The notes: generated by a model from the letters alone, not told the origin. A stretch of 64,000 bases of DNA from Gammaproteobacteria bacterium (GCA_035690065.1 DASSKW010000014.1:398-64397), one strand, 5' to 3'. Shown: positions 1-64,000, numbered from the stretch's first letter. Program-made: numbers and translations.

Positions 1-82
1 CGAACCGGTCAAGCAAGGTGAGAAATGGCTGGCACGTACCACCTTGCGTGAATCCCCGCTATTCTGAGACTTGATAAACCCT

Positions 83-1282
83 CTATTTCACACGCACTCG
101 CGCAAACTTGCGTTTGCCCACTTGCAGCACGTATTCGGCGCCGGCCCTTAGTCGAAGCCCTTTGTCGGATATCTTCTCGCCGTCCACGCGCACCCCGCCC
201 TGTTCGAGCATGCGATTGGCTTCGGTAGTGCTCGCAGTGAGCCGGCATTGCTTGAGTAATTGCGTGAGCGCGATGTCCTCACCGGTAATCGAGATTTCAT
301 GTTCCGGCATTTCTTCCGGTAACGCGCCCTGCTGGAAACGTGCGACGAAGCCGTCGCGGGCCCGCATGCCGTTGCCCGCACCATGAAAGCGATCCACGAT
401 CTCGATGCCGAGTTCGAATTTCACGTCACGTGGATTGGCGCCCTCGGTCACCGAGCGCCGTAGTCTTTCGACATCCGTCAACGGCCGGAAGCTCAGCAAT
501 TCGAAGTAGCGCCACATGAGATCGTCGGAGATCGACATCAGCTTGCCGAACATCTCATCTGCCGGCTCGGTGATGCCGATATAGTTGTCGAGCGATTTCG
601 ACATCTTCTGTACGCCGTCGAGACCTTCCAGCAACGGCATGGTCATCACGACCTGTGGTTTCTGTCCGTAGTGTTCCTGCAACTGGCGGCCCACCAGCAG
701 ATTGAATTTCTGATCGGTCCCGCCCAGTTCGACATCGGCCTTGAGCGCGACCGAGTCATAGCCCTGCACCAGTGGGTACAGGAATTCGTGGATCGCGATG
801 GGCTGACCCGAACTGTGGCGTTTGCTGAAATCGTCCCGCTCCAGCATCCGCGCCACGGTATGTTTGGCAGCGAGCTGGATCAGACCGGCCGCATCCATCT
901 TGCCGAACCAGCGCGAATTGAAATCGATCACGGTGCGGTCCGGATCGAGGATCTTGTAGATCTGTTCCTGATAAGTACGCGCGTTGTCTGCCACTTCTTC
1001 CCGGCTCAACGGTTTGCGGGTCACGTTCTTGCCAGTGGGATCGCCGATCATGCCGGTAAAGTCCCCTATCAGGAAGATGACCTCATGGCCGCGCTCCTGG
1101 AACTGCCGCATCTTGTTGATGAGTACCGTATGGCCGAGATGCAGGTCGGGCGCGGTCGGGTCGAAACCGGCCTTGACCCGCAACGGCTGGCCGCGCTTGA
1201 GCCGCTCCGCCAGCTCCGTCTCCAGCAGGACCTCGTCGGCGCCGCGACACAGTTCCTTGAGGGTTTCAGGCGGGTTCGGCAT
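83..1282 (-). CDS. tyrS: Tyrosine--tRNA ligase (class I, TyrZ-like with C-terminal S4 domain)
   Basis: 399-aa ORF with the HIGH-type motif 'HLGH' and 'KMSKS'. Divergent from the M23 peptidase/anmK/erpA block, as in Pseudomonas synteny. Confidence 0.95.
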
Positions 1283-1422
1283 ACTTCGCGCTCCAGACGG
1301 GGCCAGGGTTTATCCGGCCTGATTCAATTATCACCGAATTCATGGACTTAGCTCGGGATTTGGGCATTGACCTTGAAGTCCCGACAGGCTAGTGTTACTG
1401 CGTTTTAATCGGGACCGGGACC

Positions 1423-2829
1423 GTGACAGCCCCCAACAGCCAGCTTCGAGTGGATTATAAGCCAAGCGGTGAAGCCGTCGTCCCGGAACGGCCGCGGAAG
1501 ACTGTCCGCAATCGCTATTGGCTGATGCTGCTGTTCGCCGTGATCGTCGGCGTCGGCTTCCAGCTCTTCAACCAGTCCGCCACTGCCAGCCATTCGACCT
1601 TGACCGTCGGAACCGTTAACCGTACCTCGAACCTGGCTCCTGATGCCGACACCCTCGCTGCCAGCGGTACGACACAGACTCCGGCCCCAATCGGCATCAG
1701 CGTACAGATGAAAGTGCGGCGTGGCGACAGCATGGCGAGATTGTTCGCCGCCAATGATCTGAGTGCTGCCGACCTCGACAGCATCATGCGTCTGGGTGAC
1801 GATACCGACCAGCTCAAGACCATCCTGCCAGGCCAACTGATCGACGTGACACACGATGCGCAGGGGCACGTATTGAGCCTGCACACGCAGATCGATACTG
1901 CCCATGTGCTCGACATCCGCGATGCAGCGCAGGGCTATGTCGCCCGGGTTTCCGAGATCCCGACCACGATCCATACCGCCTACGCTCATGGCGTGATCGA
2001 GAATTCATTGTTCGATGCCGCCAGTCGCGCCGGTCTCGATGACGGCGTGACCATGCAGCTCATCCATCTGTATGCCTGGGATATCGATTTCGCGCACGAT
2101 ATCCAGAGTGGCGATTCGTTCAGCGTGCTGTATCAGAAGATCCAGCGTCAGGGTCAGCCGATCGCCGATGGCGATATCCTGGCCGCAGAATTCACCACCG
2201 GTGGCAAGACTTTCAAGGTGATCCGTTACACCGATCCGGACGGCGATACCGGCTATTACACGCCGGATGGTCACAACGTACGCAAGGCCCTGATCCGTGC
2301 GCCGGTGGCTTTCAGCCGCATCAGTTCCGGCTTCAGTCTGCACCGTCTCAATCCCGTGCTCGGCTACACCCGTGCACACCAGGGTGTGGATTACGCCGCA
2401 CCAACCGGCACTCCCATAAAGGCCGCTGGTGATGGGCGCATCATCTTCCGTGGCCGCAAGGGCGGCTATGGCAATTGCATCATGATCCAGCATGGCGGCG
2501 GTTACAGCACGCTCTACGCACACATGTCCCGCTTCCGCCGCGGCTTGCATGTCGGCAGTCACGTCGAACAGGACCAGGTCATCGGTTATGTCGGAATGAC
2601 CGGGGTGGCGACCGGTCCGCATCTTCATTTCGAAGTTCGCGTGAACGGGGTGCCGCGCAATCCGCGCACCGTGAAGCTGCCGGATGCCGCACCGATCCTT
2701 GCCAAATATCTGCCCGATTTCGAACGTCAGAGTGGCATGCTGCTGGCACAACTCGACAACGTCAACGAGACCCGTCTCGCCAGTACAGCTTCCAGCAACA
2801 ACAATGGCAACACCGGCACTGCCCGCTGA
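1423..2829 (+). CDS. M23 family murein DD-endopeptidase (MepM/OapA-like)
   Basis: 468-aa ORF with a GTG start and an N-terminal TM segment. M23 metal-site motifs 'HQGVDYAAPTGTP' and 'GPHLHFEV' are present. Confidence 0.85.
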   Translation: MTAPNSQLRVDYKPSGEAVVPERPRKTVRNRYWLMLLFAVIVGVGFQLFNQSATASHSTLTVGTVNRTSNLAPDADTLAASGTTQTPAPIGISVQMKVRRGDSMARLFAANDLSAADLDSIMRLGDDTDQLKTILPGQLIDVTHDAQGHVLSLHTQIDTAHVLDIRDAAQGYVARVSEIPTTIHTAYAHGVIENSLFDAASRAGLDDGVTMQLIHLYAWDIDFAHDIQSGDSFSVLYQKIQRQGQPIADGDILAAEFTTGGKTFKVIRYTDPDGDTGYYTPDGHNVRKALIRAPVAFSRISSGFSLHRLNPVLGYTRAHQGVDYAAPTGTPIKAAGDGRIIFRGRKGGYGNCIMIQHGGGYSTLYAHMSRFRRGLHVGSHVEQDQVIGYVGMTGVATGPHLHFEVRVNGVPRNPRTVKLPDAAPILAKYLPDFERQSGMLLAQLDNVNETRLASTASSNNNGNTGTAR

Positions 2830-2852
2830 TCCCTGCCGGCAGATCTGACAGC

Positions 2853-3959
2853 GTGAATCAATTCTTCATCGGCCTCATGTCCGGCACCAGCGCCGATGGC
2901 ATCGATGCTGCGCTGGTTGAATTCACTCCAGCTCCTGAATTACGCGCCAGCCATTTCCTGGCCTACGATCCGGTACTGCGCACGCGCATCCTGCAACTCG
3001 CTGCTGGCGATGCCGCCGGCGATGCCATCGATATTGCAGGCGGACTCGATACCGAATTGGGAGAATGGTTTGCACGCGCTGCCAACGCATTATTGGAGAA
3101 AGAGAAGATACCGGCTCAGCAGTTACGCGCCATCGGCAGCCACGGCCAGACCATCCGCCACCGGCCAAACAATCCGCATCCATTCAGTTGGCAGATCGCC
3201 GATCCCAACGTGATCGCTGCTCGCACCGGCGTCACCGTGGTCGCCGATTTCCGACGTCGCGATCTCGCACTCGGCGGCCAGGGCGCGCCATTGGTGCCGG
3301 CGTTCCATCGCGCCGTATTCAGTGACCCGAATGAATCGCGTGCCGTGGTAAATATCGGCGGCATCGCCAATGTCACACTGCTGCCGATGGACCAGAGTCC
3401 CGTCACCGGATTCGATACCGGCCCCGGTAATGTGCTACTGGATATCTGGAGTAGCCGACAACTGAAGCAATCGCACGATGCCGATGGTGCCTTCGCCGCG
3501 ACCGGACACGTGGATACCGACTTGTTGCATGCCTTGCTTGCAGATGCATATTTCACGGCGCCGCCGCCCAAGAGTACCGGCCGCGAACACTTCAATGCAG
3601 CCTGGCTGGATCGGCATCTGCAGCACACCAGGGTCTCCGCGCAGGATGTGATGGCGACGCTGGTGGAATTGTCGGCACAATCCATCCTCGATGCGATCCT
3701 GCATCACGCAGTACATACTGCCCGCGTGCTGGTCTGCGGCGGCGGAACCCACAACCGTTATCTGATGCAGCGGCTGGAATCATTGTTTGGAGAATCGCGG
3801 GTGGCATCCACCGAGCAATACGGCATCCACCCGGACTGGGTCGAAGCGATGGCGTTCGCGTGGCTTGCGCATGAGACGCTGGAAAATCGCCCCGGCAACC
3901 TGCCGGATGTGACCGGCGCTTCACGAGCGACCGTGCTGGGCGCTATTTACCCGGTCTAG
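2853..3959 (+). CDS. anmK: Anhydro-N-acetylmuramic acid kinase
   Basis: The N-terminus 'VNQFFIGLMSGTSADGIDAAL' is typical of AnmK. An in-frame GTG at 2853 lies just after the upstream stop; the longer ORF from 2475 overlaps the M23 gene. Confidence 0.9.
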   Translation: MNQFFIGLMSGTSADGIDAALVEFTPAPELRASHFLAYDPVLRTRILQLAAGDAAGDAIDIAGGLDTELGEWFARAANALLEKEKIPAQQLRAIGSHGQTIRHRPNNPHPFSWQIADPNVIAARTGVTVVADFRRRDLALGGQGAPLVPAFHRAVFSDPNESRAVVNIGGIANVTLLPMDQSPVTGFDTGPGNVLLDIWSSRQLKQSHDADGAFAATGHVDTDLLHALLADAYFTAPPPKSTGREHFNAAWLDRHLQHTRVSAQDVMATLVELSAQSILDAILHHAVHTARVLVCGGGTHNRYLMQRLESLFGESRVASTEQYGIHPDWVEAMAFAWLAHETLENRPGNLPDVTGASRATVLGAIYPV

Positions 3960-4021
3960 AAACAGCGAAGGCACCGACCGGTGCCTTCACGAAAGAACTC
4001 TATAACAATTCAATAACAGCA

Positions 4022-4145
4022 AAAAATGAGAGATTTTGGTTTCTGGGTAGGCAGAAATGACCGAGAAACCGGAGTGTACACGCTAGTACATGAAGCTTTC
4101 GAGGTCATTTCTAACACCCCCAGAAAGCAAAAGATCCATTTTTAG
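4022..4145. repeat. Copy A of a ~124-bp long-inverted-repeat (MITE/REP-like, terminator-like) element
   Basis: Arms 'aaaaatgagagattttggtttctgggtaggcagaaatgacc' and 'ggtcatttctaacacccccagaaagcaaaagatccattttt' are imperfect reverse complements around a ~40-nt centre. A near-identical copy lies at 48649..48772. Confidence 0.8.
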
Positions 4146-4510
4146 GCCGAGAACGAGGAGCCGCAGCCGCAAGTAGTCGCGGCATTCGGATTGCGGATCA
4201 CGAACTGCGCGCCTTCCAGTCCTTCCGTGTAATCGATCTCGGCACCGGCCAGATACTGGAAACTCATCGGATCCACCAGCAGGGTGACGCCTTCGTTCTC
4301 CACGCAGGTGTCGCCATCGTCGGTATTTTCGTCGAAGGTGAAACCGTACTGGAATCCGGAGCAGCCGCCGCCACTGACGAACACGCGCAATTTCAGCGCC
4401 GGGTTCGCTTCTTCCTCGATCAGCTGTTTCACCTTGCGCGCAGCGGCATTGGTGAAGATCAGTGAAGTCGGGGTCTGTGGTTGTGCGTCCATCTGCATCC
4501 AGTCAGTCAA
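4142..4510 (-). CDS. erpA: Iron-sulfur cluster insertion protein ErpA (HesB/IscA family)
   Basis: '[14 protein letters not shown]' and a C-terminal 'CGCGSSF'; collinear with E. coli ErpA. The start could be M1, M5 or M7. Confidence 0.9.
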
Positions 4511-4525
4511 GTGTCCAGTAACCGA

Positions 4526-4957
4526 TTATAACCCAGTCTTGGCAGGCTTATCCGATGCCGCTTCCAGCCCCGATTGATGGGTCAGTTTCGGCACCTGGCC
4601 GGCCGGTTTGTGCATCATCTTGCCATTCACCGCCGCGCCGACCGCCATCTCGATGAGACTGTAATACACATCGCCGGTGATACGCGCTTCGGCACCCAGA
4701 TCGAGACGTTTTTCGGCATGCACGTCGCCTTCGACAGCGCCGTTCACGATCACGTTCGGTACCCGTACTTCGCCTTTGATCATGCCGTGCTGGCTGACGC
4801 TCAACACTGAATCGGAGCCGGCTTCCGCACTCACGTTGCCTTGCACCGTGCCATCCACATGCAAGCCACCGCTGAAACGCAAATCACCGGTGATGGTCGT
4901 GTTGCGCCCCACCAGGGTATCGATGCGTCCTGCAGGAGTTTTCTTGCCGCCCAACAT
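4526..4957 (-). CDS. Bactofilin (polymer-forming cytoskeletal protein, CcmA family)
   Basis: 143 aa with a repetitive beta-helix pattern ('ITGDLRFSGGLHVDGTVQGNV...VNGAVEGDVHA...ITGDVYY'). GGAGG SD lies 9 nt after the upstream stop. Confidence 0.8.
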   Translation of the reverse strand: MLGGKKTPAGRIDTLVGRNTTITGDLRFSGGLHVDGTVQGNVSAEAGSDSVLSVSQHGMIKGEVRVPNVIVNGAVEGDVHAEKRLDLGAEARITGDVYYSLIEMAVGAAVNGKMMHKPAGQVPKLTHQSGLEAASDKPAKTGL

Positions 4958-4966
4958 ATTGACCTC

Positions 4967-5662
4967 CTAAGCCGTCACGTTTTGCCAATCGAAATTCTGT
5001 CGTACCGGATCTTTACCACTCTCGTTGATCACCATCTCGACCCGCCCGGGCTGAAACCCCTGTGGCAATATCACATCGCCTTCCAGGTTCTGGAAATACT
5101 GGAACGCGAAATGCAAGGCCGGGGTGCCCTTGGTCACGATATCGCTGAGGTTCAGAATCACCGGTTTACCGTCTTGTGAGCCATACAACTTCATGTCCAC
5201 GCTGCCGGAAATCCGGAACTCCTTGGTCCGTACCTGCACCAATACCAGCCGGTAATGATAAAGCCGCGGCGCGCCGCCACTGCTGAACTTGAGGCTCTGG
5301 GCATGGATGCCCTCTTCGCCGGCACCCGGTGAGACGATGCCTTTGTAGAATGCCAGTTCTTCCTGCAATCCGGTCAGCTTGTCCTGCATAGCCTCGACGC
5401 TTTTCTGGACTTGCTGCCGGGACGCCAGGTCCACTTCGCGCTCGCGCTGCAGCGCGGTGATCTGTTCCTGCAATTGACGGTTAGTATCCTGAGTCTGCGT
5501 CAAATTGTCTTGTACAGCTGCTGCTGCTGCGCGGTCATAACCTGCACGCTGTTCGCCATATGCGAACGCCGCCCACAACGCGACGATCACCGCGATGGTA
5601 AGCAGGATACGGAGCGTCCATGTCTGCCGGGGACTGTGATGTTTGACGATGAGTTTCGTCAT
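4967..5662 (-). CDS. Membrane-anchored coiled-coil protein of unknown function, translationally linked to the bactofilin
   Basis: 231 aa with one N-terminal TM helix ('LRILLTIAVIVALWAAFAY'), then a heptad-like Q/E/L-rich segment and a beta-rich C-terminal domain. Confidence 0.6.
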   Translation of the reverse strand: MTKLIVKHHSPRQTWTLRILLTIAVIVALWAAFAYGEQRAGYDRAAAAAVQDNLTQTQDTNRQLQEQITALQREREVDLASRQQVQKSVEAMQDKLTGLQEELAFYKGIVSPGAGEEGIHAQSLKFSSGGAPRLYHYRLVLVQVRTKEFRISGSVDMKLYGSQDGKPVILNLSDIVTKGTPALHFAFQYFQNLEGDVILPQGFQPGRVEMVINESGKDPVRQNFDWQNVTA

Positions 5663-5822
5663 TTAAAAAAATGCTGTCCGGGGATATTCATATGCCAGAA
5701 GCGGTTCATGTTACCTGCTGACGCAGCCCGCGGCTAGAGCGTGCCGGGATAGAGCGGGAGCCAATGCTAGAATCCCGCGTGACATATCCTGACCTTACGC
5801 ATACCGGCATTGGAGACGCGCC

Positions 5823-6236
5823 ATGCTTTGGGTAAAAGCCTTCCATATAATTTTCATGGTGACCTGGTTCGCGGGCCTGTTCTATCTGCCGCGCTTGTTC
5901 GTCTACCACGTCGATGCGCTCGACCCGGCCAGTATGCGCCGCTTCGAGACCATGGAACGGCGCCTGTTCTTCATGATGTCGATCGGCGCCATCGGCACGG
6001 TCTGTTTCGGCCTGTGGCTGACGTTGGGTTGGTTCCTGCCAATCCCTGGCTGGTTGGATATAAAGCTCGGTCTGGTGGTGCTTCTCCTCCTCTATCACAT
6101 CCATTGCTACACGCTGATGCGCAACTTCCGGCTGGGTCGGAACCGGCACGGTGCCCGGTTCTACCGCTGGTTCAACGAGTTCCCGAGCCTGTTGCTGATC
6201 GCCATCGTGTTACTGGTCGTCCTCAAGCCGGCATGA
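5823..6236 (+). CDS. hemJ: Protoporphyrinogen IX oxidase HemJ (UPF0093/TIGR00701-type)
   Basis: 137 aa with 4 TM segments. The N-terminus 'MLWVKAFHIIFMVTWFAGLFYLPRLFVYH' is characteristic of HemJ. Confidence 0.8.
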   Translation: MLWVKAFHIIFMVTWFAGLFYLPRLFVYHVDALDPASMRRFETMERRLFFMMSIGAIGTVCFGLWLTLGWFLPIPGWLDIKLGLVVLLLLYHIHCYTLMRNFRLGRNRHGARFYRWFNEFPSLLLIAIVLLVVLKPA

Positions 6237-6282
6237 CCCCAGCCTCGGGGCAGGGGAGCCCTTGCCCTGCCTGGCTAAAATC

Positions 6283-6305
6283 TAAATGAGAATCATTGTT
6301 AATTA
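6283..6305. promoter_or_regulatory. Putative Fur box upstream of the cupredoxin/FTR1 operon
   Basis: 'ctaaatgagaatcattgtt' (6282..6300) matches the GATAATGATAATCATTATC consensus at 13/19 positions by hand alignment. It is followed by further AT-hexamer-like repeats and lies ~70 nt upstream of the cupredoxin start. Confidence 0.4.
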
Positions 6306-6370
6306 GAATTGCCATTGCTATACTTGCCCCACCCGAGACCGATTCATCTATCTGAATGCCCGAGGATGCC

Positions 6371-6718
6371 ATGCTGAACCGTGTTGCCCGACTGCTCCTG
6401 CTCGCCAGCCTGCTGCTGGTCGGGCCGGTCTTTGCCGCCGATGCGCCGTTTCAGCTCACGATCCAGAACCAGGCGTTCACGCCCAGCACGCTCACCATCC
6501 CGGCCGGGGTCAAGATAGAACTGGTGGTGATTAACCAGGATGCCTTGCCGGCGGAATTTGAAAGCTTCGACCTGTCGCGCGAGGTGGTGGTGCCCGGCCA
6601 CAGCCAGACGAAAGTCTTTATCGGCCCGCTCAAACCCGGCAAATACCAGTTCTTCAATGATTTCCATCAGCAATCCGTGGGCTGGATCATCGTGCCGGCC
6701 GCCGCATCAGCTGGCTGA
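6371..6718 (+). CDS. Periplasmic cupredoxin-like protein (FtrB-like, no Cys)
   Basis: Signal peptide 'MLNRVARLLLLASLLLVGPVFA/AD'. The beta-rich cupredoxin-like pattern 'TIPAGVKIELVVINQD...PGKYQFFNDFH' is present. The start at 6371 has a GAGGA SD; the ORF track starts at 6356. Confidence 0.7.
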   Translation: MLNRVARLLLLASLLLVGPVFAADAPFQLTIQNQAFTPSTLTIPAGVKIELVVINQDALPAEFESFDLSREVVVPGHSQTKVFIGPLKPGKYQFFNDFHQQSVGWIIVPAAASAG

Positions 6719-6734
6719 TCGGGAACCACGCACC

Positions 6735-7601
6735 ATGCTCGCTACTGCAGTCATCGTATTCCGTGAAGTCCTGGAAGCCGCGCTTATCATCGCGGTGGTA
6801 TTGGGCGCGAGCCGCGGCATCGCACGTCGTGGCTGGTGGGTAGCAGGCGGCATCGGCCTCGGTGCGCTGGGGGCATGCATGGTGGCCCTGTTCGCGACCG
6901 GCATCGCCGAAGCCTTCTCCGGCACCGGCCAGGCGTTGTTGAATGCGGTGATCCTGCTGATCGCTGTGGTCATGCTGGCCTGGCACAACATCTGGATGAG
7001 CGGTCACGGTCGCAAGATGACCAGTGATATCAAGGAAGTCGGTGCCGCTGTGCAAACCGGTAACAAGACGCTCGCCGCACTCCTGATCATCACCTTCACT
7101 GCCGTGATGCGCGAAGGTTCGGAAGTCGTCTTGTTCGTATGGGCGATCGCTGCCAGTGGCGGGCAAGCCACCAGCATGCTCATCGGCGGTGCCGCCGGGC
7201 TGGTGGCCGGCACCTTGGTAGGCGCGTTGCTCTATCGCAGCCTGCTGTTTATCCCCATCCGTCACTTCTTCTCGGTCACCGGTTGGTTGATCCTGTTACT
7301 GACGGCCGGACTTGCAGCCCAGGCAGCGGGATTCCTGAATCAGGCCGGATTGCTGCCAGCGCTCGGCAACAGCCTATGGAACACCTCCGGTATCCTCAGC
7401 CAGAACAGTATGCTGGGACGCTTGTTGCATATCCTGGTGGGTTATATCGCACGCCCGTCCGGTATCGAACTGATCTTCTACGTGGTCACGCTGGTCACCA
7501 TCTTCATACTGATGCGCATCGTCGGAAAGCGTGTACATCGCTCACTTAAGCCGCAAGCAAAACACGGTGCGCATACTGAAACCAGCCTGACCAGTCCCTG
7601 A
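6735..7601 (+). CDS. FTR1-family high-affinity iron permease
   Basis: 288 aa, polytopic, with two REXXE motifs ('REVLE' and 'REGSE'). ATG at 6735; the longer ORF from 6540 overlaps the cupredoxin gene. Confidence 0.85.
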   Translation: MLATAVIVFREVLEAALIIAVVLGASRGIARRGWWVAGGIGLGALGACMVALFATGIAEAFSGTGQALLNAVILLIAVVMLAWHNIWMSGHGRKMTSDIKEVGAAVQTGNKTLAALLIITFTAVMREGSEVVLFVWAIAASGGQATSMLIGGAAGLVAGTLVGALLYRSLLFIPIRHFFSVTGWLILLLTAGLAAQAAGFLNQAGLLPALGNSLWNTSGILSQNSMLGRLLHILVGYIARPSGIELIFYVVTLVTIFILMRIVGKRVHRSLKPQAKHGAHTETSLTSP

Positions 7602-7726
7602 GACTCCTGTGCCTGCTCGCGATACCCGCACCGGGTGTCGCGAGAAAACCCGTGCTCCTTGCCTGCCCTGCCGCAGTTCACAAACTCCGGTAAAGTATCA
7701 ATCTGGTCAGAGCCGGGAGGTACCTC

Positions 7727-8230
7727 GTGCCGTCAGATTCTTCATTGCATATCCGCGCGGCCCACAAAGGCGATGCCGGAATCATCCTTGGATTGATCAA
7801 GGAACTGGCTGCCTACGAAAAACTCGCACATGAAGTCGTGGCTACCGAACAGGACATCGATACACAGCTGTTCGGTGCACATCCACATGCCGAAGCCTTG
7901 ATTGCCGAATCCGCCGGAACAGCGGTCGGCTTCGCCCTGTTCTTCCATAACTTCTCAACCTTCCTCGGCCGCCCCGGACTGTATCTTGAAGACCTGTACG
8001 TGAAACCGGAATTCCGCGGCAAGGGTTACGGTAAAAAACTGTTGGCGCATCTGGCACAGCTCGCCGTGCAACGCGATTGCGGCCGCTTCGAATGGGCAGT
8101 ACTCGACTGGAATACGCCGGCGATCCGTTTCTATGAAAGCCTGGGCGCGAAGATCGTCGATGAATGGAAGATCAATCGCATGACGGGGGACGCATTGCGC
8201 GAGTTGGCGCAAACCAAAGAGACTCAATAG
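7727..8230 (+). CDS. GNAT family N-acetyltransferase
   Basis: 167 aa with a GTG start preceded by GGGAGG. The acetyl-CoA binding segment '[10 protein letters not shown]' is typical of GNAT motif A. Confidence 0.8.
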
Positions 8231-8748
8231 TCCGGCGAACCCTCCGGAAACAGCAACGGTGCCAGTTCCGTCAAGGCTTGCTGATAGACCTCGCGCTTGA
8301 AGAAGATCACTTCCTTGAGCGGGCGCCAGTATTCGACCCAACGCCAGTCATCGAACTCCGGGGTGTCGCCGGCATCCAGCCGCACTGCTGCTTCATCGCC
8401 CACCAGACGCAACATGAACCAGATCTGCTTCTGGCCGATACACAGCGGCACCGCGTCGGGGCGCTGATAGCGCTCAGGTAACTGGTAGCGCAACCAATCC
8501 TCGGTGCTGCCCATGATCTGCACGTGTTCAGCACCGAGGCCGACTTCCTCGTACAACTCCCGGAATAACGCCTGTTGCGGGCTCTCGCCAGCCTGGATTC
8601 CGCCCTGTGGGAATTGCCAGCCGGCGCGTCCTGCCCGCCGTGCCCAGAACAGCCGGCCCGCGGCGTCACACAGGATGATGCCGACATTGGCACGATAGCC
8701 CTGTGAATCAATCACGTTGTCGCCGGATCCGGTTTGATGCACGCTCAT
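8224..8748 (-). CDS. rppH: RNA pyrophosphohydrolase (Nudix)
   Basis: Nudix box '[23 protein letters not shown]' and an N-terminus 'GYRANVGII' like E. coli RppH. Confidence 0.9.
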
Positions 8749-8840
8749 TGAGGTCAGTTTTCCACAAAGTCACGCGCACTGGCAATCATGCCGGCTTTTC
8801 ATTAACCTGCCTGCCCGCCCATGCTTGTGGATATTCCCCA

Positions 8841-9506
8841 TTGCGACTCGCACTTTTCGACCTCGATCACACCCTGCTGGACGGCGACAGTGACAGCCTC
8901 TGGTTCCGGTTTCTGTCCGAGCACGGCGCCGTGGATGCAGACGAACTGGCCGAAGAACGCGCGCGTCATTCGAGCGACTACCGCGCAGGCCGGATGGATG
9001 TGGCAGCTTTCTATCGTCTGGTACTGAAGCCGCTGGCGGTTCATGCAACGGAACAGTTACAGGACTGGCGCGAGCACTTCGTGCGCGAACGCATCCTGCC
9101 GCGTATCGCCACTGTAACCCGCAGCTTGCTGCAACAGCACCGCGATGCCGGTCACACCTTGCTGATCGTCACTGCCACCAACCGTTTCATCACCGAGCCG
9201 ATCGCGCGGGAACTCGGGGTCCCGCATCTGCTCGCTACCGAACTGGAACATGATGGCAACCGCTTCACCGGTCGCGTGTCCGGCGTGCCCTGTTTTCGTG
9301 AAGGCAAGCTTAGCCATCTCCATGAATGGTTGTACCAGGAGAATGTCACGCCCACGGAGACCTGGTTCTATTCCGATTCGCAAAATGACTTGCCGTTACT
9401 CGAGTACGTCGATCATCCGGTCGCGGTCAATCCGGATGCGGTGCTGACGGAGCTCGCATCGCAACGCGGCTGGCCGGTCATGCAACTGCGCTGTGCACAC
9501 GACTGA
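8841..9506 (+). CDS. HAD-IB family hydrolase (SerB-like phosphatase)
   Basis: Motif I 'LFDLDHTLL' and motif 'IVTATN'. The start is uncertain: in-frame TTG at 8841 was chosen because the ATG at 8703 would overlap the divergent rppH 5' end. Confidence 0.7.
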   Translation: MRLALFDLDHTLLDGDSDSLWFRFLSEHGAVDADELAEERARHSSDYRAGRMDVAAFYRLVLKPLAVHATEQLQDWREHFVRERILPRIATVTRSLLQQHRDAGHTLLIVTATNRFITEPIARELGVPHLLATELEHDGNRFTGRVSGVPCFREGKLSHLHEWLYQENVTPTETWFYSDSQNDLPLLEYVDHPVAVNPDAVLTELASQRGWPVMQLRCAHD

Positions 9507-9508
9507 AC

Positions 9509-10495
9509 ATGCAACATCGTATCCGGGCTTTGCCATTGCTCGCCGCGCTGACATTCCTGACGCTGCTGATATTCTGCGTCGCGCTGGCCGTCGGCAGTGT
9601 GTCATTGCCACTGCATTCGGTGGTCGCGGTAATAGGTGGCGGTGGCGATCCGCTGACCCGCACCCTGGTACTGGAATTGCGTCTGCCGCGTGCCCTGACT
9701 GCATTCGCAGTCGGCGGTCTGCTGGCCATGGCCGGCGCGCTGATGCAGGTGTTATTGCGCAATCCGTTGGCCGATCCTTACATCCTCGGCGTCTCCGGTG
9801 GCGCCGCGGTTGGAGCGCTCGGTTCGATCCTGCTCGGTATCGGCGGATACTGGATCAGCGGCAGTGCCTTTGCAGGGGCGCTGATCTCCATGCTGATCGT
9901 ATTCGTGCTGGCGCACGGCCGCGGCGGATGGACACCTACACGCCTGTTGCTGACCGGCATCGTGGTGGCATTCGGTTGGGGTGCGCTGATCAGTTTCATG
10001 CTGGTGCTATCCGATGATGCAAGCCTGCGCGGTATGCTGTTCTGGCTGATGGGTGATCTGTCCTATCGCGGCACTGGCTGGTTGCCACTCGCCGTACTTG
10101 GTATCGGTTTGTTCGCCTGGTTACCGTTCGCACGCCATCTCAATGTGCTGGCGCGCGGCGAGACCCTGGCGGAGGCGCTCGGAATCGCAGTGCGCCCGTT
10201 CAGCATCGCGATCTATATAAGTGCGTCGCTGTTCACCGCCATCGCAGTCACTGAAGCCGGCGCCATCGGTTTCGTGGGGCTGGTGATCCCGCACATATTG
10301 CGGCTGGTATCCGGCAGCGATCATCGCAGTCTGTTACCCGGTGCGGCGCTGGCTGGCGGCAGTCTCTTGATGCTGGCAGACACTTTAGCCAGAACCGTCG
10401 CTGCACCACGCCAACTTCCGGTCGGAGTGATCACTGCGGCCATCGGCGTGCCGCTGTTCCTGTATCTGCTGAACCGTGCCCGGGGACCATTGTGA
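9509..10495 (+). CDS. FecCD/BtuC-family ABC importer permease (type II importer)
   Basis: 328 aa with ~9-10 TM segments. 'LRLPRALTAFAVGGLLAMAGALMQ' is the typical FecCD signature. It starts 3 nt after the HAD stop. Confidence 0.85.
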   Translation: MQHRIRALPLLAALTFLTLLIFCVALAVGSVSLPLHSVVAVIGGGGDPLTRTLVLELRLPRALTAFAVGGLLAMAGALMQVLLRNPLADPYILGVSGGAAVGALGSILLGIGGYWISGSAFAGALISMLIVFVLAHGRGGWTPTRLLLTGIVVAFGWGALISFMLVLSDDASLRGMLFWLMGDLSYRGTGWLPLAVLGIGLFAWLPFARHLNVLARGETLAEALGIAVRPFSIAIYISASLFTAIAVTEAGAIGFVGLVIPHILRLVSGSDHRSLLPGAALAGGSLLMLADTLARTVAAPRQLPVGVITAAIGVPLFLYLLNRARGPL

Positions 10496-11283
10496 AGTCG
10501 ACGTCATTGCTCAGCACCCGCGCACTCGACGTCAGCATCGCCGGCAAGCAGGTATGTCGCGGCCTGGATCTGGAACTGTCGGCTGGCACGTGTCTCGGCG
10601 TCCTCGGTGCCAATGGCGTCGGCAAGACCACCCTGCTGCACACGCTGGCCGGATTGCGTGCCACAGACAATGGCGAGATATTGCTGGCCGGTGAAGACAT
10701 CACGGCACTGTCACGCCGACGCATCGCCCGCCAACTCGGCTTGCTGATCCAGCAGCAGGAAGACAGCCTGCCGGCATCGGTACTGGAAACTGCACTAATC
10801 GGCCGACATCCGCATATCGATTTCTGGCGCTGGGAATCGCACACCGATGTCGCTATCGCCCGCCGCACGCTCAAGCTCACCGGCCTCGACGGCCTCGAAC
10901 AACGTTCCCAGACACAGCTGTCGGGCGGCGAACGCCGGCGGCTCGCCATCGCCACTATCCTGGCGCAGGATCCTGCGGTATTCCTGCTGGACGAACCCAC
11001 GCATCAGCTCGACCTGCAACACCAGATCACGCTGCTTGGATTGTTTGCAAAACTCGCGCACCAGCAGGACCGGCTGGTAGTCATCAGCTTGCATGATGTC
11101 AATCTGGCAGCACGTTTCTGCAGTCATGTCATGCTGCTGTTCGGCGCCGGCGAGATCATGGTCGGCCCGACGCGGGAAATCCTCACCGCAGCCAATCTGA
11201 CCCGGCTCTACCGTATCCCGGTACTGCCGGTGACATGGCCGGGCGGCACCTTGTTCGTACCGGAACGCGAACCACGTACCTGA
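10492..11283 (+). CDS. ABC transporter ATP-binding protein (BtuD/FecE-like)
   Basis: Walker A 'GANGVGKTT', signature 'LSGGERRR' and Walker B 'FLLDEP'. There is a 4-nt overlap with the permease gene. Confidence 0.9.
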   Translation: MKSTSLLSTRALDVSIAGKQVCRGLDLELSAGTCLGVLGANGVGKTTLLHTLAGLRATDNGEILLAGEDITALSRRRIARQLGLLIQQQEDSLPASVLETALIGRHPHIDFWRWESHTDVAIARRTLKLTGLDGLEQRSQTQLSGGERRRLAIATILAQDPAVFLLDEPTHQLDLQHQITLLGLFAKLAHQQDRLVVISLHDVNLAARFCSHVMLLFGAGEIMVGPTREILTAANLTRLYRIPVLPVTWPGGTLFVPEREPRT

Positions 11284-11365
11284 CGGATACGCCCGTTTGC
11301 GGTATCCTCTGCCGCCAGCCCCCAAGCCATACTTTCCGTACCGCTCTATCCAGAGGCAAACAATC

Positions 11366-11953
11366 ATGATCAGATCGAGCCAACTGGCGAAATTCGCCGC
11401 CCCTGTGCTGCTTACCCTCGGCGCGCTATCGCTCAGCGCCTGCTCTCCGAGCAGTGCACCAAATCCCAACGCCAAGAAAGTCCTGACTGCATGTCTCGCC
11501 GTGAACAACAGCGAAGCCAGCAAGATCCTGGGCGGTGATCTCACCGCCACGACGTTCTCGGGGGACAACTCGCCGGTCAAGGTCTGCACCTACAACGATG
11601 CAAAAGGCACGATGCTCGGCCTCTTCAAGATCCAGAGCGCGGACAAGATCAAGGACGCGGTCGCCGACCTGAACGCTGATGCCGCACAGAACAAGGTCCT
11701 GTTCAAGGGCAATCTGAAACCGATCGTGATCCATCCGGCTGACGGTTTTGGTCCTGGTGCGTTCTATATAGACAACACCACCGGCCCCGATTCGAATTCG
11801 GTACAACTGCATGTGATCCAGAACGGTTACAAGATCCTGGCCCAGGTCAACAATCCGAAGGATTTCGCGACCGGTGAGAAACAGGCGGCCGCGATGGTGA
11901 CCCAGGCATTTGAGAATCTCAAGAGCGGCTCTGCATTACAGATCGTGCCCTGA
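11366..11953 (+). CDS. Lipoprotein of unknown function
   Basis: Signal peptide plus lipobox 'LSLSAC' after the ATG at 11366. It has no similarity I can recognise to BtuF/FhuD-type binding proteins. Confidence 0.6.
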   Translation: MIRSSQLAKFAAPVLLTLGALSLSACSPSSAPNPNAKKVLTACLAVNNSEASKILGGDLTATTFSGDNSPVKVCTYNDAKGTMLGLFKIQSADKIKDAVADLNADAAQNKVLFKGNLKPIVIHPADGFGPGAFYIDNTTGPDSNSVQLHVIQNGYKILAQVNNPKDFATGEKQAAAMVTQAFENLKSGSALQIVP

Positions 11954-11976
11954 CCGCCAGCGCAACTGAAGATTCA

Positions 11977-12006
11977 AGAGGCCCCGCGATGCGGGGTCTC
12001 TTTTTT
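11977..12006 (+). terminator. Rho-independent terminator after the lipoprotein gene
   Basis: 11-bp stem 'agaggccccgc/gcggggtctct' (one G-U pair), loop 'gat', followed by TTTTT. Confidence 0.7.
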
Positions 12007-12812
12007 CATGTCACGCCGATGACCGGCACCTCGATCCAGCCTTGCATGTACAACACTGCGCGGCCCGCAAGGAGTACCCGCTCACCGCGTAACTCACAAC
12101 GCAGTTGCCCGCCGCGTGCGGAAAGCTGTCGTGCATCGAATACGGTCTTGTTCAGTCTTGCTGCCCAGTAGGGCGTCAATACACAATGTGCCGAACCGGT
12201 CACCGGGTCTTCCGGGACGCCGAGTTGCGGCGCGAAGAAACGTGATACGAAATCACAATCCGAACCGCGCGCGGTGACGATCACGCCGCTATATCCGAGT
12301 TCTGCAAGACGCTGCATATCCGGCGATGCGTCGTGTACGGCCGATTCCGACATCGTCGCCAGCAAGTAGCCGATCCGCGAAATCGCGGTCTCCTCTATTG
12401 TCACACCCAGGATAGAGCTCAGCTTTGCTGGTACTGCTACCGGACGCGGCGCATCGGCGGGGAAATCCATGCGTATCTCTCCAGAGGCGGCATCGACTTC
12501 CACTTGCAGCAGGCCGCTATGCGAATCGAAATCGAGGTGCGAAACGCCGGGCTGCAGATGCGTGGCGATCACGTACGCCGTAGCCAGCGTCGCGTGTCCG
12601 CACAATTCGACTTCGCAGGCCGGCGTGAACCAGCGCAATTCGTATCCGGCCCCGCGCGGTACGAAGAATGCGGTCTCCGCAAGATTGTTCTCGGCGGCGA
12701 TCGCCTGCATGGTCTCGTCCGGCAGCCACTGTTCCAGTGGACACACCGCGGCAGGGTTGCCCGCAAACAGATGGTCGGAAAATGCATCGACCTGATATAT
12801 CGGCAATCTCAT
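12006..12812 (-). CDS. PhzF-family isomerase-like protein
   Basis: 'MRLPIYQVDAFSDHLFAGNPAAVCPL...NLAETAFF' is the typical PhzF/YddE N-terminus. The start at M23 of the ORF leaves room for the divergent btuB promoter. Confidence 0.85.
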   Translation of the reverse strand: MRLPIYQVDAFSDHLFAGNPAAVCPLEQWLPDETMQAIAAENNLAETAFFVPRGAGYELRWFTPACEVELCGHATLATAYVIATHLQPGVSHLDFDSHSGLLQVEVDAASGEIRMDFPADAPRPVAVPAKLSSILGVTIEETAISRIGYLLATMSESAVHDASPDMQRLAELGYSGVIVTARGSDCDFVSRFFAPQLGVPEDPVTGSAHCVLTPYWAARLNKTVFDARQLSARGGQLRCELRGERVLLAGRAVLYMQGWIEVPVIGVT

Positions 12813-12863
12813 ACTCCCACTCCATCGTGACAGTGAAATATCGATGATAAACCGCTGTCTCGC

Positions 12864-12892
12864 TTGACAGTCCGGCAATGTGACTCTAAATT
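12864..12892 (+). promoter_or_regulatory. Candidate sigma70 promoter for the riboswitch-btuB transcript
   Basis: TTGACA (12864-12869), a 17-nt spacer, then TAAATT (12887-12892), immediately upstream of the riboswitch. Confidence 0.5.
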
Positions 12893-12898
12893 GACGCA

Positions 12899-13085
12899 GC
12901 CTTGAGGCGTCGTCCTTGCGGACGACACTCGGGAAGCCGGTGCGCTCATCACGAGCAATTCCGGCGCTGCCCCCGCAACGGTAGGCGAGTACGGTCCGTC
13001 ACGAAGCCACTGTACAGATCATGTACGGGAAGGCGACGAACCAGGAAATGAAGATTTCCACTCGCGAGCCCGGAGACCGGCCTGA
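12899..13085 (+). promoter_or_regulatory. Cobalamin (B12) riboswitch
   Basis: Conserved core 'GGGAAGCCGGTGCG...CCGGCGCTGCCCCCGCAACGGTA', B12-box 'GCCACTG' (13006-13012), and 3' 'AGCCCGGAGACCGGCC'. A downstream 'ctcctca' (about 13149-13155) can pair with the btuB SD 'tgaggag' (13199-13205). Confidence 0.85.
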
Positions 13086-13212
13086 AGGTACTGGTATCGG
13101 CGTTGCGGCGGGCAATGCGAACGGGTTCATGAACCCATCGCTTTTCTTCTCCTCATCCCGATTTGTCACCCTTGCTGTCACGCATGCGGGCGAGCTGCGT
13201 GAGGAGTCCATC

Positions 13213-15072
13213 ATGTACAAATCCCTGCTATCGGGTGGCGCAGTCGCGCTGCTCGCAAGTCTTTCATGCGGCAGTTTTGCGGCTCAGACTATCAACCTTG
13301 AAATACCGATCACGGTCACCGCTACCCGTACCACGCTGACCGCCGATCAGGAAGTCGCGCCGATGATCGTGATCTCGGCACAACAGATCCAGCTCTCCGG
13401 TGCGCAGAACCTCGGTAATCTGCTCCAGCAATATGCCGGGCTCGATATCGCCAGCAACGGTGGTCCGGGACAACCGATTTCCCTGTTCCTGCGCGGCACC
13501 AACAGCAATCAAACGCTGGTGATGATCGACGGCGTGAAGATCAACCCGGCCAAGGGCAGCGGTGCCGCACTGGCCAATATCCGCCTCGATGACATCGAAC
13601 GCATCGAGATCGTCAAAGGTCCGCGGGCTGCGCTGTATGGCTCCGACGCCATCGGTGGCGTCATCAACATCATTACCAAACATGCAAGCGAAGGCACTCA
13701 TTACGGGGCACATGCAGGCGCCGGACGCTACGGCACCTATGAGAACGGTGGGCATTTCGATTACGGTCAGGGCAAAACCGGATTCGGTGTCGCCGCCAGC
13801 AACTATCACACCGACGGTTTCCCCGCAGTGGCCGGGACCGATTTCGACAGCGGCAACACCGATCGCACCTGGAACGCCTACGCGCGCGCCGAACTTGGCG
13901 GCATCACTGCAAATCTGAAGCACTGGCAGAGCAGCGGCAATACTCAATTCGCGAATTTCTCCAACGATCCGCCCTATTCACTGGCTCCCTTCGACGAGGA
14001 CTACCGCAACCAGGTAACCGGCCTCGACCTCACCGGCGAATTCCTGCCCGGCTGGCGCAGCAATCTGTCTCTCAGCCACATGCTGGATGAAGTGGATCAG
14101 GCGCAGGACGATCCGTACAACCCGGGACAGGTTCCTGATTTCGTGCATACCCAACGCAACGTGATCGACTGGCAGAACGACGTCGTACTGGGCGATTACC
14201 AGTTATTGACTGCGGGACTTTACAGCGAAGCACAACACGCCGGCTCACAATCCTACGGTCTCGGCTACGACGCGCCAGATCGCATCAATGCGCTGTATCT
14301 GGAAGACGACCTCGATGTGGGCCCGCACCGGCTGGTGGTGGCTGCACGCAACACCCACGATCAGGCGTTCGGCGATCACGTCACCTGGAATGCGGATTAC
14401 GGCTACGACCTGACGTCCGCGACACGCCTGACCGCCGGTGCCGGTACCGGCTTCCGCGCCCCCAGCGCGGAAGAACGCTTCGGCTTCGGCGGCAACCCGG
14501 CATTGCATCCAGAAACCTCCAGGAATATCGAACTCGGCCTGCGCCAGAATCTCAGTGCGACTCAGCATCTGACCGTGAGCGTGTTCAGAAATAACCTCGA
14601 CAATCTGATCCAGTACACCGTCACTCCAGGCAACCCCTTGGGCATTAACGAAAATATCGCCAGCGCTCGTATCCGTGGTCTGGAATTGGACTACCTGTGC
14701 ACGCGTCAGGCTTGGTCCTGGCGCACCGGAGCCATCTTCCAGCGACCGGAGAACCTGGATACCGGCACATTGCTGTTGCGGCGTGCGGAACGCACGCTGA
14801 CGACTGCGCTCGATTGGCATGACGATCGCACCAGCATCGGCGTGCATCTCATCGCCACCGGTCCGCGTGACGACCTGGATTTCAACACCGGCGCACCGCT
14901 GACGGATGCCGGCTACGTACTCACCGGCATCACCTTGCGCCAGCAACTCGGTCACGGTTTCAGTGTCAGCGGCAGCGTGGAAAACCTGTTCGATGTGCAC
15001 TACCAGACCGCCGCCGGTTATAACACCGCCGGTAGCTCCTTGTTCGTGCGACTGGATTACGCTTCGGAATAA
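13213..15072 (+). CDS. btuB: TonB-dependent outer-membrane receptor, cobalamin-type
   Basis: ATG at 13213 follows a GAGGAG SD. It has a signal peptide, plug-domain motifs ('IEIVKGPRAALYGSDAIGGVINIITK') and a beta-barrel C-terminus, and it lies directly downstream of a B12 riboswitch. Confidence 0.8.
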   Translation: MYKSLLSGGAVALLASLSCGSFAAQTINLEIPITVTATRTTLTADQEVAPMIVISAQQIQLSGAQNLGNLLQQYAGLDIASNGGPGQPISLFLRGTNSNQTLVMIDGVKINPAKGSGAALANIRLDDIERIEIVKGPRAALYGSDAIGGVINIITKHASEGTHYGAHAGAGRYGTYENGGHFDYGQGKTGFGVAASNYHTDGFPAVAGTDFDSGNTDRTWNAYARAELGGITANLKHWQSSGNTQFANFSNDPPYSLAPFDEDYRNQVTGLDLTGEFLPGWRSNLSLSHMLDEVDQAQDDPYNPGQVPDFVHTQRNVIDWQNDVVLGDYQLLTAGLYSEAQHAGSQSYGLGYDAPDRINALYLEDDLDVGPHRLVVAARNTHDQAFGDHVTWNADYGYDLTSATRLTAGAGTGFRAPSAEERFGFGGNPALHPETSRNIELGLRQNLSATQHLTVSVFRNNLDNLIQYTVTPGNPLGINENIASARIRGLELDYLCTRQAWSWRTGAIFQRPENLDTGTLLLRRAERTLTTALDWHDDRTSIGVHLIATGPRDDLDFNTGAPLTDAGYVLTGITLRQQLGHGFSVSGSVENLFDVHYQTAAGYNTAGSSLFVRLDYASE

Positions 15073-15081
15073 CCGATCTGA

Positions 15082-15110
15082 AGAGCGGCCCGCCGGGCCG
15101 CTCTGTTTTT
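15082..15110. terminator. Terminator between convergent btuB and murB
   Basis: 10-bp GC stem 'agagcggccc/gggccgctct', loop 'gcc', then GTTTTT; the T-run overlaps the murB stop codon. Confidence 0.75.
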
Positions 15111-16131
15111 ACACGATCCTGGGTTCCGGCTCCAACCGGATGTCGAACTTCTCCAGCACCGAATCCATGATGCGCTGCGCCAGGGTCCATAATTGCATGC
15201 CACTGGCATGACGGTGATTGACCAGTACCAGTGCGTGCTTTTCGGAGACCCCGGCATCGCCTTCACGAAAGCCTTTCCAGCCACACTGTTCGATCAACCA
15301 TGCGGCACTGAGTTTCTTGCCATCGGCCGCATCGAAGACCGGCAACCCGGGATGCACTCCCGATAACTGGGCAGCGTGCTCAACTGATACCACCGGATTC
15401 TTGAAAAAGCTGCCGGCATTGCCGATCACGGCCGGATCCGGGAGTTTTCGCCGGCGCAGACGGCAGACGGCATCGGACACATCGGTCGCCGTGGGTCGAG
15501 TGATGTTCATGGCAGATAATTCTTCACGCACCCCGCTGTAGTCGAGCTTGAGCGGAGCATCCTGCTGCAATTGCAATTCAATCCCGGTGATGATCCAGCG
15601 ATCCGGGTCCTGCTTGAACCGGCTTTGCCGATAACTGAAACCACATTGTTCACGGGACAGGCGCACCGCCTCATTTCGTTCCCGGTCGTACGCCTCGACT
15701 GCGATCATGTTTTCCGCCAACTCCGCTCCGTAGGCACCGATATTCTGGATCGGTGCGGCACCGACACTCCCGGGGATCAACGAGAGGTTCTCCAGGCCAC
15801 ACAAATCCTGTGCCAGACTCCAGCGCACCAGATCGTTCCAATGCTCGCCGGCTGCAGCATGTACCCTGGCTCCGGCACTATCGGTGCCGAGTAACTGCAT
15901 ACCGCGCGCAGTAATAACAATGACCACGCCGGCAGGATCGCGGGCGAACAGCACATTGCTGCCCTCTCCCAAGACCAGTGCCGGTTGATCGCGCACCTCG
16001 GCCAACTGTAGCAGTTCAGGCAAAGCCCGCGGATCATTTACTTCCACGAGCAGTTGCGCGTGCGCCGGTACCCGGAACGTATTGTGTCCGGCGAGCGAAG
16101 CGTTCTTGATGAGTCGGTATGGTGATGTCAT
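15109..16131 (-). CDS. murB: UDP-N-acetylenolpyruvoylglucosamine reductase
   Basis: 340 aa counted from 'MTSPYRL...NTFRV'. FAD-binding PCMH domain and MurB C-terminal domain patterns are present ('GSVGAAPIQNIGAYG', 'GNAGSFFKNP'). Confidence 0.9.
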   Translation of the reverse strand: MTSPYRLIKNASLAGHNTFRVPAHAQLLVEVNDPRALPELLQLAEVRDQPALVLGEGSNVLFARDPAGVVIVITARGMQLLGTDSAGARVHAAAGEHWNDLVRWSLAQDLCGLENLSLIPGSVGAAPIQNIGAYGAELAENMIAVEAYDRERNEAVRLSREQCGFSYRQSRFKQDPDRWIITGIELQLQQDAPLKLDYSGVREELSAMNITRPTATDVSDAVCRLRRRKLPDPAVIGNAGSFFKNPVVSVEHAAQLSGVHPGLPVFDAADGKKLSAAWLIEQCGWKGFREGDAGVSEKHALVLVNHRHASGMQLWTLAQRIMDSVLEKFDIRLEPEPRIV

Positions 16132-16212
16132 GCTGCTGGCAGCATACAAGAAAATCTCCTCGCCCCTGTTGTCAGCCCAATCCAAAGCGCGAATTGCAGA
16201 CGAGGCTTCAGA

Positions 16213-17892
16213 TTACTTGACTTCCGCGCTGCCGATGTCGCGTGGATCAGCTGCCGCCGTCACTTTGCCGCTCTTGTAATCCCAGGTGATGGCCTGCATG
16301 TTTCCATAGGTACCGGTCTGATGCAGGTGGTAACCCATGTTTTCAAGACCGATGATCTCGTCCGCAGTGAAAGCGCCCGGCTCATAGAAAACGACATCCG
16401 GCAGGTACTGCATGTGATAACGCGGGGTACTGACGATGCTTTCCGCATCGCCACCGTTAAAATAGTCGAGCGTGCCGAGCAACACCATGCTGATGATGCG
16501 GCTGCCGCCGGGCGTACCCAGTATCGCCTGTCCGTTCGTTGTTTGCAGGAACGTGGGCGTCATGCTGGACAGCGGGCGTTTGTGCGGCGCGATGGCATTG
16601 GCATCGTTACCCACCAGACCGAAGCCGTTCGGTACGCCGGGTTTGGATACGAAATCATCCATCTCGTCGTTCAATAACACGCCGGTACCGGGTGGCATGA
16701 AACCGCTGCCGAACCGGAAGTTTACGGTGAAGGTTGCAGCAACTTCGTTGCCCTGCTTGTCCATGATCGAGATGTGCGTGGTGTGATTGCTCTCCGGTTT
16801 GGTCACCGTCACCGACGCCAGATTGTTGCTCGGCGTGGCTCTATCAGCAAGGATGCTGGTACGCAGTCCGGCAGCATAATACGGGCTCAGCAACCTCTCG
16901 ATCGGCATCTTGACGAAATCCGGATCGCCGAGATATTCGGCACGGTCGCGATATGCATGACGCATCGCCTCGATGATCAGGTGTTTCCGCATCAGATCAC
17001 TGTCCTGATTCAGGTCATAACCGGAGAGTATGTTCAGAGTTTCCAGCAACACGATACCGCCCGAGGACGGCGGCGGCGCAGAGACGATCTTCATGCCGTG
17101 ATATTCACCGACCAGCGGCGTACGTTCTTTCACCTGGTAATCGCTCAGATCACTCAGACTCCAGATACCTCCGGCAGCACGCATGCCATCGACCAGTTTT
17201 TTCGCCAATGCTCCCTGGTAAAACCCCGCCTCACCGTGCTTCGCGATCAATTCGAGTGTGTTCGCGAGGTCGGGTTGTTTCAACAACCAGCCGGTGGCAG
17301 GCGCTTCACCATGATCCAGGAACACCGCCGCCGCCGCAGGTGATTGTTTCAGCTTGTCCACGTGGCTCGCGATCATCGCCTGGAACATCCGATCCAGTGG
17401 AAATCCGTCACGCGCGAGTTTGATGGCCGGCGCCAGATCCTGCGCCAGTGTCAGTTTTCCGTAATGCTTGTTCAGATAGACCAGTGCGGCGGGTTCACCC
17501 GGGATAGCGGCAGAGAGCGGCCCGTCCAGCGACAGACCCTCGATGACATTGCCGCGCTTGTCCTGATACATGGTGGCAGTCGCAGCCGCCGGCGCATATT
17601 CGCGTCCATCGACCATGGTGTAGCGGTCGCCTTTCGCGATATGCAGCAGCCAGAAGCCGCCACCGCCGATACCAGAACTGTAAGGCTCTACCACCGACAG
17701 TGCAGCGCTTACCGCGACCGCGGCATCGAATGCGTTACCGCCTTCCGCCAGTACCTGCATGCCTGCTCTGGTGGCCAACGGATGGGCGCTGGCGACCGCA
17801 GCCTGTGGCGGATGGTGTGCAGGGGATGAAGCCAGCACCGCGCATGGCAGCGCCAACAGGATCAGAAAGGTGGTGATGGTCCGTGCTTGCAT
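16213..17892 (-). CDS. ggt: Gamma-glutamyltransferase
   Basis: 559 aa with a signal peptide, the autoprocessing/nucleophile region 'NHTTHISI' and 'GTPGGSRII'. Confidence 0.9.
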   Translation of the reverse strand: MQARTITTFLILLALPCAVLASSPAHHPPQAAVASAHPLATRAGMQVLAEGGNAFDAAVAVSAALSVVEPYSSGIGGGGFWLLHIAKGDRYTMVDGREYAPAAATATMYQDKRGNVIEGLSLDGPLSAAIPGEPAALVYLNKHYGKLTLAQDLAPAIKLARDGFPLDRMFQAMIASHVDKLKQSPAAAAVFLDHGEAPATGWLLKQPDLANTLELIAKHGEAGFYQGALAKKLVDGMRAAGGIWSLSDLSDYQVKERTPLVGEYHGMKIVSAPPPSSGGIVLLETLNILSGYDLNQDSDLMRKHLIIEAMRHAYRDRAEYLGDPDFVKMPIERLLSPYYAAGLRTSILADRATPSNNLASVTVTKPESNHTTHISIMDKQGNEVAATFTVNFRFGSGFMPPGTGVLLNDEMDDFVSKPGVPNGFGLVGNDANAIAPHKRPLSSMTPTFLQTTNGQAILGTPGGSRIISMVLLGTLDYFNGGDAESIVSTPRYHMQYLPDVVFYEPGAFTADEIIGLENMGYHLHQTGTYGNMQAITWDYKSGKVTAAADPRDIGSAEVK

Positions 17893-17943
17893 GGCGGGCT
17901 CCGGGATAGAGATATTCGGGAACAGGACCGTTCGAGGGCGATT

Positions 17944-18231
<288 letters not shown>

Positions 18232-18236
18232 CTATT

Positions 18237-19336
<1,100 letters not shown>

Positions 19337-19440
19337 GAAATAAATTCACCGAATTCAACTGGTTGTGACAAGCGTCCGGTCGCTTGCGCGGCAGCGCGCA
19401 TCCAGCGTACCCTAACCCGACCGTTCACGGAGGTAAACAA

Positions 19441-21561
19441 ATGAAACGTGCTCTGGTCCTGTTCCTGGTTCTCCCCATCGCGCTCGCCGCCTGTGTCAAG
19501 GGCAGCGATTCAACCACATCCAGCCCGAACCCGAATGCGGGCTTCCAGGCACGCTTCGCGCCCCTGAGCGGTATCCTGCCGTTCCCGAATGACCTCTATT
19601 TCAACGGCAGCACCACCGGAACTCTGAACATCCCGGTCCTGGCCTCCGCTCAGACTCAGGCTTCCAACGCGCCGACCCTGGACATGAACCATCTGGACGG
19701 CTTCGGCACCCAATCGGTCATCAACGCCTATTTCACTGCTGCTGTGGACAAGACCAGCCTGAATGCCAGCGATGTCATCGTGCTCCAGGTCACGACCGAC
19801 CCCGCAACCAAGGCCATCACGGGCTTCGTACGGCCGTTGGCTCAAGGCACCGATTACAGTGTCGGGGTATCTACTGCAGCCGATTCCGGCGGCACCGTGC
19901 TCAACATCACCCCGCTCAAGCCGCTGGCCGGCAGCAGCAGTTATCTGGTGATCCTGACGACCGGCATCAAGGATACCAATGGCGCAGCCGTGACCCCGAG
20001 CTCCGACTTTGCCGCCATCCTCGCTGCCGACGCTCCAGCGTTGGCTGCCGGTGCTGACCCCACCAAGATTGACGAATCGGCGCTACCGGAAGCAGGTCTG
20101 CTGCCTGTCGCCCAGTTCACCCTGGCCCAACTGGCGGTTGCAGCAGGGGCTGGGGTCGATACCACCAAGATCGCCCTGACCTTCAGCTTCAGCACCGAAT
20201 ACCTCGGTGCAACACTGCAGACCATGGCCGCCACGGCCACTGCGACGACACAGCCGACCGGGGTCGGTATCATCGATACGGGCCTGACGGTTGCCGATGC
20301 GATTACCGCTGCAGGTGAAACTCCGCCTGCTCCGGCGGCCCTGGCCGAACTTTATGCCGGTACTGTGGCGCTGCCGTATTACTCTCCGGTCCCGACCACG
20401 GCTGATCCCACGGCGCCGTTGACCGGTTGGTGGCACACGAGCACTGGCGGAGACACCACGGCACTTAATCCGATGCCGAAGGCCACGGTCGCACAGAACG
20501 TGATTCCGATCCTGGTCAGCATCCCGAATACCGCGAGTGGTTGCACCGAGCCTGGCAGCGGCTGGAAGACCGTGATCTTCCAGCATGGCATCACCCAGAA
20601 CCGCGAAAACATGCTCGCGGTGGCCGGCTCTTTCGCCAGTCAGTGCTTTGCGGTGGTGGCCATAGATCTCCCGTTACATGGTGTTACCAACACGGCAGAT
20701 CCCCTCTACCTGAAAGGCCACGAACGGACGTTCGATCTGCCGCCCAGTGATGGCTCCAGCGGGATCGCATCTTCCGGAAGCTACTTCATCAACCTGAGCA
20801 GTCTGCTGACTTCACGCGATAATCTGCGTGAGGGCGTAGCGGATCTGATCAATCTCACCGCTACACTGCCAGCATTGGTTGCTGTCGACTCACCCACGGC
20901 CCCGACCGTACTTAATAAGTTTGATAGCACACAGGTCTATTTCGTCGGCCATTCGTTAGGTGCGATCGTCGGTACTACCTTCCTGGGTGTGGATGGCAGC
21001 AAGATCGTGGCGGCGACACTTGCCAACCCGGGCGGCAACGTCACCCAGTTGCTGCTCAATTCGCCAAGCTTCGCGCCGCAGATCAATGCCGGTCTGGAAT
21101 CCGAAGGTGTACTACCCGGCACCCAGTTCTACGATGACTTCTTCCGCAATGCCCAGGCCGTGATCGAAGACGGTGACCCCGCCAACTATGCTGCCGCGGC
21201 AACCGTCAACACCCCGATCCACATGATCGAAGTGGTCGGTGGTTTCAATGGCTACAACGTCGCAGATACCGTGGTGCCCAATTCCAGCACCGATCTGTTG
21301 TCGAGCCTGATGGGCCTGACCAGCATCAACACTGTGGGATTTCATCCGGTAGCTACCGGTGTTGGTAACGGAGTAATAGTGCAATTCACTGCTGGCGATC
21401 ACGGCTCATTACTCGACCCATCGGTTCCCTCCGGTTTGCCGTCATCTCAAGCCACGATCTATAGCGGCGTAACCACTGAGATGCAGACTGAAGCAGTCAG
21501 TCTCGCCGCCTCTAATGGCACAGCCGTTGGAATCACCGATACTACTTATATCAAGCACTAA
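19441..21561 (+). CDS. Lipoprotein lipase/esterase (alpha/beta hydrolase; VolA / Pla-1/cef-like bacterial lipase family)
   Basis: ATG at 19441 follows a GGAGG SD. It has the lipobox 'IALAAC', a long Ala/Thr/Pro-rich N-terminal region, the nucleophile elbow 'GHSLG' and a late 'GDHGSLLDP'. The family assignment is from memory of the domain architecture. Confidence 0.6.
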   Translation: MKRALVLFLVLPIALAACVKGSDSTTSSPNPNAGFQARFAPLSGILPFPNDLYFNGSTTGTLNIPVLASAQTQASNAPTLDMNHLDGFGTQSVINAYFTAAVDKTSLNASDVIVLQVTTDPATKAITGFVRPLAQGTDYSVGVSTAADSGGTVLNITPLKPLAGSSSYLVILTTGIKDTNGAAVTPSSDFAAILAADAPALAAGADPTKIDESALPEAGLLPVAQFTLAQLAVAAGAGVDTTKIALTFSFSTEYLGATLQTMAATATATTQPTGVGIIDTGLTVADAITAAGETPPAPAALAELYAGTVALPYYSPVPTTADPTAPLTGWWHTSTGGDTTALNPMPKATVAQNVIPILVSIPNTASGCTEPGSGWKTVIFQHGITQNRENMLAVAGSFASQCFAVVAIDLPLHGVTNTADPLYLKGHERTFDLPPSDGSSGIASSGSYFINLSSLLTSRDNLREGVADLINLTATLPALVAVDSPTAPTVLNKFDSTQVYFVGHSLGAIVGTTFLGVDGSKIVAATLANPGGNVTQLLLNSPSFAPQINAGLESEGVLPGTQFYDDFFRNAQAVIEDGDPANYAAAATVNTPIHMIEVVGGFNGYNVADTVVPNSSTDLLSSLMGLTSINTVGFHPVATGVGNGVIVQFTAGDHGSLLDPSVPSGLPSSQATIYSGVTTEMQTEAVSLAASNGTAVGITDTTYIKH

Positions 21562-21596
21562 AACGCTCGACTCCAGGTTCGAGTTTCAAATCGAAC

Positions 21597-21625
21597 GGGG
21601 CGGCTTCGGCCGCCCCATCTTTATT
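21597..21625 (+). terminator. Rho-independent terminator after the lipase gene
   Basis: 8-bp GC stem 'ggggcggc/gccgcccc', tetraloop 'ttcg', then 'atctttatt'. Confidence 0.7.
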
Positions 21626-21678
21626 GCGGGATGCCATCCCGATGCTAGGATAGCGACTGCACCTCGACTGCCATACCC

Positions 21679-22605
21679 ATGACTCAAACTACTCCTGCTT
21701 CGTCCCTGTTCGGCCGTTTGCGCAATGGTTTGCGACGCGCAGCATTGCATCTCACCCCCGGCTCGCGAGTGGATGAGACGGTGCTGGAAGAACTCGAAAC
21801 CCAGTTGCTGATGGCTGATGTGGGAATAGATGCATGCCGTGATTTACTGGCTCGCCTGCGCACGCGCATCAAGTCCGGCGGACTGGCCGACACCGATGCT
21901 TTGCGCAAGGCGCTGCGTGACGACATCCACGGGCTGCTGGAACCAGTCGCGCGACCGCTTGAACTGACTGGCGCTGCCCACCCGTTCGTGATCCTGGTGG
22001 TCGGCGTCAACGGTGCGGGCAAGACCACCACCATCGGCAAGCTTGCGCAGCGCCTGCACGCCGAAAACAGAACCGTCATACTTGCTGCTGGCGATACTTT
22101 CCGTGCCGCAGCCATCGAACAACTCCAAACCTGGGGAACACGGCATGGGGTGGCGGTGATTGCGCAAGGTAATGGAGCCGATCCTGCCGCAGTCGCTCAC
22201 GATGCGCACATCGCAGCGCGCAGCCGCGGCTGTGACGTACTGATCGTGGACACCGCCGGGCGCTTGCACACTCAGGGCGGTCTCATGGAGGAACTGAAGA
22301 AGATCCGCCGCGTGCTGTCACGATTGGACGACACCGCTCCCCAGGAATGTCTGCTGGTGATCGATGCCGGTACTGGTCAGAATGCACTGAAACAGATCGA
22401 ACAATTCAATGCTGCCGTGAATGTGACGGGGCTCGTGATCACCAAACTCGACGGTACTGCCAAAGGTGGTATCGTGATCGCGGCTGCCAAACGTTTCGGG
22501 ATACCGATCCGGTTCATCGGTGTCGGCGAACAAGCCGATGATCTGCAGCCGTTCGATGCCGACGCGTTTGCCGCTGCATTGGTGGGTCAAGAGATAGCCC
22601 CATGA
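21679..22605 (+). CDS. ftsY: Signal recognition particle receptor FtsY (short form, NG domain only)
   Basis: 'GVNGAGKTTTIGKLA', 'DTAGRL' and 'TKLDGTAKGG'; followed by ftsE-ftsX. Confidence 0.92.
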   Translation: MTQTTPASSLFGRLRNGLRRAALHLTPGSRVDETVLEELETQLLMADVGIDACRDLLARLRTRIKSGGLADTDALRKALRDDIHGLLEPVARPLELTGAAHPFVILVVGVNGAGKTTTIGKLAQRLHAENRTVILAAGDTFRAAAIEQLQTWGTRHGVAVIAQGNGADPAAVAHDAHIAARSRGCDVLIVDTAGRLHTQGGLMEELKKIRRVLSRLDDTAPQECLLVIDAGTGQNALKQIEQFNAAVNVTGLVITKLDGTAKGGIVIAAAKRFGIPIRFIGVGEQADDLQPFDADAFAAALVGQEIAP

Positions 22606-22708
22606 ATAATCATGTGACTGCGAGAAACATGCTAACGACGCAATCCCGGCACACTGCCGGCGATATCATGAGGTTGCATCGCGATGTCGCTGTCAACGGG
22701 TACTGCCG

Positions 22709-23398
22709 ATGATTCAATTTTCTGAAGTCAGCAAGCGCTATACAGGCGGTAATGAAGCACTCACTGCCCTGAGTTTCAGTGTCGAACGCGGTGAGATGGC
22801 GTTCCTCACGGGCCCGTCCGGTGCCGGCAAAAGCACACTGCTGAAATTGATCGCGCTGATCGAACGGCCCAGTCGCGGGCAAGTGATCGTGAACGGCCAG
22901 AACCTGGCCGGTGTGCGCCGCCGGCGATTACCCTACTATCGTCGTCAGGTCGGTGTGATATTCCAGGATCACAAGCTGCTGCACGATCGCAGCGTGGCGG
23001 ATAACGTGGCGCTGCCGTTGATCATCGCCGGCATTCCACACTCGGAAATCGGTAAGCGCGTGGGTGCTGCTCTCGATCTGGTCGGCTTGCTGCACAAGGA
23101 ACGCGCTCTGCCCATCACACTTTCCACCGGCGAACAGCAACGGGTCGGTATCGCACGTGCAGTGGTGAACCGCCCCCCGATCCTGATCGCCGACGAGCCC
23201 ACCGGCAACCTTGACCCGGAACTCTCCTACGAGATCATGCAGTTGTTCCGGCGCCTGAATCAGGTGGGTGTCACCGTGTTGGTAGCAAGTCACGACCACA
23301 GCTTGATACGCCGTCTGGGACAGCGCGTCATCAGTCTGCGTGGCGGACGCCTGGTGGCCGCGGAATTGCATGGAGACTCTGATGTCGCGCCCGTCTGA
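22709..23398 (+). CDS. ftsE: Cell division ATP-binding protein FtsE
   Basis: 'GPSGAGKST', 'LSTGEQQRV' and '[11 protein letters not shown]'; ftsYEX context. Confidence 0.92.
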
Positions 23399-24359
23399 CG
23401 GTTCGCGTGGTGCGCAGTCCGGTCGGCCATCGATCGGGCAGCGGTTCGCCGCCTGGCGGTTGCATCATCGGCAGATGCTGGTGTCCGGCTTCACCCGCCT
23501 GTATCGCAAACCGGTCGCGACCGGCATGACGGTGGCGGTGATTGGAATCTCGCTGGCACTGCCCGCCAGTCTGCTGGTCCTGGTCCAGAATGTGAAACAG
23601 GTCAGCGGCAGCTGGCAAGGTGCAGCCCGCATCTCCCTGTTTCTGAAACAGGGGCTTAGCGATCGAGTCGTACAACAGGCTGCAGCTGCGACACGCAGCA
23701 CCGAAGGTGTAACCGGACTGCAAATCATCAGTGCCGATCAGGCGCTGGCGGAATTCAAAAATCGCTCGGGTTTCGGTGACGCGCTGACGTTGCTCGGCGA
23801 CAATCCCTTACCGGCCGTCCTGGTGGTGCAACCGGATGCCGCACACAGTACACCGGAGACCGCAAACCAGTTGGGCAAGACCCTCGCCAAGCTGCCACAA
23901 GTCGATCGGGTACGGTTGGATGTCCAATGGCTGCGACGTCTGCAGGCGATCCTCGACATCCTGGGTCGTGCGGTACTGGTCATCGGCTGTCTGTTGGGGC
24001 TGGCAGTAATCCTGATCGTCGGCAACACCATCCGCCTCGATATCGAGGGCCGTCGTACCGAGATCGAGGTCAGCAAGCTGATCGGTGCTACCGACCGTTT
24101 CATCCGACGGCCGTTCCTGTATTACGGCGCAGGCTATGGGTTCACCGGTGGGGTGCTTGCCTGGGTACTGGTGACCGTGTCGCTGGCCCTGCTGGGTGGC
24201 CCCGTGAGCCGCTTGGCGGGCCTGTATGGGAGTGACTTCAGTCTCACTGGAGCAGGTTTCAGTGGCGCCCTGATGCTCCTGGCGGGTGGTGCCGTGCTGG
24301 GTTGGCTGGGCGCCTGGCTGGCTGTAGCCCGCCATCTTCGCGATATCGAGCCTTCCTGA
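23382..24359 (+). CDS. ftsX: Cell division permease-like protein FtsX
   Basis: 4-TM FtsX topology with a large periplasmic loop. ATG at 23382 overlaps the ftsE end; alternative ATGs at 23370 and 23340. Confidence 0.88.
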   Translation: MSRPSDGSRGAQSGRPSIGQRFAAWRLHHRQMLVSGFTRLYRKPVATGMTVAVIGISLALPASLLVLVQNVKQVSGSWQGAARISLFLKQGLSDRVVQQAAAATRSTEGVTGLQIISADQALAEFKNRSGFGDALTLLGDNPLPAVLVVQPDAAHSTPETANQLGKTLAKLPQVDRVRLDVQWLRRLQAILDILGRAVLVIGCLLGLAVILIVGNTIRLDIEGRRTEIEVSKLIGATDRFIRRPFLYYGAGYGFTGGVLAWVLVTVSLALLGGPVSRLAGLYGSDFSLTGAGFSGALMLLAGGAVLGWLGAWLAVARHLRDIEPS

Positions 24360-24418
24360 AATAACCTTTCAAAACAGCCTCTTACTAATCGACGCATCGA
24401 TTTTCTCAAGGGAACTTC

Positions 24419-24463
24419 CCGGATAATTAGCACTCTAACCACAAGAGTGCTAGGATTATCCGG
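24419..24463 (+). promoter_or_regulatory. Strong hairpin/palindrome in the rpoH leader
   Basis: 'ccggataattagcactct' pairs with 'agagtgcta(gg)attatccgg', giving an 18-bp stem with a 2-nt bulge and loop 'aaccaca'. It ends 6 nt before the GAGGAGG SD of rpoH. Confidence 0.4.
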
Positions 24464-24481
24464 CACACGAGGAGGTTCCCG

Positions 24482-25357
24482 ATGACCACAAGCAATGCCC
24501 TGACGCCCGCCGCCCGTCAACTGGTACTGGCCGGTCCGACCGGCAGCCTGGATGCGTACATCCGCGCTGTCGCCAGCGTGCCGGTGTTGAGCCAGCAGGA
24601 AGAGCATGAGCTCGCCGTGCGTCTGCACGATCAGCAGGATCTGGATGCAGCGCGCACCCTGGTGTTACACCATCTGCGCTTCGTGGTGCACGTCGCGCGT
24701 GGTTATATGGGTTACGGCCTGCCGCTGGCAGACCTGATCCAGGAAGGCAATATCGGCCTGATGAAAGCGGTAAAACGCTTCGACCCGGAAGTCGGCGTAC
24801 GACTGGTGTCGTTCGCGGTGCACTGGATCAAGGCTGAGATCCACGAATTCATCCTCAAGAACTGGCGCATCGTGAAAGTCGCCACCACCAAGGCGCAACG
24901 CAAGCTGTTCTTCAACCTGCGCAAGTCCAAGAAGCGCCTGGGCTGGATGAGCCATGCGGAAGTGGAGACCGTGGCCAAGGAACTCGGCGTCGCGCCGAAA
25001 GATGTATTGGAGATGGAATCGCGTCTCTCCGGCCGTGACATCACCTTCGATCTCACGCCTGAAACCGATGACGACGACAATCACAGCGTCGCACCGGTGA
25101 GTTACCTTGCTACCGATAACGATGCTGATCCGGCCCAGGTGCTGGAACGCGCCGATACGGAAGATCAGGGTGAGATCCAGCTGCATCGTGCCTTGGTGAA
25201 ACTCGATGATCGCAGCCGCGATATCGTGCAACACCGCTGGCTGAACGAGCAAAAGACCACCCTGCAGGAACTCGCGGATAAGTATCATGTCTCCGCGGAG
25301 CGGATCCGGCAGCTGGAAAACAACGCAATCAGAAAACTGAAAGTAGCGATGGTTTAA
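24482..25357 (+). CDS. rpoH: RNA polymerase sigma-32 (heat-shock sigma factor)
   Basis: RpoH box '[10 protein letters not shown]' and sigma70 regions 2-4; located downstream of ftsYEX as in many gammaproteobacteria. Confidence 0.93.
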
Positions 25358-25378
25358 CTACAGCATCCAGCTATATAT

Positions 25379-25411
25379 AAAAAAGCCCGGCATCAACTGC
25401 CGGGCTTTTTT
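25379..25411 (+). terminator. Rho-independent terminator of rpoH
   Basis: 'aaaaagcccggca-tcaac-tgccgggctttttt': a 9-bp stem flanked by an A-run and a T-run. Confidence 0.85.
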
Positions 25412-25756
25412 ATGGTCCCGGATAAGCGGATAGGACCGTCTGAACCATGAACGGGAATTTGTGGGCTTCGCCGCAGCGAGGGCACGTGTCTGAAATCGAA
25501 TTTCCCTGATTCGATTTCAGGCGGACGCGGACTCACCGGGGAGCGTTTCTTTCGCCCCTTTTTTTGCGCCCAAAGAAAGGGGCATGCCTGTCGGTGCGGG
25601 AACCGGCATTTAATTCACACGGCTGAAGGCCGCTCGTTTCATTTCCGGGATTGCTTCGTCACTGCGTGCCTCGCAATGACCGCCAGGGAAGGCGGGGATG
25701 CCGGGAACGCAGGAACGGTTTCCGGTAGGCTGCCGCTACTGCAGCAGGACTTCACG

Positions 25757-26650
25757 TCAGAACAACTGCATTACTAACGGTAAATAGTGATCCACCAGCA
25801 GACTCAGGAACAATGCCGCGAGATACACGATCGAGTACCAGAAGGTCTTCATCGGCAGTGTTTCGTCGTCCGAATATTTCATCTTGACTGCGTAATACAG
25901 GAAGATGCCACCCAGAATCAATGCGCTGATGAGATACAACAACCCACTCATGCCGATCAGGTACGGAAACACACTGATGACCAGCAACAGGATGGTATAA
26001 AGCACGATCTGCAATTTCGTGAACGCTACCCCGTGAGTGACCGGCAGCATGGGGATACCGACCTTGGCGTAATCCTCCCGTCGATGGATCGCGAGCGCCC
26101 AGAAATGCGGTGGCGTCCACAGGAAGATGATCAGAAACAGCAACAATGGCGCGGCAGTGACGTGATCGGTAATCGCGGTCCAACCCAGCACCGGCGGCGC
26201 GGCACCGGCGGCACCACCGATCACGATGTTCTGCGGTGAGGCGCGTTTCAGGAATACCGTGTAGATGATCGCATAGCCGATGATGGACAGGAACGTGAGC
26301 ACTGCGGTCAAGGTATTGACCAACGCGGTAAGCACGATCATGGACAGCATCGCGAGCGTCAAGGCATAGACCAGCACCTGGCGTTCCGTGACATGTCCGG
26401 TGGGCAACGGCCGGCCACGAGTACGGAACATGGTGGCATCGGCACGCCGATCCAGCAGATGGTTGATGGCGGCGGCAGCCGATGCCGCCAACCCGATCCC
26501 GATGGTGCCGAAGATAAACTTGTCCAGCGGCACCATGCCCGGCACCGACAAGAACATGCCGACGATGGCGGTGAATACGATGAGTATCACTACCCGGGGT
26601 TTGCCGAGTTCGTAAAAATCCCGCCAGGTCGTGTGGTTCTCAGTGCTCAC
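25757..26650 (-). CDS. ctaB: Protoheme IX farnesyltransferase (heme O synthase)
   Basis: 297 aa, UbiA-superfamily polytopic protein with a CyoE/CtaB-like sequence. It is adjacent to and overlaps ctaA in the cox cluster. Confidence 0.9.
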   Translation of the reverse strand: MSTENHTTWRDFYELGKPRVVILIVFTAIVGMFLSVPGMVPLDKFIFGTIGIGLAASAAAAINHLLDRRADATMFRTRGRPLPTGHVTERQVLVYALTLAMLSMIVLTALVNTLTAVLTFLSIIGYAIIYTVFLKRASPQNIVIGGAAGAAPPVLGWTAITDHVTAAPLLLFLIIFLWTPPHFWALAIHRREDYAKVGIPMLPVTHGVAFTKLQIVLYTILLLVISVFPYLIGMSGLLYLISALILGGIFLYYAVKMKYSDDETLPMKTFWYSIVYLAALFLSLLVDHYLPLVMQLF

Positions 26651-27653
26651 TCTCTACTCTCCTGCTCCAGGCTCCCCAGACCAGCGCCACGACCGATCCC
26701 AGTAACAAGGCCGCAACACCGTTATGTGCATCGGCCAGCGGCAATGGCAATCCCAGTTCCACGATACTGATGCCGATGCCGACCTGTATCAGCACCAATA
26801 CTCCAACCAGCGCACCGAGCCATTTCAATCCCCGGTTCCCGCCCTTCAGCATGAACACCAGACTGGTGCCGAGCAGGGTCAGGAACGTGACTAAAGCGCC
26901 GATGCGATGGGTGACATGGATCGCCATGCGTGCGGCCTGGGTCAGGATGCCGCCCTGATAATCCTGGCCCACACCATGCCAGGCAAATCCGTCGTGGAAA
27001 TCCATGCCCGCTGGCCACCATTGGGCCTGACAGGTAGGGAAATCCGGACAGGCGATGGCCGCATAGTTGCTGCTGGTCCAGCCCCCCAGCGCGATCTGGC
27101 AGATCAGCACGATCAAGCCGGCGACGGCAAGCCAACGCATGAAATCGCGGGTCTGCACGCGGTAACGCAGCCAGTCGCCGCTTTGCAGGACCAGCAATAT
27201 GAGCAAGGCGAAGGTGGTGAACCCGCCCAGCAGATGCCCCATCACCACGGGTGGGAACAATAGCAGGGTCACCGTCCACATGCCGAGTAACGCCTGGAAG
27301 ATGACCGTCAGCAGCAGCAATGACGGCAGCAGCACCGGTCTGTGCGTCTGCTTGCGCCGCCACCACGCCGCGATGGCCAGGATCAGGATCAATGTCGCCA
27401 GCGAGCCGGCGAAATAACGATGCACCATCTCCTTCCAGGCACGACCCGGTTGCACCGGCCGATTCGGATGAGTGCTATCGGCCTGGGCGATGGAAGCATG
27501 CGTATCCGGTACCCCCACGTGACCGTAGCAGCCCGGCCAATCAGGACACCCGAGCCCGGCTGCCGATAAGCGCACATACGCACCCAGCACGATCACACCG
27601 AAGGCAAGCACCGTAGCGAGGATGGCAAGACGCAGATACCAGCGAGCGGACAT
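26640..27653 (-). CDS. ctaA: Heme A synthase (COX15/CtaA family)
   Basis: 337 aa with 8 TM segments, 'GLGCPDWPGCYG' and conserved His-containing helices. Confidence 0.85.
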   Translation of the reverse strand: MSARWYLRLAILATVLAFGVIVLGAYVRLSAAGLGCPDWPGCYGHVGVPDTHASIAQADSTHPNRPVQPGRAWKEMVHRYFAGSLATLILILAIAAWWRRKQTHRPVLLPSLLLLTVIFQALLGMWTVTLLLFPPVVMGHLLGGFTTFALLILLVLQSGDWLRYRVQTRDFMRWLAVAGLIVLICQIALGGWTSSNYAAIACPDFPTCQAQWWPAGMDFHDGFAWHGVGQDYQGGILTQAARMAIHVTHRIGALVTFLTLLGTSLVFMLKGGNRGLKWLGALVGVLVLIQVGIGISIVELGLPLPLADAHNGVAALLLGSVVALVWGAWSRRVESEH

Positions 27654-27654
27654 T

Positions 27655-28305
27655 TCACATACTCCCGCCGCCGTTCAACAAATGCTGCAGATCCTTGAGC
27701 AGCCCTTGTGGATCAGAATCAGTCGCGTATCGCATGACATAGAATCCACGCGGATCGACCAGGTAGATATACTTCCCGAACCCGGGAGGCATCGTTCCGT
27801 TATCAGAGAACTGGTCCACGAGCGCTTCGCCCTGCCGACCGGAAAAGTTGACCACCGTCATGTCGGGGTGCAGCTGGGTAAGCTTGCCGGGATCCGCAGG
27901 CATCCCATCCACCAGATACAGACGTTGTATTGCCTCGATCTTCTCGCCCATGGCATAACGAACCTGGCGGGTATTGTAGAGCGCACCTTCGCAATCTGCG
28001 TTGCAGTTCGTGGGGCCGATATACACCATGGTCCAGTGACCCTTGAAATAATCAGTCGCCAACTCGCCGCCCGTGATCGGTAATGGCAATGCAGAGAGTA
28101 CGAGCTCACGCGGCGGCTTGATGAACTCACCGTGACTGATGGTACCGAAGTGCCAGCGATTTATGTTCAGGTACAGTATCCAGGCCGCGATCAGCGGTGC
28201 AGCGAACAGCAGGAAGATACCCACCAGGAACCAGCGGTGTGATTTACCGGGCGCAGGATTGGCAGTGTTATCAGGTGAGTTCGTGTTTCCCATCGTTCCG
28301 TCCAC
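27655..28305 (-). CDS. SCO-like thioredoxin-fold membrane protein (cox assembly-associated, uncharacterised)
   Basis: N-terminal TM anchor, then 'YIGPTNCNADCEGAL' (CxxxC in an SCO-like position). It sits between SURF1 and ctaA. The start is uncertain (28305 or 28293). Confidence 0.55.
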   Translation of the reverse strand: MDGTMGNTNSPDNTANPAPGKSHRWFLVGIFLLFAAPLIAAWILYLNINRWHFGTISHGEFIKPPRELVLSALPLPITGGELATDYFKGHWTMVYIGPTNCNADCEGALYNTRQVRYAMGEKIEAIQRLYLVDGMPADPGKLTQLHPDMTVVNFSGRQGEALVDQFSDNGTMPPGFGKYIYLVDPRGFYVMRYATDSDPQGLLKDLQHLLNGGGSM

Positions 28306-29026
28306 GTTTCAGATTTACTACGATCCAGATCACAGTCAAGGCTGCGGCCAGTGCAAACCATTGCAACGCATACGCCAGATGCCGGACAGGCGGGAAACCT
28401 ACATCAGGTCGCCAGTCGCGTACATAACCATCAGGCTGATCGGCATCCAGCCAGATCACCGGGTGCAGCAGGGAATCGCCATATAACTTCATCAGCGCCG
28501 AGTGATCCGGGTATAGCAATATTTTCGGCCAACCTGCCGGTATGGTTGCTTTACCAAGCCGGATACCCGGCACCGGCAGGATACCGGCGATGCCGCTGAT
28601 ATCGCGACTGCTCGCCGCCAACGGCAACTCCGGTGCCTTGTCATCACCGACTACCTTGGCCAACCAGCCCCGGTCCACCATCACGATCTGCTTCCCTGGT
28701 TCGAGGATGAAAGGTGTCAATACTTCATAGCCGACAGCATCATCATGCTGCATATCCTGCAGCAGCAACTGATGTGCTGCATCGTAATGACCATGCGCAA
28801 AGACATGCCGGTAACGCGGTAACGCCGCCAACCGTCCGTCGGCTGCCATCTGATTGATATCCAGTGGGGGCAATCGTTCGCTCTGGTTGTACTCTTGCAG
28901 CAAGCTTCGCTTGTAATCCGCCCGGTGCAATTGCCAGATACCCAGGCGCACCAGAATCACAAACATGATCAATGCAGCCAGCGTCGGCCATAGTGTGGGA
29001 TGAAACCGCCATTTGCCCAGGTTCAT
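28271..29026 (-). CDS. SURF1 family cytochrome oxidase assembly protein
   Basis: 'WPTLAALIMFVILVRLGIWQLHR...GYEVLTPF...VDRGWL' are typical SURF1 motifs. The start at M44 of the ORF avoids overlap with the divergent small gene. Confidence 0.8.
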   Translation of the reverse strand: MNLGKWRFHPTLWPTLAALIMFVILVRLGIWQLHRADYKRSLLQEYNQSERLPPLDINQMAADGRLAALPRYRHVFAHGHYDAAHQLLLQDMQHDDAVGYEVLTPFILEPGKQIVMVDRGWLAKVVGDDKAPELPLAASSRDISGIAGILPVPGIRLGKATIPAGWPKILLYPDHSALMKLYGDSLLHPVIWLDADQPDGYVRDWRPDVGFPPVRHLAYALQWFALAAALTVIWIVVNLKRGRNDGKHELT

Positions 29027-29068
29027 GTTGCGTGCTAACGTGAGCCGGTCATTTCTCGGAAGCGGACA

Positions 29069-29284
29069 ATGATCTCCAATATCATCGTCATTGTAATTCT
29101 CCTGATTATCATCGCCAGCCTGTTCTCGGGTTTGTTCTACATGCTGAAGGATCATGGCCGGTCAAATCGCGCACTCAAAGCTCTGACCGTACGCATCACC
29201 CTGTCACTGCTGTTATTTGCCTTGCTGATGATCGGCTACTGGACCGGCCTGCTGCATCCACATGGCCTGATCCCGTATCACTAG
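29069..29284 (+). CDS. Twin transmembrane helix small protein (HIG1-like, DUF2909-type)
   Basis: 71 aa with two TM helices. 'IASLFSGLFYMLKDHGRSNRALKALTVRITLSLLLF' matches my recollection of this cox-associated family. It is on the strand opposite to the rest of the cluster. Confidence 0.7.
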   Translation: MISNIIVIVILLIIIASLFSGLFYMLKDHGRSNRALKALTVRITLSLLLFALLMIGYWTGLLHPHGLIPYH

Positions 29285-29314
29285 AGACAGCACGCATGGT
29301 CTGAAAACGGGAAC

Positions 29315-29337
29315 AGCGCCGCGCAATGCGCGGCGCT
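29315..29337. terminator. Hairpin between convergent small gene and cox3 (candidate bidirectional terminator)
   Basis: 10-bp GC stem 'agcgccgcgc/gcgcggcgct', loop 'aat', with short T-rich flanks on both strands. Confidence 0.55.
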
Positions 29338-29371
29338 TTCCGTTGTACCGGATGGGGATTGAACCGTCGGT

Positions 29372-30247
29372 CTATAGCCAATATACGAAGATGTACAGAC
29401 CCAACCACACCACGTCCACGAAGTGCCAGTACCAGGACACCGCTTCGAATGCGAAATGGTTGTCGGGAGTGAAATGACCCTTGAGTGAACGCACCAGGAT
29501 CACGCTCAGCATGATGGCACCGATGGTCACATGCAGGCCGTGGAACCCGGTCAGCATGAAGAAGGTGGAACCATATATACCGCTGCCCAGCGTCAGATTC
29601 TGCTTGGTGTAGGCCTCGATATATTCATGGGCCTGCAAGACCACGAACGAGAAGCCCAGTATCACGGTAAACAACAGGAACCAGCACAGCTTCTTCCGGT
29701 TGCCTTCCTTCAGCCCCCAGTGTGCGATGGTCACGGTCACGCCGCTGCTCAGCAGAATCAGCGTGTTGATCGCAGCGATACCAGTCGCTTTCATGGCTTC
29801 GAAGTCGCCGCCGACGTTGGCGGGTCCGTTCGATGGCCAGGTCGGCTCATACCCTTTCCAGGTCAGCAGATTGGTAAACAGCGAATTACTGCTACCGCCC
29901 AGCCAGGGTTGTATGAACACGCGTGCGTAGAACAATGCCCCGAAGAACGCTCCAAAGAACATCACTTCGGAAAAGATGAACCAGGTCATGCCCCAGCGGA
30001 ACGAGCGATCTACCTGGGCGTTGTAGACGCCGCCCTGACTTTCGCGGATCACCGTACCGAACCAGCCAAACATCATGAACAGTACGATAAGCAGACCAAG
30101 CACGAACAGGTATTTCCCGAATGCCAGATCTTCCAGCCAGGTGGCCGCACCGAGCATGGTGGTGAACAGTCCGATGGAGCCGATGATCGGCCATTGCGTC
30201 CCGTGTGGGACGTAGTAATTACTGCTGGCGTGTGCCTCTGCTGACAT
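29372..30247 (-). CDS. coxC: Cytochrome c oxidase subunit III
   Basis: 291 aa with 7 TM segments; 'GFHGLHVTIGAIML' and 'YWHFVDVVWL' are hallmark Cox3 motifs. Confidence 0.92.
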   Translation of the reverse strand: MSAEAHASSNYYVPHGTQWPIIGSIGLFTTMLGAATWLEDLAFGKYLFVLGLLIVLFMMFGWFGTVIRESQGGVYNAQVDRSFRWGMTWFIFSEVMFFGAFFGALFYARVFIQPWLGGSSNSLFTNLLTWKGYEPTWPSNGPANVGGDFEAMKATGIAAINTLILLSSGVTVTIAHWGLKEGNRKKLCWFLLFTVILGFSFVVLQAHEYIEAYTKQNLTLGSGIYGSTFFMLTGFHGLHVTIGAIMLSVILVRSLKGHFTPDNHFAFEAVSWYWHFVDVVWLGLYIFVYWL

Positions 30248-30345
30248 TTGCTGTCTCCCGTTTCAAGCAACCTGATGTCCGTGTCCGGACTTGTTGAATT
30301 TAATACTCCGGACCGGCGTTACACGCACCGTTTGCCGTGCCTGAT

Positions 30346-30474
30346 TCACGAAAATGTGTGTCGCCAATGCACCAGGCAAAAAATCCCGACGTAGAACGCC
30401 ACCGCCAACACTCCCAGTATCAGGACAGTGCGCCGAATCCGGCGACGGCTGGATTCTTCATCCCGTATGCTCAT
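30346..30474 (-). CDS. Small (42-aa) single-TM protein, likely cytochrome oxidase small assembly protein
   Basis: Hand translation gives MSIRDEESSRRRIRRTVLILGVLAVAFYVGIFCLVHWRHTFS. It starts 28 nt after the cox1 stop. The basic N-terminus plus one TM helix resembles the small proteins found after ctaD in other proteobacteria. It is below the ORF-track size cutoff. Confidence 0.5.
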   Translation of the reverse strand: MSIRDEESSRRRIRRTVLILGVLAVAFYVGIFCLVHWRHTFS

Positions 30475-30501
30475 GTCATCTGTCGACACTTTACCTGCAC
30501 C

Positions 30502-32106
30502 TTACTCCGGCCGATACGGTTGCGCCCAGATGGCAGAAGCAGGCGGCGGTTCCGTAAAGCTGTGGTATGGAGGCGGTGAAGACAAGGTCCATTCCAGACC
30601 GTGGGCTCCCTCCCAGGCGCGGGCTTCGGCTTTCTTGCCGCCGCGGATACAGACGATGACGCCCGCGACCAGTAGCAGCTGAGAGGCGCCGAATACGAAT
30701 CCACCTATGGAAGCCAGCATGTTGAAATCGGTGAACTGCACCGGGTAATCGGGGATGCGGCGTGGCATGCCAGCGAGACCCAGGAAATGCATCGGGAAAA
30801 ATAACACGTTCACCGCGATCACGCTCAGCCAGAAATGCCACTTCGCGAGAGTCTCGTTGTACATGTGGCCGGTCCACTTCGGCAACCAGTAATATACGGC
30901 CCCCATGATGGCAAAGGCGGCTCCCGTCACCAGCACGTAGTGGAAGTGCGCCACCACGAAGTAAGTCTGATGATACTGATAATCAGCGGGCACCAGGGCC
31001 AGCATCACTCCCGAAAAACCACCGATCGTAAACAGGAACACGAATGCTATCGCAAACAGCATCGGGGTCTCGAAGGTCAATGAGCCTTGCCACATGGTGG
31101 CCAGCCAGTTGAATACCTTCACGCCGGTCGGTACCGCGATCAGCATGGTGCTGAACATGAAGAACAGTTCGGCCGCCAGTGGCATCCCGACTGTGAACAT
31201 GTGGTGCGCCCAGACGATGAACGACAGGAATGCGATGGAAGCGATCGCGTATACCATCGAGGTATAGCCAAACAGCGGCTTGCGCGAGAAGGTGGCGATG
31301 ATCTCCGAGATGATGCCGAACGCCGGCAGAATCATGATGTACACCTCGGGGTGACCGAAGAACCAGAACACGTGCTGGTATAGCACCGGATCTCCTCCGC
31401 CCGCGGCGTTGAAGAAACTGGTGCCGAAGTAGCGGTCGGTCAACATCATGGTTACCGCGCCCGCCAGCACCGGCATCACTGCGATCAACAGGTAGGCGGT
31501 AATCAGCCAGCTCCGCACGAACATCGGCATCTTCATCAACGGCATGTCTTTGGAGCGCAGGTTCAGGATCGTCGCGATCACGTTGATGGCACCCATCACC
31601 GAGGAGATGCCCATCAGATGAATGGCGAAGATCACAAACGGAAATGCCATGCCGGTCTGCAGGAACAATGGTGGATACATGGTCCAGCCGCCCGCCGGGC
31701 CACCGCCAGGCATCAGGGTGGTGGACAGCAACAGCAGGAATGCGAACGGCAACAGCCAGAAGCTCCAGTTGTTCATACGCGGCAACGCCATGTCCGGCGC
31801 GCCGATCATCATCGGGATCATCCAGTTGGCGAGGCCCACGAACGCCGGCATGATGGCGCCGAAGATCATGATCAAACCGTGCATGGTGGTCAGCTCGTTG
31901 AAGAACAACGGGTCGACCAGTTGCATACCGGGTTCAAACAGCTCAGCGCGAATCATCATCGCGAAGCTGCCACCGACGAAGAACATCAACAAACTGAAGA
32001 ACAGGTACAGAGTACCGATGTCCTTGTGGTTGGTGGTGGAGATCCAGCGCCAGATTCCGCTCGGGTGTTCGGAGTGGTGCTCGTGTGCTACGGCAGTGTT
32101 GCTCAT
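30502..32106 (-). CDS. coxA: Cytochrome c oxidase subunit I (aa3-type)
   Basis: 534 aa with '[10 protein letters not shown]' and 'HHMFTVGM' and 12 TM segments; unambiguous heme-copper oxidase subunit I. Confidence 0.97.
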
Positions 32107-32127
32107 CTGATTCTCCTCATGATCCTT

Positions 32128-33444
32128 TTAGCGTGCAGCCTTGATCTGGGCAGGCTTGACGAGATCCCCGGTGTGGTTACCGAAGGCGTTGCGTTCATAA
32201 GTGATGACGGCAGCGAGATCGTCATCTTTCAGGATCTTGCCCCAGGCCGGCATGATGCCCTTGCCTTGCAATACCAGACTGATATGCGCCGCTAACGGAC
32301 CATTCGGGACGGGACCACCGGCGATAGCCGGCACACTCATGGCCGGATTACCCTTGCCATCCGGCATGTGGCAGGCCGCGCAGTTTTGATCGAAGACCTG
32401 CTTGCCGCGGGTCATGGCAATCTGCATGGTCCATGCAGAACTGGAAGCCGGTGTCGCTGCCTCAGCAGGTTTGTTTGCCGCCTGAGCCGGGGCTGCGGTT
32501 GCAACTGGTGCGGAGACAGGTGCCGCCGCCGCAGTCGGCGCATTGAAATTCAGTACTGCCGGGGCGAACTCCACCGGGCTGCCGTTCTGTTCCGGCTGCA
32601 GCGTCTGCGGATTGATATAGGCGCCCCCGCCAGCTTTCACCGCGGCCACCCATTTCTGGTAATCGTCCCGCGACTCAGCCACCACCACGATCGGCATGAA
32701 TCCATGCCAGCGGCCGCATAACTCGGTACAGCCGCCGCGATAGATACCGGGCTTCTCCACCTTGATCCAGGCCTGGTTTACGAAACCCGGAATCGCATCG
32801 GTCTTCTCTGCGAAATCCGGCACATACCACGAATGGATCACGTCATTCGAGGTGATGAGCAGACGTATCTTCTCATCGACGGGGACCACCAGCGGATGAT
32901 CGACGTCACGCAGATAATGCGGCACGCTGGCAGGGTCGATACCCGAATCGAGCCGGCTGGCTTTCGCGCTGTCGGCCGCTAGCATGCTGAAATAGCTGAA
33001 TCCGTCCTGCAGGTAATCGTATTGCCACTTCCACTGATAACCGGTGATCTTCACGGTCATATCCGGCTCGCTGGCGTCGTAGATACGCACCAAACCCTTG
33101 GCAGCCGGGATCGACAGGGCGATCAGGATGATGAACGGGATGATGGTCCAGGTCACTTCGAAGAAAGTGTTGTCGTGGAAATGCGCAGCCTTGTAACCGG
33201 CGGATTTGCGATGGAAGATGATCGACCAGATCATCAACCCGAACACTACGACGCCGATCCCGACGCATACCCAGAACGCGAACATGTGTATCCACCAGGC
33301 ATTGTGACTGATGGGCGTCACACCCTGGGGCATGTTGATGCTTGAAGGCATATCCGCATCACTGGCGAATGCCGCCCCGGACATGAACGTCAGCACCGTG
33401 ATCATTGCGCTGCGAAACGCGTTCCTGAATATGTTGATGACCAT
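32128..33444 (-). CDS. coxB: Cytochrome c oxidase subunit II with C-terminal cytochrome c domain
   Basis: CuA site 'CTELCGRWHGFM', an Ala/Pro-rich linker, then heme c motif 'CAACH'. ATG at 33444 has an AGGAG SD; the alternative start is 33483. Confidence 0.92.
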   Translation of the reverse strand: MVINIFRNAFRSAMITVLTFMSGAAFASDADMPSSINMPQGVTPISHNAWWIHMFAFWVCVGIGVVVFGLMIWSIIFHRKSAGYKAAHFHDNTFFEVTWTIIPFIILIALSIPAAKGLVRIYDASEPDMTVKITGYQWKWQYDYLQDGFSYFSMLAADSAKASRLDSGIDPASVPHYLRDVDHPLVVPVDEKIRLLITSNDVIHSWYVPDFAEKTDAIPGFVNQAWIKVEKPGIYRGGCTELCGRWHGFMPIVVVAESRDDYQKWVAAVKAGGGAYINPQTLQPEQNGSPVEFAPAVLNFNAPTAAAAPVSAPVATAAPAQAANKPAEAATPASSSAWTMQIAMTRGKQVFDQNCAACHMPDGKGNPAMSVPAIAGGPVPNGPLAAHISLVLQGKGIMPAWGKILKDDDLAAVITYERNAFGNHTGDLVKPAQIKAAR

Positions 33445-33486
33445 GCGTATTTTTCTCCTGATGGATATCGTTCTGTACGCCATCCC

Positions 33487-33981
33487 TCAAATCCGGCCCA
33501 TGTTTCCCACGGGGCCGATCAGGCTGGCCAGGCGCTGTTCCAAGCTGTCACGTTCGTCGTCCGCCAAACAACGCCCCACTTCACATTCCCGGCCATGGGA
33601 ACGGATGAATAATCTGCGAGAGTGTAATCTCGCGTCAGGTACTTTCACCACTACCTGGGCCCAATAGCGATTAAATTCCATGTGTTCGTGCCGATGATGG
33701 CTGCGCTCCCGATCCACGATCACGCTCTCGCCGCGCACCACGATCTGTTCACTGTAGCCGCCCCGTTGCCAACACAACCGCTGGCAGAACCCGAGCCAGA
33801 CCAGCTCGAGTACGGCATATACCAGTACCGGCCAGAACCCGTGCAACGCGAACCAGCCTGCCAACACCAAGGTCACAACCGAAAGACTGCCGTAAAAGAC
33901 CCACAGAGCCGTTCGGGTCAGCGAGCGATTCGGAACCATCACGATGCGCTGGGAAGCCGCATCCAGTTCGATCTCCAACAT
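33487..33981 (-). CDS. Two-TM membrane protein (DUF2244-type, cox-cluster associated)
   Basis: Counted from 'MLEIELDAASQRIVMVPNRSL...', with two adjacent TM helices. It sits immediately upstream of coxB. The family name is from memory. Confidence 0.6.
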   Translation of the reverse strand: MLEIELDAASQRIVMVPNRSLTRTALWVFYGSLSVVTLVLAGWFALHGFWPVLVYAVLELVWLGFCQRLCWQRGGYSEQIVVRGESVIVDRERSHHRHEHMEFNRYWAQVVVKVPDARLHSRRLFIRSHGRECEVGRCLADDERDSLEQRLASLIGPVGNMGRI

Positions 33982-34192
33982 GCCCTGACACCCCGCAGCA
34001 AGGTTTGCTGCACGCCGTTCGGGGCGTCCTGCCGTACTGAAATCCAGCACTTCTCCCCGACGAAAACAGGCTGAAAACTGGGCCTGTATGCTACTGCATG
34101 ACCTTAGTCTGCGCAACGGAAAAGGTCTGTTAATCAATCACGGATCACCGTGGTTCTTATCCGACAGATAGCTGAATGTACAGGGATTTCAC

Positions 34193-34873
34193 TCAGGAAA
34201 GCTGTTGCGCGACAGTAACAAGATACTTGTCCACGAGCCCGTTTTCCGGCACGGCCATATAGGGCACTGTACCCAACAGGGGCGCCGGCAGTCCCTCACG
34301 CAGAGTCGCCAGATTCTCATCTGCACGCGGAAATTCGGACTCTACCCGGTTGGCGATCCAGCCGGCGAGTCGCAGGCCATCGGCTCGGATCGCGCGCGCA
34401 GTGAGCAACGCATGATTGAGACAACCGAGCCGCATCCCGACCACCATCACCACAGGCAACGCCAGCGCCCGCGCCAGTTCCGGCAAGCTTAATCGCTCCG
34501 CAAGCGGCACCTGCCAGCCGCCCACCCCTTCCACGACCACCGCGTCGCCACGTTCACACACCCGCCGGTAAGTATCGAGCAGCACTGATAACTCGATTTG
34601 CACGCCCGCTTCTGCAGCCGCGATGTGTGGCGCGATCGGTGGTTCGAATGCATACGGGTTCACCCATTCGTAAGGTAATGGCACGCTCGCACTGCGCTGG
34701 ATAGCCAGCGCATCGTCATTGCGCAGACCCTCCGGGGTGTGTATTGCACCGCTCGCCACCGGTTTCATGCCGACGCTGCGCAAGCTGGCCGCGGCGAAAC
34801 CGCGCAACAGACCGCAACTCACCAGCGTCTTGCCGATGCCGGTGTCGGTACCGGTGACGAACACGCCGCGCAT
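34193..34873 (-). CDS. bioD: Dethiobiotin synthetase
   Basis: 'VTGTDTGIGKT' P-loop; last gene of the bioBFHCD operon. Confidence 0.9.
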   Translation of the reverse strand: MRGVFVTGTDTGIGKTLVSCGLLRGFAAASLRSVGMKPVASGAIHTPEGLRNDDALAIQRSASVPLPYEWVNPYAFEPPIAPHIAAAEAGVQIELSVLLDTYRRVCERGDAVVVEGVGGWQVPLAERLSLPELARALALPVVMVVGMRLGCLNHALLTARAIRADGLRLAGWIANRVESEFPRADENLATLREGLPAPLLGTVPYMAVPENGLVDKYLVTVAQQLS

Positions 34874-35769
34874 CAGCCCGCCCCCCCAGCCCGTCCCCTC
34901 TCACCCATGACAATGCGCAGTTCGTCAGCAGTCAACATGTCCGCAGGGATATAGGCGGGGGTCCAGGCCGTGCCATAGACCACTTCATAGGTCGCGGGCA
35001 AGCGCCCCTGATGGCGGAACTGTTCGTATGCCGCCGCGAGCTTGTCGATACGCCGGCGTCCGCCGAGCGAATGCGCACGTCCGGCGGTCACGTTGTGGGC
35101 GCCGATGTCTTTCAGGTCACGCATCAGGTGGCGCACGTCCGCATAAGTGAGTGTGATGTGCTCCACATCCATGACGGGTTCCACAAAACCGGCCCGGATC
35201 AACGCATCCCCGATATCGTGCATATCGATGAATCGGTTCACGTGATTGAAGGCATCCACATCGCGCCAGGCGGCACGCAATTCCCTGAGCGTATCCGGCC
35301 CGAAACTGCTGAACAGCAGCAACCCGTGTGGGCGCACTATGCGACGCAATTCACCGAACACCTGATCCAGGTCATCACACCATTGCAACATCAGATTGCA
35401 ATTCACAAACTCGAAACTGTTGGCAGCGAACGGCAGGCGCATGGCGTCGGCACACACCAGCGGCTTGCGTCTGAACCAGCCCTGGCGACGGCGTGCAGCC
35501 GAGAGCATGCCCATCGCCACGTCGAGACCCAATACCTGCGCCCGCGGATACCGCCTGGACAGCGCATTCAATTGATGGCCCGTACCGCAACCCAGATCCA
35601 GTATCCGGGCAGGTGTGAGCGTGGTGAGTTCGAGACGCTCCAGTAACCGGGCACCGATCTCACGTTGCAATACTGCGGCCGCATCGTAACCGCGTGCAGC
35701 ATGATCGAATGCCTTGCGTATCTGACGCCGATCGAGCCGGAAAACATCTTCTTCAGTTAGCGTATTCAT
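34873..35769 (-). CDS. bioC: Malonyl-ACP O-methyltransferase
   Basis: SAM-binding motif 'ILDLGCGTG'; bio operon context; 1-nt TGATG overlap with bioD. Confidence 0.85.
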   Translation of the reverse strand: MNTLTEEDVFRLDRRQIRKAFDHAARGYDAAAVLQREIGARLLERLELTTLTPARILDLGCGTGHQLNALSRRYPRAQVLGLDVAMGMLSAARRRQGWFRRKPLVCADAMRLPFAANSFEFVNCNLMLQWCDDLDQVFGELRRIVRPHGLLLFSSFGPDTLRELRAAWRDVDAFNHVNRFIDMHDIGDALIRAGFVEPVMDVEHITLTYADVRHLMRDLKDIGAHNVTAGRAHSLGGRRRIDKLAAAYEQFRHQGRLPATYEVVYGTAWTPAYIPADMLTADELRIVMGERGRAGGAG

Positions 35770-36553
35770 GGACCGGTCCCGGAATTTTCCTGCCCGTAAA
35801 AGTATTCAGGGCCTGAACGAAATCGAGCGAGTGTGAAATGAATGGTGCATGCGCGGCACGTGGCAAACAGATGAATTCCGCGTCCTTGATGGCCGATGCC
35901 ATGAATTCACCGGCCTGTGATGGGGTCACCCGGTCATACGCACCTGCCATCACCAGAGTCGGCGCAGTGATATGCCTCAGGTCATCACGCAGATCGCTAT
36001 CCCGCAGGATCGAAAGTCCTGCCGCCAGACTGCCGGCGTCCGGGTCGCCGCGCGACAGCACGCTGTCACGCAAGGCGCGCAAGGTGGCGCGCGCATGCTG
36101 ATCGCCCATCACTTGCAGGGCAAGAAAGCGCCTTACGGTATCGGCAAAATCCAGCGTCAGTTCCGTGGCGAACACATCCAACTGGGCAGGCGGCATGGCG
36201 TGCGGCCAATCCGCTGCGGTGATGAATCTCGGCGTGGTGTTGCTCAGTATCAACCCACGCACGCGCACCGAAAAATGCGCGGCGATTTGCAGACAGACCA
36301 GCCCACCCAATGACCAACCCAGCCAGATCGCGAACGACGGCGCGACTTCGAGCACCTGTTGCGTGACCGCAGCGAGCGAGACCGGCATCGATACTTTGCT
36401 GCTGGCACCGTGCCCGGGCAGATCCACGCTGGTGACGCGATAATGCTTTGCGAGCAGCGGTACTATCGGCTGCCAGACACCGCTGTTCACGCCCCAGCCG
36501 TGCACCAGCACCAGCTCCGGCCCGCTGCCCCGCACTTCCGTATGCAATTTCAT
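35753..36553 (-). CDS. bioH: Pimeloyl-ACP methyl ester carboxylesterase
   Basis: Alpha/beta hydrolase with 'HGWG' and the nucleophile elbow 'GWSLGG', lying between bioF and bioC. Confidence 0.85.
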
Positions 36554-37731
36554 GCGTGCGGCTCCCGCATCACTTGTTGCAACCCTGCCAGCAACCGGTC
36601 CACCTGCTGTTCGTCGTGTCCCGCAGTCAGCGTGATGCGCAGCCGCGCGCTGCCCGCCGGGACCGTTGGCGGACGGATCGCGATCACCAGTAATCCGAGT
36701 GCGCGCAGCCTCTCCGAAAGGATCAAAGCCTGTGCGGCATCGCCGATCACCAGCGGTTGGATCGCTGTCGCCGATGGCGACAGCGGCAAGCCTAGCTGTC
36801 GCGCACCGTCACGGAAACGCTGGATCAGGCCATGCAGTTTTTCGCGTCGCCAGGTCTCGGTCCTTGCCAGACGCAATGCCGCCCGCGACGCTTCGGCCAA
36901 TGCCGGTGGTGGCGCCGTCGTAAATACATAAGTGCGGGCGCGCTGGATCAGGGTCTCGATCAGGGCCTCGCTGCCAGCCACGAATGCTCCGAAACTCCCC
37001 AGCGCCTTGCCGAGGGTACCCATCAGGATCGGCACTTCATCCATGCCCAACTTAAAGTGTTCAAGACTGCCGCGCCCGGTGGCGCCCAACACACCCACGC
37101 CATGTGCATCGTCGACCATCAGGAATGCCCCGGCGGCTTGCCCGCACTCCGCCAACTCCGTTAACGGCGCTACGTCGCCATCCATACTGAACACGCCATC
37201 GGTCATCACCAAAGTGGGTCTGTCATCAGGGACAAGTTGCCTGCGTAGTGTGGCGACGTCCGCATGCGGATAGCGTTTGAAACGTGCGCCACTGGCAAGT
37301 CCGGCATCCAGTAATGAAGCGTGGTTCAAGCGATCCTCGAATACCCGATCCCCACGTCTGAGCAGGGCACTCGCGATCCCGAGGTTAGCCATGTAGCCGC
37401 TGGAAAACAGCAGCGCCCGCGGGCGGCCGGTGAATTCTGCCAACTCTTCTTCGAGCGAGTGATGGGCGCGAGTGTGTCCGGTGACCAGATGCGCGGCCCC
37501 GGCACCCAGCCCGTACTGTTCCAGCGCATCGTGCGCCGCCGCAGCGAGTTGTGGATGTGCCGCAAGTCCGAGGTAATCGTTGCTGGAGAAATTCAGGCAA
37601 CGGCTGCCATCGATCGCAAGCTCGACCTGTTGCGGACCTTCGACGATACGGCGCAGACGATACAGTTGCCTGGACTTCAGCGTCTCGAGTTCGTCACGCA
37701 GACTCGCATCAAGACGTTGCGCGGCGTTCAT
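36550..37731 (-). CDS. bioF: 8-amino-7-oxononanoate synthase
   Basis: PLP-dependent alpha-oxoamine synthase with '[10 protein letters not shown]' and PLP-lysine region 'GTLGKALG'. The start is 37731 or 37770. Confidence 0.9.
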
Positions 37732-38731
37732 GTTCCGCTGCGTGCAAATCGATGTGTGCGTGCCGTTCATCCGCGTGATACGGTTCGGGCCGGATGCCGA
37801 GCCGCGCGAACAATGCCTGGTCTGCTTCCGTATCCGGGTTACCGGTAGTCAACAACTTCTCGCCATAGAAGATGGAATTCGCACCAGCGAAGAAGGTCAA
37901 GGCCTGCATCTCGTCACTCATCTCGCTGCGCCCGGCTGACAGACGCACATGCGCCTTGGGCATCAGGATGCGTGCCACCGCAATCACGCGGATGAAATCG
38001 AAAGGATCGAGACCGGCGCTGCCGAACAGTGGCGTGCCTTCCACCTGCACCAGCTGATTGATCGGTACCGATTCCGGATGCTCCGGCAAGGTCGCCAGCG
38101 TGTGCAACATCTTTGCACGGTCGCGCTTGTCTTCGCCCATCCCGACGATGCCGCCACAGCACACGTGCATGCCGGCAGCACGCACATGCCCGAGTGTGTC
38201 GAGCCGATCCTGGAAACTGCGCGTGGAGATGATCTCCTGGTAATACTCTGCGGAGGTGTCGATATTGTGGTTGTAGTAATCGAGTCCGGCATCTGCCAGA
38301 CGCTGCGCCTGTGCCGGAGTCAACATCCCGAGCGTCGCGCAAGTCTCCATCCCGAGCCCGCGCACCGCCACGATCATCTCGATGATCGAATCAAGATCCT
38401 TGTCCTTCGGTGCCCGGTAGGCAGCACCCATGCAGAAACGGGTCGCGCCGCTGTCGTGCGCCAATTTCGCTTTCTCCAGCACTTCCGAGACCGGCATGAG
38501 TTTTTCCGCCTTGAGGCCGGTGTGATATCGCGCGCTCTGCGGGCAATAAGCACAATCTTCCGGACAGGCTCCGGTCTTGATGGATAACAAGGTGGAAACT
38601 TGTACTGTATTGGGGTCGAAATGATGCCGATGTACGGTATGGGCCTGGAACAACAGGTCGTTGAACTGCAGTGCGAACAGAGCCTGGACCTCGGCAAGCG
38701 TCCAGTCATGACGGATATCAACAACTGACAT
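37709..38731 (-). CDS. bioB: Biotin synthase (radical SAM)
   Basis: '[11 protein letters not shown]' radical SAM cluster motif, collinear with BioB. The start is 38731 ('[10 protein letters not shown]') or 38776. Confidence 0.93.
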
Positions 38732-38880
38732 GGGGAATCCTCGTGGCACATGGGTTGCATCAAATGGCATGGACATCCACCATGCCCTGCAAGCTATTCA
38801 AAATCCGGGACTCGATTTCCTGCTTGGATAGCCCGGCAGTTTAGCCGCAGCCGGGCGTCTGTCAACTCAAGTGCTTATTT

Positions 38881-39588
38881 ATGCTGCACAGTTGGTTAAA
38901 AAACATACAGGACACCTTTTACTCGCCGACATGTCTGCTGTGTGGCCGGCAAACCGGGGCGAAGCGGGATATCTGTGCTGCGTGTGAACGGGATTTGCCA
39001 TGGAACCGGCATGCCTGCCAGCGTTGTGCCGCACCTCTACCGGCTGACGAGGAGTCCAGAGTCTGTGGCCAATGCCTGCGCCATCCGCCAGCCTGGCACG
39101 CTGCGGTTAGCCCGTTGCGCTATGCCTGGCCACTCGATCAACTGATCCAGCGGTTCAAATTCAAGGCCGATCTGGCTACGGGCAATTTGTTGGGTTGCCT
39201 GTTGGCGGGGTATCTGGCCGCAGATCCCGCCCCCCGTCCAGACTGTCTGATTCCAGTCCCGTTGCACCCTGCCCGGCTCAAGGAACGCGGCTTCAATCAA
39301 GCCTTGGAGCTGGCGCGGCCTGTGGGCCGCCGGTTGCGGGTTCCCCTGGTGCCGGAGCTCTGCCGGCGGCTCCGCCACACCGAAGTGCAATCTACCCTCG
39401 ACGCAAAATCGAGGCAGCGAAACTTGCAGGGGGCATTCGAAGTCTTTCCCCGGGTGCGGGGGCTGACCGTCGCTATCCTTGATGATGTGGTGACCACTGG
39501 CGCCACGGCTTCGGCTCTGTGTCTTGCCCTGCACGAGGCGGGGGCCAGGGAAGTGAGGGTCTGGAGCCTGGCTCGTGCCGCTGGCTGA
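38881..39588 (+). CDS. comF: ComF family protein (phosphoribosyltransferase domain)
   Basis: N-terminal Cys pairs ('CLLCG...CAACE...CQRC...CGQC') and PRTase motif 'VAILDDVVTTGAT'; divergent from bioB. Confidence 0.8.
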   Translation: MLHSWLKNIQDTFYSPTCLLCGRQTGAKRDICAACERDLPWNRHACQRCAAPLPADEESRVCGQCLRHPPAWHAAVSPLRYAWPLDQLIQRFKFKADLATGNLLGCLLAGYLAADPAPRPDCLIPVPLHPARLKERGFNQALELARPVGRRLRVPLVPELCRRLRHTEVQSTLDAKSRQRNLQGAFEVFPRVRGLTVAILDDVVTTGATASALCLALHEAGAREVRVWSLARAAG

Positions 39589-39604
39589 ACGGCCCTGAAA
39601 ATTC

Positions 39605-39632
39605 TTGCAAAGCTGGCGGACTCGGTTAAAAT
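39605..39632 (+). promoter_or_regulatory. Candidate sigma70 promoter upstream of the HD-GYP gene
   Basis: TTGCAA (39605-39610), a 16-nt spacer, then TAAAAT (39627-39632); this would give a ~140-nt leader. Confidence 0.3.
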
Positions 39633-39777
39633 GGGAACTTATTGTTAAATCAAATTCTTAAGCAGTGTTTAGCGACCACCCCGTGGTCTGCGGCTCTGGC
39701 CCGGCATATCCCCCATAATTTCTGTAGCATGATGCAGGCCATGTACAACCTCGATAAAAAATCGTCATGGAGCGGAC

Positions 39778-41064
39778 GTGAGTAACCCCAATCAAGTCCG
39801 TGTCGATGCTGACAGCCTTGAGGTTGGCATGTATGTGACGCGTCTCGACCGGCCGTGGACGGAAACCCCATTCCTGTTTCAGGGTTTCTATATCCGCAGC
39901 TCCGACGAGATCGAGGAGTTGCGTCGCTACTGCAAATACGTATTCATCGACACCGAGCAGAGCGGCGGCGGGAGTGAGACCACCGCCGCGCGCGCGGCCA
40001 GCAAGACCGGACCCAGCAGCGAACACACCATCACGGGTGTGACCAGTCTTCGCTACCCCTCGCCACGTACAAGTACCGGCGGAGCGGCTCGCAACCGTAC
40101 TGTCTATACCGCATCCGTACCGGTGGAACAGGAGATGAAAGCCGCACGCCGCGTGCATGCCGAAGCCACCGAAGCATTGCAGGAAATCCTCACCGCGCTG
40201 CAGAACGGCGAGCAACTCGACATGGAGCTGGCCAAGCAGACCGTTGAACCGATGGTGGAAAGCGTGTTGCGCAATCCGGATGCGATGATCTGGCTGGCAC
40301 GCATGAAACAGCACGATTCGTACAGCTATCACCACTCGGTCGGCTGTTCAGTCTGGGGCATCGCTTTCGCCCGCCATCTTGGCCTGGATCGCCAGGCGCT
40401 CTACGAGATCGGTCTGGGCTGCATGCTGTTCGATGTGGGCAAGACCCGGCTACCGACAACCCTGTTGATGAAGCCGCAATCGCTGACCCCTACCGAGATC
40501 CATGTGGTACGAAATCACGTCGATTACAGTGTCGCGATCCTCGAAAACAGCGACGGCATAACTCGCCGTATCATCGAGATGGTGCACAGCCATCATGAAC
40601 GTTTCGACGGCAGTGGCTATCCTGACAAGCTCAAAGGCAACCAGATCCCGACCTTCGCCAAGATCGCCGGCATGGTGGACTGTTACGATGCCATCACCAG
40701 CATCCGTCCTTATTCGAAACAGCGTTCGCCCTATGAAGCGGTGCGCGAGATCTATACTTGGCGCAATACCTTGTTCCAGACCGAGGTGGTCGAGCAATTC
40801 ATGCAGGTCGTCGGGGCATTTCCCACCGGTTCACTGGTGGAATTGAACAGTGGCGCGGTGGGCATAGTCGTCTCCCAGAACGAAGCGCGTCGACTCAGAC
40901 CGAAGATCATGGTGGTGCTCGACGAACGCAAGAAGCGTCTGCGGAATTTCGAGACTATCGATCTTCTGAACAATAATGAACTGGAAAAAGTCGAGAAATT
41001 GTGGATCGACAAGTGTCTGGAACCAGGTGCGTACGGAGTTGATCCGCAGGAACTGTATCTTTGA
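39778..41064 (+). CDS. HD-GYP domain c-di-GMP phosphodiesterase with DUF3391-type N-terminal domain
   Basis: GTG start; 'HHSVGCSV...', 'HHERFDGSGYP'; a low-complexity Ser/Thr/Ala/Gly linker follows the N-terminal domain. Confidence 0.88.
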   Translation: MSNPNQVRVDADSLEVGMYVTRLDRPWTETPFLFQGFYIRSSDEIEELRRYCKYVFIDTEQSGGGSETTAARAASKTGPSSEHTITGVTSLRYPSPRTSTGGAARNRTVYTASVPVEQEMKAARRVHAEATEALQEILTALQNGEQLDMELAKQTVEPMVESVLRNPDAMIWLARMKQHDSYSYHHSVGCSVWGIAFARHLGLDRQALYEIGLGCMLFDVGKTRLPTTLLMKPQSLTPTEIHVVRNHVDYSVAILENSDGITRRIIEMVHSHHERFDGSGYPDKLKGNQIPTFAKIAGMVDCYDAITSIRPYSKQRSPYEAVREIYTWRNTLFQTEVVEQFMQVVGAFPTGSLVELNSGAVGIVVSQNEARRLRPKIMVVLDERKKRLRNFETIDLLNNNELEKVEKLWIDKCLEPGAYGVDPQELYL

Positions 41065-41088
41065 ATTCCGGCAGCTGGAGAGCAGGCC

Positions 41089-42378
41089 ATGACTGACAAG
41101 ATTCTCTCGCTGCGGCCCAACCGCCCTTCGCTCAATCGCTACCTCGCGTCTTATATCCGGCGTACCCAGGATAGCGATCGTCTGCTGGCATTACTGGCGA
41201 TACAGATCAAGCGTGGCCAGGAATTCAGTGCCCTGTTCGGACACAACCGCAGCGAGGCGTTGCTGGAATACATGGCGGAACGGCTGGACAACGTCTGCCG
41301 TCGCGATGACCGCATCATCCGCACCGGCGACTACGAATTCACCATGATATTGCCCGACGTCTTCAATGAAGGGCACGCCATACTCGCTGCCAACAAGATC
41401 CTGCGCTCGCTCGAGACGCCATTCGAGATCGATGGTACGGCAATTACGACCGGTATCCATATCGGCATCGCGCTGTACCCCGAACATGCTGCAACCCCCG
41501 AGAATCTGGTGCAGCACGCTGCGCTGGCATTGACCTCTGCAGAATCCAACAATCAACCATACGCGGTGTACAGCGCTGCAGCACCGGATGAGATCAGCGA
41601 CGCCTGGGATATCGAAGGTGAGATGGATGTCGCGATGCAGAACGGCGAGATGCAGATCTACTATCAGCCCAAGATCAACCTGCGTGGCGGCTTGCCTTGC
41701 GGCGCTGAAGCCCTGTTGCGCTGGCAAAGTCCGCGGCGCGGTCTGGTGCCGCCCAGCATGTTCATCCCTATCGCCTTGCGTACCGGCCAGTTGAAAGCCC
41801 TGACCTGGTCAGCACTCAACATGTCGCTGGAACATGCCGCCAACTGGCCGATGCGTTTCGGACCGTTGTCAGTGGCAGTAAACATCTCACCTTCCCTGCT
41901 GGATGATGATTCACTGATCAACCGGGTGGTGGATGCGATGGCGATCTGGGGCACCAAACCCAACCGCTTGATCCTCGAGATCACTGAATCAGCCGTGATG
42001 CGGCATCCGGAACTGAGTTTCGACACCATCCGCGGCCTCAAGGACAAGGGTGTCGGCGTCTCCATCGACGACTTCGGCACCGGCTATTCCTCGCTGGCAA
42101 ACTTCAAGAGCATCCCGGCTACCGAACTGAAGATAGATAAAAGCTTTGTGATGAATCTGCTAACGGACAAGGCCGATGCGGGCATCGTGCGTACCATCAT
42201 CGGCCTGGGACAGGCCTTCGATCTGCAGGTCGCCGCAGAAGGCGCCGAAGATCTCGAGACGCTGAAGATGCTGAAGAACATGGGCTGTCACAGCGCACAA
42301 GGCTATTACATCAGCCAGCCGCTGCCGCCGGATGCCTTCGTGAAATTCATCAACGAATACACTCCCGCTTCGTTCTGA
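41089..42378 (+). CDS. Degenerate GGDEF - EAL domain c-di-GMP phosphodiesterase
   Basis: EAL-domain motifs 'EALLRW', 'EITES', 'DDFGTGYSSL', 'KIDKSF', 'AEGAED' and 'QGYYISQP'. The GGDEF position reads 'TGDYEF' (degenerate). Confidence 0.88.
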   Translation: MTDKILSLRPNRPSLNRYLASYIRRTQDSDRLLALLAIQIKRGQEFSALFGHNRSEALLEYMAERLDNVCRRDDRIIRTGDYEFTMILPDVFNEGHAILAANKILRSLETPFEIDGTAITTGIHIGIALYPEHAATPENLVQHAALALTSAESNNQPYAVYSAAAPDEISDAWDIEGEMDVAMQNGEMQIYYQPKINLRGGLPCGAEALLRWQSPRRGLVPPSMFIPIALRTGQLKALTWSALNMSLEHAANWPMRFGPLSVAVNISPSLLDDDSLINRVVDAMAIWGTKPNRLILEITESAVMRHPELSFDTIRGLKDKGVGVSIDDFGTGYSSLANFKSIPATELKIDKSFVMNLLTDKADAGIVRTIIGLGQAFDLQVAAEGAEDLETLKMLKNMGCHSAQGYYISQPLPPDAFVKFINEYTPASF

Positions 42379-42387
42379 AATCGGGTC

Positions 42388-43323
42388 TCAACCCGTCGTG
42401 AAGGTGTAATGCAGCAGGATGCCGGCAAACACCGCCGCACCGAACCAGTTGTTGTTCAGAAATGCCTGGAAGCAACGTTGTGGATCACGACGCCGTATCA
42501 GATATTGTTGATAGACGGCAAAACCCGTCGCAAAAGCAAGCCCGGCATAATATGCACCGCTGAGTTGCAGGCGATGTCCCACCAGCAATAGCGTCAGCAG
42601 CAACAATCCCTGCAGGATCCCGACTATCAGCCGATCCAGTTCACCGAACAGGATGGCGGTGGATTTGACGCCGATCTTGAGATCGTCAGGACGATCGACC
42701 ATCGCATACATGGTGTCGTAGACCGTGGCCCAGATGATGTTGGCGATGAAGATCAACCAGGCCACGGTCGGCACGCCCCCCGTGGTGGCCGCGTACGCCA
42801 TCGGGATACCCCAGCCAAACGCCAGCCCCAGATACGGCTGTGGCAGATAGGTGTAACGTTTCATGAAGGGATACGACATCGCCAGCACCAGTCCGATGAC
42901 CGCCAGTCCCACGGTGAGCCAGTTCAAAGTCAGGACTAGTGCAAACGCCACCAAACCCAACAATACAAACAGTGCCAGTGCTTCATAGACATTGACTTCG
43001 CGGGTCGCGAGCGGCCGCGCGCGGGTGCGTTTGACATGCGGATCGAAATTGCGATCCGCAAAATCGTTCATGATGCAACCGGCCGAGCGCATGATGAACA
43101 CACCGATGACGAAGATGACGAACAGTTTCGGCGTGGGGTGTCCGTCCGCGGCCAACCACAAGGCCCACAAGGTCGGCCATAACAACAGGAAACTGCCGAT
43201 CGGCCGGTGCAGCCGCATCAGGCGCAGGTACGCCCATGCACGTTCGATGACTTTCGGCAGCCAGCGTTTCATCAACCGGCTGCGACGCAGCTGTTTAAAC
43301 CAGGCTTCGATCCGTGCATCCAT
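42388..43323 (-). CDS. ubiA: 4-hydroxybenzoate polyprenyltransferase
   Basis: 'NDFADRNFD' (NDxxDxxxD) and a second Asp-rich motif '[13 protein letters not shown]'. The ATG at 43323 overlaps the ubiC stop (TGATG). Confidence 0.9.
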
Positions 43324-43904
43324 CAGGTATCCACTCCCGGCAAGAAACATTCATAGATCAACAATCGCGCAGTCTGTACGCTCAAGACCGAGCGCCGCGC
43401 CCATAACATGCTCGGCGGTTCCGGCAAATCGCATACGGCTGCCTGATACAGCGCTTCGGACGCTGTCACCTGTCTCACTTCGATCTCGCCGCGCATCGCG
43501 TCCTGCTCCGCGAATACCCGATCTCCCAGCGGCCGGGCACCAAGCTGCTCCAGCCACTGTACAGCCGCATGCTTCGCTGCCAGTGTGCGCCCGAAGACCA
43601 AAGGCTGGGCACCGCACAGATAGACTTCCCGCAACTGTGCCGCGCTACCGGGCGGTACTCCCAACAACTGTGCGTCCCCGGTAGCAAGCTCGATGCCGGT
43701 TTCTTTCAACACCTGAACATGGAATGCATCTTTGGCCAGCGCGCGCAATTTCTGCGTGAGCGAGCCGGTATGCGTCAGCCATTCCCAAAGAGCCGGCGGC
43801 CGTTCGACGGCTGGCCACGTTGTCACCGGGCGCCAGCCGTCAACCGCCAGGCCGATGTTCGAAGGTTGCGCCATGGATGGATCAGACTCGTCCATAACGG
43901 CCAT
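43323..43904 (-). CDS. ubiC: Chorismate pyruvate-lyase
   Basis: Size and position immediately upstream of ubiA; '[12 protein letters not shown]' is a typical UbiC segment. The start is uncertain (43904, 43895 or 43874). Confidence 0.72.
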
Positions 43905-45996
43905 TGTCGCCCAACCAGCGCCGGATTATCTGTGCGACATGTTCCGGTTGCTGTCCCAGCAAGTGTGCTGCAGCACGCTGTACTTCCGGGACCAATGCAG
44001 CATCACGGGTCAGGTCAGCGATCCGCAGTTTCAATTCGCCGGCCTGCCGGGTGCCCAGCATCTCACCGGGGCCACGCAACTCCAGATCGCGACGTGCGAT
44101 CTCGAAGCCATCGTTGGTCTCGCGCATGGCCTTGAGGCGCGCGCGCGCGGTACTCGAAAGCGGTGCGTGGTAGAGCAGTACACAACTTGATTCGACCCGG
44201 CCACGTCCCACCCGGCCGCGCAGTTGGTGCAACTGCGACAAACCCAAACGCTCGGCATTCTCGACGATCATGAGACTCGCATTCGGGACATCCACGCCCC
44301 CTTCGATGACAGTCGTCGCGACCAGCAACTGGGTATCGCCGGACTTGAAGTGCGCCATGGCGCGTTCCTTGTGCGCGGCTTGCATACGTCCGTGCACCAG
44401 CCCGACGCGCAGTTCAGGCAGCGCCACGGTTAGCGCTGCCGCAGTATCTTCAGCGGCCTGGCATTGCAGCACATCCGATTCTTCAATCAACGGACACACC
44501 CAATACACCTGCCTGCCTTCGAGGCAGGCATGCCGGACGCGTGCGACCACTTCATCGCGACGCGCCTCGGTTAACACCACAGTCTTCACCGGCGTCCGCC
44601 CCGGCGGCAATTCGTCTATGGAAGATACATCCAGATCCGCATAGGCGGTCATCGCCAGGGTGCGCGGGATCGGCGTCGCTGTCATGATCAGTTGATGGGG
44701 TCGATACCCCCCAGCCGCCCCTTTCTCGCTCAACGCCAGGCGCTGATGTACACCGAAACGATGCTGCTCATCGATGATCGCCAGCGCCAACGACTGAAAT
44801 TCCACCTCCTCCTGGAACAGGGCATGGGTACCAATCGCGAATGTGGCCTTGCCCTCCTGCAACGCGGCAAGCGCTTCGCGGCGTGCACCCGCTTTCATGC
44901 GTCCGCTCAGTAGTAACGGTTCGATGCCGAGCGGCACGAACCAGTCCCTGAAATTGCGGTAATGCTGTTCGGCAAGCAATTCGGTGGGCGCCATCAGCGC
45001 CGCCTGGAATCCGTCTCCGATGCAGGCCAGGGCCGCTATCGCCGCGACTACCGTCTTGCCGCAACCGACATCGCCCTGCACCAGTCTCAGCATCGGATGC
45101 GCTTGCGCCAGATCATGCAATATCTCCGCGCTGACCCTTTGTTGCGCATGGGTCAACTGGAACGGCAAAGACTCGCGAAAACGTCGCGACAATCCCGATT
45201 CCTTGCCGATGCTATGTGCATCGCTGCGTTCGGCATTCAGCCGCAATTGCCGCAGGCTCAGGTGATGTGCAAGCAGTTCCTCGAACGCGAGGCGTTGCTG
45301 CACCGGATGTGAGCCATCCATCAACAGGGCCACCGGCGCATCCGTCGGCGGCCGGTGTACATAGCGCACCGCGTCCGCCAGCGCCGGCATGGTGTTCTGC
45401 GAGAGGACAGCAGCGGGCAACAACTCCGGCAATAATCCTGGATTGGATTCCAGAATCTTCAACGCCTGATCGGTAAGCGCGCGCAACTTTAATTGTGCGA
45501 TGCCCTCGGTCGCGGGATAGATCGGAGTGAGCGCGGATTCATGCGGCATCGCAACCCCGGGCATCACCATCCGGTATTCCGGATGGATCATCTCGAGCGT
45601 GACTGCGCCCGAACGCGCTTCACCGTAACAGCGCAGGCGCACACCGCGCGCCAGCGCATCGGCTTGCGCCTGGTTGAAATGGAAAAAGCGTAAAGTGATC
45701 GCGCCGGTCCCGTCGCTGATCCGTACCAGTAGCATCCGGCGGCGGCGGATCACGATCTCGGCCAGTTGCACTTCACCCTCGATCGCAGCCGGCAGTCCGG
45801 GGCGCAACGCACCGATGGGTGTGATCCGCGTGCGGTCTTCGTAACGTGTGGGGAGATGAAACAGCAGATCGGACACGTTGTAGATGCCCAGCCGCTCCAG
45901 CCGCTCTGCAACCTGCGGCCCGACTCCACGCAAGCGCGTGATCGGCACCGGCCCTGAGTATGTCTTGCCTGCGGCCTGCATCCGTGCTGCCGTCAC
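43882..45996 (-). CDS. recG: ATP-dependent DNA helicase RecG
   Basis: 704 aa with a wedge domain, Walker A 'GDVGCGKT' and 'DEQHRFG'. Confidence 0.95.
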   Translation of the reverse strand: MTAARMQAAGKTYSGPVPITRLRGVGPQVAERLERLGIYNVSDLLFHLPTRYEDRTRITPIGALRPGLPAAIEGEVQLAEIVIRRRRMLLVRISDGTGAITLRFFHFNQAQADALARGVRLRCYGEARSGAVTLEMIHPEYRMVMPGVAMPHESALTPIYPATEGIAQLKLRALTDQALKILESNPGLLPELLPAAVLSQNTMPALADAVRYVHRPPTDAPVALLMDGSHPVQQRLAFEELLAHHLSLRQLRLNAERSDAHSIGKESGLSRRFRESLPFQLTHAQQRVSAEILHDLAQAHPMLRLVQGDVGCGKTVVAAIAALACIGDGFQAALMAPTELLAEQHYRNFRDWFVPLGIEPLLLSGRMKAGARREALAALQEGKATFAIGTHALFQEEVEFQSLALAIIDEQHRFGVHQRLALSEKGAAGGYRPHQLIMTATPIPRTLAMTAYADLDVSSIDELPPGRTPVKTVVLTEARRDEVVARVRHACLEGRQVYWVCPLIEESDVLQCQAAEDTAAALTVALPELRVGLVHGRMQAAHKERAMAHFKSGDTQLLVATTVIEGGVDVPNASLMIVENAERLGLSQLHQLRGRVGRGRVESSCVLLYHAPLSSTARARLKAMRETNDGFEIARRDLELRGPGEMLGTRQAGELKLRIADLTRDAALVPEVQRAAAHLLGQQPEHVAQIIRRWLGDNGRYGRV

Positions 45997-46373
45997 ACCA
46001 CCATCACCGCGTCCACTTCGATCTTCGCGCCACGCGGCAGCGCGGCGACCGCCAGCGTCGCGCGCGCAGGATAGGGTTCCTGAAAATACCCGGCCATGAT
46101 CTCGTTGACCTTGGCAAAGTCGCCCAGATCAAGCAGATAGATATTCAGCTTCACTACTTGCCCAAGCCCCGTACCGGACGCTTCCGCCACCGCTTTCAGG
46201 TTATCGAACACCCGTTTTGCTTCAGTCTCGATGCCGCCCTGTACCAGTTCGCCACGCTTCGGATCGAGGGCGATCTGTCCGGAGAGATAGACCGTATTAC
46301 CGACCCGGATCGCCTGTGAATAAGGTCCGATGGCGCGCGGAGCCTGGTCTGTAAAGATAGCTGTACGGGTCAT
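45993..46373 (-). CDS. ridA: RidA family reactive-intermediate deaminase
   Basis: 'APRAIGPYSQAI...VYLSGQIAL' is the YjgF/RidA signature. Counted from M14 of the ORF (126 aa), with a 4-nt overlap with recG. Confidence 0.9.
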   Translation of the reverse strand: MTRTAIFTDQAPRAIGPYSQAIRVGNTVYLSGQIALDPKRGELVQGGIETEAKRVFDNLKAVAEASGTGLGQVVKLNIYLLDLGDFAKVNEIMAGYFQEPYPARATLAVAALPRGAKIEVDAVMVV

Positions 46374-46451
46374 GGCAGCCTCGATTGAGTTGAAAGTTTG
46401 AACGTGATGCAATGATAAACAACCACGCCGGTGTCGTCTCGACCGAGACCC

Positions 46452-48608
46452 TCAGGCGCGGGTTCGCTGGATCCGGATCACCTGCGGCAAGCCGCGCAAC
46501 TTGCGCAGGATACGCGCCAGATGCACCCTGTCCTTCACCCCGAACACGAAGGTCAGCACCGAGGTGAGTTCGTCACGGTCCTGCTGATTGACATGCTCGA
46601 TGTTGGAACGCATCTCGGCGATGGCTGCCGCCACCGTCGCCAGCACGCCGCGCTGGTTGGCGACATCGGCGCGGATCTCGACCGGGAACTCGCGCTTGAT
46701 GCGTCTCTCCCACTGCACCTCGATCCACTTGTCCGGCTGGTTGCGGTAATCGTTGAGATTGCCGCATTCCTCGCGGTGGATCACGATGCCTTTGCCGGCA
46801 GTCAGCACGCCGACGATGCCATCACCCGGAATCGGGTGGCAGCAGCGCGCGAATGTGACTACCAGCCCTTCGGTACCGCGGATCGCCAATGGCGCGCCGG
46901 GTTTCCCGGCTTCAGTTCCGGTATTCTGAACAGGCATCAAGCGACGCGCGACCAGTGGTGCCAGATGCTGGCCCAGACCGATGGCTTCGAACAATTCATC
47001 CTGATCCTGCAACTTGAATTCGCGGATCACCGTTTCGATTCGTTCGTCAGGGATACGATCGAACTTGAGTGAGAGTGAAGCGAGCGAACGCTCCAGCATG
47101 CGCCGCCCCAACGCGGCCGCCTCATCGTGCTGCAGGTTCTTGAGGAAATGCCGGATATTGGCGCGCGCCTTTGCGGTGACCACAAAATTGAGCCAGGCTG
47201 GATTGGGACGGCCCTTGGGCGCAGTGATGATCTCGACAGTCTGGCCATTTTCCAGTTGCGTGCGTAACGGCACCAGCCGCCGGTTCACTTTCGCCGCGAC
47301 GCAGGCATTACCGACATCGGTATGCACCGCGTAGGCGAAGTCGACTGCGGTCGCGCCGCGCGCCAGACGATGGATATCGCCCTTGGGCGTGAATACATAG
47401 ACTTCATCCGGGAACAGATCGACCTTGACGTTCTCGAGGAATTCCAGCGAATTGCCGGCACCTTCCTGCATCTGCAGCACACCCTTCAGCCATTCCCGTG
47501 CGCGCACTTCCGGTGCAGTTGCGCCACCGCCACTGGTCTTGTACATCCAGTGTGCGGCGATACCAGATGAGGAAATTTTTTCCATGTCTTCAGTGCGGAT
47601 CTGCACTTCCAGCGGCACCCCCTGTGGCCCGATCAACACCGTGTGCAATGACTGATAACCATTGGCCTTGGGGATCGCGATGTAATCCTTGAATTTGCCC
47701 GGTACCGGCTTGTACAGACCGTGCACCACGCCCAACGCGCGATAACAGGTATCGGTCTGATCCACGATGATGCGGAATGCATACACGTCCAGCACTTCGT
47801 TCAGAGACAGACCCTTGACCCGCATCTTGCGGTAGATGCTGTAAAGATGTTTCTCGCGACCGGCAACACTGGCCTGGACTGCATGACGTTCCAAAGCCTG
47901 ATTCAGACTGGTCGTGATCTTCTGCACCATCTCCTTCTGGTGGCCGCGCGCGCGTTTGAGATGACGCGACAGCACCTTGTGGCGCAGCGGATGCAAGGCT
48001 TCGAAACCCAGATCCTCCAGTTCCATGCGCATCGCGCTCATCCCGAGCCGGTGCGCGATAGGTGCATAGATCTCGAGAGTCTCACGCGCGATCCTGCGGC
48101 GCTTGGGTGACGGCATCACGCCCAGTGTGCGCATGTTGTGCAGACGATCGGCGAGTTTCACCAGGATGACGCGGATGTCCTCGACCATGGCAAGGATCAT
48201 CTTGCGGAAATTCTCCGCCTGCGCCTGTTCACGGCTCTCGAACTTGATCTGGGTGAGTTTGGAGACGCCGTCGACCAGTTGCGCCACTTCGCCGCCGAAA
48301 TCCTTGATCAATTCTTCCTTGAGTGTCGGCGTATCTTCGATGACATCGTGCAGCAACGCCGCTTCGATGGTGTGATAGTCCATACGCTGATCGGCAAGGA
48401 TCATGGCGACGGCTAGCGGGTGTGAGATATAAGGTTCGCCACTGAGTCGGCGCTGACCTTCATGAGCGTGTGCGCCGAATTGATAGGCGCGCTGGACATC
48501 GTCCACCTGCTCCTGTGGCAGGTAGGTACGGAGTTTGGCGAGTAGCGCTTCGAGTCCGGTAACCCGCTTCCCCCGGACGCGATCAAAGATGGAAGCGGTG
48601 TGTGACAT
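46452..48608 (-). CDS. spoT: Bifunctional (p)ppGpp synthetase/hydrolase
   Basis: 718 aa with HD hydrolase motif 'HDVIEDT', RelA/SpoT synthetase domain, and TGS and ACT C-terminal domains. The rpoZ-spoT-ridA-recG order is as in Pseudomonas. Confidence 0.93.
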   Translation of the reverse strand: MSHTASIFDRVRGKRVTGLEALLAKLRTYLPQEQVDDVQRAYQFGAHAHEGQRRLSGEPYISHPLAVAMILADQRMDYHTIEAALLHDVIEDTPTLKEELIKDFGGEVAQLVDGVSKLTQIKFESREQAQAENFRKMILAMVEDIRVILVKLADRLHNMRTLGVMPSPKRRRIARETLEIYAPIAHRLGMSAMRMELEDLGFEALHPLRHKVLSRHLKRARGHQKEMVQKITTSLNQALERHAVQASVAGREKHLYSIYRKMRVKGLSLNEVLDVYAFRIIVDQTDTCYRALGVVHGLYKPVPGKFKDYIAIPKANGYQSLHTVLIGPQGVPLEVQIRTEDMEKISSSGIAAHWMYKTSGGGATAPEVRAREWLKGVLQMQEGAGNSLEFLENVKVDLFPDEVYVFTPKGDIHRLARGATAVDFAYAVHTDVGNACVAAKVNRRLVPLRTQLENGQTVEIITAPKGRPNPAWLNFVVTAKARANIRHFLKNLQHDEAAALGRRMLERSLASLSLKFDRIPDERIETVIREFKLQDQDELFEAIGLGQHLAPLVARRLMPVQNTGTEAGKPGAPLAIRGTEGLVVTFARCCHPIPGDGIVGVLTAGKGIVIHREECGNLNDYRNQPDKWIEVQWERRIKREFPVEIRADVANQRGVLATVAAAIAEMRSNIEHVNQQDRDELTSVLTFVFGVKDRVHLARILRKLRGLPQVIRIQRTRA

Positions 48609-48648
48609 GTTGTGGCGGGTCGTACCGACCCCGTTACAGGGCGCCGCT

Positions 48649-48772
48649 AAAAATCAGGGATTTTGGTTTCTGGGTAGGCAGAAATGACCGAGGAACCGGA
48701 GTGTACACGCTAGTACATGAGGATTTCGAGGTCATTTCTAACACCCCCAGAAAGCAAAAGAGACATTTTTAG
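48649..48772. repeat. Copy B of the ~124-bp long-inverted-repeat element
   Basis: About 8 mismatches against copy A (4022..4145) by hand alignment, in the same orientation. It lies between the rpoZ stop (48780) and the spoT start (48608). Confidence 0.8.
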
Positions 48773-48779
48773 AGGTGCC

Positions 48780-49049
48780 CTACAGTGGATCCTCCGCGTC
48801 CATCACTACGACCGGTTGCTGTTCCACCGGCTCTTCGATGATCGGTTGTTCGATCTCGTCGAGGATCGCGGGACCGACGTTGCCGGCTGCAACTTCACGC
48901 AACGCAACCACCGTGGGCTTGTCGTTTTCCCAGGCTACCGTAGGTTCGACCCCGCGGGACAATTGCCGTGCCCGCTTGGTGGCGACCAGCACCAGCTGGA
49001 ACAGGTTATCGACGTTATTCAAACAGTCTTCGACGGTGACGCGGGCCAT
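48780..49049 (-). CDS. rpoZ: RNA polymerase omega subunit
   Basis: '[30 protein letters not shown]' is the canonical RpoZ N-terminus. Confidence 0.93.
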
Positions 49050-49115
49050 GGAAACTCCGTAATGCTGAAAAAGCCAAAAAAATCAGGGCCTTTCAGTTTA
49101 CCTGAGCGGACGGCC

Positions 49116-50604
<1,489 letters not shown>

Positions 50605-50700
50605 GCAGATTCCTGTGCCCGAAGGCGGTGGATGGAAGGCGGAATGGTAAGCTAAACGCCTTGTTCCTCGAAAGCTAATATTACAAAGAGGCTCATTGGC

Positions 50701-51441
50701 TTGAACGTCGAAACCGCCCAAGTGAGCCGTCAAGGCAATCGTAGCGAGAATCAGGACCGTGCCAGCGTGGTGGTCACGGATTCCCTGATTCTGTTGGCGG
50801 TGGCCGATGGCATGGGCGGGCACGCGGCCGGCGATGTGGCTGCCGAAAGCGCAGTCGATTCCCTGATCCGTGCTTTCAAGCAGACCCGTGGCAACATCCA
50901 CGATCCAGCCGAATTCCTGCGCATGAGCATCGTGGATGCCCACGAAGCCGTGGTCTTGCTCGGCAGTCAACTGCCGCCCGAAGTGCGTCCTCGCACCACC
51001 ATCACCGCCTGTCTGATTACCGATGGCGTGGCCGTCTGGGCACATGTCGGCGACAGCCGCATCTATTTGATCCGTGACCAGCACGTCCTGGCCCGTACCC
51101 GCGATCACAGCGCGGTGGAGATCCTGGCCCGGCAGGGTCTGCTGTCGGATGAAGACATGGCGCGACATCCGTTACGCAACTTCGTGGATCAATGCCTTGG
51201 TGGTGATCCCGAGCTGCCCACCATCGCGATCGCGCCACCGCACCCGCTGCTTGCTGGCGATGTATTGCTGTTGTGTTCCGATGGGTTGTGGGCGCCGTTG
51301 GAAGACAGCTACATCGCGAACGAGCTGGGTACGAACCTGGAATTGCAATTGTCACTGGAGCTGGTCGCGGGCGAAGCGGAATCACGCGCTTCACCTTCGA
51401 GCGACAACGTCACCGGCGTGGCGCTGCGTTGGCAAGACTGA
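50701..51441 (+). CDS. PP2C-family Ser/Thr protein phosphatase
   Basis: 'RSENQDR', '[17 protein letters not shown]' and 'LLCSDGLW' are PPM motifs. TTG start at 50701 (alternative GTG at 50722). No kinase is adjacent. Confidence 0.85.
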
Positions 51442-51509
51442 AATATCAGGCACACAATATCCGTATAATCTCTGGTCCTTCGATTCCGACGCTACAGGTA
51501 ACCATTTCA

Positions 51510-52226
51510 ATGAGACACGACAACCGCGCCACCGATGCGCTACGCCCCGTCACGCTCACGCGCCATTACACCAAACATGCGGAAGGTTCGGTGCTGGTAG
51601 CATTCGGCGATACCCGGGTACTGTGCACCGCGAGCGTGGAAGAGCGCGTGCCGGGTTTCCTGAAAGGTGCCGGCAAAGGTTGGGTGACAGCAGAATACGG
51701 CATGCTGCCGCGTGCCACGCACACGCGTTCGGATCGGGAAGCCGCGCGCGGTAAACAGGGCGGCCGTACCCTCGAGATCCAGCGTCTGATCGGCCGCGCC
51801 TTGCGCGCGGTGGTGGATATGGAAGCGCTCGGCGAACGCACCATCACCCTCGATTGCGACGTGTTACAGGCTGACGGCGGCACGCGTACTGCCGCGATCA
51901 CCGGCAGTTACGTCGCCTTGACGGATGCGATCCACGCCTTGCGTAAGCGCAAGCTGATCAAACGCGATCCGATCCACGGTGCAGTCGCAGCGGTATCGGT
52001 CGGCATCGTCGCCGGTGAACCGGTGCTGGATCTCGACTATCAGGAAGATTCGCACGCCGAGACCGACATGAACGTGGTGATGAACGATGCAGGCGCGTTC
52101 GTGGAAATCCAGGGTACTGCCGAAGGTCATGCATTCCGGCGCGATGAACTGGACCGGTTATTGGCACTGGCGAGCAGCGGTATCGAAACCCTGATCGCAA
52201 AACAACGCGCGGCTTTGGACGGATGA
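51510..52226 (+). CDS. rph: Ribonuclease PH
   Basis: '[32 protein letters not shown]' and '[15 protein letters not shown]'; 238 aa from the ATG at 51510. Confidence 0.95.
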
Positions 52227-52822
52227 GACGAGTCGTCCTCGCCACCGGCAATCCCGGCAAACTGCGCGAGTTGGTTGCGATGTTGGTGGGCAGCAATATC
52301 CAGGTCATACCGCAGACCGAATTCAAGGTCACCGAAGCCGAGGAAACCGGCCTGACATTCGTGGAAAACGCGATCCTCAAGGCGCGTAATGCCTCACGCC
52401 AGACCGGCCTGCCCGCAATCGCCGACGATTCCGGTCTGGAAGTGGACGCGCTCGACGGCGCGCCGGGAATCTATTCCGCACGTTATGCCGGCGAACACGC
52501 CAGCGATGCCGAAAACACTGGGAGATTGCTGTCCACATTGCAGGCTGTACCGCTCGAACGTCGCAGTGCGCGGTTTCGTTGCGCGATGGCGTTCATGCGG
52601 CATGCGTCGGACCCGGCTCCCATCATCTGCGAAGGTGTCTGGCAGGGCCGCATCCTCGCTGCACCGCGTGGCGACAATGGTTTCGGCTACGACCCCGTGT
52701 TCCTGGTCACCGAACGCGGCTGCTCCGCAGCGGAACTGTCGTCGGAGGAAAAGAACCGGCTCAGTCATCGCGGTCAGGCGTTGCAAAAACTGGTCGCTGC
52801 GCTGACCCAGATACCCGACTAA
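52223..52822 (+). CDS. rdgB: dITP/XTP pyrophosphatase
   Basis: '[11 protein letters not shown]' and 'FGYDPVF'; 4-nt overlap with rph. Confidence 0.92.
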
Positions 52823-52846
52823 TAGCGCCGTTCGTGTATTAACCGC

Positions 52847-54010
52847 GTGACTGCCTTGCCTCAACTTTCTTTGTATGTGCACTTGCCCTGGTGCGTGCGC
52901 AAATGCCCTTATTGTGATTTCAATTCACATGCGCTGAAGACGAGCTTGCCCGAACGTGAATACGTCGATGCGCTGCTGCGCGATCTGGATCTCGATCTGC
53001 CGCGGGTGAGTGGGCGGTGCATCGAGACCGTGTTCTTTGGTGGCGGCACGCCGAGTCTGTTCAGTGCGGAAGCCATCGCCCGCTTGCTGGATGAAACCCG
53101 ACAGCGGATATCTTTTGCCGCCGGGTGCGAGATCACACTGGAAGCCAATCCCGGTACTGTGGAGCATGGCCGCTTCGCGGAATACAAGGCAGCTGGTATC
53201 ACTCGCCTGTCGATCGGCGTACAGAGTTTCGATCCGCAGCAACTGGAAAAACTCGGCCGCATCCACAGTACGGATGAAGCGGTCCGTGCAGCCGAAGAAG
53301 CTCACGCTGCGGGTCTCGACAACTTCAATCTCGACCTCATGTACGGGTTACCCGGGCAGACGCTCGCACAGGCCGAAGCGGACGTGCGCAGCGCGATCGC
53401 GCTCGCGCCCGCGCATCTGTCCCATTATCAGCTCACACTGGAACCCAACACCTTGTTCTATGCACAGCCCCCGTCGCTGCCGGAAGAGGATTCCATCTGG
53501 GCCATGCAGCAGGGTTGTCAGTCGCTACTCGAAGACAACGGCTATCTTCAATATGAGATATCCGCCTACGCTCGCTCCGGTCGGCAGTGCCTGCATAACC
53601 TGAACTACTGGCGATTCGGCGATTACCTGGGAATCGGCGCGGGCGCACACGGCAAACTGACAGATACCGACGGTAGCCGCTGGCGTCTCTGGAAAGTCAG
53701 GCATCCAGCAAGCTACCTGCGGGATGCCGGCAGCCCGGCAGGTATCGGCGGGGTCAATGTCGTGACGGCCACCGAGCTGGGTTTCGAGTTCATGCTCAAC
53801 CGGTTGCGGCTGATGGCTGGATTCACCGAAGCAGAATTCGCGATTGGCACTGGACAGGACTTCGACAGTGTCCGCCCGTCGGTTGAACGAGCGGTGGTAC
53901 TGGGTCTGCTAGCCGGCACAGGTGACGGCGGATGGCGAGTGACCGATCGGGGACATGCCTATCTAAATGAGTTACAACAGCTATTCCTGCCCGCCGCCGG
54001 AAAATCCTGA
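52847..54010 (+). CDS. hemW: Radical SAM heme chaperone HemW (HemN-like)
   Basis: GTG start; 'LYVHLPWCVRKCPYCDF' radical SAM motif; follows rdgB as in many proteobacteria. Confidence 0.9.
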   Translation: MTALPQLSLYVHLPWCVRKCPYCDFNSHALKTSLPEREYVDALLRDLDLDLPRVSGRCIETVFFGGGTPSLFSAEAIARLLDETRQRISFAAGCEITLEANPGTVEHGRFAEYKAAGITRLSIGVQSFDPQQLEKLGRIHSTDEAVRAAEEAHAAGLDNFNLDLMYGLPGQTLAQAEADVRSAIALAPAHLSHYQLTLEPNTLFYAQPPSLPEEDSIWAMQQGCQSLLEDNGYLQYEISAYARSGRQCLHNLNYWRFGDYLGIGAGAHGKLTDTDGSRWRLWKVRHPASYLRDAGSPAGIGGVNVVTATELGFEFMLNRLRLMAGFTEAEFAIGTGQDFDSVRPSVERAVVLGLLAGTGDGGWRVTDRGHAYLNELQQLFLPAAGKS

Positions 54011-54507
54011 TCCCGCCGCTGGCAACCCCGCCTGAACCAGGCAAAACACGGAGCCGCGATGGCCGGTTACCGTCCTGCCCCCTGCGCGCCCCGCAGTCGG
54101 TACCGACTGGCGATCCTGCATCACACCAGCCTGCGGTTGCGCTGGCCGGATAGAGACAGGGTCGCCGATCTGGAAACACTCACCCCTGAAGACCTCGATA
54201 CCCGCGGCGGCAAAGAGTTTCTGTAAGCTCGCAACACCGCCCGAGATTCCGGCTGGACCGGATCATGACGCTACCACCAGCCGTCATGCCATCGGCCTCA
54301 TAAAATGGTTTTTCCGCCCCGAACAAGAGGTTATGCACACATGCTGGTTCTGGACTTAATCCGTGGAACCGCCGTGCATGTTCCGCAACGCCTGACTGGA
54401 GAATTTCTGTAACCTATTGTATTAATAGATTTATTTTCCTGTTCAAGAATTCACCGTTTTGAAACAAATCAAGCCCGGACAGGGACTTGGCAACACCCGG
54501 TAGCATT

Positions 54508-54542
54508 CCATCCACAGAGTTATCCACAGATTTTGTGGAAAA
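54508..54542. promoter_or_regulatory. Cluster of DnaA-box-like 9-mers upstream of rpmE
   Basis: CCATCCACA (54508-16, 2 mismatches), TTATCCACA (54520-28, perfect) and the inverted TGTGGAAAA (54534-42, 1 mismatch). A further TTATGCACA (= TTATNCACA) lies at 54331-54339. Confidence 0.45.
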
Positions 54543-54729
54543 GCTGTTTTCCTCTGTGACAGCAATCAGTTAGTGAAATTGGATGAAGTAAATCCTGATG
54601 AATCACCTGTAACTGTCCATCGTGACCCCGATACATCTATATCTGTATCGCTACTTGCCCGGCCAGAGGCTGCGGAGTATCATGCGCGGCTCTCAAAAAT
54701 GGCTTAAGGCCCGCGATCCAGAGGTTTCC

Positions 54730-54939
54730 ATGAAAGCCGGCATCCACCCTGAATACACGCAGATTAACGTCACCTGCAGTTGCGGTAATACGTTCCAGAC
54801 CCGCTCCACCCTGGGACATGATCTGCACGTGGAAGTATGCTCAAGCTGCCACCCGTTCTTCACCGGCAAGCAGAAGATCGTCGATACGGCCGGCCGAGTG
54901 GACAAATTCCGCAAAAAATACGGCAACAAATCCGCATAG
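54730..54939 (+). CDS. rpmE: 50S ribosomal protein L31 (Zn-ribbon, C+ form)
   Basis: '[20 protein letters not shown]...[13 protein letters not shown]' is collinear with E. coli L31. GAGG SD at 54721. Confidence 0.95.
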
Positions 54940-54974
54940 TCGTATCGCACGACGTGCTGACGATTGGATGACAG

Positions 54975-55002
54975 CGAGGCGCCCACGGCGCCTCGTGTCG
55001 TT
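54975..55002 (+). terminator. Possible terminator after rpmE
   Basis: 9-bp stem 'cgaggcgcc/ggcgcctcg', loop 'cac', followed by a weak T-rich 'tgtcgtt'. Confidence 0.45.
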
Positions 55003-55336
55003 AAGGGAGCTGCTCTCAGGGAGTTACCCGGCCCGGCAGGGCGATGACTTGCGGTCAGCGAAGATTCGGGACCGCCAGTGATACAATGCACTGTCTGGCC
55101 ATGTGCCAGACACCCTCAAAGGGCCATGTCTCATCTCCATGAGCATGCTCTTTTTGTCGGCGCCCATATTTTTCAGGACTGCCTGCCCCTTGAGATAAAC
55201 TGCGGCCTGCCGCCTGATCCTGTGGGCACCTTCCTGTTCGTGCGCCAGCCCGGGCGGCTTGGTTCGTATCCAGCCCCCGTGCCACGTTCGTGACCCCGCC
55301 TGCCTGTGGCGCCGGCGGATACCGGAGATTCATGCG

Positions 55337-56632
55337 ATGAGCAGCAAGCTGTACAAAATCACTGCCCCGGATAACAAGACCAGTGAACTTCCGCTCCGCG
55401 AAGGCACCTTGGGCCCGGCCACGCTCGACATCGGCGGCCTGTACAAGGATCAGGGCATCTTCACCTTCGACCCGGGCTTCGTCGCGACCGCAAGTTGTGA
55501 GAGCAAGATCACCTACATCGACGGCGACAAGGGTGTGCTGCTATATCGCGGCTACCCCGTGGACCAGTTGGCCGGGAAAAGCAGCTTCCTGGAAGTCGCC
55601 TACCTGATCCTGTACGGGGAATTGCCGACCCAGCCCCAGCTGGATAACTTCGTAAATATCATCCAGCATCATTCCCTGGTGAACGAAGCCATCCTGCGCT
55701 TCTTCAACGGTTTTCATTACGACGCCCACCCCATGGCGATGATGACGGCGGTGGTCGGTTCGCTATCAGCCTTCTACCACGACTCCACCGACATCCATGA
55801 CCCCAAACACCGGGAAGTGTTCGCACACCGGATCATCGCCAAGATGCCGACCCTGGCGGCGGCGGTGTACAAGCACAGCATCGGGCAGCCGTTTGTGTAT
55901 CCGCATAACGATCTCGGTTACTGTGCCAATTTCCTGCACATGCTGTTTTCGGTACCGGCGGAGCAATACCGGGTCGATCCGGTCGCAGCCGAGGCACTGG
56001 ATCTGCTGTTCATCCTGCACGCCGATCACGAACAGAATGCCAGCACTTCTACCGTACGCCTGGCTGGCAGTTCCGGCACCAATCCGTATGCCGCCATCGC
56101 AGCGGGCATCGCCACCCTGTGGGGGCCGGCGCACGGCGGTGCCAACGAAGCCGTGCTCAACATGCTGAAAGAGATCGGCGATGTGAAGAACATCGACAAG
56201 GCAATTGCGAAAGCCAAGGACAAGAATTCCGGATTCCGGCTGATGGGCTTCGGCCATCGTGTCTACAAGAATTACGATCCGCGTGCCCAGATCATCCGCG
56301 CGACCTGCCACAAGGTCTTGAAGAAACTTGGCCGCGACGACGATCCGCAACTGGAACTCGCGCTGCGTCTGGAAGAGATCGCGCTCAAGGATGAATACTT
56401 CATCGAGAAGAAACTGTATCCGAACGTGGATTTCTATTCCGGCATCATCTACCGGGCACTTGGTATCCCGGTGCACATGATGACTGTGATGTTTGCCATC
56501 GCCCGTACCGTGGGTTGGGTGGCTCACTGGCAGGAGATGATCGCTGACCCGCACATGAAGATCGGCCGGCCGCGTCAGCTCTACACCGGCGCGGTGAAAC
56601 GCGACTACACGGAAATCAGCAAGCGTAAATAG
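55337..56632 (+). CDS. gltA: Citrate synthase (type II, hexameric type)
   Basis: 431 aa from the ATG at 55337, with signature '[13 protein letters not shown]' and '[11 protein letters not shown]'. Confidence 0.95.
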
Positions 56633-56657
56633 CGAAGATTCGGATCTCTGCATCTTC

Positions 56658-56702
56658 AGTAATAAAGAAGCGGCTCCCATGGGAGCCGCTTCTTTATTAC
56701 TG
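56658..56702. terminator. Bidirectional terminator between gltA and the convergent gene
   Basis: Near-perfect palindrome 'agtaataaagaagcggctccc-atg-ggagccgcttctttattact', with AT-rich outer stem halves providing U-runs on both strands. Confidence 0.8.
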
Positions 56703-56723
56703 AGCAGCAAATATCCCGTGTTC

Positions 56724-57344
56724 TTAACCGCTCACTGCAAGCAACAGCTCAAGATCGCGCAGTGAGGCACGCCGCATCGGCCGGCCATCGACCGGACTGG
56801 CCGGTGCTTCGCGGATACCGTCCACGCCGAACACCGTGAGTTCGATCGGGATGTCGCCTGCGACGAACCGGTACACCGGATATTCATGCACGACACCGCG
56901 GCCCGATTTCAGTTTGCGCGCCGACACTTCGTAAGGGATGTTCTTTTCCATCAGGAATATCGCCACTTGCTCCGGCATATCACTGAATACATGCAGGTAG
57001 ATGACGGCGTGTGCGGCCGCGGTACCGGCCAGCACCGGCCCCACCAGACGCGCATTGAAACGCTCCAGCAACTGCATGGCTTCACGTGCGGTGCGACGCA
57101 GATTGCGCAGTTGCAGGGGTTGGGAGTCGGATTGAAACAGCCGCTGTCGCTCCACCAGCGCCTCTTCCACTTCAATGTTGGTCGGCATATGCAGGCTGCG
57201 AGGGTCGAACCCCAGGCGCTCGGCAGCTTTGCGTTTCGCAAACAGGAAATCGCGCACGCCTTCTTCGGCCATGATGCGGGCGGCTTCCTGCGTCAACAGA
57301 CGCCGCGAATCGTCACTGCGTAGCGAGGGGCGTCGGGTCATCAT
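56724..57344 (-). CDS. Conserved hypothetical protein
   Basis: 206-aa ORF with coding-like composition, bracketed by a terminator and mrcA. I recognise no diagnostic motif; a degenerate nucleotidyltransferase-like segment 'GPVLAGTAAAHAVIYLHVFSD' is only a guess. Confidence 0.5.
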   Translation of the reverse strand: MMTRRPSLRSDDSRRLLTQEAARIMAEEGVRDFLFAKRKAAERLGFDPRSLHMPTNIEVEEALVERQRLFQSDSQPLQLRNLRRTAREAMQLLERFNARLVGPVLAGTAAAHAVIYLHVFSDMPEQVAIFLMEKNIPYEVSARKLKSGRGVVHEYPVYRFVAGDIPIELTVFGVDGIREAPASPVDGRPMRRASLRDLELLLAVSG

Positions 57345-57386
57345 TGCTCTGCCAAAGGCGCCTCGAAAAAGAGTAGCACATCCTTC

Positions 57387-59795
57387 TTAAAACAGATCGG
57401 AGCCGTTGCTCTGTTTCTTCTTGTCAGGTGCTTTCTCGGGCAGATGTCCCGCTTCGAAGTATTCCCAGATCGAGCCGGGTGAGGTGGCACTGACCAGCAA
57501 ACCTGTCACCGGATCTATGCGTGCACGTACCAGTCCGGGCGGCTGAGGATAGGGATCGGCTGGTTGCGGTACGCCCTGCAAGGCAGAACCCATGAAACTC
57601 GTCCAGATCGGCAATGCCGCACGGGCGCCCTGCTCGCCGTTGCCCAGCGATTGCGAAGGCTGGTCATTACCTACCCAGACCACGGTGGCGATGTCGTTGT
57701 TGAACCCGTCGAACCAGGCATCGGTCCAACCGTTGGTAGTCCCTGTTTTGCCGGCCAGATCGTCACGGCCCAGCGCGCGGGCCTGCTGTCCGGTGCCGTA
57801 ATTGATAACATCCTGCATCATACTGGTCATCAACCAATCGTTCTGTGGCGAGATTACCTGTGGTGCAAATTGCGGCATCACAGGTGGCGGACCTGCTGTC
57901 GCGGGGGCGAGCGTCTTGATAGCGCCGCTGGTATCCACACTGCAGGTGTCACAGGCCAGGGTCGGATCGGCTTCGAAGACCGTCTTGCCCGAACCGTCCT
58001 CGATACGCTGGATGTAATACGGCGTGACACGAAAACCGTGATTCGCAAATACCGCGTAGCCGCGCACCATCTCCAACGGCGTAAGGCTGGCACTGCCGAG
58101 TGCCAAGGTAAGGTTCTGTGGCAGTTCAGTCGGATCAAAACCGAATTTCTTGACGTAATCGATCGCGTAATCGATCCCGATCTGCTGCAATACCCGGATC
58201 GACACCAGGTTCAACGAATGCACCAGCGCGTTGCGCAAGCGCGTCGGACCGCTGAATTCGCCCTCCTCGTAATTGCCCGGCCGCCAGGCGCCGAGCGCCG
58301 GATCTTTCACCACCACCGGCGCATCATTCACGACGCTGGCCGGCGTAAATCCGTGTTCCAGCGCAGCCGAATAATAGAAAGGCTTGAATGAAGAGCCAGG
58401 CTGGCGATGCGCCTGCGTGACGCGATTGAACTTGCTGGTATTGAAATCGAAGCCGCCTACCAGCGACACGATGGCGCCATCGAATGGATCCACCGATACC
58501 AGAGCGCTCTGCGCCGTCGGCACCTGGGCCAGACTCCAGTCGCCTTTGTCATCCTGATGCAGGTAGACGATATCGCCGCGCTTGAAGATATCCGAAGCCT
58601 GTTTGGGGCTGGCCCCGACCGAGTTGATGTCGAGGTATTTACGCGCCCACTTGAGCCCGTCCCAATCCACATGTACCAGGCCGATGCCATCTGCATACAG
58701 TTCGGCACTCTGGTCCTGCACCGTGATCACCAGTGATGGATACAAGTCGCCGACATGATCCCGGTTATCCACAGCCTGTTTGAACTCTGCCTCTCCTGCC
58801 GTGCTTGGCAGATCCACGTGTGCGATAGCGCCTCGCCAGCCATGGCGCCGGTCGTAATCGAGCAAACCTTGGCGCAAGGCCGCGACCGCTTTCGGCTGCA
58901 GGCGGCTATCGATGGTCGTGATGACTGAATAGCCGGCGGTGTAAGCGTCGTCGCCGTACTTGGCGACCATGTCATTGCGCACCATCTCGGCTAGATAAGG
59001 TGCGCTCACGGCCGCGGTTGGCTCATGGTAGGTCGCCGTAAGCGGCGCTGCCATCGCCTGGTTGTACTGGTCCTGGGTGATATAGCCGTCGGACAACATT
59101 CGCCCCAATACATAGCCACGCCGGGCCAAGGCGCGCTGTGGGTTGGCGAGCGGATTCGCTGCCGAAGGCGCCTGGGGCAGACCGGCAATCATGGCGATCT
59201 GGGCCAGGGTCAGATGGCTGACATCCGTTCCGTAGTAGACCTGCGCTGCCGCTCCCGCGCCATAGGCGCGGCTACCGAGATAGATCTTGTTGATATACAA
59301 GGTGAGGATGTCCTGTTTGGACAGCTCACGCTCGATCTTGAGCGCCAGGAACGCCTCGCGGATCTTGCGGCTGAAGGTCTTCTTGCGGGTCAGGAAGAAA
59401 TCGCGCGCCACCTGCATGGTGATGGTGCCGCCGCCCTGACTGCGCTCGCCGGTGAGCGCCAGGTGGATAGCCGCCCGCAACACCCCCTCCACGTCGATAC
59501 CGGGATGCTCCCAGAAATGCTCATCCTCGGCGGCCACGAAGGCATTCACCATCGGTTTGGGTATCTGCTCGAAGGACAGCGGAATCCGGCGTTTTTCCCC
59601 GAATTGGGCCAACAGACGCCCGTCCCGGGTATAGACCCGCAGCGGAACCTGGAGGCGGATATCCTTGAGAACCGCCACCGAAGGCAGACTGGGGGCTACA
59701 TAAAGGTAGGCGATCACTACCCCCAGCACCCCCAATCCAAAGAGGGCCAGACCGGCAGCAATCACAACATATAGTGCTTTTGGCAAACGGGGCAT
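57387..59795 (-). CDS. mrcA: Penicillin-binding protein 1A (bifunctional transglycosylase/transpeptidase)
   Basis: GT51 motif 'EDEHFWEHPGID' and transpeptidase motifs 'SSFKP', 'SLN' and 'KTGTT'. Divergent from pilM, as in Pseudomonas ponA-pilM. Confidence 0.93.
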   Translation of the reverse strand: MPRLPKALYVVIAAGLALFGLGVLGVVIAYLYVAPSLPSVAVLKDIRLQVPLRVYTRDGRLLAQFGEKRRIPLSFEQIPKPMVNAFVAAEDEHFWEHPGIDVEGVLRAAIHLALTGERSQGGGTITMQVARDFFLTRKKTFSRKIREAFLALKIERELSKQDILTLYINKIYLGSRAYGAGAAAQVYYGTDVSHLTLAQIAMIAGLPQAPSAANPLANPQRALARRGYVLGRMLSDGYITQDQYNQAMAAPLTATYHEPTAAVSAPYLAEMVRNDMVAKYGDDAYTAGYSVITTIDSRLQPKAVAALRQGLLDYDRRHGWRGAIAHVDLPSTAGEAEFKQAVDNRDHVGDLYPSLVITVQDQSAELYADGIGLVHVDWDGLKWARKYLDINSVGASPKQASDIFKRGDIVYLHQDDKGDWSLAQVPTAQSALVSVDPFDGAIVSLVGGFDFNTSKFNRVTQAHRQPGSSFKPFYYSAALEHGFTPASVVNDAPVVVKDPALGAWRPGNYEEGEFSGPTRLRNALVHSLNLVSIRVLQQIGIDYAIDYVKKFGFDPTELPQNLTLALGSASLTPLEMVRGYAVFANHGFRVTPYYIQRIEDGSGKTVFEADPTLACDTCSVDTSGAIKTLAPATAGPPPVMPQFAPQVISPQNDWLMTSMMQDVINYGTGQQARALGRDDLAGKTGTTNGWTDAWFDGFNNDIATVVWVGNDQPSQSLGNGEQGARAALPIWTSFMGSALQGVPQPADPYPQPPGLVRARIDPVTGLLVSATSPGSIWEYFEAGHLPEKAPDKKKQSNGSDLF

Positions 59796-59971
59796 GCGAT
59801 ACCTGCGACAAGGCCCTCAGGGCCGGGTTGGGGTGCTCGCAAAGCGCACACCCGAAAATGGAAAAACTATATTTGATTTAATCATTTATTGATATATATT
59901 GAAGCTGTGACTTAAGACCTGGAGAGGCCCCAAGGGGACCCGACCACAGAAAATTAGCGAAGGGTAAACGC

Positions 59972-61030
59972 GTGCTTTTCAAGCCATCGTCACATCCTCT
60001 CGTGGGAATTGATATCAGTACTTCCTCGGTGAAGCTGATCGAACTCTCCAAGAGTGGTGGAATCTACAAAGTAGAGAGCTTCGCTGCCGAAGCCATGCCT
60101 GCCAATGCTATCACCGACAAGGTGATCATGGACGTGGAAGCGGTCGGCGATGCCGTGCGCAAGGCAGTCAAGCGCGCCAGCCCCAATAGCAAACTTGCCG
60201 CCGTCGCGATCGGCGGGCAGGTCATGACCAAGACGATCCAGATGCCCATCACCCTGTCTGATAAAGATCTGGGTGAGCAAATCGAGCTCCAGGCCGACCA
60301 ATATATCTCCCAGCCACTTGAAGAAGTGGCATTCGACTATGAAATCCTCGGTGCTTCGGAAAACGACCCCGATCTGGTGGACGTCCTGCTGGTCGCCGCA
60401 CGCCTGGAGAACGTTCAGAAACTCCAGAGTGTGATGGATGTCGCCGGGCTCACCGCCAAAGTAGTAGACGTCGAAGTCTTCGCGCTGGAAAACGCGGTGG
60501 AACTGCTTATCTACCAGATGATGGATGAAGGGCTCGACCGCACCATCGGCCTGGTGGATTTCGGTGCCGCGACCACTACCTTCAGCGTGGTCCATGACCG
60601 CAAGATCATCTACAACTACAACAGCGATTTCGGTGGCAAGCTGCTCACCGAAGAAATCATGCGTCATTACGGCCTGACTTACGAAGAAGCCGGCAAAGCC
60701 AAGAAGGAAGGCGGACTACCCAATAATTACAAAGTCGAGATTCTCGACCCCTTCATGGATGACATGGCGCAGGCCGTGAATCGTTCACTACAGTTCTATC
60801 AGTCCTCCACCAGCGAACACCAGCACCTCGACCAGATCATCGTGTGTGGTGGTTGTGCCTCCATACCGGGGGCTGCCGAACGTATCAGCGAACGTCTGGG
60901 TACACCGGCACTGGTAGGCAATCCGTTCGGCAAGATGAAACTGTCCTCACGCGCCAAGGCACAGCTTGCCGAGAATGAAGCCTCTGCTCTGCTGATTGCG
61001 TGCGGCTTGGCCTTACGGAGCTTCGACTGA
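59972..61030 (+). CDS. pilM: Type IV pilus assembly protein PilM
   Basis: GTG start; actin-like ATPase fold with 'VGIDISTSSVKLIEL'; first gene of pilMNOPQ. Confidence 0.92.
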   Translation: MLFKPSSHPLVGIDISTSSVKLIELSKSGGIYKVESFAAEAMPANAITDKVIMDVEAVGDAVRKAVKRASPNSKLAAVAIGGQVMTKTIQMPITLSDKDLGEQIELQADQYISQPLEEVAFDYEILGASENDPDLVDVLLVAARLENVQKLQSVMDVAGLTAKVVDVEVFALENAVELLIYQMMDEGLDRTIGLVDFGAATTTFSVVHDRKIIYNYNSDFGGKLLTEEIMRHYGLTYEEAGKAKKEGGLPNNYKVEILDPFMDDMAQAVNRSLQFYQSSTSEHQHLDQIIVCGGCASIPGAAERISERLGTPALVGNPFGKMKLSSRAKAQLAENEASALLIACGLALRSFD

Positions 61031-61031
61031 C

Positions 61032-61619
61032 ATGCCACGTATAAACCTGCTCCCCTGGCGCGAAGAACGGCGCAAACAACGTCAGCAGTCTTTCAATCTG
61101 CTGGCCGGTGTCGTGGTAGGCGTTGCGGCGTTCGTGGTCCTGTCCATGTATGGTCTGGCGAGTGCGGCAATCTCAAATCAGGATGCGCGTAACGCATACC
61201 TCAAAGAACAGATTTCCGGCCTCGATAAACAGATAGCCCAGATCAAGGACCTGCAGGACACCAAGCAGCAACTTCTGGCACGCATGCAGATCATCGAACA
61301 ATTGCAGCAGAGCCGTCCCACCGAAGTCCACGTATTCGATCAACTGGTCCAGACTCTGCCGCCGGGCGTCTATCTGACACACGTAGTGCAGAAGGGATCC
61401 GAGCTCAGCATCGACGGTATCGCTGAATCCAGTGCACGCGTCTCGGCTTACATGCGCAATATCGATAGCTCGATGTGGTTGAGTGATCCGAATCTGCAGG
61501 TGGTACAGAAAGACAGCTCGGTGAAACCCAACGCGCATGTCCAGAAATTTTCGGTCACCGCAAAGATTACAGATAAGGCTGCCGCAGCAGCCAAGAAAAA
61601 CGCCAAGGGGGGCAAGTAG
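61032..61619 (+). CDS. pilN: Type IV pilus assembly protein PilN
   Basis: 'MPRINLLPWREERRKQR', then a single TM helix and a coiled coil. Confidence 0.88.
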   Translation: MPRINLLPWREERRKQRQQSFNLLAGVVVGVAAFVVLSMYGLASAAISNQDARNAYLKEQISGLDKQIAQIKDLQDTKQQLLARMQIIEQLQQSRPTEVHVFDQLVQTLPPGVYLTHVVQKGSELSIDGIAESSARVSAYMRNIDSSMWLSDPNLQVVQKDSSVKPNAHVQKFSVTAKITDKAAAAAKKNAKGGK

Positions 61620-61621
61620 CC

Positions 61622-62269
61622 ATGAACCTTGACGATCTGAATAGAAAATTCCAGGAACTGCAGAACCTGGACCCCAAGAACATCGGCAGCTGGCCGCTGT
61701 TTGCTCGCATCCTTACTTTAGTCATGATCTTCGTCGTGGTGGTAGGCGCCGGGTACTGGTTCCTGATCCGTGACCAACGGGATCAGTTGGCCCAAGACGC
61801 CAAAAAAGAGATCGATCTGAAAAAAGAGTTTGAAGACAAAGCTTCGAAAGCGGCGAATCTTGATATCTACAAGAAGCAACTCGAAGACATGACCAAATCC
61901 TTCGGCACCATGCTGCGCCAATTACCCGGCCAGACCGAGATTCCCAGCCTGTTGCAGGATATCTCGCAGACTGCACAGGTTGATGGCCTGAAGCAGGATC
62001 TGTTCCGCCCGGAAGGCGAGATTCGCAAGGATTTCTATGCCGAGAAACCGATCCGTATCGTGGTGGAAGGCAGTTATCACTCCTTCGGCAAATTCGTCAG
62101 TGACGTGGCGGCTCTGCCACGCATCGTTACCGTACACGACATCGATATCAAACCCCTGTCTGGCGACGCCAAGGGGGATAACCTGATCATGACCCTGACC
62201 GCCAAGACGTATCGCTACCTCGAGGAAAGTGAAAGCGGGCCAAGAAAACCCAAGAAGAGAGGCCGGTGA
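61622..62269 (+). CDS. pilO: Type IV pilus assembly protein PilO
   Basis: Size, a single TM helix, a coiled coil then a ferredoxin-like domain; position in the operon. Confidence 0.88.
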   Translation: MNLDDLNRKFQELQNLDPKNIGSWPLFARILTLVMIFVVVVGAGYWFLIRDQRDQLAQDAKKEIDLKKEFEDKASKAANLDIYKKQLEDMTKSFGTMLRQLPGQTEIPSLLQDISQTAQVDGLKQDLFRPEGEIRKDFYAEKPIRIVVEGSYHSFGKFVSDVAALPRIVTVHDIDIKPLSGDAKGDNLIMTLTAKTYRYLEESESGPRKPKKRGR

Positions 62270-62814
62270 TGAACTCTTTTCATTCCAATCATCGCGCCTG
62301 TTTATTGTTGGCCCTGGCCACAGTCCCCTTGCTGTTGGCCGGTTGCGGCGATCGCATGAGTGATCTGCGTCAGTACGCGGATCAGGTCAAGGCTCGCAAA
62401 GGCGGCTACGTCGAACCGCTGCCACAAGTGAAACCATTCGAAACCTACATCTACGCGGATGCCGATAAACGTTCGCCATTCGATCCACAGTTGCAAAGCC
62501 TGAACAATCCCAATCTTCACGCGGGGTCCAATTCCGGTATTCATCCCGATTTCAATCGGAATCATGAGTACCTCGAGCAATTCCCATTGGACAGCCTGAA
62601 GATGCTGGGGACGCTCACCGAAGGTGGAACCCTGTGGGCATTGATTCGTGATGGTGACGGCATCGTGCATCGCGTCAAGACAGGTAATTACATGGGCCAG
62701 AATTTCGGAAAAATCATCAGTATTGACGATTCCGGCCTGACGTTGCGTGAAATCGTGCCGGACGGCCAGGGTGGCTGGACCGAACGGACGACCAACGTGC
62801 AACTGGGCGACTGA
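62266..62814 (+). CDS. pilP: Type IV pilus assembly lipoprotein PilP
   Basis: Lipobox 'LLAGC', a C-terminal beta-domain, and a 4-nt overlap with pilO. Confidence 0.85.
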   Translation: MMNSFHSNHRACLLLALATVPLLLAGCGDRMSDLRQYADQVKARKGGYVEPLPQVKPFETYIYADADKRSPFDPQLQSLNNPNLHAGSNSGIHPDFNRNHEYLEQFPLDSLKMLGTLTEGGTLWALIRDGDGIVHRVKTGNYMGQNFGKIISIDDSGLTLREIVPDGQGGWTERTTNVQLGD

Positions 62815-62837
62815 ACGGCAAGGTGAGGCAGCAAGCC

Positions 62838-64000
62838 ATGAACATCAAACACAATCATCCCGGGATCAGCATCGGCAGGGGGTTCGTTGGCGCATGCGCC
62901 ATGACATTAGCCCTGCTCAATATGCCGTTTGCGTTCGCGCAAAGCACTGGTACCGGTCAAAACCAATTGCAATCCATCAGTGCGACCAAGTTGACCGGTG
63001 AGCGGGTCCAGCTGGAACTGAAGCTGAGCGGCCCGGCTCCGAAACCATTGACGTTCACGGTCAACCAACCTGCACGCCTGGCACTGGATCTCAACGACAC
63101 CAGCCTCGCCCTCAAGAACCGCAAGACCAACATCAGTGTTGGCGCCGTTAACAGCGTGGTTGCCGCTGAAGCGGGTGGTCGTACCCGCGTAGTTGTCAAT
63201 CTCGGCACACTGGTGCCTTATAACGTCACCACCCAGGGCGATACCGTCTACGTGATCATCGGCAGTGGCCCCAATGATACGAGCGTGGCACAAGCCAACC
63301 CCACCAGTTTCGGACCCGCCAGCACTCCGCCGGCAGCAGCCGTCGCGGTGCCCGTCCCGGCTCCGACTGTTTCGGCACCGACGCTGGCTTCGGCGTCTGC
63401 CAAGGCGGCGACTACTCCCGCACCCGCAGCAGCTTCATCTGCGGCAGCAAGTACAACTTCGCCAGCGCCGGATACCGGCAAGACTCTAACCTCGGTGGAT
63501 TTCCGTCGTGGCAGCGGCGGTACCGCACAGGTGATGATCGATCTCAGTGATCCGAGCATCGTCGGCAATGTCCATAATGCCGGCGCCGATGTCGTGGTTG
63601 ATTTCGCCAATGCCCATCTGCCTGCCAGGCTGGTGCGGCGCATGGATGTCTCGGACTTCGCGACTCCGGTCCAGTATGTCGATGCTGAAAATACCCCGAC
63701 TGGTGCACGCTTGGTGATCCATCCGACCGGTAAATACGACAAACTCGCCTATCAGAGCGACAACACGTTCTCGGTCGAATTCAAACCTGTCTCGGAGCAG
63801 GCCTCTGCACAGGCCGGTGGTCTCGGTGGGACGTCCTACAAAGGCCAGAAGATCAGTCTGAACTTCCAGAACATCGATATCCGCGCCGTATTGCAGATAC
63901 TCGCGGATGCCAGCGGCAAGAACATCGTGGTGTCGGACAGCGTACGCGGCAACATCACCTTGCGATTGCAGGATGTACCGTGGGATGAGGCACTTGAGAT
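62838..64000 (+). CDS. pilQ: Type IV pilus secretin PilQ (5' part; gene continues beyond the window)
   Basis: Hand translation from the ATG at 62838 gives a signal peptide and two AMIN-like domains separated by an Ala/Pro/Thr/Ser linker. The secretin N0 region follows: 'ISLNFQNIDIRAVLQILAD...NIVVSDSVRGNITLRLQDVPWDEAL'. Confidence 0.9.
   Translation, partial: MNIKHNHPGISIGRGFVGACAMTLALLNMPFAFAQSTGTGQNQLQSISATKLTGERVQLELKLSGPAPKPLTFTVNQPARLALDLNDTSLALKNRKTNISVGAVNSVVAAEAGGRTRVVVNLGTLVPYNVTTQGDTVYVIIGSGPNDTSVAQANPTSFGPASTPPAAAVAVPVPAPTVSAPTLASASAKAATTPAPAAASSAAASTTSPAPDTGKTLTSVDFRRGSGGTAQVMIDLSDPSIVGNVHNAGADVVVDFANAHLPARLVRRMDVSDFATPVQYVDAENTPTGARLVIHPTGKYDKLAYQSDNTFSVEFKPVSEQASAQAGGLGGTSYKGQKISLNFQNIDIRAVLQILADASGKNIVVSDSVRGNITLRLQDVPWDEALE

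Follow-up and report, generated by a model that had tools for sequence, protein, structure and literature searches.

What are the two long, almost identical hairpins that lie between anmK and erpA and between rpoZ and spoT in this gammaproteobacterial genome, and do they act on the genes beside them? Both were found in the window, that is, the whole 64,000-nucleotide stretch of DNA that was analysed. The element that they represent is most likely (we put the probability at about 0.85) a non-autonomous 142-bp MITE of the IS5-family type, which has the ends GGGCACCTCTAAAAATC, folds as one long hairpin and is not a dedicated terminator. The family is new, but its kind, ordinary selfish DNA, is well known. 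This reading is built on the anatomy of the element, on ends common to IS5 elements, on target duplications and on presence/absence polymorphism, all of which are seen directly in the copies. The main value of the assignment lies in annotation, as it explains two intergenic hairpins that otherwise could not be annotated.

The two copies in the window

A repeat search of the 64-kb window aligns positions 4019–4145 (copy A) with 48646–48772 (within copy B; Table 1) over 127 nt at 94% identity. The two segments are on the same strand and 44,627 bp apart, which bears out the initial annotation, where near-identical segments in the same orientation had been described 44.6 kb from each other. In pairwise alignment, the flanks of copies A and B are unrelated and the likeness ends sharply on both sides. 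Probes of 31–32 nt from the arms match the 64-kb window at these two places only (0 matches are expected from shuffles), and neither the HMM nor the covariance model of the family finds a further copy in it.

Each copy folds as one long imperfect hairpin. For copy A, the free energy is −52.8 kcal/mol (z −10) on the plus strand and −46.7 kcal/mol (z −7) on the minus strand; copy B, folded as DNA, reaches −33.4 kcal/mol (z −7). The long-hairpin architecture that had been proposed is thus recovered on both strands, and the palindrome TGTACA, already noticed in the middle of the segment, is indeed the hairpin centre in both window copies. The unit had been given as ~124 bp without coding capacity. 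The absence of coding capacity can be agreed with, as the 142-bp unit is non-coding and neither it nor the long variants of up to ~325 bp have a transposase gene. By contrast, the length was too short, since the unit of the family is 142 bp and, in copy B, the inverted repeat extends ~9 nt further at either end.

At the gathering threshold, Rfam finds only a cobalamin riboswitch in the whole window and leaves the element unmatched. Permissive Rfam scans of copy A and 14 family loci similarly give nothing significant for the element. The earlier statement that it could be placed in no known RNA or repeat family nevertheless does not stand: the element is most probably an IS5-type MITE with a core similar to that of an enterobacterial repeat and to the Rfam family sX9.

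Table 1. Positions of the two element copies, their parts and the neighbouring genes in the window
Feature	Position	Strand	Basis
anmK	2853..3959	+	NCBIfam NF007139, 505 bits; homologues of 368 aa
Native GC-rich terminator-like hairpin GTGAAGGCACCGGTCGGTGCCTTCGC, outside the element, between anmK and copy A	3965..3990		Call of the terminator scan on the minus strand
Copy A, 127 nt, its termini shortened by ~7 nt (left) and 8 nt (right), no target duplication	4019..4145	+	Row of copy A (winA) in the alignment, without GGGCACC/GGTGCCC
Conserved ~40-nt core of copy A, GAGAAACCGGAG-TGTAC-ACGCTA-GTACA-TGAAGCTTTCGAG	4063..4103	+	Near-invariant or invariant in the window family, L098, L092 and the E. 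coli, Yersinia and Aeromonas repeats
erpA stop TAA, inside the repeat	4142..4144	-	Internal TAA of the element, positions 10–12 from the full-length right end
erpA (118 aa)	4142..4498	-	NCBIfam NF010147, 193 bits; identical protein in L044
spoT/relA-family gene (718 aa), directly downstream of copy B	46452..48608	-	ORF list
Left 4-bp target-site duplication TACA of copy B	48635..48638		Excising the element with one TACA restores the rpoZ TAA and the 25-nt spacer, as in L037
Copy B, a complete 142-bp MITE forming a single long hairpin, after the stop of rpoZ and before the start of spoT	48639..48780	+	HMM and covariance model matches span the full model
Left 17-nt terminal inverted repeat of copy B, GGGCGCCGCTAAAAATC	48639..48655	+	3 mismatches to the consensus GGGCACCTCTAAAAATC
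Conserved core of copy B	48690..48730	+	BLAST, 85–90% identity to the enterobacterial repeat, best E 2e-4; joint alignment
Right terminal inverted repeat of copy B	48764..48780	-	Reverse complement GGGCACCTCTAAAAATG, 16/17 positions match the IS5-type end
rpoZ (89 aa)	48780..49049	-	Translation; Pfam RNA_pol_Rpb6 on the identical product
Right target-site duplication TACA of copy B	48781..48784		Its TA and the terminal base of the element (48780) form the present rpoZ stop TAG (48780–48782, minus strand)

The family in other genomes

A 20-mer from the left arm retrieves 33 loci from the genome collection, 32 of which carry the element, in six MAGs of uncultured Gammaproteobacteria. The other match, in an Anaerolinea bin (L004), was rejected as a family locus because it is a chance match to the 20-mer. 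Alignment of the copies gives a family consensus of 142 bp with extended inverted repeats, which starts with GGGCACCTCTAAAAATCAGAGATTTTGG and finishes with AAAAGATCGATTTTTAGAGGTGCCC, reaching ~9 nt beyond the extent initially annotated. There are also long variants, of 216–325 bp, which have the same outer stem, with additional GC-rich hairpin modules at constant positions inside; in the window and in loci L001–L044, these modules are confined to elements. The copies are solitary, with no clustered arrays, and a 28-nt probe for solitary left termini matched only MITE copies already known in the fetched loci and the window. The initial annotation had called the segment a MITE-like mobile repeat and had suggested looking for further copies and for empty orthologous sites. 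Both parts of that suggestion turned out well: 32 further copies were found, and both window loci are empty in relatives, so that, with ends identical to those of IS5 elements, 4-bp duplications and dozens of dispersed copies, the mobile character of the repeat is upheld.

Other bacterial MITEs include ERIC/IRU, YPAL (RU-2) and Correia/NEMIS, among others (PMC2229807, PMC2759123, PMC10969869). Like the window element, they are 100–170 bp long, have inverted repeats, form a long hairpin, occupy intergenic or gene-end positions and exist in size variants due to internal insertions; they are also co-transcribed with the genes beside them, as is probable for the window copies. In addition, MITEs sometimes give codons or stops to the genes that flank them (PMC2759123). 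The YPAL sequence presented there is nevertheless unrelated to that of the window element. Unlike the case of ERIC, which has a consensus of 127 bp, and of YPAL, the parent IS family can be named here from the identical ends.

Ends shared with IS5-family elements

A scan of metagenome contigs with the pattern GGGCACCTCTAAAAATC-N4-5-TTTTG returned 48 loci. Most of them are MITEs with several unrelated interiors (110, 118–122, 140–143, 146–152 and 180 bp) and with the same ends and 4-bp duplications. Three candidate parents (L086, L091 and L093) are elements of 1,288–1,293 bp, both ends of which are the 17-nt GGGCACCTCTAAAAATC of the MITE consensus. Each of the three has one ORF of 352–367 aa with the domains DUF772 and DDE_Tnp_1, and this protein reaches 280 bits, twice the cut-off of 140, with the NCBIfam model NF033581, ‘IS5 family transposase’. 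The closest annotated relative is a 65%-identical IS5-family element on the Sphingopyxis plasmid pSREG01, the ends of which are GGGCACCTCGAAAAATG and which is flanked by the 4-bp duplication AAAG. A further ‘element’ of 1,292 bp (L094) was rejected as an IS, as it consists of a Sel1-repeat gene between two MITE ends.

The IS5-family elements and the MITE are thus alike in their identical 17-nt ends and in their 4-bp duplications at T/A-rich sites. The left inverted repeat of L086 also resembles the left arm of the MITE to about nucleotide 33, and the likeness of its right inverted repeat to the right arm is looser. They differ in that the window element has 142 bp, no transposase gene and an interior unrelated to that of the IS past ~33 nt, and the lack of derivation of the interior beyond that point counts against the MITE reading. 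Two other observations do so as well. A tblastn search with the L086 transposase found no cognate transposase in the 64-kb window or in any of the fetched MAG loci, and the IS with identical ends come from other metagenome samples. A homologue search meant to tie the transposase to the lineage of the window provided no such tie, the family being too big and too broken up among assemblies: it returned 7,207 proteins at E ≤ 1e-80, mostly on contigs of 1.3 kb, and among the 120 matches listed, the only hosts named are the alphaproteobacteria Sphingobium and Methylocystis. When the whole element was compared with plasmid records by BLAST at word size 11, the match to the enterobacterial core was the sole result and no IS with ends of this kind appeared; literature searches gave no match for the terminal 15–16-mers and only primers for the core 13-mers.

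Target sites and the proposed mode of insertion

Target sites could be compared at 57 unique insertion sites with both termini, taken from MAG and metagenome loci. A perfect 4-bp duplication is present at 39 of them, and at 11 of the 57 three of the four bases agree; a duplication of 5 bp fits just one. The duplicated tetranucleotides are T/A-rich (TTAA, ATAA, TTTA, TATA, TACA and others), with the consensus T-T-W-A. Elements of the IS5 group produce 4-bp target duplications.

Many of these sites touch the end of a gene. At no fewer than eight independent sites, that is, at least eight, the stop codon of a long flanking ORF overlaps the duplication, as with rpoZ here and in L008, L009, L011 and L013. 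At others (for example, L005, L019 and L021), the flanking ORF enters the element for 9 nt and stops at the internal TAA (GGG CAC CTC TAA), and L024 has a TAG at the position of this element-borne TAA. The gathering of copies at gene ends can be explained by the fact that, in this GC-rich genome, T/A-rich tetranucleotides are found chiefly where genes stop and within short spacers. When the orientation of copies relative to neighbouring genes was roughly assessed from ORFs, no clear bias emerged. Taken together, the ends GGGCACCTCTAAAAATC, the 4-bp duplication and the T-T-W-A target make up a signature for finding related MITE families that break MAG assemblies.

In the mechanism that these features suggest, the MITE would be mobilised in trans. 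An IS5-family DDE transposase encoded elsewhere would bind both ends, excise or copy the unit and insert it at a T-T-W-A tetranucleotide, duplicating the target. Copies would then accumulate at gene ends. Copy B is an example of an insertion that is still intact, at the stop codon of rpoZ, while copy A has lost both termini and with them, in all likelihood, its mobility, its internal TAA having been taken over as the stop of erpA. Both window copies are probably transcribed, within the 3′ UTR of erpA and within the rpoZ–spoT mRNA, respectively. Any effect on expression, such as that of an RNA hairpin on the stability or processing of the mRNA, would be secondary.

Copy B, an intact insertion in the rpoZ–spoT operon

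Copy B is an intact unit with ends of the form GGGCNCC..CTAAAAATC / GATTTTTAGAGGTGCCC, its own termini being GGGCGCCGCTAAAAATC and CATTTTTAGAGGTGCCC. The corresponding empty site is that of contig L037, where an identical RpoZ protein is followed by a TAA stop, a 25-nt spacer and the ATG of spoT. This arrangement indicates that the insertion of copy B switched the stop codon of rpoZ from TAA to TAG, by way of the terminal base of the element. The insertion accounts for an extra 146 nt inside the operon. In another locus of the collection (L034), the gene at the equivalent position downstream of rpoZ also encodes 718 aa, with HD, RelA_SpoT, TGS and ACT domains.

Copy A, a remnant that supplies the erpA stop

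NCBIfam confirms the convergent genes anmK and erpA that had been named as the neighbours of copy A. The gap between them is not filled by the element as had been thought, since ~59 nt of native spacer, including the hairpin at 3965–3990, separate anmK from it. This hairpin is kept in three of the four aligned empty alleles (L050, L051 and L054), and the fourth (L052) has a diverged hairpin there; its conservation in empty alleles implies that it is older than the insertion of copy A. The spacer between the two genes measures 182 nt in the window versus 54–61 nt in the empty-site relatives L050, L052 and L054 (three MAGs, in which AnmK is 80–84% identical). Relative to these, copy A represents a net insertion of ~126 nt and so accounts for the extra 126 nt in the 3′ region of erpA.

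In the family alignment, the outer 7–8 nt on each side of copy A are replaced by unrelated sequence. As initially annotated, the last bases of the copy provide the stop codon of erpA, and the TAA in question is found inside the repeat. The codons that precede it (...SFSA) are those of native erpA and not of the element. In the empty-site relative L050, read by hand, the erpA stop is a TAG in native sequence. That native erpA codons stand directly before the TAA of the element means that the termini of copy A have been lost. Copy A has neither termini nor a duplication, and its origin by transposition is therefore suggested by family membership and empty sites only. Without its termini, copy A should be immobile, a fossil in the 3′ region of erpA. 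As to how they were lost, it may be conjectured that the element inserted at a TTAG target and that a 12-nt deletion then joined the inner TTAG (within TTTTTAG) to the duplicated TTAG. This scheme fits the right junction exactly, TTAG being the erpA stop region read on the plus strand. In any case, copy A is an instance of a MITE fragment that donates the stop codon to a gene of an essential pathway, erpA.

Conservation of the stem

When 20 short copies are aligned, they share a single hairpin with 45 pairs, of which 12 show two-sided changes that preserve pairing. None of 500 shuffles reaches this number (mean 4.9), and slid controls give 2–4. These observations show that the palindrome is maintained. 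They cannot distinguish among the causes of its upkeep, which may be an RNA under selection, a requirement for DNA hairpins or cruciforms, or correction by template switching. In quasi-palindromes, template switching can produce compensatory change mechanically, without selection. Nevertheless, compensatory changes in the stem and a core that is conserved beyond the family are not obviously required of a purely selfish MITE, so that some of its structure or function may be selected.

Other possible origins of the element

The strong hairpins on both strands, the A6 and T5 that bracket the hairpin of copy A and its placement between convergent genes would suit a bidirectional Rho-independent terminator module that has spread as a repeat and here ends the transcription of anmK and erpA. 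Such a build, with a hairpin followed by a U-tract on either strand, had been proposed in the initial annotation, and terminator-like MITEs, for instance SPRITE, are discussed in the literature (PMC10969869). In intact copies, however, the A-run and the T-run are part of the IS5-type inverted repeat GGGCACCTCTAAAAATC and pair with each other, and 9 more paired bases follow beyond them, which places the runs inside the stem. The runs also co-vary, TGAAAATC with GATTTTCA (L013 and L027), and pairing is kept despite a broken T-run in several copies (for example, GATTTTCA, ATTTCTAG and CACAATTAG). The helix that adjoins the T-run is AU-rich, with an internal loop between the two. Moreover, the consensus scan for terminators calls neither copy, yet it calls the separate native hairpin at 3965–3990, which lies downstream of copy A for erpA transcripts. 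Copy B meets its incoming transcript just as copy A meets that of erpA, yet it sits inside an operon. As the element-free allele has a spacer of merely 25 nt and a scan found no promoter-like site around copy B, transcription of spoT would have to read through the element. Intrinsic terminators have a compact, GC-rich stem-loop with an unpaired U-tract right behind it and stand where a transcription unit finishes. A terminator role is unsupported by what can be read from the copies, and we regard this origin as quite improbable.

A palindromic, intergenic and multicopy repeat with compensatory stem changes could also be of the REP/BIME type, spread on single-stranded hairpins by a RAYT, that is, an IS200/IS605-like Y1 transposase; the initial annotation had in fact spoken of a REP-like element. 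As characterised in PMC3733652, REPs are palindromes of 20–40 nt with a GTAG or CGTC tag that are often clustered and cause no target duplication. The element, by contrast, is 142 bp long, well above the 20–40 bp of REPs. By eye, neither end of its consensus has a GTAG or CGTC tag. Its copies are solitary instead of forming clustered arrays, and it combines 17-nt ends identical to those of IS5-family DDE elements with 4-bp target duplications. A REP/BIME origin is therefore very improbable. We give almost no credence to a third possibility, namely that the element is a miniature derivative of the Tn3 family (a TIME). What speaks for it is that the first 9–15 nt of the end GGGCACCTC presumably resemble the inverted repeat of Tn21. 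TIMEs have a 5-bp target duplication and Tn3-type inverted repeats of ~38 bp. The duplications found here are of 4 bp, with 5 bp fitting at only 1 of the 57 sites, and the full-length partners with identical ends encode transposases of the IS5 family and not of the Tn3 family. These two results refute this origin, and an IS5-type MITE is the reading that we retain.

A core shared with distant repeats

In a BLAST search of plasmid records, which include some the size of a chromosome, copy B is matched in its central 41 nt only, at 85–90% identity (best E 2e-4). The matches lie in the middle of a palindromic repeat, intergenic and unannotated, that occurs in E. coli, Salmonella, Yersinia and Aeromonas; those in E. 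coli, where some of the records are again of chromosome size, are all to a repeat of the glrK–qseG type. All 5,426 complete E. coli genomes contain this repeat, at a median of 5 places (range 1–8), and K-12 has one copy between glrK and qseG. We take this repeat of ~142 nt to be, probably, the ‘RSA/BEE95’ family. The name goes back to a title in the reference list of PMC3751351.

The covariance model of the window family aligns end-to-end with enterobacterial-type repeats, in one orientation only. Scores are 23–44 bits in E. coli, Yersinia and Aeromonas (E 4e-11 to 6e-5) and 12.9 bits in Salmonella (E 0.07). In the joint alignment, the core AACCGGAG-GTA...TAC-TGA-G-T..GAG is invariant, and arms and termini cannot be aligned. 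The E. coli-type repeat is like the window family in that it is ~142 nt long, forms a single hairpin and is multicopy and variable. On the other hand, its ends are GCCTATCCCA... instead of GGGCACCTC..., its arms differ entirely, and no link to IS5 ends is evident; in the one copy inspected, there was no evident 4-bp duplication. Among the metagenome MITEs, two variants (L098 and L092) combine the core and the IS5 ends with arms of another sequence.

A further likeness is to Rfam RF02228, sX9, described as an ‘sRNA’ of Xanthomonas. In its 5′ part, AUGUACCACUCGUACACUCCGGUU, the sX9 consensus corresponds to the reverse-complemented core hairpin. Against this model, copy A scores 12.3 bits (E = 10), far from the gathering score of 44, and eight other family loci give no match at E ≤ 5; the enterobacterial repeats reach 32–40 bits, just below gathering. 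sX9 is among the ‘sRNAs’ most often annotated (PMC9029176), and this frequency suggests that sX9 is a repeat.

A possible function of the core

These likenesses bear on another explanation, which is compatible with the MITE reading: the element or its core hairpin may be a selected RNA or DNA module that mobility only spreads. It could be a hairpin in a 3′ UTR or between cistrons that governs how stable the mRNA is or how it is processed, like that of ERIC in Yersinia, or else a protein site or an sX9-like sRNA. The compensatory changes at 12 of the 45 pairs would agree with this, as would similar changes in the hairpin modules of the long variants, read by eye. The ~40-nt core is invariant where the arms, and even the termini, differ (L098, L092, E. 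coli, Yersinia and Aeromonas), and the enterobacterial repeats score 32–40 bits on sX9 against the gathering score of 44. ERIC hairpins are also reported as regulating neighbouring genes (PMC2267715). However, the orientation of the copies to the upstream gene is mixed (~10 to 5, by hand count), and G-U-type wobbles occur on both strands (~22 versus 14, by hand count), which suits a DNA palindrome equally well. In addition, both window sites are empty in relatives, which means that the genes there do not need the element. We hold a selected module to be rather unlikely.

A narrower version, somewhat more doubtful, would limit the function to the core, (G/A)AACCGGAG-YGTAY-loop-RTACR-TGAGGATTYCGAG. 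This could be a functional RNA or DNA module, for example one that binds a protein or signals processing or stability, that has been moved around the Gammaproteobacteria by different palindromic vehicles. If the sharing of the core holds, a single hairpin core is common to very distant gammaproteobacterial repeats, among them the E. coli repeat, as yet uncharacterised, and the often annotated sX9, and the function of those elements becomes testable. The shared core is the only part of the element that might repay further work. Its hairpin may contain a tandem G-A internal loop, and the module may grow by the addition of hairpin modules, as in the variants of 216–325 bp. For instance, a variant of 293 nt folds into a closing stem around ~7 hairpins, at −163 kcal/mol (z −13).

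Modular variation within the MITE family

Two metagenome-assembled genomes (MAGs) carry a MITE copy at the rpoZ stop (L010 and L025 in the table), and these alleles, judged by their sequences, are one and the same insertion event. Their flanks are identical and both have the unusual ends CTCTTAAAAATC and GGTGTCC, while an internal 75-nt module of three hairpins is present in only one of them. Six further, independent copies have this module too, in the same place within the element. Candidate origins of the difference are gene conversion between copies, site-specific insertion and precise deletion.

More generally, long variants of 195-325 bp (at loci L005, L030, L011, L018, L012, L016, L007 and L023) draw on a set of five or more hairpin modules, which sit at fixed insertion points of the 142-bp frame. 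Within these modules there are compensatory changes, for instance GGGCATGCA/TGCATGCCC versus GGGCATACA/TGTATGCCC. Other arrangements include a copy in which 16 internal nt, ATTTCTAACACCC[A/G]C, are duplicated in tandem (L009:3752-3909), and a pair of mutually inverted copies separated by 130 bp near the end of a contig (L029:1-77 and 208-348). Many copies are located at contig ends, and the family thus breaks MAG assemblies.

Location of the features discussed
Feature	Position	Remark
GC-rich terminator-like hairpin	window 3965-3990	immediately 3′ of anmK
MITE allele at rpoZ stop	L010:1797-2014	
MITE allele at rpoZ stop	L025:7842-7984	
Full-length IS5-family element	L091:2730-4022	duplication TATT
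~142-nt repeat, enterobacteria/Aeromonas	L046:348-489	
~142-nt repeat, enterobacteria/Aeromonas	L047:3523-3664	E. coli K-12 2689522-2689663
~142-nt repeat, enterobacteria/Aeromonas	L045:353-482	
~142-nt repeat, enterobacteria/Aeromonas	L048:347-489	

Other elements with IS5-type ends

At least five further MITE families, found in diverse metagenomes (L055-L102), have the same IS5-type ends and 4-bp duplications as the window family, with unrelated interiors. Among them are families of 110 bp (Ga0307372-74), 118-122 bp (Ga0105164), 140-143 bp and 180 bp. The full-length element at the metagenome locus L091 splits a putative gene for a large serine recombinase, in which an ORF at 1667..2827 resumes as 3963..4661.

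The hairpin between anmK and erpA

The hairpin next to anmK is kept in the MITE-free relatives L050, L051 and L054, and is probably a native terminator common to the convergent anmK and erpA genes. GGCACC/GGTGCC is present both in its stem and at the MITE termini, a likeness that is probably due to chance.

The core in distant repeats

An unannotated palindromic repeat of ~142 nt in E. coli, Yersinia and Aeromonas has the 40-nt core in common with the MITE. Every complete E. coli genome carries this repeat, at a median of five places, and its copies in the three genera score 32-40 bits against the Rfam family sX9, for which the gathering score is 44. In addition, 14 nt of the conserved MITE core (ACCGGAGCGTACAC) are contained, identical, in Bh5′NGS1, a 5′-exon primer for the group IIC intron B.h.I1 of Bacillus halodurans; the 5′ exon context of this intron is described as a terminator-type stem-loop motif (PMC1702495). 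This match could reflect chance or the presence of the core in Bacillota too.

Riboswitches in the window and on a metagenome contig

In an Rfam scan of the whole window, the sole family to reach its gathering score was the cobalamin riboswitch aptamer (RF00174; 12888-13099, forward strand, 105.8 bits). A c-di-GMP-I riboswitch (RF01051, 88.8 bits) lies at L071:1277-1363, on a metagenome contig that also holds a MITE-family copy.
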